64,000 nucleotides of DNA, from the NCBI GenBank assembly GCA_964188305.1, contig OZ076898.1; one strand, given 5' to 3'. Every line of letters starts with the position of its first letter. Within the stretch, counting starts at the first letter, position 1. Position numbers and translations under genes: made by a program. The notes beneath the pieces are model-generated. The model was not told the origin of the DNA, did no database searches, and saw nothing but the letters and a program-made list of their open reading frames with translations. This DNA comes from Podarcis bocagei (taxonomy: Eukaryota). Positions 1 to 64,000 of the stretch are shown piece by piece.

Positions 1-887
1 CAGCCTTGAGGTGCTTGAGGGTGTCGGCTTCATTCCTCCAGTACTTCAGCAGCATTTGTGCTTGTCATGCCAGTGAAGAAAAAGTATGTGAGCTTCGCCA
101 AGCCAATGTCCCTGTTGTATCCCAGCTGTCCTTGAGTACTAAGCAAGGGATCCCTGTGTTAACAGCCGCCATCCCAAGAGCAGGTGTAGAGGATTGCTGT
201 GTCCATAACCCCCTCTCACCCTAGAGCAAATTTAGGGAACGTTTTTGTGTTTGTAAGTCCTAGCATAGAGGCAACAATGGTCTAGTCAATGCAACCACCC
301 ACCTCCACCCCAGAAGCAGCTGCCTTAGTCCCAGGCAAAAGTGTGTTGTCTGCTTGCGGGGTGTGGAGGCTGTTTGCCCTGGTGTGTGGCATCCACCCGG
401 CGATGTCAAACACCCGGGGGCCATGTTCGTTTCTGTGTTCCTCTAACTGAGACGCGCGGAGGAAAGAAAAAGCGAGAAAAAGGACAAAAACGCAGCACGA
501 CTCGGGGCCCCGAGGGGAGAGAAAGAAAAGGCAGGAAAATCAATAACTGGCAGGAACCAAAGAGAGAGGGGAGAGGATGAAGAAAAGGGAAAAGAAAGGA
601 AAGCTCATTGAGGGAGTGGGGAGAAGAGGCAGTGTGAGGGAAGTGGGGGCAGAAGTCTTACAGCAATGGGGGCAGAGCATTAGGAAGGCCTCTTGCGGTC
701 TTCTGGAGGATGTGGAATGCAGGCGAAAGCATCAGCAATAGCCGGCTTGCCTTTATGTGGTGTGGGTGTAAAGGCAGGAGCTGGCTGTGTGTGTGTGTTA
801 TTTCACATGCGTTTATTTAAGAGCTGGGACTTTGTCCATTCTATGGACTGCTTTGCAATGGTGAAATTCCTACATGCAGGGGGCCTA

Positions 888-1062
888 GGAACATAGGAAT
901 CTGCCTTTTACGGACCCAGATGACTATCTAGCTGAGCACTGTACACTGACTGGCAGCAGCTCTCTAGGATTTCAAGCTGGGGTTTCTCCCAGCCCTATGT
1001 GGAAAGGCTGGGAAGTGAACCTTCTCTGTTCAAAGTGAGTGCTCAACCATTGGGCTAGGGCA
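888..1062 (-). mobile_element. Degenerate squamate tRNA-derived SINE (Squam2-like)
   Basis: gaacataggaatctgcc...acactgactggcagcagctctc...ctcccagccc...tgctcaaccattgggcta resembles the reverse complement of a common squamate SINE. Confidence 0.55.
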
Positions 1063-1119
1063 TATTAATTCCTACACAGAAGTGGCATCTCTATAAGAAT
1101 TTATTCTTCTTATTATATA

Positions 1120-1276
1120 TTTGCCCTGTTTGGTGTACGTGGTTCTTCACTCCCCTGTTTTATACTCACAACAACCCTGTGAGGGAGTGGGGAAAGAGAA
1201 GGGGGGCAGGCACGGGGTCCATGGGTTTAGCGGCTGAGTGGGGATTTGACACTCTAGTCACTAGACCTGGCTCTTC
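1120..1276 (-). mobile_element. Degenerate tRNA-derived SINE (Squam3-like)
   Basis: ctcacaacaaccctgtgagg...ggctgagtggggatttga, shared with other copies in the window. Confidence 0.55.
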
Positions 1277-1429
1277 ACCCTTCTCATCTTGGCCAATGTG
1301 AAGGAGTCCGGGGGGGGGGGAGAGAGGGCAGTTATTTATTCCTAGTCCCCATGTGGGTACATGGTGCACTGCTCACTATTCATAATTTACAGAGCACTTT
1401 TAAAAAATCGACTTTGCAATCTACATTGC

Positions 1430-1580
1430 TTTCACAAACAAGCCTGCAAGGAAGCAGATTATCGGTAGTCCCATTTTACAGATGGGACAAATAGGGCTGC
1501 GGGGAAAACAACTTATCCAAGGCTGTACTAGTGATCCGTGGCAGAGACGCCTCTTGGACCAGCTCTCTAACCACTATGCA
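1430..1580 (-). mobile_element. MIR/CORE-SINE remnant
   Basis: Core motif cccattttacagatggg followed by acttatccaagg...ctctaaccactatg. Similar remnants at about 6430-6560 and 54520-54620. Confidence 0.5.
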
Positions 1581-2319
1581 TTGGCATATCTATTCACCCA
1601 CCCTTATTCTTTTCCCTCTTTGGGGTCTGTAAGATGGTATGGTCTCCATGTCTGTTCCTGATAGTGGTAGGGTGACAGGAGCATGAAGGGGGGGGAGGGG
1701 GGGTCTTTGCTTGCTGAAGGCCCTGATGAGCCGGGCAGAGCGCCGGCTTCTGATTGCACTCCCAGGAATAGAAACACTTCTGTGATTGCGGAAATTACTG
1801 TCTCCTCAGCAAAGAGGCACAGGGGATATATGGGCTTAACCTCCTCTCTTCCAACTGAGATCATACTTGTATTCCCACTTACCCTGGTGTCAAGCCTTGT
1901 TTTCATGTGGCCCCAGGGTAGACCAAGGAAGCCCATGCGTTTCAGTATTTAGTTTTCTGTGGTGAATGTGTGGGTTGACAGAAATGGTCTAAATACAGAC
2001 ATATGTGTATGTTTGCTTGCCTGATGTTGTTAACATCAGGGCTTTTGACTATGTATACAGTATTGCAGTTTAAAAAACCCTGGTGTTAAAGAAAAAGTCC
2101 TTGTTCTGTTTACTAGCAGATGTCTGCAAGTGAACCTCAAAGCGGGGTCACCTGAGGGAAAAGAAAGCCAGTGGACTAGCAGAACCCTGCCCCTAGTATG
2201 TGGGGAAAGAAGGGAACTATCCTGGGATATAATCAGCAATTACTAGAACACACTGGGTGCTCGAGACAGTGTGGCCATCAATATACTTCCCAGCAGATTT
2301 GTGCCAGATATTGCTAGTG

Positions 2320-2680
2320 AGAGGTTCCAATCCTGGCCTGACTGCACTGGCTGCCAATTAGTTTCCAGGCCCAATTCAAAGTGCTGGTGTTGACCTATAA
2401 AGCCTTGCACTGCTCAGGACCTCAATACCCAGAGAGACTCACCTGGTCCCATTATTACATGTCTTTAGGCACCAGGCAAAAACATTCCTCTTTATCCAGG
2501 TCTTTGGCCATTAAATAATCTAGGGACTGTTAAAGCAGGTTTGTGTGTGTGTGTGTTATTATGATTATATGATGATGACGACAACGATGCTATCTATTAT
2601 TATGTTTTTTATTGTGCTCCATAAAATATGTTCTTAATGTTGCACACCACTTTGGAATCTTTTGATAAAGGGCGATATAT
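2320..2680 (+). mobile_element. L2-type LINE 3' fragment
   Basis: ctgcactggctgccaattagtttccaggcccaattcaaagtgctggtgttgacctataaagcc encodes LHWLPISFQAQFKVLVLTYKA, the typical L2 ORF2 C-terminus. It is followed by 3'UTR-like sequence also seen at 22440-22690. Confidence 0.75.
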
Positions 2681-2685
2681 AGGTA

Positions 2686-2919
2686 CAGTGGTACCTCGGG
2701 TTAAGTACTTAATTCATTCCATTCTTAACCTGAAACTGTTCTTAACCTGAAGCACCACTTTAGCTAATGGGGCCTCCCGCTGCTGCCGCGCCGCTGGAGC
2801 ACAATTTCTGTTCTCATCCTGAAACAAAGTTCTTAACCTGAAGCACTATTTCTGGGTTAGCGGAGTCTGTAACCTGAAGCGTATGTAACCTGAAGCATAT
2901 GTAACCCAAGGTACCACTG
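2686..2919. mobile_element. Tc1/mariner (pogo/Tigger-type) MITE
   Basis: TIRs CAGTGGTACCTCGGGTTA / TAACCCAAGGTACCACTG flanked by TA on both sides. Confidence 0.85.
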
Positions 2920-3550
2920 TAGTAGTAGCAGTAGTAGTTGTAGTAGTAGTAATGTGTATGCATGGGAAGAAGCTACAGCTCAGTGGCTTTGGAACATAGT
3001 GTGTGGTGCCAGCTAGAGGGTAGGGGGCAGGGTGTTTGCACCCGGTGATCGCAAGATCATAGCTTTGTGTTCCAAATTAATTAACTCAGATTGCTTACAC
3101 AGCAGCCCTTTTATCTGGAACTGCCATCTTTGGATCATTCACTTTTCACTGAGCATCCAGACATCTTTGTCTTTCTGTTGCATCCCGGTGTTTTCTTCCC
3201 ATGTTTCTTCAGACCTGATCTGTGATCATCATCATTATTTTTGGTAATAAAACTTAATTGTAGCAGCCGCCGCTGATCTAGTTTGTCAGGCAAAGCAGTA
3301 CTGAGACTTAAGCAGCAGTGGAGCCCTCCTGCCACCGGCAGCACCGCAGCTTACCTTGAGGGAGCTGGGACCGGGGGGGGGGGGCTTAGCATGTGCAAGA
3401 CATGGGCTGCACAGATGCACTGGCAGAACCGGACTTGTGCTCCTGCTGGTGCATCTGTGCAACCCAGACCTTCTCTTCGCCCCAACTTTGCCAGAGGCAC
3501 AGTGTCACCATGGCTCTTCCCCACCACACCAACTGCAACTGCTTTTCAGT

Positions 3551-3682
3551 CAAGGGATGGGGAACCAATGGCCTTCCAGATGTTGCAGGACTACATCTCC
3601 CATCATCCCTGGCCATGCTGGCTGTGGCTGACAGGAGCTGTAGTCCAGCAACATCTGGAGGGCCACTCGTCCCCTGCCCCTG
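3551..3682. mobile_element. Palindromic hAT-type MITE
   Basis: Termini caagggatgggga / tcccctgcccctg, internal inverted repeat tccagatgttgcaggactaca / tgtagtccagcaacatctgga, 8-bp TSD ttttcagt / ttttaagt. Partial copies at about 4133-4266 and 29397-29510. Confidence 0.75.
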
Positions 3683-4344
3683 TTTTAAGTCCCTATTTGT
3701 CTAAAATTAAAGGATTCCTATTTACAGGTTCATCCTGTTTTATTGCTTCCTGATGTGCATGGGAGCAGATTAGAGGTGAATAGCCTTTAATGCACCTTTA
3801 ATCTGCTCCCATGCATCGTAATTGCCACTTGGATAGTCTCTTGGATTTGCTCCAGTGCTAATTTCTGTTCTGGGGTGGGGTGGGGGGAGGCTTTATATAT
3901 AGTTATTTCACTATAAAAATGAAGTGGGGGGAATAATGAAAGGAAATCAATAATTAAGGTCTCCCCCATCAGAACAGACTCTGACACTGAAGCAAATCAG
4001 AGAGGATATTCAAGGGACAATTAAGAGGCTATTCATCACTACTCCCCCATCAACCCTCATCAGGGGGAAAAAATAAAGCAGGCTGAATGTACAAGGAGGA
4101 AACTTTTAATTAATGTTGCCGGTATCCTCTGCTGAAGGGATGTAGAGCCTGTGCCGTCCTCCCCCGCCCCCCTGAGATGCTGCTGGAGTACAACTCCCAT
4201 CATCCCTGACCACTGGCTTTGCCGGCTGGGGCTGGTGGGAGCTGGGAGTCCAATGATATCTAGAGGACTTACTGAATAGTACCTACTTGTGAGCAAACAT
4301 GATGGGATGATCTTAACCATGGGGAAATGCATTCCTGCATAATA

Positions 4345-4570
4345 CAGTGGTACCTCGGGTTACATATGCTTCAGGTTACAGACTCCGCTAACGCAGAAAT
4401 AGTACCTCGGGTTAAGAACTTTGCTTCAGGATGAGAACAGAAATTGCGTGGTGGCGGCGCAGCAGCAGAGGAGGGCCCCATTAGCTAAAGTGGTGCTTCA
4501 GGTTAAGAACAGTTTCAGGTTAAGAACGGACCTCCAGAACGAATTAAGTACGTAACTAGAGGTACCACTG
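4345..4570. mobile_element. Second copy of the Tc1/mariner MITE, inverted relative to 2686-2919
   Basis: TA|CAGTGGTACCTCGGGTTA...GAGGTACCACTG|TA; the internal sequence is the reverse complement of the first copy. Confidence 0.85.
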
Positions 4571-6846
4571 TACAGTGCTACACTGTCCTGAGCTTTGAGC
4601 TGCCATTCCACCCGGCTGCAGCAGAGGAAGAGCGTGGCCAGTGCAGTGCTGCTGCCCTCCCAAGAGTCGCATTACCAGGATGGGGGTGGCAAGGTTGGGG
4701 CTGTGCAGGCCCACTGGTGGTGCCAATCTGGTGCACAGACCTAACCTTGCCACCCCATGCCCATCCTGGCCTGTTAAGTGGCAGCAACATTGCTGTTGAG
4801 AGGGTCCATGGGGCAGAGAGACCCACATCATCGGTTAGCCTGTGGGGCCAGCTGGCATTTGGTTCATTCTCGCTCTGAACTGTTTCCATTCAAGCTGGTA
4901 ATTATAAGAACAATTATGCGACTTTAATAACTTGTCCCTGAGTTTGCTTGTTTCAGATAGTAAGGCTGTGTGGGGAGAACCTGCTTTATTTTTAATTGGT
5001 GATTAGTATATTTTAAGCATTTAAAAATAATGTGATTGAATGGAGCTTCTGTGGAAGCTGTTTAAAATCTGTTTCTATCCAATTGCGGAAAAGCAGGGCT
5101 TTTCAGCTGTGCTAAGCTTAGGGCCCTGGCATGGAAGCAACCTCAGAATCATGATGGTTGCTTGGCTCTCTCCTGCAACTAGTAACGCAGATTGGCCTGG
5201 ACATTCCACATATGATCTACTGCAGCAGCGGAGGGAAAACTTCTCACTTCGCCACATTTTAAACCCCTGCAATGAAGTATGTAAAAAAGGGGCAGCTGAA
5301 AAGAGAGATGAATTGTCCATATGAAGTGATCTTACGATTGTCGTTTGGATATATGAAGAGAGATGTTACTGCATAGCGGCACTGTTGTGCGTTTGCACCT
5401 ATACCTCCTCAGAAAAGTGTTTGGCTGTCATGCGTGGTGTAAAAATGCACTGTGTCTGTGTATGTGTGTTAGTCTGAGGTGTGGTTATAATTGGGTTTGT
5501 CATCTGGTGAGCTGTGATATGTTAGGGAGCTCAGCATAAATGTATGAAGGGTTCCCTGACAAGTAGGCATAAAGTGTTCTTCTTTAGCCGTGCATTTCCA
5601 AACTGGGAATTAAGCACTATCTGACCTGCTTCATTTCTGCTTGTTTTAAGGCGCTGGTTTCTATTTTGGTCTTTATGGTAATTATTTACTGTTTTATTGG
5701 GAGTTGTATAACTTCGTAATATGTGATTTTTGTGACTGTAAGTGGCCTGGAGCGGTTATGCTGAAACAGGATATAAATTTGATGAAGAACAATATTAATA
5801 CGCAAGTGTCAATGCTTGGATGCCTGCTCCATGGGAACCTGCAAAAAGCTTCACTGCTGTTTGTGGATGTTTGGAAATCTTCACCTATATATATTTACTG
5901 TCTGGCATGTGTATAGCACATTTAATGTTCCCGATGGTTTTTATTGTTTCCACCAACACCCTGTGAGCAGTGCTGCAAATAATTCTCAATACTGGAGCTC
6001 CCTGTCCCTCTCGGCTACCCTCCTATCCATGCCTCACCTACTGCTCTTTGCTGCTGCTTCTCTTGCCCTATCACAGCTTCCACTGTGAGCTCATATTTGC
6101 AGCTTCAGAAATGATGCCCCCTTGTCAAGTGAGACAGAGTCATTGCTGTACTTTGCTATCTTCCTGGCACAAGGAGTCAATGGGAGGCTCTCTTTCCCCT
6201 CTTCAAACTACAGAGGAAAGGGCACCAATCCGGCGGTGGGGGGAGAGGGAGGGAGTGTGCCCACTCCATGAGTTAAACACTGTTCTATCATTGTTTCCTC
6301 ACTAACATTATATTGCCAGTAACTCTTCGGGATAAGAATGATGGTGAATAAAGTCACACGTAGCTCTGGCCATACAGCCTGTGTGCATTTGCCTTGTTAA
6401 TAACCTGGAGGCAACCAGGCAAGTGGATAACTGTAAGCCTGTCTGTGAGGTAGATCCATTTGACAGATAGCAAAATTGAGGACAAAAGGAACTTGCCCAG
6501 ATACTTTTGATCTAAGCAGGAACAGGCTGAGGACTCATGAGTCCTGTTCTTTGTCCACTGGGCCACATGGGCTGGTGTGTGTGTGTGACTTTCCCTTGGG
6601 ACGAGAGTGTGGTTTTCTATTTTGCTACAAAATATTGCCATTTCACCTTTCCATTAATAATGCTCAGAACAGCTAGTGTGATTTTTAAAAGAGATGATCA
6701 AGGCAAAACCGAACCAAATAATGGTATCCCTGGATGCATGGGTCAGTCTGCATGGGCAGGCAAGGGTGGTGTTCATGTTACTGGGTGCTGATGGAGATGA
6801 CAGGGGCCACACTTGCAAAATTTGCATTGCTGCAATGGAGGGAACC

Positions 6847-6850
<4 letters not shown>

Positions 6851-6922
<72 letters not shown>
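6851..6922. repeat. Compound microsatellite (TG)n(AG)n
   Basis: Directly visible. Confidence 0.95.
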
Positions 6923-6923
<1 letters not shown>

Positions 6924-7764
6924 ACCCATGTATCTATACAGTAATCTGCAGTATGTGGGGCTCTGTGTATGCTTGCATCTACATCCAGAGTGTGCCTCTC
7001 TCTAGCTTCCTCCCCACTCACCAGTCATGGGCATTTAGCACCTGCTGTCCAGGCTCTATATCCTGGTACTTCCTGCCTTGGCACAATTTGGTTCTCCTGC
7101 TGGTATCACAGCTTCTCAGGTAGATCAGAGCCCAGAGGAGATGGGGATGACAAGCAAGCTCTGTGCCAGGGATTTGTGTAATGTTCCCTTCTCAGCAAAC
7201 ACCTGGTAGGAATTATCCCCACATTTCTGCCCAGTTCAGCAGCTGCTATATGCCCCCCTTCAATCAGCTTGCCCTAGGGAGCCAATTGATGATCACCATG
7301 CTATTGCCAGGATTACAAACAGGGCTATGGGAGGAGCATGTTGGGATGGAGATCTGTGCACTGGTAGCAAGGAAGTCAGACCTCTAAACTGACCTCAAGC
7401 AGGTTACCTGTACAGGGCAACCTCTACCAGTAGGCTGGTGACAAGCCACAGTTGGAAAGCCCATCTCTATTGAGTTTAGGGCAATCAGGCATGTTCAGAG
7501 TCTAATTTCCAGGTCCTGTTTAAGTCCAGGAATGCAGTCCATACAAAAAAGAAGCATGAGGTGGTGAACAACAATGAGGCATGTATGGATGTGTAGACCT
7601 TGAGACCCAACCACTGGTGCCAAGAAATGCCTCTCCAGATCCCAGATAGATGAAGCAGAGAACCACATGGTGTGTTCCATTCAGGATCAGTCTATTATCT
7701 GTGCTTTGGAGAAGATTAGTGCCCTGATCAGGGAAAATATGGGATGCTCAGTCCTTGTGATACA

Positions 7765-7975
7765 GGAAGTAAGAGGAACCCTGCTGAATCAGTGCAAAGG
7801 CCCATCTAAGTCCAGCATTCTGTTTCCCCTAAAGGCCAAGCAGAAGCCTATGAGAAGCCCACAAGCAGGAAGTAAGACCAACAGTACTCCTGCTGCTGTT
7901 CCCTAGTGACTAATAATCAGAGGCCTTCTGCCACCAATTCTGGAAGCAGCATATAGCCATCATGACCGGTAGCCA
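7765..7975 (-). mobile_element. Old CR1-type LINE 3' fragment
   Basis: taagaggaaccctgctgaatcag...aggcccatctaagtccagcattctgtt resembles a reverse-complemented CR1 3' terminus of an older family. Confidence 0.5.
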
Positions 7976-9679
7976 TTTTAAAGGGGCAATGACCAGGTTT
8001 GGGGAGCAGGTGCCTATTCAGCTCAATGAGGAGTGCGAGGGAGGACTTTGATGGTTTACCTAGTGGTGCTTGGGATACTCAGGTCAGAGGATGCTTCTGG
8101 GCATGAAGGCCAATTTAGGAGGATAAGTCATAGCAGCAGCCACTAAGGACCAGCTGACTATACACTCCAGGGTGGTTGGTGGTGGTGGGAGCCTTGAGCC
8201 AATGTGACACACGTTAACATAAACCAATAGTGGGCACTCTGGAATGTATGAGAGATCCAGACTGGAACTGTCAACCACAAAAGCAGGCAAGGGCAGGCAG
8301 GGGACAAGGTGGGGAAAGTGGCATTAAGGTGGCTGGAGAGGTCCAGGCAGTGGTGTAGTGAAACAGGAGTGGGAGGAAAACAGAGCCTTTTTTGAAAGCA
8401 GGAACAATAACATCATCTGCCAGACTCCACACACACACCCCTCCAAGAGCAGGAGGAATAACATCATCTGCCAGGGTAACTGACAACTTCCTTGATCTGC
8501 CAAGTGAATGAAGCAATAACAAGGCTTTCAGCTTTTACTATTGCTTGTGAAAGATTAGTCAGGAAGGAATCAGGACAGCAGGTAGCATGGGAAGTGTGAG
8601 GACATATGTTATAGATTTTTGGGGTATAGATTATGGCAACTTCCCATGGGGCAATCATATCATTAAGGGGAAGGAGGACTAGTGGAATCCAATCTTGGCT
8701 TTATATTCACTGAGTGGGAAGAGCTCACATGGGTCTTGGGAGCCATTCCCGGTGCTTCTCCAAACTGCACAGCCAGAAGCCTACAGCCACTGAGGCCATC
8801 ACCTGAAAGGTGGTTCACTTGCAGAACACCAGGCCTTCCTATTATCCTTTGGGTCACAGTGACGAGATAGTCTGGCCAGAGGGGATTCTGGTCTGAGATC
8901 AAATGGTAATTCACTTTGCATTTCCTGTTTCAGGTTTGTAGTCCCTTATTATGGACTTGGGGAAATCAACCATACCAAGGGCTGGCCTTACCACAAAGCA
9001 GCAAGAAGCAGTTGCTTTGGAGCACAAATGGCAGGAGAGGCAGCATTCTAGTACAAATCTCAATAAAAGAAAATATCTGACAGATCCAGCATTCTAGGCA
9101 TGGACACCAAAGCAGATTGAGATCCGTTTTCAGATAAGCTTGGACAAAACCTCCCTGGTTAACCTTCTGAATTCAAAATGCCTGGATTTGGCAAGAGTCT
9201 GATGCAATTTTGCCTATTTTACTGCAGGGAAATATCTGTTGGCGCTGCTGTCCTCAGTGGGGCTTTAGCCTGTTGGTTTTTCTCCCTACTGTGACCAGCG
9301 AATTTGCCAGGTGGCAATAGACCAGGAGCCAGAAACTTGTTCAACACTGCGGACTGCATCAAAATAATATCATGAGCCAGAGGGCCATATCTAATTTGCA
9401 TATTAGAGCGGCACATAATTAACATACTTGGCATAGGATTTTCCTAAATGTGGCAGGTGGTGGCCATATTATTATAAACTATAATCCCCATAGCACGTAG
9501 TATGTGTGAAGGGTTTTGCAGTTATCTGTCCATCTCTTTGATCCTCACTGCAACTTGGTGAGGTGTCCCATTGGCATCCTTGTCGCAGTCTGCTTTGGGA
9601 AACAAGGTAACTTTTGAAAGTGAGGAGGGGATCTGGCTGCCACTTTTCAACATACAGTAATGATTTCCAGAAGGATATC

Positions 9680-9785
9680 TGTGTTGGTCTGTCGCAGCAA
9701 AAAACAGCTAAGGTTTTATGGCACCTTAAAAGACCGAAAGATTTATTACAGCATAAGTTTTCATGGACTAGAGTCCACCTTTTAA
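9680..9785. mobile_element. Penelope-like terminal fragment
   Basis: gtctgtcgcagcaaaaaac...ggcaccttaaaagac...gatttatt...cataagttttcatggactagagtccac; related sequence at 24830-25110. Confidence 0.45.
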
Positions 9786-12700
9786 TGTGGACATTATGGA
9801 CAATCTTCTTGACCATTCAACTCTTCAAAAAAGAGCAAAACATACAGCCTCCAGGGACTTAACTACAATTGTATCTGGTCATGTTGTTCCAATTGTCTCA
9901 ATACAAATGTTAGAGAACAGGTCTTTACTGCCTCTTATTATCCTATGCAGCAAGTTTATTTCTCAGAATGGGTATGACAAGCAAAACACCACTGTGCACT
10001 GCATTGCTTCTCAACAAATCACCCTTATTATTTCCCCCCTTTTGTTTGTTTAGAAAGCATCCTTGCTGTTGCTCTTTCTTGCCTCCAGTAGTTTTTGCTC
10101 CAGCCTAAGTACCATATTTTACCTTCACATCCATCTATAAGAGGTTTTCTGTGTTGTTGTTTTTTAGAGAGCTCCTAAACTGTGAAGAATCTGCACATTT
10201 TTTTCAGCGAAGAAAGAGAGACAGGTTCCTCTCCCTGACCTTGAAGGTTCCACTTCCTCATCCCATGTACTTGACTCATAATTAAAGTAATGTAAAGAAT
10301 TGCCAAGCAGAAAAAAAGTGTGTACCTCATTCTAGCTGGAATATGACGCAATCATTTTATTTTAAACACTTGCGCTTCATTTCACACATGCTGGAATACA
10401 CATTTTTCCCTATGCGGGTTTTATCTTCATGGGGGGGATTGTAACTTATGAAGGGTCTCTTGAGGTTGCCAAGCGTGCTAATGATTTACTTCAGGGGATT
10501 GTTTTGAGACAAAACATACTACAGATTTAAAGCAAGTTAAAACATGCTGTTTAAATGATAATAAATATGAAAAGAAACTTGAGCCAGTCCTGGGGGAGAG
10601 ATTCTAATTCAATAGACTCCTCTTAGGTGAGCTACGTTAGTTGGTAAGATGGGAGGGATGTCGTCACCTTGCCCAGAGTAAAAGATGAACAGAATAAGCA
10701 GCAGCTTAAAGGTTTCTGACATCTCAAAATGAGCATTCTGAGAGAGCTTTGATGTTGAAAGACCAAATAAAGTGGTCTAATGAGCGGTGTAAGCCCTAAT
10801 TAAAATTAGCATAGGCAAAATAAGACTCTTTCTTTGTAATGTCTTGTCCTATGATAAGGGTTTGTATGGAGTGGTTAATTGTTTAATTAGTTTTTTAAAA
10901 GATGGTTCTCTGAGGGTGGAACCACATGTTAGAAGGCTTGCTTTGTAACCATACAGCATCTAGCACAGTACATTACAATTGCTACAACAGGTAGAAAGAT
11001 CATTAAGTGGTCCACCAAGGCTCTCAACAATTTTCAACTGGTCCATGAGGGAAAATATTTGAGAGCCACTGCTCTAAGCTAACTTGCTACCCCCCAGTGC
11101 AGTGGAAGATGCTGCTCTGCCACACCTATGTTGAAGTAAAGATACAACTGCCAGTCCACTTAGATTTTATCTGCAGAAGGGGCCACCATCTTATCCCTTG
11201 CCTCAGGCAGCAAAATGTCTTGGGTGGCCCTGATGTGGGGATAGAGCATCAGAGGGGAAGGAGGGGGATGTTGAACCTGGCCTGCATCCCGCTTTCTTCC
11301 CATCAAGTGCACCCCTGGCTATTTTTACACTAGTTTATCCTAGCTGGGTTCTGGGCCTGAAAGTAAGACCAGCTGGGAGGGTTGCGGGGGGGGGGGGGGG
11401 AATCTGTAGGCATGAAACGTTTAAGAACCCCCACTCCTTGTGATTGTTTAATGTTGATGCCCCCCCCCCCCCGGCCGTCCACATTCATATTGCTTTGGCA
11501 AATGTGGGCTTGGAAACATACATATGCTAAGGTGACATGTAATGATCCAAAGTCCCTGGAAGTGTGGGCAGTGTGCAAGGGATTTCACTGCTCACTTTAG
11601 AGGCATAGTGGGAGACTAGGTAGTGGAAGGTTTTATTTTGGTTGCTGACAGTATAGATCTTTATCTGCTTCCCTTCCCTTCTCCCTCCCACCTCCACCTC
11701 AATTCCTTTGGGGCATCAAGAATTGTCCACCCGTCCATAAGGAATGTTTGAATGGGGAGCACCCCACTAGAATTTATCACCGACGTCCCGCTCAATAGTT
11801 TTTGCATCGTACTTATGGTCAAAAAGCCAAGCTATATAAGCAGCAGAACTGTATATGGCAGCTTTTATTGGACTGTGCCACTTCAGCCTGCAAGTAGGGA
11901 ATTGCATATCTGAATACTCACTGCCCCTCCTCGGAAATATTATTCCCTCGCCCCCTGGAACATAAATAATAAACATGCTGGGAAAGAATAGGATAGAGCT
12001 GTTCTCCTTGACATGCTCATTTTTTTTACATGCCAACAGATTATTATGGATGGGAGCATTCAAAATGCAATCACACCCTTCAATGGGAAGGATTCCACTT
12101 CAGCAAGAAGTGAACCACATGATGCTCCTGGCCACACAGTTCATCATTATCACAACACATGCTTTTTATGCAGCCTTTGGGTCTGGGGCACACCCACAAC
12201 ACTACCATAAAACAGACAAACCAGGAGTCTAATTAAAGAGCCATACAGGAATTCATCTCCCCTCCAGCTGATTGACAAGTGCTCTGAGGAGGCTCTGCCT
12301 GCAGCCAGCAACTTGGTTTGATTCCCTGAGTAATTTGGAACTCTCTTATTGCATGCTGTGATTGTGATTTTTTAAATTATTTTTTGTAGTGTGTATGTGC
12401 GGGGGGAACCTAGTGTATAGATTTGTATAGCCACCAACCAATGAGCAGATCTGTACTGCCGATGCTGGTGGGATTTGGAGTGGGATTTGGCTGCTCGTGC
12501 CTGACAGACAAATAAAAATGAAATGAAATGAAATGAAATGGAAATAGTGCCAGTCACAGGCAAAGAGGGACAGGACCATGCACATGTGTTGGAATAATCT
12601 CCTGAGGGTACAGTGGCAGAATGAGGGTAACATACCAACCGTACATGAACCTGTTGCCTTGTGTGATGCTACTGGAACCAATGACAGGTAGGGAGTCAGG

Positions 12701-12838
12701 CTCACTCTGATAAATAATTTGGGAATCTGCCCTAGAGCTGGCCAGGATATAAATAATAATAATCTGAATGGGTTTTTATCAATATGTAGGAGGACTGTCT
12801 ACATATTATTGGGCAAACCTGATGTATCCAAAAGGAAA

Positions 12839-12910
<72 letters not shown>
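12839..12910. repeat. Compound microsatellite (TG)n(AG)n
   Basis: Directly visible. Confidence 0.95.
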
Positions 12911-12913
<3 letters not shown>

Positions 12914-14603
12914 GGAATTATAGCAAGTGGAGAAAAATAAATGCATTAAGGATGCTGGGTGAGGTGAAACCAACACATTAAGTCCACTGTATCTGCGACT
13001 GGTTTCATTTAGTGCCCACCTCTGCACTTCACTCACTTGTCTATTCTGACTAATAATTGGCCCATGGAGGATAAAATGAGGGCAGGATGAGCTCCTAACA
13101 TCTGACTCAGCATAGTGACATCTGGCCAAACCAACAGCTGAAATCCTGGTGTTCTACTGGCTGGTGTTTGGGGAACTTGACATGTTTTTCCTGGATAAAA
13201 TGGCCCTTCCCGTTCTTCTACATTTTCAATTTAAAGCTTGCTGCTGGGAAGAGTCATTTCTTTGGCCAAATCATACAGCGTTCTCCCTGGGTCAAACATC
13301 ACCCCTGCTTATGTGGAATGAAGAGGGCGGAGAGCATTGACTGATTAATGGATGGAAAGATTAAAGACATTGGTTTTCTTAGATAATGTGCATCCTATGA
13401 ATCTCTGTCCAAATGCTTGAATGACGAAGATGTATGACTTTGCCAAGTTGTTCTTGTTTTCCTTGACCCTCACCAGAGCCTCAACCCTTCCTCTTCAAGA
13501 CCCCAATATCTCTCTTCCAGGGGTTAAAATGTTGCTCTCCAATGACCTGTGGGACCCTCCCAACTCACAGCACTGCCAAAATTCAGTAAATGTAATAATG
13601 GAAGGAAAGGGCATTGCTGATATGTTTATGTTGTCACAGGGGATGTGTCTGGATTGGGCAGGTGTTGAATATGCTGGAGAAAAGTGAGGTATTGAAAGGC
13701 AGGAATGTGTAGAAGATGGTCTGTTATTCAAAGCCCTTGTTTAGGTTGGGAGGCCATAATAGCAAGCAGGGAAGATGTAGGTGGTGCTTATGGGAGTTGC
13801 CATGGAAGAGGTAACCTCCTGCTTAGGGTTGTGACTTTTTCTTGAGGTGATCTGCCTTCCCATTCAGAGGCTTCCAAGGGTTTCATACCATGGGGTGTCT
13901 TTAATCTAACCTGTAACTTTCTTGGTCAACTTCACACAGCTAATGAAAGAAGCATGTATTGTGGCACATAGCATGATAATTCTAAGGCATACCTGTGCAA
14001 AGATGCTGTTCTGCCCTCTCCTCCAAAGATTCCAATGACCTGCAGCTCAGACAGAGCTCTGGCTGCCAAAACCTAAACCATTGGCATCCAAAAAGCAGCA
14101 GATGGGCCTTCCCACTGGTTGACAGGAGCTCTGTCAAAACAGTGCAGCACAGAGGGTTAGCAACTAGCAACCCAGACACCATATGCAGCCCCCTGAGGCG
14201 AGCCATTTGCTCACCTATAGTTGCTCCACAAGCTCTGATCTTGAGGGGATGAGAACGTGGGAAATATGCAGGCAGGAGAGAGAATGGTTTCCTTCTACAA
14301 ATCCAATGGCTTCTCGCTTTCCTTCTCCTCCTAACTCTGAGCTAATTCATGTAGCAAGGTGCATGGGGTGGCAGGAAGAAGCAGTGTGAGTGTATTTGTG
14401 CACAGGTGAGCATGTTTACACACAGGTGAGGAACAGCTTAGTTTGTTTTCAGGCCAACTGGGGAGGGAGGCTTGATTCTATGCTACTCCCTCTGTCCTGC
14501 CACCAAAGTGGCTCATCACCTCATTCCCTTTTTAAGCCTCCCTTTGCCTGTTCTTTCCTTCCTCTCCCAACCACTTCCAGGGGGAACGTAGAGGCCCTGC
14601 GAG

Positions 14604-15002
14604 ATGAGCCTGCCCCCGGGCACCCCCGCTGCTAGGATGCTCTTTGTTATGGCTCTGGCCTGTGCCAGCCCCTTCTTGGACCTGCGGCGGCGGACCATCA
14701 ACATCCCCATCATTTTCAGTGGCTCCACCTACACGCAAGAGAGTGCCCGGTTCTCGCCTGAGGACTTCCGCAACTTCTCAATGGAGATCAACCCCATCCC
14801 TGTGGTTCTGAATGATACCAACCCGCGCAGCCTCATTGTGCGGCTCTGTGATGTTCTCTCCTCCCTGCACATCCACGGTGTGGTTTTTGAGGATGATACA
14901 CGTACAGAGGCTGTGGCCCAGATCCTGGACTTCATCTCAGCACAGACCTCTGTTCCCATCATTGGCATCAACGGAGGATCAGCCATTGTTCTTACACCCA
15001 AG
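14604..15002 (+). CDS. GRIN2D: GluN2D coding exon 1 (signal peptide, start of ATD)
   Basis: Acceptor ccacttccag at 14580, ATG at 14604 (second in-frame ATG at 14637). MSLPPGTPAARMLFVMALACASP...GGSAIVLTPK, donor AAG|gtaaag, phase 0. Confidence 0.93.
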
Positions 15003-15608
15003 GTAAAGTGATTTATTCTGACTATGTTCACGCTCATATCCTGTGTTTTTCTCTGCCCAGATTATGTATAACTATTTTAAATTCTGCACTTCATAAAATT
15101 ATACAACCTGAATCTATTACAAACATTTACTCACTGATGCTAATCTGCTTAATTTGCATACAGATAGTGCAGAACTTGCCTTTATCTTAGTGCAGAATTT
15201 TGGATACTTTGATCAAGATTTTTTTTTCATTAAGTGCAAGGCAGGCACTTAATTGAGGGGCTTTGGTGTAGGGACACTGGGAGGGCTGAAGATAACAATA
15301 GATATGTCACACAAGCTCATACTATGACCCCTTTTTCAAGGTTAGATGGGCATCAGCAGTTCAGAGAGGAGGACAATTTCAGCATAATGATTTTCTGCAT
15401 GCAAGCACTTTTGGAATTATTTGTATGGTGTACAGAGGTGGAAAATGTTTTGCTGGAACTAAAACCCAACCTTTATTCCCCAACTAAAACTATTCTGAAA
15501 GCTCTCCCATGACAGGAGAGAGGTAGAAATCAGAGAGTAGACCTATAATGGGATGGCAAATAGGTAGCACTTATCACCTTTGTGTCTTTTGCTCCCTCCT
15601 AAATCCAG

Positions 15609-16201
15609 GAGAAAGGATCAACCTTTCTACAATTAGGTTCCTCGACCAAACAGCAATTGCAAGTGATGTTTGAGGTCCTGGAACAGTACGATTGGACGGC
15701 ATTTGCTGTCATCACGACACTGTTTCCCGGCTATGAAGACTTTGTAGATTACATTGAGGTCCTGACTGACAGCAGTTTCATTGGTTGGGAGCGCCGCAGC
15801 ACTGTGACCCTTAATCTCACTGATGACCCAGACGGGGCCCGCCTCAAACGCCAGCTCCGGGAAATAAATGCCCGCATCTGCCTTCTCTACTGCTCCCGTG
15901 AAGAAGCAGAAAGCATCTTCCGTGCAGCCCGTGAAGTGAAGCTCACAGGCCCCGGGTATATCTGGTTCATGGCAGGTGCCAACTTTGGTAGAACTGAGTA
16001 CATGCCGGAGGAACTTCCCGAGGGTCTCTTCATGGTGCTTTCAGCAGGATGGAAAGATGATCTCTACCACAGGGTTCAAAATGGTGTAGCCATCATTGCC
16101 AAGGGGGCAGAGGCCCTATTCCAAGTCTACGGCTCAGTTCCAAAATTCAACAATGATTGCCGGGCACCCAATCTCACCCAGATCAACGAGAACCTGCATC
16201 G
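15609..16201 (+). CDS. GRIN2D: GluN2D coding exon 2 (ATD)
   Basis: atccag|GAG AAA GGA; EKGSTFLQLGSS...NENLHR; donor CG|gtcagc, phase 2. Confidence 0.95.
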
Positions 16202-16959
16202 GTCAGCAGGGAAAGAGGCTGGGGGGATTTTGCCTGGAAGGGGGGTGGAATCAAGAGCAAAAGAAAGTGCTGTTGTCCACAAGGGATGTATAGCTTATCG
16301 CCATACCCTCCTCCCCTCCCATTCCTTTCTTCATTTGCAAATCTGTTCCTCAAAGCATGCTTCCTACATTCCTAACTTGTTCCTCTTCACATCCATTTCA
16401 GCCATTTTGACTTTCGCCTTGCTTCCTTATCTCCATTTCTCATGAGTCCTTATGCGCCACTGGGCGCAGGAGTGAAATGCCAGGCTGAGCATGAGGAGGA
16501 GAGAGAACAGGGGGTGACATGGCAGGGGGCTGAGACCGGGGTGGGCGGGATGACAAAGGCAGGAGGAGGCAGGTACTTCTCCCAGGATATGGCTGCTCCA
16601 GATGAGAAAGCCGGACTCCTACGTCCCTTCCTGGGAAAAGGAGCACAACGATTGAATCTGGGAAGAGTGTTAGCCAACCCACTAGTGGTAGAGAAACCTG
16701 AGTCAGACGGGGAGGGCATAGCCTGGTCACTGAAGACCCAGCAGCACTGCTGTCACTGGGGAAAGGGAAATCCTCCCCTATGCAGTGAGCATCTGCACAC
16801 CCAACAGTTCTGCAAGGACACCTCTTCCTTACTTTCAAGTAAGAGCCTCTGTCTTCATCTGAGCAGGAACCAGGGATTCATGAATCCCTATATATCCACT
16901 CACCCTATGCACCAACATCCAGCCAGTGCTGGATTTACACAAAAGCTATATATCTATTT

Positions 16960-17092
16960 CATTACATTTATATACCATCTTTATATTCCAAGGATTGGCC
17001 CAAGGTCGCCAGTGAACTTCATGGCTGAGTGGGGATTTGAACCTTCGTCTTCCGGGTTATAGTCCAGCACTCTAACCATTACACCACACTGG
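16960..17092 (-). mobile_element. Squam3-like SINE, internally deleted
   Basis: ggcccaaggtcgccagtgaacttcatggctgagtggggatttgaacc...tagtccagcactctaaccattacaccacactgg, with tRNA A/B boxes on the minus strand. Confidence 0.7.
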
Positions 17093-17883
17093 TTAATCTA
17101 CAGTTAAGGTCGGGTTTAGGGCCTCGCATTGTGAGGGTCTCCAAATACAACCCCCCAATTTCAATGACTCTGCCTTTAAAAACCCCCATAAATGGTTTAA
17201 TTTTTATGTCCCATGCACAACACACACAACACATGTTGTTTGGCTCTTCCATTTAGAAAGGGCTAAACAGTGTGTGTGTGACCACTCTTGCTATGTCAGA
17301 AAGCAGAAGGTGTTTTCATTTAAATAAATTTCATATGCAAATAGGCTTCTTGCAAGATAGATGATTAGTTTTCAGTTGTAACCTTGCCTATGTACGGGTT
17401 ATATATGCAAATATAAAAGTTTATTACTTTTATTTTCATTGTCCTTTCTGTTAGAATAATACACAGTATTATGGGGCCTTTTAAACTTGACATAGCATAG
17501 GCTTCCAGCATGTCTTTAATCTGGCCTGCAGCCAGCTCTTTCAGTGGCTCTGCTTCCCACTAATTGCATACCATCCCTTCCTACCATCTCCCCATAATGC
17601 CAGTTACACCCCACACCTCATCCATATTTACCTACCTTCGCACACCATCCACCCTCACTCAATACCCTGCCTCCCCTTTCAAAATGGGCCTGATTCCAAA
17701 AGGGCTTTTCCCTTCTCGATTTTCAAGTCCTGATCCACAGCTGCATCTGAAATACTAGACAAGTGCCCTGTGGGTCAGGCTTGAGGGGGATGGCAAAATG
17801 AGGGGGAGTGAAGCTGCGATGGCAGCATATGGAAAGTGGGCTCTAGACTGACACTGAAGAGCTTCCATCATGCCTCTTCGCAG

Positions 17884-17998
17884 GTACTTCATGAATGTTA
17901 CCTGGGGTGAGAAGGATTTCTCCTTTAATGAGGATGGGTACCTCATCAATCCATCCTTGGCTGTGATCTCCCTCAGCAAAAACCGAACCTGGGAGGTG
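17884..17998 (+). CDS. GRIN2D: GluN2D coding exon 3 (ATD end)
   Basis: tcgcag|G TAC TTC; [38 protein letters not shown]; donor GTG|gtgagt; 115 nt. Confidence 0.96.
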
Positions 17999-19429
17999 GT
18001 GAGTTTGAGGGAGGTTTGGGGGGAAGGTGGTTGGGTTGGGGAGGAAGGTTGATGAGTCAAGGGGAGGGGGTGAAAAAAACGTTTGGACAGGTCGTAATCC
18101 GAAGTCCATGTGAGTTGGTGGAATTGTGGCAAGGTTGATGTTTGGGGAAGGTGAACTGTTATCATGGGGTAATTATGGGACAAGTGTGAATTCGGGAGAT
18201 GGCGTGTGTTTGGAGAACTGTCCAAGGGCTATAAACAGAAAGAGCTGAGAGGGTGCTGAGTCTTAAGCCCCTGCTATAAGGCACAGCCGTTCACATCCCA
18301 ACACCCTACAGAAAGTCTCTCACAGTCCTGATGGCACCATGAAACAGTCAGAGATCGCAAGTGCCCAACAAAAAAGCAGCCAGAGGAGCAAAGTAATGTA
18401 AATTTCTTACACAAGCATATCAAGCCAAACCCTACAGGGAAAGGCAACCAATCTGGCAGGGGTGGTGGATTCATTCCTGAATCTCATTTTGGCAATTGCT
18501 AAGCCCTTGGCTGTGAGCAAAGCCCATCCACCGAGTGCTCACACAAGGTATCTATTTGGCTAATTTTGTTTAATTAAAAGTATTTATAAGTTGCATATTT
18601 TACACATGTCCTCCCAAAGTAAGAACATCAAAAGAAACGATACAGAAACAATAGCTATGTGGGCACATGATGCTACTAAAGAAAGCTGCTCTGGTTAAGT
18701 CATCAAAGCCTTAGTTGAGGGTCGTAGTCAAGGAAAAGGTCTAGAGGGCTTCCTTAAAAGCCTGAACAAGGTGTAAGCCATTTGGAAAGTGAGTTCCACA
18801 GCTGTGGGCCACCACCAAAAAAGCCCTGTCTTGTGCTCGCCAGCTTCACTGATTTTCCCAGTGAAGCAACACCTCCCTAACCTATCAAAATATATCCTAG
18901 TTTTTAACTAATTTTAACTAGTTTGTTTTTATCACTCTGTATTTTATCACTGATGTTTTTTAAATTTTGTAAGCCACCTTGTATTCCAACTTGGGAGAAA
19001 GATGGGATATAAATATCAAATAAACAAAATATAGGCAAGATCATCTGAGATATGGTATTGGCTACCCAATATCCTGACTCCATGCTGGTCATGGATGTCC
19101 TCAATGGATGTAGGAAGCAGAGGAATAATGTGAATGGAGGATGTGATTTTTAAGACAAGAGTTTGTATTTCTTTCATGTTGTAAGCCACCTTAGCATGGT
19201 TTGAAGTGGCATACAAATTAAATTATGTATGTATGTTTGCATGTACAGTATGTCTGATGTGAAGACTCAGAAGTTGGTGCAATCCTGGAGATGTTAGTTG
19301 TGGGAGGGGGCTTTCAAAACTGAGTTTCTTGAATATGGCATAAATTTGGGACCAACACTGGTGGGCTGGCAAGAGTCTGGAGAAAGGTTTGGGGTGTATC
19401 TAACCTCTTCTCTATGCCCCGGGAGGCAG

Positions 19430-19626
19430 GTGGGAAGGTGGGAGCGCAGAATCCTGAGCATGTCACGCTACAGAAAATTCCTGCAACCTGTGGATGACAA
19501 CAAGCACCTCATGGTGGCAACACTGGAGGAAAGGCCCTTCGTTATTGTCGACAACATTGATCCAGCCACAAAGACCTGCATTCGTGATTCAGTTCCCTGC
19601 CGCCACCCACTCAACCATACCAACAG
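19430..19626 (+). CDS. GRIN2D: GluN2D coding exon 4 (ATD-LBD linker, start of S1)
   Basis: ggcag|GTG GGA AGG TGG; [40 protein letters not shown]...LNHTN; donor AG|gtattc, phase 2. Confidence 0.94.
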
Positions 19627-19789
19627 GTATTCCTGAGATGCTGGCCAAGTTTACCACAGCTGAGTTCAGTGTTATCAATTTTACATTTAGATCTTTCTCT
19701 TCTTCAGGAAAGTTCAGAGTGGCTTGTGTAGGCCTCCCAGTGGACACCCATCCAAGCACCAATCAATCCCATGCTTGCTTATTTATTAC

Positions 19790-19846
19790 TTAACCCATTA
19801 ATATTGCCCCATTCCTCCAAGGATCTCAAAGTGGCACACATAGTTT

Positions 19847-19906
<60 letters not shown>

Positions 19907-20030
19907 AGCTTTGCTATGAGGGTAGGTTAGTGAATGGCCTAAAATCAGCAAGTGAGTTTCATGGCTGACAGGGGATTTGAACCTGGGCCGCTACAGACCT
20001 AGTCCACTATAACCACTACGTCATGCTGGC
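19790..20030 (-). mobile_element. Squam3-like SINE containing a (TTTC)n microsatellite (about 19847-19905)
   Basis: cctccaaggatctcaaagtggc...gagtttcatggctgacaggggatttgaacctggg...tagtccactataaccactac. Confidence 0.7.
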
Positions 20031-20104
20031 TCTGTGTTTACCTTCCACAGTGCTCCTAAACCACTTGCTGAGTTCCTTTCCCTCCCTCCTTGTGCTGTTC
20101 ACAG

Positions 20105-20258
20105 CCATCAAATGGTAAAGAGCTGCTGCAAAGGATTTTGCATCGACATCCTGAAGCGTCTGGCTAAGACTCTGGGTTTCACCTACGATCTCTATCTTGT
20201 CACCAATGGCAAGCATGGCAAGATAGTCAACGGCATGTGGAACGGCATGATTGGAGAG
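20105..20258 (+). CDS. GRIN2D: GluN2D coding exon 5 (S1); alternative in-frame start possible at 20051
   Basis: ttcacag|C CAT CAA; [20 protein letters not shown]...GKHGK...WNGMIGE; donor GAG|gtaact. Confidence 0.9.
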
Positions 20259-20707
20259 GTAACTTCATCCCCTCCCCAAGGAACTGGGTGGTCTGGGCTC
20301 ACGCACAACTTCTTAGGACTCTCTGCATTTTGTTCCTCTTAAAAGAACCCAGGAATTCTGGTTTCCCACCCACACATGTGTGACTCTCAACTCCACTTGA
20401 GAGGACCCACACGTCCTGCTGCAGGCTGTTTGGATTGTATCCTTGAAGTAAAGGACTATTGAATAGTGCACCGACATAAATAGTAGGGTTAATCTGCTTC
20501 AAAGGTTATGGGAGGGTTGCCCTAGGCAATATAGCTCTGCCCATTCCTGGATCTGATAGGCAAACAGAATTTTACATCCTGTCTCCAGGGCTCAGGGTGG
20601 GTACCACTGTTTACTCAGAAATACTGGACCCTCCCCTTCCTTTCCAGAAAACCCAGGATTGCTGGCTATTTGTACTTTATCCATCTCTCTCTGTGTGTGT
20701 CTCTCAG

Positions 20708-20861
20708 GTGTATTACAAGCGAGCTGACATGGCGATTGGATCCCTGACCATCAATGCGGAGAGAGCTGAAGTCATAGATTTTTCTGTGCCCTTTGTCGAG
20801 ACAGGAATCAGTGTGATGGTGTCTCGTAGCAATGGAACTGTTTCACCTTCTGCCTTCCTAG
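20708..20861 (+). CDS. GRIN2D: GluN2D coding exon 6 (S1 ligand-binding segment)
   Basis: ctctcag|GTG; [51 protein letters not shown]; donor G|gtgaat; 154 nt. Confidence 0.96.
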
Positions 20862-21751
20862 GTGAATACCCAGCCCTGGGATGGGTCAAAGTAAAAAGCA
20901 GGAGGGAGCGTTGGCATGAGATGTGGAAGGAGTCTTCCAGGTAGTCTGGTTTCAAAGCAGGGTTCATTATAGTAGAGAAGTGAGAAGTCCTAATCTTCCC
21001 CCATCCTGTCATCTATTGGATCTAAGTAGTTGTGTACCCAATCTTGGGGAAACAGCCCCACTAAGGACCTGCTTTATTGCTGAGGTAGAGTTTTGAATTT
21101 TTTAGTGTCAATTTTATTTTAGCATTTTTAACCCACCATTTATGCTGGAAAGGTGGGGTATAGATAAAATAGAAAAATGTTTAAAACAATTGTTAAAATG
21201 GACATACAAAATGATGACCTTTGGCTGAAGGAAAATGGCCTGAGAAAAGCCATAAGCAGAGAAAGAGAGAGAAAGAAAAGAAAACTTGCCCATTTGTGGG
21301 TATCAAGTGGGCAGCTGCCAATATGTATCAATGGGAGTTACATAACTGCAGTTAACACAGTACTTAGAATCACAATGGAAGTACCAGCAGACAGGTTTTT
21401 CCAAATCCTGGGAAAAGACAATTTCACCCAAATTGACTCACATTAACAAATGTGCAGTTTTCAAGGAAGACATTTTGATCTTTCAGATCAAAATAATAGC
21501 TTTATTTTTTTGCCATGGAGGGACTTGTGTAGCACCCTCCCAAAGCCACTATTCCCTCAAGGATGGTGATAATGGTAGATCCATTTTTTTTTCCTGCTTT
21601 GGGGTTCATCTGCATCATACTCTTAAATCAATTCTGACAGACTATCTCAGAGTCTCCACATGACCACAACTCACACAGCTCCTCAGGAAAAGCCAATTTA
21701 AAGAGGCGGCCTTAAATTACACCATTTTTAAAAGTGTTACTCGTGATTTAG

Positions 21752-22690
<939 letters not shown>

Positions 22691-24352
22691 GTTCCACTCC
22701 CTCCCTCCCATCATATCTATCCCTACCAGACAAAATTCCCCATTCATTCCTTTGCCACAGCTCTCGTTTTATTTCCCCTTTCATTTTCTTTTCCATCACC
22801 AAAAACAACATGCCAGGCACAATGTTTTCCTTCAGACCAGATTAAACATATCCCCATTTCCACTAATATAAAAAAATTAAGTGACCACCACTGCTTCACC
22901 AGTGTTTGACAAATGATGAAAGGGAAGCAAGGAAAACCATGAGATGTGTGTATAATCATGGCCACATGTTAAACCAAAACCAAACAACTCTAAAATCAAA
23001 AAGATGTGTACCTTTGCTACACTTTAACACAAAAGAGTAAAGTTGAGCCTCTGTTATTCACTGTACACATTTCCATCAAATCACTTTTAGAAGCCATGGT
23101 CCTACAGTGTCTGCTTGCAGTGCCTTAGATCTCAGCTGTCTTGACTTCACTTGCATAGTCTTGCAAGGGCATTCTTTTTTGACTGAGCAGCTCAGGTTTT
23201 GCAAGGTTTATTTTAAATTGCTTGGGGAGGAGCAACCTGGCTGTGACCACTGCAAACTCAGCAACTGGAAAGTTTTGCTTTCGGTGCCAATAGTGCTGTT
23301 GGGGAAATGTCAGTGAAGGTGAAACTGCCCAGAACAAAGGCAAAGCCAGAAGATCAGACAGGCAGGCAGGCAATTGCACATCTTTGTCTCCTACTCCAAA
23401 GTACCAGACCTGACACTGAAAAGCCTCTGAATCCTAGGGAGCTCTTAGTAAGGATCTGGCTGAAACCCACATACCAAGTCTGTGCATTCGTATTACAGTT
23501 CACATTATCTAGCATGAGCTCACCGCCACTAATCTATAGCTCTTCCTCTGGAAAAAGTGCTAGCAGAGCCCTGTAGATTACCCACCTGCAGAGCAGGAGA
23601 GCTATTCACGTTGATGCACTCATGGCACACTTATCATTTTTAGAAACTAACGGTGGCACTGAGAACAGATTCTAGCTCTTACCTTCAGTCCTAATTGCTG
23701 TTTAATTTTAAAATGTTACACTTGCTTGTGCTGATAGGCTTCTGGTAGGCAATGTTTACTTTCAGAAAAGCCACACATACCCACAATCAGGCCAGATCCA
23801 TCACACTCCCCTTAAGACAACTGCAACAGGAAATATGTGGGTGTGCCTGTGCATGCATACATGCATGTGGTCAAGATTAAAGGGTGGCTGACCTAAGCAG
23901 TGGAACTCATACCCTTGGTAGCTCCACATAGCCCTCCACTGGGATACTTTGCTGGTGCCCAGCATGCATGGTGTGTATTTATAAACCAGAACGTGGCTGA
24001 TTATCCCCTGACAATTAGCCCCTGACGAACAACCACAGCTGTGGGGAAGGAGGGGCCACACAAACCGGACCAGCTGTGGCAAGGCAGCCTCACTCCAATT
24101 GAATCCCTTTCGTTAAGAACTAACGAGCTGGGATGTAATTAATGGGCGTAATTAACGTCCAACATGAAACACAATCGCAGATAAATATTAAACAGCTCAG
24201 ATTAACCAACTCGTACTGAGTAGGGAGCAGTTTGAGGGAGAGGGTAAAAGAAGAAAATCCAGGCAGAGGAAAAGAATAAGTGTTTCTATAGTGGAATCAT
24301 AGTAACATCTATTCAGAAGTCCCACTGAATTCAAATGGACCTTACGCCCAGG

Positions 24353-24778
24353 TAGGGATGGGGGAGAAATTTGATTCAATTCACCTTTAAAGATGAACTT
24401 CACATTTTCTGAAACAGTATATGAGCTGAAACATAGCTGTCCTTCAGACTTACCTACATTTTGCACTGCAGTTCTCCAGTAAGGTAATATGTACAAACAT
24501 GTATATACAATGGTAACATTTGCATATAAATGCATATATTAATGAACACAACATACAAAAATGCATCATAGTAGGGGAAACTGTTTTCCAAAATGTGTAT
24601 ATTAGGCAAAACTGCATATAAAAATGTGTATCAAAGGAGAAATTCACACAAAAATGGTGACAGATTTTCACTAGGTCTTTTTTTTAAAAAAAAATTCAGC
24701 TGATATAACCCTAACATAAGATTGGAAAAGTGAGAAACTAAGAGAAACCAAAACTGATATATTTGCCACCCATCCCTA
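24353..24778. mobile_element. Non-autonomous DNA transposon (hAT-like TIRs) nested in an older short repeat
   Basis: TIRs TAGGGATGGG / CCCATCCCTA with an AT-rich interior; TSD not clearly preserved. Confidence 0.55.
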
Positions 24779-24829
24779 GTCTCAGATTAAATAGCAATGC
24801 AGCCTTAGTCTTGTGAAATTCAAGAGAGG

Positions 24830-25110
24830 GAGCCATGCTATCAGGTTGCAACAAACACAACCAAAAGCCTTGTGACACCTTAAAAACTAACAGATTAATT
24901 GCGGCATCAACTTCTCTGGACAAAAACCCACTTAACACGGCGACCCCCTCTGGACTTTGCCATTAGAGAAGGCACTGCATTTAGCCATCAAAAGTGGAAA
25001 GCCTCATTCTGTGCATCTGACAAAGCAGGTTTGAGCCTATGAAAGCTTCCTGTACAATAAATGAACATGTCTTAAAATGCTACAAGACTCTCGTTTTGTT
25101 TCTAGCTGTA
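24830..25110. mobile_element. Two Penelope-like terminal fragments in opposite orientation
   Basis: ...ccttgtgacaccttaaaaactaacagatt... followed by gcatctgacaaagcagg...gaaagctt...tcttaaaatgctacaagactc, the latter resembling the reverse complement of the former. Confidence 0.4.
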
Positions 25111-27749
25111 GAAACGTTTTCCCCTCCCCTCTCCATCCTGATGGTTTCCCCAGTATTCTCTTCTACCTCTATTTGCCTCTTTTCCACTAATTCTTTCCCC
25201 CATTGCTTTGTCATACACATTCCTCTGTCAAATTCCAGATAATCTCTACCAATCTCCCATCTTCTTTTCTCACTTTCCCCAGACGCTTTTGTCTGCCTAA
25301 TGGCTTCTAAGCTTTAGACACCTAGAAGCCTCTTTCCATTATCCCCATTTGCAAGAAAACCATCGCTCCCCCTTTCTTCCTCCCCGCACCCATTGCTGGC
25401 ACTCTGTATTTTGTCCCCAACCTGGGATGCATTTGATTTTTGCTGTTTCTTTGCTTCCCATTTCCATGTCGAAAGGCCCAGTTGCCCCAGGAATATCAAG
25501 GAGGGACTGAATTTGCTCAGAGAGCTCTTGTGTGAAGCCAATTTTGTGATGCTCAAAACAGACCAAAGATGTTTTTCTCCATCTACAGGCTTCTTGAAGC
25601 AGACTCTTGTAACAGAACAAGCAGGCTGCCTCTGCCCTTCATACTTCTAAATGTGTCCCCATCTATTTCAGTATCACTGATCTCTCAGTGCACCTCTCTG
25701 TCAACAATCCTGTCTGCCAACTGCTGAATCCATCTATACCCAGAATTACCTGTTCATTGTGTCTTCTATTTATGAGTCCATTCCTGGCCTCTTTCCACCC
25801 CGCCCTGCTTGCCCCTTTCCATTTTTCTCATCTGACTCCTTTCTGACTTTGGTTGCGGTAGTGTCACAAGCATCTCTTCACTAGGGGCCACAATGTAGTA
25901 TCAGAAGAGCTACACTATTCCCTTTTTTTCATCACATCGTATGCACTTCTGAGCCCCCTCCCCACCAAAAAAAAAAAATTTAAAAAAATTACCAGGAATT
26001 TTACTTGGTATAGGGAGCAGAGGCTATGTTTAATCTGCTGCTCAACTCATGCAGAGTACTGCATATCCACTGCAGTCACCGCCATCCTCTGTATTTCTCC
26101 CCTTACCATAACAGGCAAACAGGAATCAATGTGATTGTTGCTAAAATGCTGTTTGTAAGAGCATTTTAAAATGGAAAACATAGGGCTAGTCTATGCCTTT
26201 ACTGATCATGAAGAAAGGCTCTCTGCAGCTTGACAATAAACAAACAAACAAGCGCATTAGTTGAAGAGGGTGTGTGCAAGCATAGGAAATGTGCAAAGAT
26301 GGGTCAAAAAAGGACAAAAAACAAAATCAACGCTGCCTGGGTACTGGTACAAACACACCCTCAAGGTGTTTCATCTTGCATGGCCTTCGAGTTCCACATC
26401 CCACTGTTCCTTTCTCACTCTGCTTCTCCCTTCGCTCTATGTCTTATTTCCCAAACTGCCTGTCTCACCCTCCTGTCCTTAGATAAATCTCTAAAAAGTT
26501 CGTTTTCTTTTCCTTGGCTTGGGCACTGGTCTCTTGGCTGGATTCTAGAGGACAAACTCAATAATCATACATGATGTTTCTTGCTCATATCTATTTAGTC
26601 TTCTCGTCCATCTCCAAATACTACTGTCTGTCTGCTTTCCTATCGTGTCACGGAACTGTTTGAGAAGGAGGAGGCTACAAGGCCCTTAGTCTAACCCCTG
26701 CCACCAGCTGGGACAGACCACCCGCCCACCCACCCACATCTTCCAATATCAGTGTCCATCTGACATTACAGGGGTGGAATTCCCTTCAAACTCTAAACAT
26801 CATGAACGATTACACCCTGTGGAGTTGAAACTGACCCCCAAAGCCATTATTAAATAAAAGCAGGTTCAGGAGAGGAGAAAATAAGAGTGGCAGGAGGAGG
26901 GACAGGAGGAAAGGGTGTACATAATCCCCTCTCTGTCTGCCATTTTTTCTGCTTCAAGTCACGCACAAAAACACAAATTTTCCGTCTGCGGGAATCCAAA
27001 AGCATGTTGGAAACACAGAATCACAGAGCTGGATCTGCCCCTGCTGATACGCTGTTTCCTCTAGCGGCTTCTAAATCCCCCTCTCCCAAGCTGTTCTTCC
27101 TAAAAAAAAATGTGTGACATGAAGGTCAACCCTGAGCATGAGCAAAACTTGTTCACTCAGGTTGTGGCAGTTCCTGATGCCCAGAGAAAAATGTAGAACT
27201 TCCAGATATCAACCCTTCCTGACTATCCTCTTCCCCAATCCAGCTTGTTTTTCTAACTTACCTCACGGGGCTATTGTGAGGCTAAAATGGGGAAGCAGAA
27301 ACCATGTGCCTCACCCTTAGCTCCAAAGAGGATGGGGATAAAAATGGAAGCTCATAAATAAATCTGTTGGCTCATTTATTCATCCTCAAATAAACAATGT
27401 ATTTACCTACCCATCCATCACTATATGCATCTCTCCATTTCTTATCCATACCACTCTGCTTGTCTGTCTCATCCATCACACACAACAGGGTGCTTCTCCA
27501 TATCCAGAAATCATAATGCTTGGGAAGGTGAACTCTGCTCTAATTGATGCCAGCCAAATTTCCGTTTTATTTCTCAGCCAACTGAGCACAACAATACACT
27601 ACTCCAAAAGTAGCACCAGCAAATTTAAGAATCTCCCTCCTCCCGTCCTTGCTCAGTTTTCACATTTGGGAGGAGAGCAGGGAAGGGGTCGGGGCAAGAT
27701 CCGCAGAAGCACTCTTCACACTCCAATTTCCCTTTACCTCCCTCTACAG

Positions 27750-27910
27750 TTCCAGAAACCACAGCATCACTACCCACCTTTGAGATTTGGCACTGTTCCC
27801 AACGGGAGTACCGAGAAAAACATTCGGAACAACTATGGGGAGATGCACGAATATATGGGGAAGTACAACCAGCGCAGCGTGGAGGATGCACTCCAGAACC
27901 TGCAGACAGG
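27750..27910 (+). CDS. GRIN2D: GluN2D coding exon 9 (S2)
   Basis: ctacag|TTC CAG; [29 protein letters not shown]...QNLQTG; donor GG|gtaggt; 161 nt. Confidence 0.96.
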
Positions 27911-29519
27911 GTAGGTGGGGGGAAATGGAAGAAGCAGTGGTGGCAGCAGGAAGGACAACTCCAAGACCCTTAGTTCTCAGCATATATTTTCATCCTAAGC
28001 CTTTCTGCTCCCTGGGGCACATGGCCTGCAGCAGGCCCCTACAGTGGGACCACATGTGCCCTATGTTTCTCTCCACATAACCCATTTTTTACACAACAGA
28101 TGTGCAAATGCTTCTCATTTATGTCGCACACTCTCGTCGTCATTCCATGAGGCCACACTCCTGTTGTAGAGAAGCCACCATTTGCCCACACTTGGGGTAA
28201 ATATTCAGTGAAGTAAATGCAGTTTTTCCCCTCTGCAACATCCTCTCCCTCCAGCGGTAGTACATTAATTGCTGTGGCAATTGCTATGTGGAATGTGACT
28301 GTGTGAGTGACACAGGCTGCTGCTGGATGTTGCTTGTGACATGGCCAGCTTTAATGCCCATGCTGTTTTGTGATCCTTTAACAAGTTTATAATTATAATT
28401 AGTCAATTTTCATTAGGCTGTCATCTGATTAAAGAAATCTTAGCCAATTTAATAATAATATGAGTTTGGGTCAATTAATCAGTGAATTAATTAAATCTGC
28501 AGAAATGTGCATATGAGCAAAAATTACTCTCTTTTTTTTAAACATACTTTGTTTTTAGATGATGCACTGCAGACGTTAGAAGAGGCCTCCCCACTTCTCT
28601 CTCATATAGGAGTGAAGGCCTGTGCAAAAGCTGTGCTTTCCATGTGCTGTTAATGCAAGTAATTGCATTAAAAATATTTTTTTTTAAAGAAACTGTTGCC
28701 TTGCTCATTGGGGACTCCTTTTTAGTTGAATGAATCTAACCAATTAATTAAGGCTGCAAGCCTATGCCCGCTTACCTGGAAGTAAGCTTCGCGTAAGATC
28801 TGATTATAGAAACTGCAGTCCTAAAAAAAACAAAAAACACCTTTAAAGGCTGTGCACTCCTTCTGTGTATAACTCTGGTGAGCAAGTGCTTGTCTAGCCT
28901 TGGTAGCTGCACACACCAGCAAGAGTGCCTCCCCACTGTTCCCCACAACAACACTTCTGTGAACTTCTATGAACTCCTGCTGGCTCATTTCATAAATAAA
29001 CCAAATAAGACAGGTCCACAGTGAGGCATTCAAGTGCAGGATTGAGCTGCGCCATCATGCTGTTAACTAGACTTCCACGTGGGGTTTTTGTATGTGGATT
29101 TTGGATTTGTGAGCATTTGTGACTTAAACGCTAATTTTTTGCTGCTGTAGGAGTGCATTGTAGCTCTGCCTGTTTGAGCGCCCTTTCAGGGTGGTTCCCA
29201 CTGCTGTTGGAACTGCTGCCAATCCTACTAACATTTTTTTTAAAGCCAACTGGCAAGGTTATGGGTGCGTGATTCACCATTTAAACACCCACATACTCTG
29301 CTAATTAACCCAAATTAACAACCACCTCCCAATTGTACAGCCACAATCATTTATATATGGATTAGAATTCCTACTCTGTACATATATGTACTTAAGACAG
29401 GCACCTCCAACTTTGGGCCACCAAAAGTTATGTGACTTCAGTTCCCTTCACTCCTGACCATTTGTCAAGCTGGCTGCAGGTGTTGGGGTTGTACTGTAGT
29501 GATGGGCTGGAGGAGGGCT

Positions 29520-29890
29520 AATAAACTGAGTCTGAGTCCTGGCAAGATTGAGGTTTGTAGGCTTGGGAAGTCAGTAAGTTGCCAGGCCTGGATGGGGCTG
29601 CTCTCTCCTTGAAGGAGCAGGTGCAAAGTCTGAGGATTTTCCCAGATCCAACTCTATCACTGAAGGTGTCCTCAGTGGCTAGGAAGCTTGGCTGGGAAGA
29701 CAGAACAGTTGTTCCTGGATCAGGATAGCAGTTATCCCTGCATTGCTAACCTCACAGTTGGATCACTGCAATGCAATGTTCGTAGAACTACCTTGGCAGT
29801 TGATTTGGAGGCTGTGGCTAATGCAGAATGCAGGGGTCAGCTTGCAAACTACCACCAGCAGATAGCAACTTGATTTCTGGATTTGCACTG
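29520..29890 (+). mobile_element. Degenerate L2-type LINE fragment
   Basis: aataaactgagtctgagtcctggcaagattgagg (NKLxLxPxK-like)...ttgaaggagcaggtg...atttgcactggc. Confidence 0.5.
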
Positions 29891-31312
29891 GCAAATCCCT
29901 CCCTGCATATTGCCTGCACTGACGTGGTGACCTGTGGATGTGGGTCTCTGATGTGGAGGTCTGTTCCTCAGGGGGTGCAGGCTTGGAGAGTACAGACTGC
30001 CGAACTGACTCCCGAACTCCTGCCTTGGGTTCCAGAACGCCTGATTTGCTGGGCTCGGGCTGTGACTCAGGCTTGGGTAGGATACCAGGGCCCGTTATCT
30101 TCCTTGTAGCTGCTGGACTGGTAGTGGCCCGCCTTGTCTAAATTGGAGTTGCTTTGGCCAGGAGTTCTGGCACTGGACCATTTCAACGGTGCTGAAGATT
30201 CTAAAAGGATGACTTTGCCACTATTGCAGAATACAACTATTTGGTTCTTGCTGCTTTCCCCTATGCTGTCCCTGTCTGGTGCTTTGTGTGTTTACTGCTT
30301 AAGTTCTTCCTTCTCTTTTTAATCAGTGGCCTGCATCTACTCTTCAGGGTTTGTTTGTTCTTGTTGTTTAAAGTTCAGAGTTTTTTTGTTTTTAAATACC
30401 ACCATGTACATTCATGGCCACCAAAGCTTTGCCAGTATGTGTGAATGGTTGAATGGGGATGGGCACAAGGGGACAGGACGGAGACACCTAATAATCCGAT
30501 CCTATGTGAATTTAAAGTTATGGGCCCTGTGTAGGGTCAGTCTGTTTTTAGGACTGTGAAGCAGAGGGCATTAGAAAGCAAAAGACTGAGAAGAAAGCTT
30601 GGAACCAAGATATCTAGATAGAGGTGGCTGAAGAGGTGAGCCTGTCTATAATAAAAAATAAATAAAGGGGGGAGGAAGCGAAGATAAAATAGAGTGGGAC
30701 AGTGGCTGACGTGCAGTTCTAACAGTAAAGGGTACCTTTTCCTTATGGGCCTATTAAAAGTATCTCCTATGCTATATAACTATGGCTGAAAACTTTAACA
30801 GCTTTAATGGGAAGATTAATCAGGCTCATAATAAAATCCCTGCACCCCAGTTAATTGGTCAGGCTAAGCATACGGAAAGGCTCAGTCATGTTTAAAGGCA
30901 CGCTGCCGGGCAATCATCTAGTTTCTAGCTCCTACCTGTGACATATTTGATGACAACGAAGAATAAACGTAAAGATGTTCTATCTTTCTAGTTTATTACC
31001 CAAAGGTGGCCACCTTTTGGCTCTCAGGAGTCGTATACTTTCATGTAATGCTAAGAACCAGTTTTTATTTAATTGATTTTTATACTGCTCTCCCTCTCAC
31101 ATTCAAATGAAGGCCACAGTGCTCTGTTGAATTAATTCTTAAAATATTTAAAAAAAACCTGACCCTTCCACAATATTGAGGGGCCTTCAAAATGTTTATT
31201 TTTTGATGCCGTTTTGACTCTGGTGTGTTACTATAACAGGAAATATTCACATATGGGATAAGAAACAAGTGAGCCTCTCTGTCTAACAATGAATATTACT
31301 ATTTGTTTAATA

Positions 31313-31693
31313 GGGATGTAGGTGGCACTGTGGTCTAAACCACTGAGCCTCTTGGGCTTGCCGATCGGAAGGTTGGCGGTTCGAATCTGCGTGACAGAGT
31401 GAGCTCCAGTTGCTTTGTCCCAGCTCCTGCCAACCTAGCAGTTCGAAAGCATACCAGTGCAAGTAGATAAATAGGTACCGCTGTGGCAGGAAGGTAAACA
31501 GCGTTTCCATGTGCTCTGGCTCCCATCATGGTGTCCCGTTGCACCAGAAGCGGTTTAGTCATGCTGGCCACATGACCCGGAAAGCTGTCTGTGGACAAAT
31601 ACCAGCTCCTTCGGTCTAAAAGCGAGATGAGCACCACAACCCCATAGTCACCTTTGACTGGACTTAACCGTCCAGGGGTCCTTTACCTTTACC
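31313..31693 (+). mobile_element. Full-length Sauria SINE
   Basis: tRNA head GGGATGTAGGTGGCACTGTGG...GGTTCGAATC, Sauria body (ccaacctagcagttcgaaagc, atgctggccacatgacccgg), (CCTTTA)n tail, and a duplicated flank ttactatttgttt at 31296-31308 and 31694-31706. Confidence 0.92.
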
Positions 31694-31861
31694 TTACTAT
31701 TTGTTTGTTAAATGGTAAGCTGTCTCACACTTAAAGAAAGCTGTCCCCTTCCCTCAAAAATATGCTTTCCCTTTAATTGCAATATGAATGTCTGTAGTTC
31801 TAATCAATAGGTCTGTGCAAAGGTGGACAAATAATAAATGGAGGCATTTTTAATGCGCTAA

Positions 31862-32107
<246 letters not shown>

Positions 32108-33390
32108 TAGCTACATGCCAGGGAGAGCACTGTGAAGTTGAGAGTTGCCCAGGTTTTTGGGATGAGAACAAACTTAAGTGTGAGTAACTGGGAGGTGGGG
32201 GGGAATATTTTCTCCAACATCTGTGTGAGTGGTATTGTTCTCTCTCTGTCTCTGTCTCTGTCTCTGTCTCTGCCCCACCTGCTCTTCCACTAGGCAATGA
32301 TTTCTGGGTGTGTATACGTAAGATACTTTGGAGCAGGGGTGTCTGAAATAAAGGATATTTATTACTTGCTGTGGACACTCCTGAATAATTTGCACTGGAA
32401 AGAAATCTATGTATAATCCTACTTCCTGCTGCGGGGCAAGACCACCCATCCTATCCATACACTATGAAAAAGCATGAAGTTGAAATATGGGGCAACTGGT
32501 GCTCCTTCTTCAGATACTCAGCCCCCACCCCACCCCCGCACTCATTTCTAGTAAGCTCAGAGCCTAGAAAAGTACCAAGCTGCCAATCCCACTCCTTATG
32601 GATGGTTCATGTTCTTCATAGTGATTGGTGAACAGGACTTTCCCTCACATGTTTGCTGGGGCAGAAGGCTTAGTCAGGTAAAGGAATGCTGGCCTGCCAA
32701 GATGAAACGTTCATTACCCTTTGCTATAAAATGGGTTATCTGGATTCTGAAGTTCAGTTAAAACAGATTAGTTTCCTTTAACACACTTTTACTATGTGTT
32801 TGGTTGAATTTATTGTTGTGTGCTCCTTGAATTTTGAGAAGTCATGGGGCAGTACTATATGGGATAGTTTCCTTTGAATGAAAGAGTTTTGTATGGTAAA
32901 CCGCCCTGTGATCCTCCGATGAAGGAGGTATATGGTGTCATTGTAATAAAAAATGTTAGTATAATGGAAGCAAATAGGCACCCCTACAGCACAGAACAAA
33001 TCCACTAATCCCATATCAGATGTTCAGAGAGAGAGAGACCCTGCATTCCAAGCTGTTTCACCTTCAGCTAACTCACAGCTCCTTATCTGTCTGTCCCATT
33101 AAAAAAATGAAAATGCTTTCTTGCTGTCTCCCTTCCTCCCACACCCCAATTCTGATGGGTGTTGCATTTACAAGCTAGAATGAGATTTGATATCATTAAG
33201 GGCAATTAAAGCCAATTTGTCAAGTCCCTGATCAACGGTTGATTTGTCAGGCAAAACCAATGTGACAGGCCCATTCATGTTAATCAAGTGAGCAAAACTC
33301 ATATTACCAGCAGGAGTGTAGATTTCTCCAATTCTTTTAGCGTATGTTTATCCATGGAGATGGGGAGGGGTTTCTAACTCAAATGTAGAA

Positions 33391-33445
33391 TCATAGAATC
33401 ATAGAGTTGGAAGAGACCACAAGGGCCATCGAGTCCAACCCCCTG
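33391..33445 (-). mobile_element. Ultra-truncated CR1 3' tip
   Basis: tcatagaatcatagagttggaagagaccacaagggccatcgagtccaaccccctg, flanked by the direct repeat atgtagaa. Confidence 0.8.
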
Positions 33446-34756
33446 ATGTAGAAGTTTGCTGAGAGGACTTATGGGCCCTGGAACTGACATGGCTCCCTCA
33501 TATACACTAATGCCCCCACACCAGCCTGCACACCCTCCCCCATTCCAATGCTCCAGATAGCTGTCACAATGCACTTCCCTGACTATCTCCTAGCAGACCT
33601 GCAGACTGATCAAAGTGAACATGCAACCAGATCATGGTATTTTATTTTGGATTAATTAATCCAGGCTGAAAGGGAGTAGGAATCCCAAGAGAGGTGTGGA
33701 GCCCACTCAGTTCACGCAAGGAGGTTTGGAAGCCAGGACTCCTGCGTCTCCTGGGAGAGCAAGCAATTCCTAGTGGGCTAGACTCAGAGCAAAGGCGATG
33801 GGAGACAGACATCCTGCTTTCTATTTCTAGCTCCAGGGATAATGAACAGACACAGCTCTGGTGTGTTTGATCTGAGCAGAGGAACCTGGATTCTGTCTCT
33901 GCTGCTGCTAATGGGCTCAGTCTGAGGCTCTAATTGCTGTTAGCCAACAATCTTGCTTCTCCTAATAGGCCTGACTGACTCTGGGGATATCCTAGAGAAC
34001 AGCACACGGGGCTTTCCCCGCCCCACCAGGACATATAAGCAGATGTTGGGGACGGGGCTGTGTTTCAACTGGGCCACCCAGTGTCCATGACACTTAAATC
34101 ATTTTGCCTTCCCTGCATCTATTAGGTTGAATGAAAAAGCTACATGGTTTACTCTCCAGCTCTCTCTGCTGCGATTAACAACATTCAGAAGTGAAGCATT
34201 CCAGACAGAGAGGCGTTCTTTGCTTCACTTGTGAAAAATGCCCTGTGAGGATCATGATGTGTAAGAATTGTGTGTGGGAGAGAGGCCGACAGATGGTTGC
34301 TTTGTAGAGTTTGGATGCGTTACAATGAATGTCCAAAATGTGGTGAATGTCAACTATTCACATGTAAATACTGACAACTTCAGATGAATTTTATGAATGC
34401 CACAAACAGACAGACATACTCCCATTTTGGGGGCAGATTTATTGCATAATGATAATCACTATTCGACTGTTGGCATTCGCCAGGGTATCTCCACCTTAAT
34501 TAAGCATTCACAACATTCACCTGGGATTGCCAACATTCACAAGTGACAAAATTCCAGATATACATATTAGAACTTCTATTTGCTTGCAATTACTCTATAT
34601 TCCAAGCATCTGTGCACAAGAATAAAGCATGCAAACTAAAAAAATAAATGCATGTATAATAATCAATGTTTAAAACTTACTTTAATTGCAGAATTTTCAC
34701 TTTAGGTTCACAGAATATCCATAATTTTGTTGGTATATAATTCCACCAGTATGAGG

Positions 34757-34772
34757 GTGTGTGTGTGTGTAT

Positions 34773-34822
<50 letters not shown>
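34757..34822. repeat. (TG)n-(ATAG)n microsatellite
   Basis: Directly visible. Confidence 0.95.
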
Positions 34823-35410
34823 TTCATCTGTTTGGAATCCTTCAGTGTATTGATGTATAACTTCATATGTTGAATATGTACATGCTGAAGGGTGCTGGGT
34901 ATTTATTATTTATTTATAGTTATTTTTAAAAAATATTTAAATAATATTCTCTCACAATACATCAGGGCAGTGTACCACAACAATTCGACATTTAAAAGCA
35001 ATGCAAAGTAATCATCAATGTGACTGGCTACTCAAGAGACCTTTTAAACAACTGCTAAGGCCTGTCAGCATAAAAAAGTCTTAAAGAGACACCTGTAAGT
35101 CAAAGTTGCCTGCCAAATCTCTATTGGAAGAGCATATCATGATCTTGCATGGATGTATGCATTTAAAGGAGCCTGTTGCTTGGGTATGAAGGAACACACA
35201 TGCACACCATTGTAAGCTTCCAATTGCTTATTAGGGGAGAGGGAGGCAAGGAACCGTTGCCCAGCAACCCACCCATCTGTCATATCATACAACTGAAACC
35301 TGTACTACCTTTTATACCACACACACACAATTTTAGTCTGCAGCATTAATCAGTCCTGAAAGACTACCACTGCATAGCTCCATCCTTGCAATCACTCAAG
35401 TAGATCAGGA

Positions 35411-38400
35411 TTCATAGGATCAAAGAATTGTAGAGTTGGAAGGGACCCAAACACCATCAAGTCCAACCCCCTGAAATGCAGGAATCTCAGCTACATCATA
35501 TATGGCAGACAGCCAACCAACTCCTGCTTAAAAACCACCACGGAAGGGGAGTCCACCACCTCTTGGAGTTTGTTTCACTGTTAACAGCTCTTACTGTCAG
35601 AAAATTATTCCTAAAGTTTCATCTGAATCTCCTTTCTTGCAACTTGAATCCATTGGTTCAGGTCCTAGTTTCCAGAGCAATAGAAAACAAGCTTGCTCCA
35701 TGTGACAGCCCTTTAGATATTTGAAGATGGCTATTATATCTCCTCTCAGTATCTTTTCCTGGCTAAATATACCCAACTCCCTCAAACATTCCTCATAAGG
35801 CTTGGTTTCCAGACCCTTGATCATCTTGGTCGCCCTGCTCTGCAATAGTATTAACCTTTTTTTGCTGCTTCACCACACTGTGAACTCATGTTAAACTTGT
35901 GGTCTACTAAGACCCCTAGATCATTTTCACATCTACTACTGGCAAGCCAAGTGTCTCCCATCTTATATTTGGGCATATTGGTTCTTCCTGCCTAAGTGCA
36001 GAACCTGACATTTGTCCCTACTGAAGTTAATTTTGTTAGTTTTGGCCCAGCTCTCCAATCTGTTAAGGTCATCTTAAATCCCAATTCTGTCTTCAGTGGC
36101 ATCTGCAAATTTTATAAATATCCCCTCAATGTCTTCATCCAAGTTATTTATAAAGATGTTGAACAACAATGGGCCCGGGGCAGAACCCTACAGCACCCCA
36201 CTTGTCCCCCCTTTTTTTGCAGGATGACTAGGAACCATTAGTGAGCATTCTTTGAGTATGGAAATGAGCTACAAACCCACCTAACAGTTATCTCACCCAG
36301 TCTAAATTTTACTGACTTCTCTGCAAGAATATCATGGGGGAATTTGTCAAAAGCTGTACTGAAATCAGGATACACTATATCCACAGCAGTTCCTGATCCA
36401 CCAAGCTTGTGACTCTATCAAAGAAAGAAAGAAAGAAATGAGATTCGTCTGGTATGGCTTGTTTTTGAGAAACCCATGTTAGGTCTTAGTAATCACAGTC
36501 ACCTTTTCTAAGTGCTCACAGACAGACTGTTTAATTATCTGTTCTAGGACACTGGTAACAATGTCAAGATCACCAGTCAGTAGTTACCCAGATCTCCTTT
36601 ACTCCCCCTTTTGAAGACAGGGACATCATTTTGCCTGCCTCCAGTCTCCAGGGACATCACTTGTTCTCCAAGAATTCTCAAAATTATAGACAGAGGCTCT
36701 GAGATTACATCTGCAAGCTCCTTTAATACTCTTGGGTGCAGCTCATCAGGCCCTGGAGATTTGAACTCATCGATGTAGCTAGGTGTTCCTTTACCACCTC
36801 TTTTCCATCTTGGGTTTAGCTCCTTCCTTGCATCATTTATTCTGTTATCACCAGGTTGGGCACTGCTTTCCTTTGAGGTAAAGACAAAAGGCAAAGTAGG
36901 TGTTGAGCAGTTCTGCATTCTCTCTGTCACCCAACAGCACTTCTTCATCCTCTTCACACAAGAGACCTACTACTTGCTTGGTCTTCCTCTTGCTTCAAAC
37001 ATAGCCGAAGAAACCTTTTTTATTAATTTTAATCTCTCTTGCAAGCCTGAGTTCATTCTGAGCTTTGCCCACCTAACCTCCCTGCAACTGTTGGCTACTC
37101 ATATATGTTCTTCCTTTGTGATTTCTCCTTTCTTCAATTTCTTATTCATGCCCTTCTTAAATCTCAGTTCACCTGTAAGCTCCTTATGCAGCCACACTGG
37201 TTTTTTAGGTGTCTCCTACTTTTCTTTCTTGTTGGAATTTTCTGCCTTTCTGCCTTCACCTTTAAGAAACTCCCATTCCTCTTGGACTCCCTTCTCTTTT
37301 GAGTATTTCTGATCATGGGGAAGTTCCTTAAGCTTTTTGAAATCAGTCTTCTTAAAGTCCAGAGTGCATGTTCAACTACCCTCAGCTTTCCCTTGTTTGT
37401 ATACAATGAAACCCAATAGTACATTATCACTTTCTCCCAAGGTTCCCTGTACTTTCACTTTGTTGACCAGCTTCTCCCTGTTGGTGAGGACCAGGTCCAA
37501 TAAAGATGACTCCTCTGTTGCTTCTTCCACTTCTGGGAAATGACATTGTCAGTGAGGCAATTGAGGAAGTTGTTGGAGCTTTCATTCTTGGCAGAGTTTG
37601 TTGAAACTCAAACTCTGCCAAGAATGAAAGGTCCAATTATTTCTTCAATTGCCTCACTGACAATGTATCTGAGTAACTGAACTCTTCTATGACTACTATA
37701 TCTCTTCTTTATGAATGTTTGGGAATCTGCTGTAGAAAGGCATCAGCTGAGTCCTCCATTTGACTTGGAGGTCTATAGCAGACACCCACAATAAGGTCAC
37801 TCTTGTTTCCCTCTCCTACAATTTTTATCCATATACTCTCAATCTGTCTTCCATGCTCCAAGTTATGGATCTCTTCACAAATGTACACGTCCTTTACATA
37901 TAATCCTACTCCTCCCCTCTGTTTGATCTACTCCTTTTGAACAGGTTGCACCTCTCAAGTTCCAGTCATGAGTCTCATCCACCAGGCTCAAGTAATGCCT
38001 ACTTAGGTCATATTTGTACTGAGAGCTCAAATTCTTTTTGCTTGTTTCCCATACTCTGTGCATTTGTGTAGAAACAACTGAAACCATGAGTCATTCGTCC
38101 ACACACTGCTGCCTCTGTCCTCCTCCGTGGAGAATCGCCTGCCACCATCACACATCTCATCCTTCTCTGGGGAGCAGAAGGAATCGTTCCATACACTGTA
38201 CTTTCCACTGCTACCTTGATGTATTTTAAGGTCTGCAGCTGCTCTTCTTGCTACGCTGGCTGAGAACTGGTGTCCAAAGTGAGGGCATGGAGTCAGTTTT
38301 GCAGCTCCAGAGACACAGCATGGCTCCTAACACAGCTCCTGCTTTTTGCGTCATGTTCCTCCAGGAGTTCGCCTCCTGCACTGCACAATCTTCTACCTCC

Positions 38401-38780
38401 CTAGGGACATCCCACCTGCCTCTCTGTTCCAGGACAGTCCACTCTCTAGCAAGAATTTCCTCATCTGCTCAGTAGCTCAAAGTGTGGATAGGTGGGCCTC
38501 AAGTTGCTGTACCTTCTCTTCTAGCTTGGATTTGCTGTAGGTGTAGTAGGTCACTGCTGCAGCTCCCTTGTCATCCATGTCTCTTGGTCCATGAGACAAC
38601 ACTCCAGGCTTCCCCCTCAAACTCTGCCACTAAGCACCCTTGCAAATGCCCCAGTTTACAAGTCCTAGTCACAAGAGCTTGACCTGCTAGATTTCTTCCT
38701 GTAGTGCTTGTATTAAAAGTGCAGCAGCCCTGCCTTCCTTCACCAGCATGGAGGTGTAAAAATAGGCAGATACAAATAAG
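35411..38780 (-). mobile_element. Near full-length degenerate CR1 LINE (ORF1 remnant, endonuclease, RT, 3' tail) in GRIN2D intron 10
   Basis: Minus-strand peptides: LEEKVQQLEA (ORF1), CFYTNAQSMGNKQKE (APE start), KSPGPDELHPRVLKELADVISEPLSII (RT), [22 protein letters not shown] (ORF2 end), with the CR1 3' tail at about 35411-35480. Many stops and frameshifts. Confidence 0.92.
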
Positions 38781-38811
38781 TCCAAGCTGGCAAATTGGCT
38801 TAATGTTGGCC

Positions 38812-38931
38812 AGTGCTTTTTTTCCTAGAAAAATAGGAGCTGGTACTCACCATGAAATTGTTACAGTAAGTGTCACACTTTTAAACCAAAAGAGAGAGGT
38901 GCCAGTACTCACCATGAAGCTGTTACAGTAA
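38812..38931. repeat. DNA-transposon-like end with a 27-bp direct repeat
   Basis: gtactcaccatgaa(at/gc)tgttacagtaa at 38843-38869 and 38905-38931 (25/27 identical), following cagtgcttttttt. Confidence 0.55.
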
Positions 38932-39320
38932 AATGCTGAAGGTTACCCACCTATACATGCCTGGAAAGACAGGACGAGAACAACCTCTCACAACTCTAAG
39001 CATGAAAGGATAATTAAATAGTGTCAATGGGTAAGTACTTTGTGATACCTGACCTTTAAGTATGTACCTAAGCTCAGAATGGTTCTGCTCCCTTGTCTCC
39101 TGTCTCCACAAGCTCCCACACTCAGATTCTATACTGTCACTAGATAAACACAGCTTATTTCATTTGAGACCTCAGAACAAAATCCCTATTCCCTACCATT
39201 GAGCAAAAGGGCTCCTGCATTTTCTGGGACTGATGCCTAATGGACCATACCAAGGGAAGGTTGTGAAAAGGCACATTTCTTGTGTTCCATCTCTTCTTCC
39301 CATCCCCTCCTCTGTTTCAG

Positions 39321-39553
39321 ATGAGATTGAACTGCTAGAGCGCCTGTGGCTATCAGGGATCTGCCACAATGACAAAATTGAGGTGATGAGTAGCAAGTTG
39401 GACATAGACAACATGGCGGGTGTCTTCTACATGCTCCTGGTGGCCATGGGACTAAGTCTGCTGGTCTTTGCCTGGGAACACCTAATCTACTGGAAACTGC
39501 GTCACTGTATGAGACATACAGGGCGGCTGGACTTCCTGCTCGCCTTCAGCAGG
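39321..39553 (+). CDS. GRIN2D: GluN2D coding exon 11 (S2 end, M4)
   Basis: tttcag|AT GAG; [53 protein letters not shown]...FLLAFSR; donor AGG|gtgagg; 233 nt. Confidence 0.96.
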
Positions 39554-42287
39554 GTGAGGTTGCAAGATCAGCAAGGGACAGTTGGGTGCCCATTGATCCT
39601 CTCACCCACTAAGCTATTTTCACATCCATTACTGTCAATTTCTTTGTCCAGAGAGTAAGCTCTTCCCTCCCTCCACATCACTCTCCTTTCACCCAGGACT
39701 GTGAATAATCTTTGATCACACGACACCTGTATGCAGAAATCAGCATCCTTAGAATCTCACCATTCTTTTTCCCCTCAGAAAGCAGCAACCATTTCCAGCC
39801 TTTATGGCTGTGAAGGTAAGCATGGAAGTGTATGTGCAGACAATGACTTATACGGTCTCAAAAGCAAAAGGTGGGGTCTCTGCAAGTTTTCTAGTGGTCT
39901 AAAGATGGGGCTATTCTTTGCCATTCTGCTGTGACTAAATTATACAAAAGAAGTCAGTACTGTATATGCAGGTTTTCATAGTACAAATCACAGACTTTGG
40001 GTTACCTTAACACAGAAAATAATGTATACACCCGTCTACATTTTCCCCTTTCCCTAGCTATTAATTTATGGTTGTGTACATACAGGTGGTGACCATTCTG
40101 TGTGGTGGTTCCATTCCCAGCCCCCATGTGCATCAGCACAGCGTTCATCAGCATGCCCGGCCCTTTATGCCCCTGGTCTTCCCTCTTCTGGATCCAAAAG
40201 GACCCATGTGCCAGCGATCGCATGTCAACTGGATGAGCCTAAAGTGGTTACCACCTGTACATGCCTAGCCTGAATAGTAGGGGTCACTGTGGGACTGATA
40301 TGAGGAAAACCAGTTCTGCCTGTCTGCAGCAGAAGCTGGATGCACAGAGCTAATTATCTGGAACAATTTTTCAACTTTTAAAAAATTGTGTTGACGGTCT
40401 TTTAAAATTAAGGTGAAAAATTAATGTTCAGGTGAATGAATCTATTTGCTGCACTTCAAAAAATTAAAAGGGAGGTTGGCACCGTACCTGAGCAATCAAG
40501 TAGAACAGTACCAGAGAGACTAGCATATTTGCATTTTATTTGCTGGTTACTACATCCATCAAACAAAATGCGATATCTACCGGTAGCTCACTTGCAGAAG
40601 AAAAAAATGCAGGAAGTCCTATTTCAACATTATGTCCGACTCCATTGCTTTCTCTATATCCCTCTCATTTCTATGCTGGATTCTCAGTGACTAACTCCTA
40701 AAGATGGGTGTTGAGGTTTGAGCCATACTACTTTATTTTAAAGCCCTGCTTTCTGCCACCAGATTGGCTGTGGTTACTAGGTAAGGAAAGAGGAGCATAC
40801 TCATCATATCTTGTTATGTCTATACTACAAATTTAAACTGGTGTCAAGCCTTTTAAATGGTTCTGGCTTACAGAGGGAAACCTGGGGCACGGTATTTCTA
40901 TGATATGGCTGGGAAGACTAACAAAGGCTTGCTGGCACACTACAGACCACATTCCACAAGGAGGAGGGGAAGCCTGGTAGTTAAGAGATTTCAAAATTGA
41001 TTAAATTTGTAGTGTAGTGATGACGTTAACAGGCCATTCCCCTGGCTTTCAAAACAGATTCTCATTGCTAAAGCACAAATTGAGTTCTTTATAGTTCTCA
41101 TTTGCATATGTTGATCACTTTAAATGCAGATTAAAAATTGCTGCCGCCTAGCACTGAGGCTAAGTTTGTTTTGCTTTTAATCACTCAGCCAGGTGGCAAA
41201 AATCCCACCCTACTCTCTGATTCCTCTACCTGGAGAGTTTCCATTGTCTCTTTTTTGATCTTCACTATGTCAGTTTCTCCACTTGTATTTATCTCCTCCT
41301 CCTCTCACCGTATCCTCCTCTCTGCTTCCCTCCATTCACTGCCACAGTGATCCATCTCTGAAATAAATGACCTACTATGAAAGATAGGCTCAGGGCTGGT
41401 GGGAGAATGCATATGCTAGACAGGGTAGAAATGCACTCTTTGTTAATAGCAGAAGGCTCTCCATGGTGGAGAGTGATCTGGAGTAGCAGTTGGGGTGGAA
41501 GATTGTGTGCATGTGAAGGATAGGAGGGAAAGAATTCCAGTTCCCTGGTGTTCATCATTCCCTGGTACAGGAAGACAGTCTTATAACAAGAGGTCCTTCA
41601 CAATCGAGGGATATGGGATACCATCAGGAATACACTCCAGGGTTTTCCAAAGTGTGGGCTGTGACCCCATGAATATCACTGAGACGGAGAAATGGGGTGA
41701 GGAATCTGTGAGACTAGTTACCTGTACTCAGGGGAGAAGAGCTGTGTAGCAGCAGCCAGGATGGGGCAGGGTGAATGGTGCATGTAGAAAATCAATCATG
41801 GGGTGAAGTGACATGAGGAGCTGGTGAGCAGAGAAAAGTGATGTTGTAGGTGGTGCTAGAGCTAATTACCCCCAGTGAGATTTCTAGGCTATGGGTTGGA
41901 AAGTAACTGCACTTTCATGGAACTGGAGAAACCGTTCTTTATGATATTCTATAAAGAACTGCAAAAAGAGCACCCCCAAAAAAGAGAGAGCATTATGACT
42001 GCAATACTTTATCACACAGAGGAAGTCCTGATGGGTTTCACAAGGAGCATGCAATACAGATGACTTTTACACTCTTCTTTGTGGATCCCCTCCGCCCCTC
42101 CACCCCCCAGGGAAGGAGGGGTAGTATGCACTGAGCCTGCCCCCAGGCTAGTACTCGGGTTCATCATGGTCCCCACCATATTTCCCATGCAGGTCTTACA
42201 GCAACAGTATTCCTCCCTGTAGTTTGGCAGTTGTGCTACAGTTCCAACAGCCCCCTTATTTATCCCTCTTTCTCCAATTCGCTCCAG

Positions 42288-43730
42288 GGCATGTACAGCT
42301 GTTGCAGCAGTGAAGACCCCAAAGTCCCAGATCAGCAGCAGCTACCCATCCTTAACCACACCTACGGGCCGTCGCGAGGTGCAGCCCCAGCGTTGCCCAG
42401 CCCCCCTGGCCCTCCACTTCCCTGTTCTAGCTTCCTGCCTCGTGAACGGCGCATTGTGGAACGGTGGCGCCACGCTCGTAGTCCCAATTGCTACAAGGAT
42501 CTATACCCTCCGACGCCTACAGAGCTCCCCACAACCAAACCCCCACGCCATAGCCTCAAGAGCCCTTTCTCAGATGGCTTCCACCGGTTCTATGGGCCCA
42601 TTGAACCAGAAGGGCTGTCCGATCACGTCAGTGGCAAAAAGATGGCGCCCTGTCAGCTGTCTCCGCCACCACCCTCCCGGGGGCTGGAAAATCCTCCCTC
42701 ATATTTTGCCATCGTGCGTGAGAAAGAAACTCCCGACATGCCACCGGTGGCATCGGGCTGGCAACGCAAATCCCTTCGTGGGTTGTATGAAAGTTTCCAA
42801 GCCGGGAAAGCGGCAAGCCGAGCCCCAGAAGTGAAGAAATATGATGGCTCCTCCAGTGGCTATGCGACCAAAAGCCCTTGTGAGTTGGAACGGGGCAGCA
42901 GTCGGCCTTTTGGGAAAGAACGGGGTCGGTATGGCTACACACGGCTGTCCTATGAGGATGAACGCTCCCCACCTGTTTCCCGCTACAGACATGCCGAAGA
43001 GACATCTCTGCCTCGAGCCGAGACAGAAGTCAAATGCCCGACATCATCCAGCCGAGAGAGGAGCTCCCGGGCTCACATTTGCCGCAGTCATTCCCACCCG
43101 CTTGCCGTAGGTGCCAGCTTGCGCAGCCAAAGTCATTATGTGGATTTTTCTGACTCTGATTCTGACATCTGTGAGAGGGACAGTGATGGGCATAGCTGCT
43201 GGTACCAGTCGCCGGATTATTTCTGCACATACCCGTCCCGAGAGAGGCAGCTCTTTGCCACGCATAAGCCCCTGCACTACTGGTCAGCCGACAAGTTGGC
43301 CAAGTGCCACGGATGCCACGGTCCCTGCCAGCACTGCCTGAGCTTGGAAATGCTCCCGCCACCCACCCCACCATGCCGCAAGGAGGCTTTGCGCTACTTG
43401 AGCTGTTCTGAGGAGCGTCTGGAACGCCGGCTGGACTGGGAGCACCGCCACTGTAGCCTGTATGGATGCCTGGCTCCTCGCCACCGCCACGGCTTTCACC
43501 GACGCTGCCATCACCATTCCTGCGAGCTGGGGCCAGCTGGCGGAGTTCTACATCCCACCTCCCGTAGCCTGGAGGACCTCAGCTCTTGCCACATGGTGCG
43601 CTGCGGGGCCTCCCATCGACACCAGGGCGGCTTCTCGCCGGAGTGGCTGCCACGCCGGGTGAGCAGAAGCGGGGAGCTTTTTGCCCGCCGTGGTTCTGCC
43701 CATTTCTCTAGCCTGGAGTCAGAGGTATGA
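42288..43730 (+). CDS. GRIN2D: GluN2D coding exon 12 (cytoplasmic C-terminal domain, 480 aa)
   Basis: ctccag|GGC ATG TAC; GMYSCCS...PPSY motif...SRSLEDLSSC...RRGSAHFSSLESEV, then TGA. Confidence 0.96.
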   Translation, partial: GMYSCCSSEDPKVPDQQQLPILNHTYGPSRGAAPALPSPPGPPLPCSSFLPRERRIVERWRHARSPNCYKDLYPPTPTELPTTKPPRHSLKSPFSDGFHRFYGPIEPEGLSDHVSGKKMAPCQLSPPPPSRGLENPPSYFAIVREKETPDMPPVASGWQRKSLRGLYESFQAGKAASRAPEVKKYDGSSSGYATKSPCELERGSSRPFGKERGRYGYTRLSYEDERSPPVSRYRHAEETSLPRAETEVKCPTSSSRERSSRAHICRSHSHPLAVGASLRSQSHYVDFSDSDSDICERDSDGHSCWYQSPDYFCTYPSRERQLFATHKPLHYWSADKLAKCHGCHGPCQHCLSLEMLPPPTPPCRKEALRYLSCSEERLERRLDWEHRHCSLYGCLAPRHRHGFHRRCHHHSCELGPAGGVLHPTSRSLEDLSSCHMVRCGASHRHQGGFSPEWLPRRVSRSGELFARRGSAHFSSLESEV

Positions 43731-44969
43731 CCAGCAACAGGTGGGGTGGGGGTGGGGGTGGGGAAAGAGGCTTCAGATGGGACAGCAGGAAACAAAAGAC
43801 TGAGCTGTAGTTGAGCTCACACAGTGGGGACTGAGGTGGTGCAGATGGCGCTGTGGTTCAACCGAATGGAAAGAAGGGAGGACCACGAAGATGACTGCAG
43901 AGAGGGGGAAGCAGAACAGTGCCACAAGTGAACCCACCAAGACAAAGGGCATGCCACCAGGATGCCACCAGGAATATATGTGATAGGACCACATCTCCCT
44001 GCCACAGAAAAGGGGAAGTGTTCAACCAAAAGAGTATCACAGATTAAACAGTGGGGACTGGAACCACCAATAATCCCATTAAAAAACCCAGGGGAGTGGA
44101 GATGATATGTCAGAGAGGGGTAACACCCTGAGACTGCTACCCCAAGTGCCACCAGAATAGCTCCCTGTGACAAAACACCCAGTCCCATCCACCAGCCAAT
44201 TTACAGCAGGGGGTAGAGGGGAACTGGTCTCTCCTGTGTATCCATAACAGACCTTTTATATCCAGAAAAAGGGCTTTTCTGCCACCCTGTGGCACATCGA
44301 TGGGGTAGTTTCCTGTGGCCAGGGGCAATTGGCTACTGCAACAGCAGGGATGTTACTCTCTGAACAAAACCCGAGAGAGTGCCAATGAAATGAACCAATC
44401 ATGAACCTGGAGAGAGTCTGTGTCCCCATGTAGACTGGCAGCAGGGGGGAAGTGCCATCAGTCAGGCTCCAGAGGGGGTGGGGAGGGGCTTGGACAACAA
44501 TAACCACAAAACTGTCTGGACTTCTGGGTGGGAGGGGATGTTAGGAGACAAAACTGTGACTTTGTTCAACAGAAAACTGTGATATTTCCCCCCCCTGCAC
44601 ATTTCCCTCTTCTCCCTTCTTGCTTTCTTTGCTCTTCTTAACCACCACCTTCTTTCTCCTTCCCCCCTGCTTTAATCTTGCAATCATGCACCCATTCTGA
44701 TAGAGATAGCAACACATGCAAACATCATGGATGCTGAAATGAGAAAACACACACACACTTGTGCGCTGTAATGGGCAAAAGCAATCACTGCCCCCCAAAC
44801 CACATAGACAAACCAGTCCCATGACTGAAAGTGTCTGTTTCACACATCCTACATCAGTGCACCAAAGCTCTCCGTATTAAGAGAGCTATTGCAGAAAATG
44901 ACAGAAAACATGACTATATAGACTGAAAGGGCACCTGCACTTCAAACCAAACAAAATTAAATCTAATAG

Positions 44970-44975
44970 AATAAA
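44970..44975 (+). terminator. Candidate polyadenylation signal of GRIN2D
   Basis: First AATAAA I found after the stop codon (about 1.24 kb of 3'UTR), with ATTAAA just upstream. Later AATAAA copies also exist (about 48286, 48368, 48690). Confidence 0.3.
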
Positions 44976-46814
44976 AACCTCATTCAACAGATAATATACT
45001 GTATATTCTCATCACCAAAATTACCACACACCATCTTAATGCTGGTTGCTCTAAGCTGGGAAGCTGGAACACTGGATGTGAGAGTGATTATAAAACTTAT
45101 TTCCATGCTTCCTGCTTGAGGGGGGAACTGTGCATCCCCCATTGCAGGGAAAGATAAATGTGCTCCCAATGCAGGTACATCTTGCGCACCTTTCCACAGA
45201 GAAGATACACAAGTTCTCCTTTTGCTGGAGACTGCTGATGAGTGGGAAGGCGGACCTTAAAGCCAGCTGAAAGCCCAGTCTCTGCACTATTCTGGAAAAT
45301 GCCCAGCCTTAGAATTTTGCAAGTTTCTAGGAGAAACTTTTGCAAATATGAGAAGCCAAGTGTACTTAAGTAGCAGGTCTGAAGGAAGAGTTTTTCACTC
45401 AGCTTGCAAATGATCTGAGATCCACTGCAACATGATGTGGCTATTAATTGGCAAACTGAGCTATTTCTTTTCTGGGGAAAAAACAACAACAATGAGACAA
45501 AACTCATGGAAGACAGGAATATAAATGGTTAGTAGATAAGATGGGAATCTTGGCATGGTTCTAAACCTTAAGACAGCAAGAATCCAGAAGAGAAAAGGGA
45601 GAACAGGGTATTCTTTTATTATATTTCATCTCTAGAATGTTTGGAACGTTCCCTAAAGCAGAGGTCAGTAACATAAAGTCCATGGGCAGCATTACAGATT
45701 AACTCAAGTTTTGGGGGCAAACTAGAGTTGAAGGCAGCAAACCCATATGATACAACCAGGCCGCTGCCAAGTCCAACATCACAACCACTTCTCCATAAGC
45801 AGTGTTCCCCTGATGGGGTGAAACCAGAAGTAATAGCTACCAGGAAAAAGGCAGCTCAGGAGACGTGGTGGTGGTAATAGGGTCACGGGCAGGAAAAATG
45901 TTCAGCATTCACCTTCCACCTGTGCTGCACTCTTTTTCTCATCCTGCCCCTGCTCTATGGGAATTTGGCACAACCCACATTTCAACACAAGGGTCATGGC
46001 ATGAAGCAGTCATGTCATTTTGCCCCTTACCCAAGGCTCTCAGTCTTCTCCAGAAACCTTGAAAATGAGGATTCTGGGGAAATCAGAAAGACCATGCACA
46101 TGAAACAAAGCCTTGCCAGGGCCACGGGTGGCTTGTAGACTGTGTGTCACCAGTCCCAGCCCCTCTCGGAGACATAGCCAGTGCTGTGTGTGCTACAATT
46201 CCAGGCAAGTGCCAATTTGGTGTTAGGCACGGAATGTTGCACTCTGCAAATCTAATTTTTGCAAGATCAGTTTGAAGTGCTCAGCAGGTCTGAAGGCAGG
46301 TCTGGCTACAGGCTTTAGAGGGCCCTCAACAAAGTGTCCTCTGCTGGGGCAGGGGCCGTGCATTGGTGGCCATAGGCTTCCTTAGCAGCCACAAGCATCT
46401 ACAAGGCACCATTTTAAACTTCCCATAGTGCTCCTGTTGCAGCATAGCAGGAAGTTTAACATGGCATCCCACAGACCCAGCCAGTTGACGCTGGCGGACC
46501 CTGGAAAGTGCTAGACTGCTCAAAGGACGCCACAAGGTGAGGCTGGGCTTACCAGATTTGTAGGCATCTCCAGGGCCCAGAGGGTGGTCTCTTAAGTGCT
46601 CTGTGGCACTTCTCTCTCTGTGAAAAGCAGAAACAGAATGAAGCAACAAAGCAAAGAAAGCCACTTGTTTCTTTAATCTGTCAGCTTTCCTCGGCACTGT
46701 GCAGCAGCTACCCTGGCACACAATTTCAATGGACCACAGAGCAGACACAGGTCCCGGCCACCACTTTGACCCAGTAAAGCAGCAGCACCTCTCCTCTCAT
46801 CCATCCTCCCCTAG

Positions 46815-47135
46815 CCAAGTGAGGCTTGTGCTCAGCAAGGCCTCGTTTGAAGTGCTGTGTTTGGTTTTGAGCACCTCAGTTCGAGCAGGATGTTGACAAA
46901 TTGAAAAAGATTCAGAGGAGAGCTGCAAGGATGATCAAAGGTCTGGAAGGCAAGTCATATGTGGAGATGCTGAAGTAACTGGGTCTGTTTAGCCTCGAGA
47001 AAAATAAGATGAAGGGGGCGGGGGAAGAGAGAGAGAGAGAGATGTTGACAGTTTTCAAATATTTAAAAAGGCGTTGGAAAGCAGAGGGAGAGAACAGCAG
47101 ATGGAGAGGACATAAAACAATGAGCTTTAAGTGTA
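46815..47135 (+). mobile_element. CR1 ORF2 3' fragment
   Basis: gatgttgacaaattgaaaaagattcagaggagagctgcaaggatgatcaaaggtctggaa encodes DVDKLKKIQRRAARMIKGLE. Confidence 0.8.
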
Positions 47136-49950
47136 TAGATCTGGCCACATCCTGTCAGGCTGGCATTACTGAGCTGCAAAGGGGAAAAGGAGCAAAGATC
47201 CTCACCGTGTCTGGTCACAGGAATTGTGAGGGAACTCTGGTGGAACCAGTGAATCCTCTTTTTTACTGAGGTGCTAGCATTTTTGCGAAAAAAGTCCAGA
47301 AATGAAGTCCTGATGAGGGGGGCAGTACTGGGATAAGGCCCAGACCGCTTCTGGGAAAACCAGCTGGTGCTGGCACACCCCTAATTATTCAGCCACCAAA
47401 CAAGCCGGCAGGTCTCCTATCTGCTGAGGAGACTTTAAGTGTACAGGATGTCCTGTCTCAGGGCTGGAGTTGGATCCAAGGGTCTCTAGAGTCCCTCGCA
47501 ACTCTAAAAGTTATCCAATACAGTGGCAAGAAGAGTGGCATGGTCCCAGGTGCCAGAGTCACATACAGTCACTCCCAAAATGGTGCACACACTGCCAACA
47601 GTGAACTGCAGGGAGGGGAGGGGGAACACACTCCCAATCACACAGCCACAGTCAAGCACAAAGGCATACAAGCACACACCAAACAATCACGCCTGCAGGT
47701 AGAGAAACGAGCCTCTGCATATAAAACCCACCATTGCGCAAAACAGACTTAATGTGCCGCTTAATGGAGCTTGCACAGCAAAAAAAGGTACCACAATTTT
47801 TTAAAACAAACAAACAAACAAACATTGCAAGCACACAGCCTCCATCTCAGATACAGGTAGGCAGGATTGAAGCCACACAAGCATTTCAAAGGAACCCACA
47901 ATCACACATGTATACAAATCACACCGACAGAGGCGTTTGCAAAAAGCAGCCGTGCCAGGACTGCGGCACACTTGACGTTTTTTCCCCGGCGTGGAGATAA
48001 GGGTAACACCATTGCTTGCCTTGTGGCAGGACTGTGGGCCTAATGGTTTAGGAAGCGACGTCACGTGTGAAGTGGCCCCTGAGTCTATAGCAGCAAGGGG
48101 TGGTGCCAGGAAGGGCAATGTGTTTGTTGAGATGCGCATCTTTTGTAAGCAAAATCTGCTAAAAATTTCACTAAGTGTGCACAGGACCCATCGACACGGA
48201 GATCTAAGGCCATAGGAACTGTAGCATACATGAAAATGTGTGACATAAAATGCACCACAGAAGAGGTGCACCCCCCCAAACCTCCAATAAATGAACACTG
48301 AGATACAACTACATGTGCAGAATCGGGACCACATGCAGTCTCCCTCACAAGTAAACTAACAACCATAAATAAACCCATAATAACCTCAGACTCACACTCC
48401 CAACCTTGCTTTCTCTTTCTCTCTCTTTGTGTCTCTTTGTCCCTTTTCCTATTTTGGGGGGGCAATTTAGTAATAACTTTAGAACTGCTGTTTTAGGGAG
48501 CGGGCTATGTGGGTGGGGGTGGTCTTTCTTGGAATGGGTGGGGTTTCGCTGGGGTGGGGTGGGGAAGTGGGACCATGGGGCAGCGCCCCACGACAGAATG
48601 GGGCAGGGTTTGGGTGGGGCAGGGACCCAGGCATCCGGATGGGGGGGAGGGGCTAGGTTTTTCGATACTATTTTAGGGCGTTCATAAGAAATAAAGGCTT
48701 TTTTAATCCCGCTCAGACCTTGCCCCAGTGTGGTTTCTCTGCGTGTGTGCATATTTGGGGAAGCTTTCTTATTTAAGGTTTGCATTCCTTTCTTTCTATA
48801 CTGATGAGTCACAAAAAACAAGGCAAGCTCCCCCCATCCTCTCTTCACCCACCTCCCTCTAACAAACCGCCGGCCTTGTTTCAATCTCACAAAACAGCAG
48901 AAAACAAAAATAAGAAGAGGAACCAAGGAAAAAGAAGGAGCAGGTAATTTGCTTACATTAAGAACCAAACTATAGGTGGTGTTGATCACATACATAGTTT
49001 GTCCTTGAGTGCACAATTTTTATTTCATAAATAGCCAGCAGGAGTTCCTCCACTGCAATTCAATGCAGATTGGGCCCCTGCAAGGCCTTCCCCCACTCAT
49101 GTAAATTGCAGCCATGCCTCCCCCCTTCCAATGGAGACTGCAGTGAGCTAAACAGCACTTATGCCCCACTCTCCAGAGTCTCAGTCTTGATTTCTAAAAG
49201 AAAAATCATGCACTCAGGGGCAAATCATGTGATTAATGTCATGGATAGTTTGGCACTTCATCCCAAAAAATAAGCAAAGATAATACCAGATTTTCTTAAT
49301 GTGGCTCTCCTTGGCACAAAATATGGAGTCTGGAATTTTTAGCTGTTCAGTGCCACAACTTTACAGTTAAATGTTTCCCAAGTCCCCATTAAGAAGTCTA
49401 GAGGAAGAGCCATAGGGTGGCTTGCTTTAGACAAGGCAGCGCTGGAGACTTGTGACATCTATTTAACATCTGCTTGTTTATAAGTATGCAAGCAGACCCT
49501 CCAGACTCGTGTTTTATTGTGGATGTATTCTGCAACATGTCCTTAACACAATAATAGTAAATTAACGGTGGATTTTGTCTGTTTTGTTGGTTGTTCTGTG
49601 ATGCCTTCCCAGTGTTATGGCTGTCTGAAAGGGCTACAGAGCAATAGAAGTGGGACAAAAATTAACCAGATTTGTGGAATAAAGTTATGAGATTTCAGCA
49701 GGATGTTACAGGGCATGCACTGACTGGAAATGAAGCAATATGACCACTCCAGAACTTTTTGCAGGCATAAATAGTATCGAAAGCAGGATCACGCATGACG
49801 ACCCTGATAGCATCATGAACGCACAAGAAAAGGGATTTTTGAAGCAGGCAGCTCTACCACCAATTCGGCATGAAATATCCAAAGAGCAACTGTACCTCTC
49901 TTAGCCATGCCCCAGCTTTAAAAAACAAATAAATCTCACAGCTCTCTCTG

Positions 49951-50190
49951 AGGGCTTATCCACACTTACCTTTTGCCCTAGAGCTTTCATGGAGATTCCC
50001 CATGAAAAACTGCTCTTTAGCGCTTAATTGGAATAAACAGCAGATTGAGGTTTGCTACAATTGAGCGCTAAAGAGTGGGTTTTCACAGGGGAAAGCTCTG
50101 GAACAAAAATAATGATGCCTAGACACGTAGCTTTAAAGTACAGACCTTGCCTGTAAAGAGCGGGGAGAGAGCTAAGTATGGATAAGCCCT
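49951..50190. mobile_element. Palindromic MITE (PIF/Harbinger-like termini)
   Basis: TIRs agggcttatccacactta / taagtatggataagccct (17/18) plus an internal inverted repeat ctctttagcgcttaattg / caattgagcgctaaagag. Confidence 0.75.
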
Positions 50191-50464
50191 GTCTCTGTTC
50201 CAGTTCAAACTTGCTGGTTTCCCTTTCCCTGCCAGGGTGTCACCTTCCAACATAAGTGGGGGAAAGACCTTTCCCTTCATCAAGCAACATATTTTTTAAA
50301 ATTCTGTTCCTGACCATCCATAACCTGCCCAGTGATAGGCCCATTCCTAATAAACAAGATTTTCCAAAACCTTAACAATGCAGTCCGGCCTCTTACAGTA
50401 CATGACACTCCACTGTATACCTTGAGTGTGTTGATTTAACCTATAACAACACATAGCATTGGCA

Positions 50465-50525
50465 GAATCATAGAATTGTACAGTTGGAAGGAACCCAAAG
50501 GGTCATCTGGTCCAACCCCCTGCAA
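50465..50525 (-). mobile_element. CR1 3' tip
   Basis: gaatcatagaattgtacagttggaaggaacccaaagggtcatctggtccaaccccctgca. Confidence 0.75.
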
Positions 50526-50842
50526 CCAAGCAAGACTGGATTATCCATGGTGCAATTGGAACAATGGCACCAGGGCCCATGTCTGCAAGGCAGCACAGAG
50601 TTTGAACTCTCCCCCCCCCCAAAAAAAAGTACATCCCTAGTCCTTTGGGAAGAGACGTTATAAATCATAATGTTCAGGGTACCAACCTGACTGAAGATAA
50701 TATTTTACAGAAGTTGGGGGTGGGGAGGGGAAGGGGAAACAGGTTTCATATTACTCTGCAGAGTGTTTCAAGAAGTCAGAAGGGCCCCCGCTTCCACACT
50801 TGCTGGCTGAGAAGTAGCCCTCTCCCCTTCACTTTAGAGGGT

Positions 50843-51104
50843 AGAAGAAGAAGAAGAAGAAGAAGAGTTTGGATTTGATACCCCGCCTTTCACTCCCCTT
50901 CAGGAGTCTCAAAGCGGCTAACATTCTCCTTTCCCTTCCTCCCCCACAACAAACACTCTGTGAGGTGAGTGGGGCTGAGAGACTTCAGAGAAGTGTGACT
51001 GGCCCAAGGTCACCCAGCAGCTGCATGTGGAGGAGCGGAGACGCGAACCCGGTTCACCAGATTAGGAGACTACCGCTCTTAACCACTACACCACACTGGC
51101 TCTC
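50843..51104 (-). mobile_element. Young full-length Squam3-like SINE with (TTC)n tail
   Basis: The minus strand begins gagagccagtgtggtgtagtggttaagagcgg (A box)...gggttcgcgtctcc (B box), retains CpGs, and ends in (TTC)n. Confidence 0.85.
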
Positions 51105-51234
51105 TACTCTACAAGGTGGCTGCCTATGCACCTTTTGGGGGGGGTTAGAGGGGATTTGGGGGCTAAAGAAGGCAATGCAGTGATGGCAGAAGTGGAAATG
51201 GGGGTGTGTGGAATATATATTTGTAAGTAGTGTT

Positions 51235-51384
51235 NNNNNNNNNNNNNNNNNNNNNNNNNNNNNNNNNNNNNNNNNNNNNNNNNNNNNNNNNNNNNNNNNN
51301 NNNNNNNNNNNNNNNNNNNNNNNNNNNNNNNNNNNNNNNNNNNNNNNNNNNNNNNNNNNNNNNNNNNNNNNNNNNNNNNNNNNN
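51235..51384. other. Assembly gap (150 N)
   Basis: Run of N; the true length is unknown. Confidence 1.
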
Positions 51385-52189
51385 AATGAAACTCATTGCT
51401 AAACGTGTGTTTTAAATATTATTTGATGGAGATACCTTTGATCAGGCATGTTTATACCCAGTGCAGACCACTGGAAAGTGGGAAAAGGTTTTGTTTTGTT
51501 TTTTAGGAACATAGGGGTCTAAAACTCAATAATCAAACCAGACTAAAAGTGGTTGAAGCCTCGGAGCTGTAATAATTAATCTGTGAAGGATGTGTGTGCA
51601 GAAAAACACAACCCCTTATTGAACAAAGATGCATCAGTTTAGTCAAAGGAACCAACATTTGATGTCTATGATACAAGCACTAAGTTCCCTTTTGCAGCCA
51701 TTTTGCACCACCTAAATCTTCACAACAACCATTGAGGTATTTTAGGCTGAGAGTTGGTGACGGGTCAAAGGCAGAAAGTAAGTAAAAACAGTGATGAGTT
51801 AAGTACACATGCCCAGAGTATTTTTGTTTGTTTGTTTATTAAGATTGGCGCACACACACACACATGTTTGCAGTTTGCTGACAACTACCTTAATCCAGCC
51901 TTGCAGCTAAACCATATCTCTGGAGGCTTGAGACTGGATAGGAGGATGAACCTCAGCAGATGTAGCATTTAATTCCCTGGCTTGAGAGCAAGGTGGAATC
52001 TCAGAGTCCAGGCTGTCAGCCTCAATCTCTTCTATTTTCAAAGTGAATTCCAACTTTTTTTCCTAGCAGGGATTTTTGCGTTTTACCAGTCGAAGTTCAA
52101 CAGCTGTAACTTTCCAAGCATGGAGATGCAGTGATGGGAAAAGCTTCTCCTGAAGCATTCTAAGGTGTTGGTATATTGATCTGTTTTAT

Positions 52190-52382
52190 ATTTTATCCTG
52201 CCCTTCCTCCAAAGAGCTCAGGGCAGGGTTTTACTCTGTCTACTGTATCCTCACACTGTACCCTGCAAGGTAAGTTAGGCTGACAGACAGTAACTCACTG
52301 AGAGGTCACCAAGTAAGCTTCATGGCTGAGTTCACGCCCAGGTTTTCCAGTACTAGTCTGAAACTGTAACCACTGCACCACA
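52190..52382 (-). mobile_element. Squam3-like SINE
   Basis: cctgcccttcctccaaagagctcagggc...ggtcaccaagtaagcttcatggctgag...taaccactgcacca. Confidence 0.65.
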
Positions 52383-55300
52383 TTTCCATGCACAGAAAAT
52401 GAAGAAGAAAACTAGTCCCAGTTGTTGTTCAAAAAGCACTTAAACTCTGTCCTGCTCTGTCTAGCATTTGGGACTGGAAATGCATTTTCGCCTATAATAT
52501 AGGAATAGCTCATGACATGATAATTGTTGGTCTTTTGTGTTGGTTTTATATCCCAAAGGATAGCATTTTTAAATCAGTGGCCCTGTTTATATGGTACAAC
52601 CAAACTGCAGTTTCCCCACCATGCTTTGGGGTTGTGTGCTGTGCCCTCTCATGTCTCTCTGCCCTCTCTTCTCATCCAGTGTCCCAACTCCCTCTCTCAC
52701 TTCCTAGTTTGCACTATTGCCTGCCATGAAATCTGAATTGGGCAAACTACAGCAACCACAAATCCCAGTTCCAATTTTTGTTTGAAGGCAAACTACTGCT
52801 TGCAAAAGGCATCATTTGCCTGATCAGGACATTACAGCAAGCTAGAGAATATTGCAAAATACGGAAATGAAGGAAGGAAATAGAGTGCACCAACCTGAGG
52901 CCCTGACCACCAAACCGTATTTCAACATTTGAACTAGACCAGTGGGTGGCCACAAAAAAGCTACTTTCTCCCTAAGAATGCAGCAGTCCTATCTCCCCAG
53001 TTTTTCTTTCTCCTCATAGCTTATAACCACTAGGATCCCTAGGATCTGCTCTCCCTCTCATCCTTGTGATTGTCTGTACACGTGGGGAAAAAGGGGATGT
53101 AGAAAGCATAAATCAAGAAGATGAACGCATCAAGGGACCCAAGGAAAGGCAGGGGTCAGAAGGGGGCACCAAACGCTTCTCTAACTGGCAACAGAGGAGG
53201 CCATAGGATGGATGGATTAAGCCTAACTCATTATCCGTCTTCGTCCAGATGCCTCGCTGCAAAAAGCAGCAGAGCCATTGCTTTCTGTTAATAAAATGAA
53301 AAATGTGTTTTTTTAGCACCCCACCTCCCTATCTGCTAGCTAGGAAAATTTATCCTCCCCCACCCCCGACTTTTTATCTGCACCAAAAGCACAGATGCTC
53401 ATATTGGTTGTCTGCCTGCCTGAATCTGCAGACAGCCCGGAATAATAGCAAGAACAGGAAGGGAAATGAAATGATACCCCCACAGATATGCCTGGAAATG
53501 CAGGCCAGGGTTGAAGGATACCGCCTAAGGCAATGGGAAAGTTTGGTTGCGGTGTTTTCCAGTATGCAGCTTGGAACGTGTGCATGCATAGATAGAGGCC
53601 GCGTGTCTGTCCTAATGTGATCTAGCATATTTTGCCCCTGCGTGTGACAGCACAGTCAGTTTCCTCTTGGCCCTGTGCCTCCCTCCCTCCCTCTTTCTCC
53701 CCCTCCCCTTCCTCCTGGCCCAGCGTCTTGTTAATCATATTTTCCGGCTGAATTACACATTTGCACTAATTTAATTTTTCATTTCTATGTAAATGAACTT
53801 TCTCCAAAGTTCCAGACTGACGCTGCGGTGACAGAACAGCCCACAGAAAGGAAGAGAAAAAAGAGTGGCGAGAGAACAGCCAGCAGGGACTGGCACTTGC
53901 CTCCAACCCACTCAGCCCCACGCTGCTCTCACCACCAGCTGAAGGGTTTGAGCTCCCAGGGTTCCCCTCCTTTGATCCATGGGATCCCTCCCATTTAGAG
54001 TTGCCAACTTCTGAACTAGCCCCTGCTCCTATTCCTTTAACCATGTAGTGATCATTTTTGACTCTGTACCCTGAAAAGCTCCACTTCATGTTCTCCTGCA
54101 GATTAAAACACTGTTAGAGTCGCAAGAACAGGCCAAGTCAACATTTTCTTGTCAACTCCCATTCCTGGGAACCCAGAGGTTTTGGTTAATAGGTGTCTTG
54201 CCAGCTAATAGAGGGGATGTCACTCCTATCACCTCAGAACTCCACCAGAAAACCCAGAAATCCTGCCTTCCCACACAGGCCTCTTTTATTCTAACCTCCC
54301 AAACTGTGTCCCATCTACTTAGGGCCCCACTCCCTATGCTAGCCGCTTCCCTTGGGGCCACACACTCTTTCCTTGAAGGAGGGAGGGTTAATCTTAAGTG
54401 CCACATTCAGAATTGATGCATTTTCTGCCCTGAGCATCCACTTCCAGCTTGAGCCAGGCTTCAGCAGACTCAGCCCCAGGATCTGTTTTCATAATTTTCT
54501 TCAAGACAGAAATAAATCAGGTAAGTCACTATTCTCTTCAGTCTGAGTTTGCAGATGGGGAAATCAGGCTGAGGCAGCAATTGGGCCAGAAGTGGGATAG
54601 GAACCCAAGTTCTCTGCACTTCATCGTCTCTATGCTCAACTATTCTAGACCACCAGCCCCACCCCAACCCGTTGCTCAAGACCTGCAACTGGTGTTTTGA
54701 GGGGGGGCTATGTTAGGATCAGCATCTTTCTCCCCCTTCTCTCAGAGGACAGATACCTTTCACAGCATGAACAGGTAGACTTCCAAAGGGACATTGCGTC
54801 ATGGAAGAGTGTTGCCTGCTCATCCTTCTGTCAAAGGGACAGACACCTATGTCAGGAGGCGGGAAAGGGTGTCTGGCAACCCAACATCGCCCAGGCTGTC
54901 CTTGGCCTCAAAAAAGGCATATGTTACAAGGCAGGGCAACTCCCGTCCCCTCAGCATTTGGTTGCCTCCACCCTCTCAAGCTGGCAGGCCCCCAACAAGT
55001 CTCACTGGAGCAGAGGAGCAACTTGTTGTGTTTAAAGATTCATGTTTGGCCTCTGAAATATTCAGCAGATGTCAAGCTGACAGCAGTCGCCATGCAAAAG
55101 GGGGGAGTGGACTAGAAAGCTAAAGGGATCTTTCCATTCAGGAGATAATGGGACAGCGGAGCACGCAGCCAGGGTTGCAGCGGGGAGAGAAATAGGGAAG
55201 CCGGTTGTGTGTGTGAAGGCAGGAAGTTGCGAGTTCAGGATGGAAGGGTGTCAGCAGCACATACTCCGCAGAGGAGAGAGAGAGAGAGAGAGAGAGGCTG

Positions 55301-55746
55301 GCTCAGCTGCTGGCTCAGCACAGCCTGCGTCTCTGCTTAGAGGCCCTCTAATATAGGGTAATTGCCAGTAATCTGCGACAGAGCCATCCATCCCTCCATC
55401 TCGTTATCGCCTAAGCTCGTCACCTGCCTCTGAACTTGGAAAGTGATGCTGAGCGAGCAGAACCAGGCCCTGCCTGCACTGCTGGGAGGACTCTCTGCCT
55501 CCCCTCCTCTGGTTTAACCCAACCAGCCCTGTTGCTCTCGGAGAAATCCTGGCCAGTGTCTTTCCCCCTTCCCCAAACCACCAGGGCAACAATTGCCAAA
55601 ATGATGCGCTGTGAAAGAAGAGCTGGCAATAACGGGCTTCTGGTGGGCGAGAAAGTAGCCATCTATGCATGAGGCTGACTGCTGCACCTCTGACTGGTCT
55701 GGCATATTTTATTTCATTTTACTTATTTATTTATTTGCATTGGTGT

Positions 55747-55820
55747 TTCCTGCTAGGCAGGGGGTTGGACTTGATGGCCCTTGTGGTCTCTTCCAACTCT
55801 ATGATTCTATGATTCTATGA
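55747..55820 (+). mobile_element. CR1 3' tip inserted into a SINE tail
   Basis: gcagggggttggacttgatggcccttgtggtctcttccaactctatg followed by attctatg repeats. Confidence 0.8.
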
Positions 55821-55821
55821 T

Positions 55822-56023
55822 TTACATCCTGTCTTTTCTTCCAAGGAGCTCAAGATCATGTACATGTTCTCTCCCTCATTTAATCCCCACAACAACCCTG
55901 TGAAGGAGGTTAGGCTGACTGGCAGTGACTGGCTCAAGGTCACCCATTGAGCTTCATGGCCAAGTAGGGATTTGAACTTTGGTCTTCCAGGTCCTAATCC
56001 AACACTCTTATCACTACACCACA
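55822..56023 (-). mobile_element. Squam3-like SINE
   Basis: ttccaaggagctcaag...cacaacaaccctgtga...caaggtcacccattgagcttcatggcc...ggatttgaac...cactacaccacac; its (TTTA)n tail lies at about 55705-55740. Confidence 0.75.
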
Positions 56024-58824
56024 CAATCAGCCTTCATGAGGGAAGGGTAATTCTGTCCCACCACTGCCTCTGACACAATTCAGTAACAATGCAAAGATTC
56101 TGCAGATTTACCAGCCCTCGTAGGAATATGCTTCCTAGATTTCTGCATGAGTCACTGCTCCGGGCTTGCTTCCTCATAAGAAGGGAAGCATGCTCAGAAA
56201 AAAATGGCCTTTGCAGAAACGCAGGGGAGGGGAGGGGTGGCTAACCTTGAGAGTTGTAAGCATGCAGTATTCACTGGGCCATTTTTCTCTCCCAGAGGTC
56301 CAATTTCCATACCCTCCTAGCCTGCTTAGAAGGCACCAAACTTCTTGCATCCCAGACGTCTCCCTTTCCGGACTCATCCACTGTTTAAAAACCTGGGAGA
56401 ACCATTTCCCAGCTCCTACGGTTTTACCTCTCCCCTCAAAAGCACAGAATGTTCTCAGAAGGGTTGTCAGAGCTAGACCTTGAGAGCTAGATCCTGCTGC
56501 ACCCTTACAAATTGGCTAGAAGGGGAAATTCCACCACTGCTGCAATGTCTTGGGTGGGAGTGAAATGGCACGTGCTGAAATCCTCCCTTTTGAAAGGTCT
56601 GGCAGCCAGACCGGGCAACCTTGTTTCCAGTCTCCTGGGAAAAATAACAATAGTGTACCTCTTTCTATTTATCACCCCAGCCCTAATTCCCCTCCTGGAG
56701 AACCCAGGAGTTCTGGCACCATATCTCTGCTCCTTTCTATTAGGCACATGGCATCCTAGGTTTTGTTCCTTTAACAAGGGTCAGGAAGAAATAGAACAGT
56801 TGCACCTTTTCCAGAGAGAGCAAAGAAAAGATGGGGAAATGTGTATAACATATGCCTTGAAACAGAAGGGGAGACTGGGGTGAGCCTTATTGCACCCTTC
56901 CTTGTACAACCGCTCACAGAGTAGTCTAGCTGTGCTTTTCAAATTATCCAGTAAAGCCACCACCTTGTAACATTTACAGCCCCCAGTGTAAATCACCACC
57001 ATGATCTTCCATCTCCCTGCCGGAGGGTTTAATCTATAACTTGTGGATCAAAGAGGTTTAGCGGGAAGGACAGGAAGAAGGAAGGAGGGTGCAGCCCTCG
57101 CTCAGGGAAAATGGAGGAGAAGGAGATCAGACTTTGTCACATGCCTGCCGTGCAGCTCTTCAAGGTTGTGGTGGGGGAAAGGTATCAGTACAATTCCTAT
57201 AACAGAGAAGCTTGGGGAAATCCTGGCTCCCAGTCCCTACACAGCTCTATCCCACTAGACCTCACTCCGCTCACAACGGATACAGCAAGAGGCAATGTTG
57301 TTTTCATTCTTTCACACACACACACAGCATCACAAACACCCCACATGGATGAAGCCAAACACAATCTGTCATCTGCCTTCTGGAACATATGGAGAGAAAG
57401 CGCCGTTCTCATCCGGCTCTTTTCCTTGCTCTAAGTGCTTTTGGCTTCACACCTTCAGAGCATGTAAATATTGTAATGATACGTGTAGTCCAAAGGAGGC
57501 CCCTTGAGAGAATTACTGGGCCCTGGAAAGCCCACCATAGGAACCTCTTCCCCCGCCCCCAACCCCAGCCAGACAGCCAAACAGCCAGGTCTCCACCTGC
57601 TCCCCTTCCCCAGGCTTTTTGCCTTGCTTCGGGTCTGGAAGCCTTCCATCCCATTTCCAGATATAGGGGGACTGGTTATAATTACATTGCTGCACAAGGG
57701 ACAGTTGTAGATCTTGGCACTGGGGCTGGCTATGCATTCTCTTGTATCTGGAAGGGGGCACAAAATAATCCAAAGTATCTCTTGAGTATTTAGATAATCA
57801 ATACACTCTTCACCCCTCCTGGTTCATCCCCCCTCCCCACCCCCCACACTTGGTGTTGATTTTCTATTTTCTCATCTGCCACTGTTATTTATGATGGAAG
57901 ACGATTTGCTTGGTGCCTTGACTTGCGCAGCAAAAATACAGAACGGGAGCGGAAGGCATGCCACAAAGCAAAGAACACCCAAGATCCTCCTTCCCCACTC
58001 AAACCAACCAGACACACACACACCCGCCTGCTGCCACTCCTCTCCTAGAGAATGCAGATGTCCTGACTCTCAGCATGCACACATGTGCACTCACACAGGC
58101 ACGTAGAAAAGATTATAACACATTAGATGTCACCCCCCTCTTTCAGCAGCCAGATCCTGACACATCCCTTCCTTTCCCTAACCCGCTACAGAACCCAGGA
58201 GTCCTGCCTCCCAACCCTTCTGCCCACATACTTAACCCCCAAGCCTAAACACACAGGCAGCCAGATTTGCATAATATACAAATCAGCGTCCTAATTATGC
58301 AAACTACATATGCTAAATGTATTTAATTTAGAATCAGTCCTCCTTCATCTGCCAGGAGAGAGACAAAGAACGGGTCTTTTCACTTAACAGTTCCCCAGTG
58401 CCAGGTGAGAGGATCTCCTTATGCCGTAAGACCAGCTTCTAGCCTTCAAGGGCACAGCACAAAAGCAGGCAATTTGGGGAGGACAGGCTTTTCCATGCCA
58501 GAGTTCTTTCTTCTCCATCTCCTCCAGTCTGTGTAAATCAATTTAGTTATGAGATGTGCTAGTCAGGCCCTGAGGTCCATCGCCACTTCAGCTCCCAGTG
58601 GCTGCTGTCACAACCCAAATAAACCTGCCCCACACTTAGACAATGTTGGTGCCCAACTCTAAGCATGCACATATATATGAACATGTGCATTACCTCAAAC
58701 ACACATACATAAAATACTATACCTCTCATCCCGCCCCAAGCAGCCTGACCTGACACCTCCCTTCTTGCCCTAACATGCGCTAGAAACCAGGAGACAGCCT
58801 GCCTCCCAGCGCTCTTGCAATGTT

Positions 58825-59376
58825 TCATAGAATCATAGAATTGTAGAGTTAGAAGGGACCAAAAAATCATCTAGTTCAACCCCCTGAAATGAAGGAATCA
58901 CAACTAAAGAAACCCTGACAGATGGCCATCCAACTTATATTTAAAAACTTCAAGTGCAGAAGAGTCCACCACCTTCCAAACAAGTCCATTCCACTGTTGA
59001 AAAACTATGTCTGGAAGTTCTTCCTAAAGTTCAGTCTGAATCTCCTTTCTTGTAAGTTGAATCCATTGGTTTGGGTCCTACCCTCTGGAGCAGCAGAAAG
59101 AAAGCTTGTTCCATCTTCCATGTGACAGCTCTTTAGATATTTGAAGATGGCTATCATTCTCCATCTTCTCCAAGATAAATATACCCAACTCCCTTAACCA
59201 TTCCTCATAGGGCTTGGTTTCCAGACCCTTGATCATCTTGGTCACCCTCCTCTGCACATGTCCCAGTTTGTCAATATCCTTCTGAAAGCCTGGAGACCAA
59301 AAATGGACACAGAACTCCAGGTAGGGTCTGACCAAGGCAGAACAGAGCGGTAGTATTACTTCCCTTGATCTGGACC
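58825..59376 (-). mobile_element. 5'-truncated CR1 LINE
   Basis: Minus-strand [28 protein letters not shown]...[33 protein letters not shown] with the CR1 tail at 58825; same family as 35411-35850. Confidence 0.92.
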
Positions 59377-61739
59377 CTAAGCTTAAGGAAGCATAGTGGT
59401 CAGAGCTGGGCAATCAGCAATCATTTAGGAAAGCAGAGAAAGGTGCACAGACAATGCCAACAGAAGATGAAGAAGCTTATCAGGCTTGATATGGCCCCCT
59501 GTCAGGCAGAAGGAGGGATAGAAGTTTAGGGCCTCCTCCACATGCTTCAATTGTACCAATTTACTTGGCAGAGAGCCTGGCTTTAGGATCCTGTACCAGA
59601 GAAATTAAGGACTGTTTTATGTACATTTCCGTGTGCGCTGGGCACATTATGATCTCATGCTGCTTCTGCCCTGGGTGGCCCAAACTCAGATGTGAGCCCC
59701 TCTTTGTGATGGTGTACAGGGTTCTGAATTGCATATTCAATCAATGTCAGCAAGAGCACAAGATGGATTCACAAATTGTTTGTTCCCTAGATTCCTTGGC
59801 TGCCCTCACCCCATCTCCACTGCTCTCTGCCCTGCTCTCTCCTCCCCATACTAATCTGGCTTCCATTGGTGCTGGACAGTGTGCTTTCCCTGCTTTCCAT
59901 GAATGCAAGCATTTTAGGGATATTGATGCTTTTTCGTTTTAATTTTAAGCACTTTTAAGGTGGGTCCAGTAAAATCAGGCTGGAAAACAGGAATGAGAAG
60001 CAATCTCAACATCCAGAGAAGCTTAAGCCGTCAAAGTAGAAACAATAATAATAATCAAACAGCATCATCAAAATAATTACTGAAAGTATGCCTGGTATCT
60101 AGGTCATTCGTGGATTTCTGAGCAAAACTGCAACTCCTTCTCCACCATATATCTCTTGTTACAACCACCACAGCCCACTTAGGATCCCCCCCCCTTTCCA
60201 CAGGATCCAAAACCTCCTACCAATATATTTGCTCTAAGGAACCACACCTTCCTCTCCAAGGGCTCGTCCACACTTCTGCTTCTCCTGCGATTTCTAGGCA
60301 TGGATCTAAGAGGTTTTTCTTTTGTCTCGCCACTTTCTCTGGGAAAACCTGCTGTATACAGCTGAATTGGAACAAACGTCCATCCGCAGAAAACCTGAAT
60401 GACATTTTTTTCTGATTCAATAGTAAACAGTGGGTTTTCCTGGGGAAAGCAGTGGGACAAAACTGAAATCTTCCAGACCCATGCCTAGAAGCACGGGACA
60501 AATGAAAGTGCGGATGAGCCCCAACTCATCATTCCTCTTACTATGGAAATATCCTTCCACCGAAAAAAAAAAAAGCAACTTTCAGCCTCCATGCTCTGGA
60601 ATTCTGACTTTCTGTCCTGCCTATATTCTTATGCCGCTAGTCCTCACTCCCCTTTAAGAGCTCCCCAGAGCCCTGGCCTAGTGGCTGCCCTGAGTTCTAA
60701 CAAGTTCTCTTTCGTTCTCGCCCTGTCAGTGGATTTTCACTCCTTCCTCTGGATTTAATGAACACCTCCAAAGTGCACGACAGGTAATTTAGTTTTGTCC
60801 TCGTCAATGTCAGAACTGGGGCCGAGATCCAAGACCTCATGTGGCTTATCAGGCAACCAGGAGTCCCCTTTCCTGGGCTTTAGCCGCATCCCAGAGATGG
60901 GCTAAGGAATTCTTGTACAAAGAACAGTTCCTTCCCTCCCCCACTCCACCCCAGAGGCAGCTGCATCTCTCAGTAATGCCATGCAAGAATCACGTTGTGT
61001 TAGGGCTCGGCCTGCTTCCATCCTTTTTGACCTCAGCTGTCACAGAGTCTCTTTGTCTCCCGAAGAGGGAAAAGTCTCCCAGGTTCCCATCACTTGAGGG
61101 ACTGGCCTGGTGCCACTGGATGCAGGCGGGGCTGGGGATGGCTGTCGGCTGCCCCAGGCCTAGCAGGACAAAGACACAGCGTATCTCATACTATTAAAGG
61201 GCCTGGGCTTCCTGCTGCGCATGTCACTTCCATTCAGGATCAGATCACCGAGTGTGGGAGTGTTTGTTTATGTATGATATGCGAATTCACACTTTTCCTC
61301 CTCCAGTGTACATGCGCACAAACATTTCCTTCTAAGGGCCATTCACAAGATCACATTTTTTAAAAAAATTAATCCATTTAAGTCCATCTTGATCTAACTT
61401 CTGTTCCTAGAGACATTCACTGCTCTCCACTGGAATGCAGGGAGAACGCTGTCCATGTTCATATGAACACTTACTTTGATTTAGCCACTCTCAAGACTCT
61501 TTACTTCCGGTTCTGTTTTCATAAAAGGAAGTTAAATCAAGAACAGGGCAGAAATACACCCTCCCCTTTGGAACAAACACCAATGTTTACAAATAGCTAT
61601 TCTGCTTCCATAATAGCCCAAACATTCATCTTCTGGAGTGAGATGGAAGCAGGATTATAATGGTGCTTCCACAAGGCACTTGATATAGCACTATATTCCC
61701 CATACCAATTCAAAAGTCTATCCCCACAGGCAAGAACAT

Positions 61740-62068
61740 GGCCACATTCACACGACACATTCAAAGCGCTATGATACTAATATAAACAGTTATGGCTTTT
61801 GCCAAAGAATTCTGGGAGCTGTAGTAAGTTAAGGGCGCTGTTAGGAGATCCTTATTTTCTTCCCAGAGCTACAGTTCTCAGCTTTCCCTGTGAAGACAGA
61901 TGATAACTGTTTGACCACTCTGGGAACTGTAGCTGTGGGAGGGGAACAGGGGTCCCCTAACAACTCTCAACACCCTTAACAAACTACAGCTCCCGTAATT
62001 CTTTGGCAGGAGCCATGACTGTTTAAAGTGGTGTCATAGTGCTTTAAATGTGTGGTATGAATGTAGCC
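61740..62068. mobile_element. Long palindromic MITE (Harbinger-like GGC termini)
   Basis: ggccacattcacacgacacatt...aaacagttatggct...ccaaagaatt.tgggagctgtagt is mirrored by actacagctccc.taattctttgg...agccatgactgttt...aatgtgtggtatgaatgtagcc. Confidence 0.8.
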
Positions 62069-63744
62069 TAGGTGTCCTCAGAAGAATGTCTTGTCCTGCC
62101 AAGGTCTTGCTTCTCCTAACTACTTTAATTATCCATTTTCGAACCTCAATTGGCCCTCTCATTAGGTGTTTCGTATTTGTACCCTGAGCAATCCCACTAC
62201 TGCTGCCTTAATTTTCTTTAAATCCCCTTTATTACCCTTTCATCGGCCCTTTACTTACCTATTTCATAGGCTGAGCCAGCTGTGACAGAGCAGCCTTGCT
62301 TGTTTCTTCATGTGCCTGCCCTGACCATTCATAAAGTGGGAGACCATCTTGCTTTGACATGAAAAGGGAGCTGAACTTGGCCACATCCTCTGCCTGCCCT
62401 CACTGTGCTCCATTCACTTTAAGCACCAGCAGCCTGGTTCACTTCCAGTGTCCTGGGGGAAAATGTTTCTAAGGTGCCAGAGGGGAAGGAGAGGAGTCAG
62501 AAGATGCCGGGATTCGGCTGTCCTTACCTGTGCATGCCTTTTCTTCTAAAATTTAGAGCCACCCTCTCCCTGCTTTGTATATGAAGGGGCAAAGACGTGA
62601 ACAACAAACATGGCTGCCTGTCAGGCTTACTTTGACCCTGTTTTTGTGCATCTAAACCAGGGTGCCAAGAAAGCAAATGTGCTACTGTGATTAGAGGGTT
62701 GAACTATGACCAGTTCCAGTGTGAAATCCTAAGGATAAAGGGGACACAAAAACCATAAAGTCTTTGGAAGAAGAATGGGATTCAAAATTATTTAATAAAA
62801 TCCATTAAAATAACCAGCAAAGTTGTATTTGTATCCCAGCAGTTGTCTGGAGATGACCTTTTCTGGAGCTGCAGGTACCTTTCAGCATGCACAAAAGAGG
62901 TTTTGTTGTTGTTTGGAAGGGGGCCTTCTCCCACCCCCTGCTCAAGCCATGCTTTCAGTCATAGGCACAGCAGGTGAAGAGGACAGTCTTTCTCTAAAAA
63001 CAAAATAATCAAAGAAAGCCCCTGCCACTCGTGCATAGCACAATACGGGCAAATGCTGAAAGGCAGCCCTTTGGCTTTCTGTACTGGCCACTGCTATGCC
63101 ATGTGCCTGCTTGAGTGCCAACTTATTTCTTGAGGAATATTTTTTGAGAAGAATTTTCTCTCTCCTATGCAAGCTGACTCCCATGGCTGTATTGGAGATG
63201 ATTGATGATCAAATCAGGCCTACAGGCCTTACGTTTATTGCTCTTGATTTAGGCAACCATTTAGGCAACTACCATGTGCGGCCCTCATACACTACATGCA
63301 AATGGCATGGGCTACGGTGGCAACAAATTCTGTAAATTAATTGTGCGTTGCATTAAGAAGCATTTTCTTTTGCCCATCCTGAATTTGCTTCTCATCGATT
63401 TCATTGGGTGATCCTCAGTATTATAGCAGAGAAATAGAAAATGCTACCTCCCTTTTGCATACATTTCATACCCTCCTTTATTCATATTTTTCTAAACTAA
63501 AAAGCTTCAGATACTCAGCCTTTCCCAAAATAAGAGGTGCCTAAACTTCACCAAACCCTCCTGGGTCTAAAACTTCCTGACCATGGCAGTATGATCTGAA
63601 ACTCTTTCAACTGTTATCCATCACCCAAAGCTCTTCCTGAGTGTTTCACTTTTCGACAGAACATGCCATTTCAGGACCATGCTTAGCTAGAAAGTCTAGA
63701 ATAGATAGGTTAGTTGGACACATTGAATATGATTGAGCATTTTC

Positions 63745-63900
63745 CGGGCAGTTAAGTACCATTCAGCAATATCTCGTAAAGGATATCACAGAGCAGGATA
63801 AGGTTTAGAAAAGGGCAAATAAAATGATCAAAAGGATGGAGCATCTTCCTTATGAAGACAGTCTTAAAAGGTTTAGAAAAGCAGCAAGCCAAAGGGGAAC
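63745..63900 (+). mobile_element. Old CR1 ORF2 3' fragment
   Basis: aaaagggcaaataaaatgatcaaaaggatggagcatcttccttatgaagac encodes KRANKMIKRMEHLPYED. Confidence 0.65.
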
Positions 63901-64000
63901 TGAGATGGAAAATTATAAAATTATGAATGGTATATGCAGACGGTGGAGAGAGGAACACGAGAACTCAGAGTTTTCAGCAAGAGAAACTGTGGCAGAGAAC

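Follow-up and report, generated by a model that had tools for sequence, protein, structure and literature searches.

The stretch of DNA analyzed here (the window) comprises 64,000 nucleotides of contig OZ076898.1 from the wall lizard Podarcis bocagei. It contains the coding region of GRIN2D, encoding the NMDA receptor subunit GluN2D, on the plus strand. The 12 coding exons extend from the start ATG at 14604 to a stop codon ending at 43730. The window was searched by tblastn, with tuatara GluN2D as the first query and GluN2D of Podarcis lilfordi (P0200) as the second. The latter gave 12 collinear matches on the plus strand between 14604 and 43727, which were gap-free over residues 1–1330. Identity to the P. 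lilfordi protein was 96–100% per exon, except for one match (20699–20887; 86%), the query range of which overlapped that of the next match. Exact splice sites were examined for exons 4 and 5 of the 12 coding exons; the tblastn mismatches in these two exons were located where the matches overran the splice sites, and neither contained a gap.

The exons under discussion all lie on the plus strand. The second coding exon (15606–16202) encodes part of the ATD and matched the Pfam family ANF_receptor (6.6e-12), while the third (17876–18001), placed by tblastn, covers ATD residues about 329–369 of the P. lilfordi protein. The fourth (19430–19626; 197 nt) encodes the protein from the final part of the ATD through the ATD-LBD linker to the first part of LBD segment S1, and bears a 15-nt deletion. 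The fifth (20105–20258) encodes a further part of S1. A conserved exon was also located at 21854–21982, and the stretch at 22140–22376 matched Lig_chan (9.5e-22). The P. lilfordi protein contains PF01094, PF10613, PF00497, and PF00060. The window exons and this protein together present the architecture expected of an ionotropic glutamate receptor, namely, an ANF_receptor ATD, a Lig_chan-Glu_bd/SBP LBD, and a Lig_chan pore. Because the exons are collinear and gap-free, nearly identical to P. lilfordi GluN2D, and encode the expected Pfam domains, the window holds an intact wall-lizard GRIN2D gene. Open reading frames of at least 130 aa outside GRIN2D in the window had no Pfam match, and a scan of the window revealed no Rfam match. 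A TTTC/GAAA-type simple repeat was noted in the intron just 3' of exon 4 (19771–19951), where it gives rise to spurious repeat open reading frames (FLSFFLSF and KERKKERK).

The assignment to GluN2D was examined in two ways. When the 65-residue peptide of exon 4 was compared with all PDB chains by phmmer, human GluN2D (7yff, 8e96, and 9d37) ranked at the top. The E-values by paralogue were 7e-21 for GluN2D, 1e-16 for GluN2C, 3e-14 for GluN2A, and 1e-9 for GluN2B. In a maximum likelihood tree of 38 GluN2C and GluN2D cores, the split between the two paralogues and the squamate GluN2D clade both had support of 100, and squamate GluN2D was sister to Sphenodon GluN2D with support of 91.

Exon 4 is bounded by an AG acceptor (19428–19429) and a GT donor (19627–19628). 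Its reading frame passes from RRILSM directly to SRYRKF, such that the Met codon (19460–19462) and the Ser codon (19463–19465) meet at junction 19462/19463; DNA and protein alignments identify this ATG/TCA junction (19460–19465) as Met380/Ser381 of Podarcis GluN2D. In other vertebrates, these codons are separated by AAG TAC CCN GTN TGG, which encodes K-Y-P-V/L-W. The exon peptide aligned to human GluN2D by phmmer with a single five-residue gap opposite KYPLW. The exon DNA of the window was aligned with that of three further squamates, the leopard gecko genome, and a sauropsid contig with the long form, which reads ATG AAG TAC CCG GTT TGG TCG. We found one codon-aligned 15-nt gap immediately 3' of the ATG, with conserved flanks and splice sites. 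We also sought microhomology at the ends of the deletion in this alignment; 1 nt was shared, and there was no slippage signature. The first-pass annotation had described an in-frame five-residue deletion at this junction within a 197-nt exon of an intact receptor gene, and the sequence, splice sites, PDB alignment, and 12 collinear exons all agree with that description. It had also given the spacing in the paralogues, which we recovered as RHAVWPRY in a GluN2A-type, KYYVWPRM in a GluN2B-type, and KYPVWPRY in a GluN2C-type sequence (P0063, P0095, and P0058, respectively).

The leopard gecko, Eublepharis macularius, reads RILTM-RYSKF-QPVDE in this exon (L005:4379–4567). Its gap is 18 nt because an additional Ser codon is gone, and a further 3-nt gap downstream removes a Leu. 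The gecko junction is therefore seven residues shorter than that of the tuatara, two beyond the loss common to squamates.

The position of the lost residues within the protein may be judged from the limits of solved constructs. Crystal constructs of the isolated GluN2B ATD (3jpw, 3qel, 5ewj, and 5tpz) terminate at KYYVWPR(M), and the residues lost in the lizard align with the final residues of these constructs, right before the ATD-LBD linker. GluN2D chains consisting of the LBD only (3oek_A and 4jwy_A) start at residue 22 of the exon peptide, 10 residues past the gap, and another sequence (P0070) concurs. Up to the start of these LBD constructs, the window retains 11 linker residues (19463–19495), and the linker proper is full-length in most squamates. 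Since the ATD constructs include the motif and the LBD constructs start 10 residues later, the loss of KYPVW is best assigned to the end of the ATD rather than to the linker proper. The earlier placement of the deletion at the ATD-LBD linker is corrected accordingly. AlphaFold models, each built on a 36-row alignment, had a mean pLDDT of 39.7 for residues 25–852 of Podarcis GluN2D and 38.7 for residues 28–868 of tuatara GluN2D, with values below 50 in the region of interest in both.

The distribution of the short form was established from named sequences, which were collected by searches with the full-length tuatara and Podarcis proteins and from the members of the Podarcis 90% cluster. Each of the 16 named GluN2D proteins from squamates that covers the region has the short form. 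They come from the lizards Podarcis, Lacerta, Eublepharis (Gekkota), Hemicordylus (Scincoidea), Sceloporus, Anolis carolinensis, A. sagrei, Phrynocephalus, and Varanus (two entries), and from six snakes (Crotalus tigris, Python, Notechis, Liasis, Pantherophis, and Protobothrops). Three independent genomic fragments (P0001, P0002, and P0113 on Logan contigs L001–L003) also have the short form; these were obtained by a representative search and a word search, which recovered many long-form fragments as well. The deletion is squamate-wide rather than particular to this lizard.

An error of assembly or annotation, or an allele private to one individual, would have to explain why the same gap recurs in independent assemblies of 15 named squamate species and in the three Logan contigs. 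Furthermore, the gap is internal to the exon and, thus, does not depend on the choice of a splice model. A search of public reads showed that 20 runs from nine studies and six organisms contain the stretch at 18900–20400 wholly or in part. We consider such an artefact to be extremely improbable. Six of the runs are small and were guessed to be RNA; they contain 20–37% of the words of this stretch, of which exons make up approximately 23%. These presumed RNA runs provide a weak hint of expression.

The long form, M/L-K/R-Y-P-V/L-W-S-R-Y, was found in GluN2D of Sphenodon, turtles, Alligator, and birds, and likewise in Xenopus, Ambystoma, Rhinatrema, Latimeria, the echidna, marsupials, placentals, and ray-finned fish, including the bichir and teleosts. 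Squamate GluN2C retains KYPVWPRY. A pattern of the form xxxxW[S/P/T][R/H] was present in 243 of the 269 GluN2A–D sequences with enough upstream sequence, and 20 of the 26 sequences lacking it were squamate GluN2D. The other exceptions were a pair of fish sequences in which Trp is replaced by Phe, two doubtful bird models, two fragments that are apparently mis-spliced, and one sequence missed by the pattern. The removed Trp is, thus, conserved across GluN2 subunits, as had been claimed. The hydrophobic motif K/R-Y/H-x-V/L-W, which closes the ATD in nearly all other vertebrate GluN2 subunits sampled, is absent from the window and from all squamate GluN2D examined; we treat it as a conserved feature of vertebrate GluN2, not as a formal criterion of the family.

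The first-pass annotation had also raised the possibility that non-mammalian GluN2D is short in general, in which case the residues would have been gained in mammals. This is refuted by the long form in the tuatara, turtles, the alligator, birds, three amphibians, the coelacanth, and fish, and in GluN2A, GluN2B, and GluN2C, and we give it practically no credence. The comparison of exon 4 over squamates, the tuatara, turtles, crocodilians, and amphibians, which had been proposed as a means of dating the deletion, places it on the squamate stem. Because the tuatara has the long form and all sampled squamates the short form, the deletion is dated after the split from the tuatara and before the split between geckos and other squamates. 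The loss of KYPVW is, to judge from the squamates sampled (a gecko, a cordylid, lacertids, iguanians, a monitor, and snakes), a shared derived trait of squamates that arose once on their stem. A paper linking GRIN2D with squamates was not found in the literature searched.

Among four squamates, pairwise dN/dS in exon 4 was 0.06–0.16, with dS of 0.5–0.9, and GluN2D sequences from geckos to snakes all fall inside one 90%-identity cluster. These values indicate that the short form has been under strong purifying selection since the stem, as a maintained and working state rather than a stage of decay. If squamate GluN2D were instead degenerating, or had no role as a receptor, relaxed constraint would account for its long stem branch and for the alteration of conserved residues, including those beside the Arg that binds glutamate. 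However, all 12 coding exons of the window are open, the transmembrane segments are nearly unchanged (one fixed replacement in M1–M3 and none in M4), and crown branches are shorter in GluN2D than in GluN2C. These observations and the low dN/dS make relaxed constraint very unlikely.

The deletion in exon 4 is not an isolated change. When 10 squamate GluN2D sequences and 10 from other vertebrates were aligned over their full length, exactly two squamate-specific internal deletions were found in the ordered core, and they lie in adjacent exons: the loss of KYPVW and the loss of five residues from loop 1 of the LBD, in exon 5. The tuatara sequence of this segment is SHPTNPLVFEKKCCKG (in a longer view, DSHPTNPLVFEKKCCKG), and squamates are five residues shorter there. 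Expressed as the spacing from TLEE to CCKG, the segment has 42 residues in squamate GluN2D; 47 in GluN2D of the tuatara, turtle, bird, Xenopus, coelacanth, and mammal; and 50 in that of Ambystoma. The gap lies two to three residues past the acceptor of exon 5, and the shortening may derive from a displaced acceptor instead of a deletion. Since the length of LBD loop 1 differs between GluN2 paralogues, its shortening may also be neutral. Outside the ordered core, squamate GluN2D lacks three residues near the mature N-terminus and has several insertions or deletions in the C-terminal domain.

Both deletions are accompanied by amino acid replacements. A column was regarded as conserved when it was the same in eight non-squamates from tuatara to coelacanth, and was scored when squamates were fixed for another residue. 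By this measure, squamate-fixed replacements occupy 38 of 720 columns in GluN2D vs 3 of 701 in GluN2C over comparable taxa (Fisher p = 7.6e-9). The 38 GluN2D replacements are distributed as 20 in the ATD, 1 in the linker, 9 in S1, 7 in S2, and, as given above, 1 in the transmembrane segments. The tuatara has no such excess, with 12 private changes in GluN2D vs 17 in GluN2C. The squamate stem measured 0.122 substitutions per site in GluN2D vs 0.024 in GluN2C on the free maximum likelihood tree, and 0.118 vs 0.024 on the fixed species topology. On the latter, the root-to-tip depth of the crown was 0.041 in GluN2D vs 0.058 in GluN2C.

Some of these replacements lie near the agonist. The segment SLTINEERSE (residues about 503–508) is altered in squamate GluN2D, which retains the Ser, Thr, and Arg. 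From the established literature on GluN2A, we take the Arg of S-L-T-I-N-x-E-R to be the residue that binds glutamate; the Glu two residues before it and the Ser directly after it are both replaced by Ala. NYPDMH (about 683–687) has become NYGEMH. The three changes on the squamate stem of GluN2C (477 R>D, 507 E>Q, and 686 P>H) are located on or beside columns that also changed in GluN2D, which hints at co-evolution of both subunits with a common partner, such as GluN1. We also noted a squamate-fixed replacement of Arg by Cys at residue 224 of Podarcis GluN2D, an ATD position that is encoded in exon 2 and conserved from coelacanth to mammals; there is no obvious partner cysteine.

The loss of KYPVW was one event in a burst of change in the extracellular part of GluN2D on the squamate stem. 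However, the mammalian GluN2D stem is also long (0.30 substitutions per site; the free tree misplaces this clade beside a bird), and the motif was nonetheless kept. Therefore, such a burst is not by itself proof of adaptive change. GluN2D therefore seems liable to bursts of this kind in individual lineages.

Each GluN2 subunit owes its particular open probability and decay time to the ATD and to the way in which the ATD is joined to the LBD, and GluN2D represents the slow, low open probability extreme among these subunits. It is established (PMC6080888, citing Gielen 2009 and Yuan 2009) that swaps of the ATD, or of the ATD and linker, between GluN2A and GluN2D make open probability, deactivation, and agonist potency more like those of the donor. 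Zhang et al. (bioRxiv 10.1101/2022.11.09.514853) found that swaps of the NTD and NTD-LBD linker alter the response of N2D to an LBD cross-link, and that the N2C linkers take up distinct conformations that are linked to the NTD-LBD angle. NTD-LBD linkers are also suspected of selecting the allosteric route (PMC8342458). The ATD-LBD linker was not addressed in a paper on conservation in zebrafish (PMC12613759) or in an smFRET paper (PMC11471786).

We infer that in squamate GluN2D the chain exits the lower lobe of the ATD five residues sooner, which would shorten the tether between the ATD and LBD. A shorter tether, in combination with the reduced loop 1 and the numerous ATD and LBD substitutions, is expected to cause the ATD-LBD junction to be repacked. 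The product would be a working GluN2D in which allosteric coupling differs in degree from that of the tuatara, turtle, and mammal type. Mammalian chimeras show that this region sets open probability, deactivation, and agonist potency; therefore, a quantitative change in coupling, in either direction, is plausible as the most likely consequence.

Alternatively, the deletion may be genuine and functionally neutral. A surface segment at a domain boundary would then have been lost by drift on the stem, with residues of the linker taking its place and gating remaining as in other GluN2D. The squamate receptor has stayed functional and constrained, which is consistent with a neutral loss, and the removal of two more residues at this site in the gecko has done no apparent damage, which suggests that changes in length are tolerated there; the variable length of loop 1 among paralogues points in the same direction. 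However, the motif has been preserved in GluN2A–D from fish to mammals, the Trp is missing almost solely in squamate GluN2D, and the loss coincides with a GluN2D-specific burst in which 37 of the 38 replacements are extracellular. Moreover, the region is one known to set subunit-specific gating (PMC6080888). We regard a neutral loss as a serious, if somewhat doubtful, alternative.

A stronger reading than altered coupling is that selection on the squamate stem rebuilt the extracellular allosteric unit of GluN2D in its entirety, through the loss of KYPVW, the shortening of loop 1, the 38 substitutions (some beside the Arg that binds glutamate), and matching changes in GluN2C at 477, 507, and 686. 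We offer this only tentatively. If it is true, lizards and snakes would have a GluN2D with clearly different open probability, deactivation, or sensitivity to agonist or protons, possibly co-evolved with GluN1, and squamates would have been running, for 200 million years, a natural experiment on how NMDA receptor gating depends on the ATD-LBD junction.

Collectively, we favor the reading that the window contains an intact Podarcis GRIN2D gene, that KYPVW was lost once on the squamate stem within a burst of change, that the short form has been constrained since, and that ATD-LBD coupling was probably altered. We assign a probability of approximately 0.8 to this reading as a whole. It means that a whole order of reptiles lacks the motif closing the GluN2D ATD and that the short form has been constrained for roughly 200 million years. 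Squamate GluN2D and that of the tuatara or turtles, together with the gecko form that is two residues shorter again, may serve as matched natural constructs for studying the function of the junction. The present results also flag squamate GluN2D as a neural receptor that changed unusually fast on one branch, and the pharmacology of mammalian GluN2D may not carry over to lizards and snakes.

One close comparison is with the tuatara, the GluN2D of which (UniProt A0A8D0GMG8; P0004) is the orthologue of the sister lineage and is 85–87% identical to squamate GluN2D over the core. In contrast to the squamate protein, it keeps KYPVW and the full loop 1, and has no GluN2D-specific excess of private changes. 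Human and rat GluN2D (7yff, 8e96, and 9d37; LBD, 3oek) resemble the lizard protein in exon content and in the order of domains, with an ANF_receptor ATD, an LBD of S1 and S2, and a Lig_chan pore. In the lizard protein, however, KYPLW at the ATD end and five residues of loop 1 are missing, and squamate-fixed substitutions occupy positions that are otherwise conserved between the coelacanth and mammals.

A natural change in length at the ATD-LBD interface that affects deactivation and proton sensitivity is found in the exon-5 (N1) cassette of GluN1. This insert is alternatively spliced and may be present or absent within one animal, whereas the loss in squamate GluN2D is a fixed genomic deletion. 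Engineered chimeras and deletions of the GluN2 ATD, with or without the linker, alter the same module and show that it controls open probability, deactivation, and agonist potency (Gielen 2009 and Yuan 2009, as cited in PMC6080888; bioRxiv 10.1101/2022.11.09.514853). However, these chimeras are whole-domain swaps between paralogues made in the laboratory, whereas squamate GluN2D carries a natural deletion of five residues at the end of the ATD that became fixed in a reptile order.
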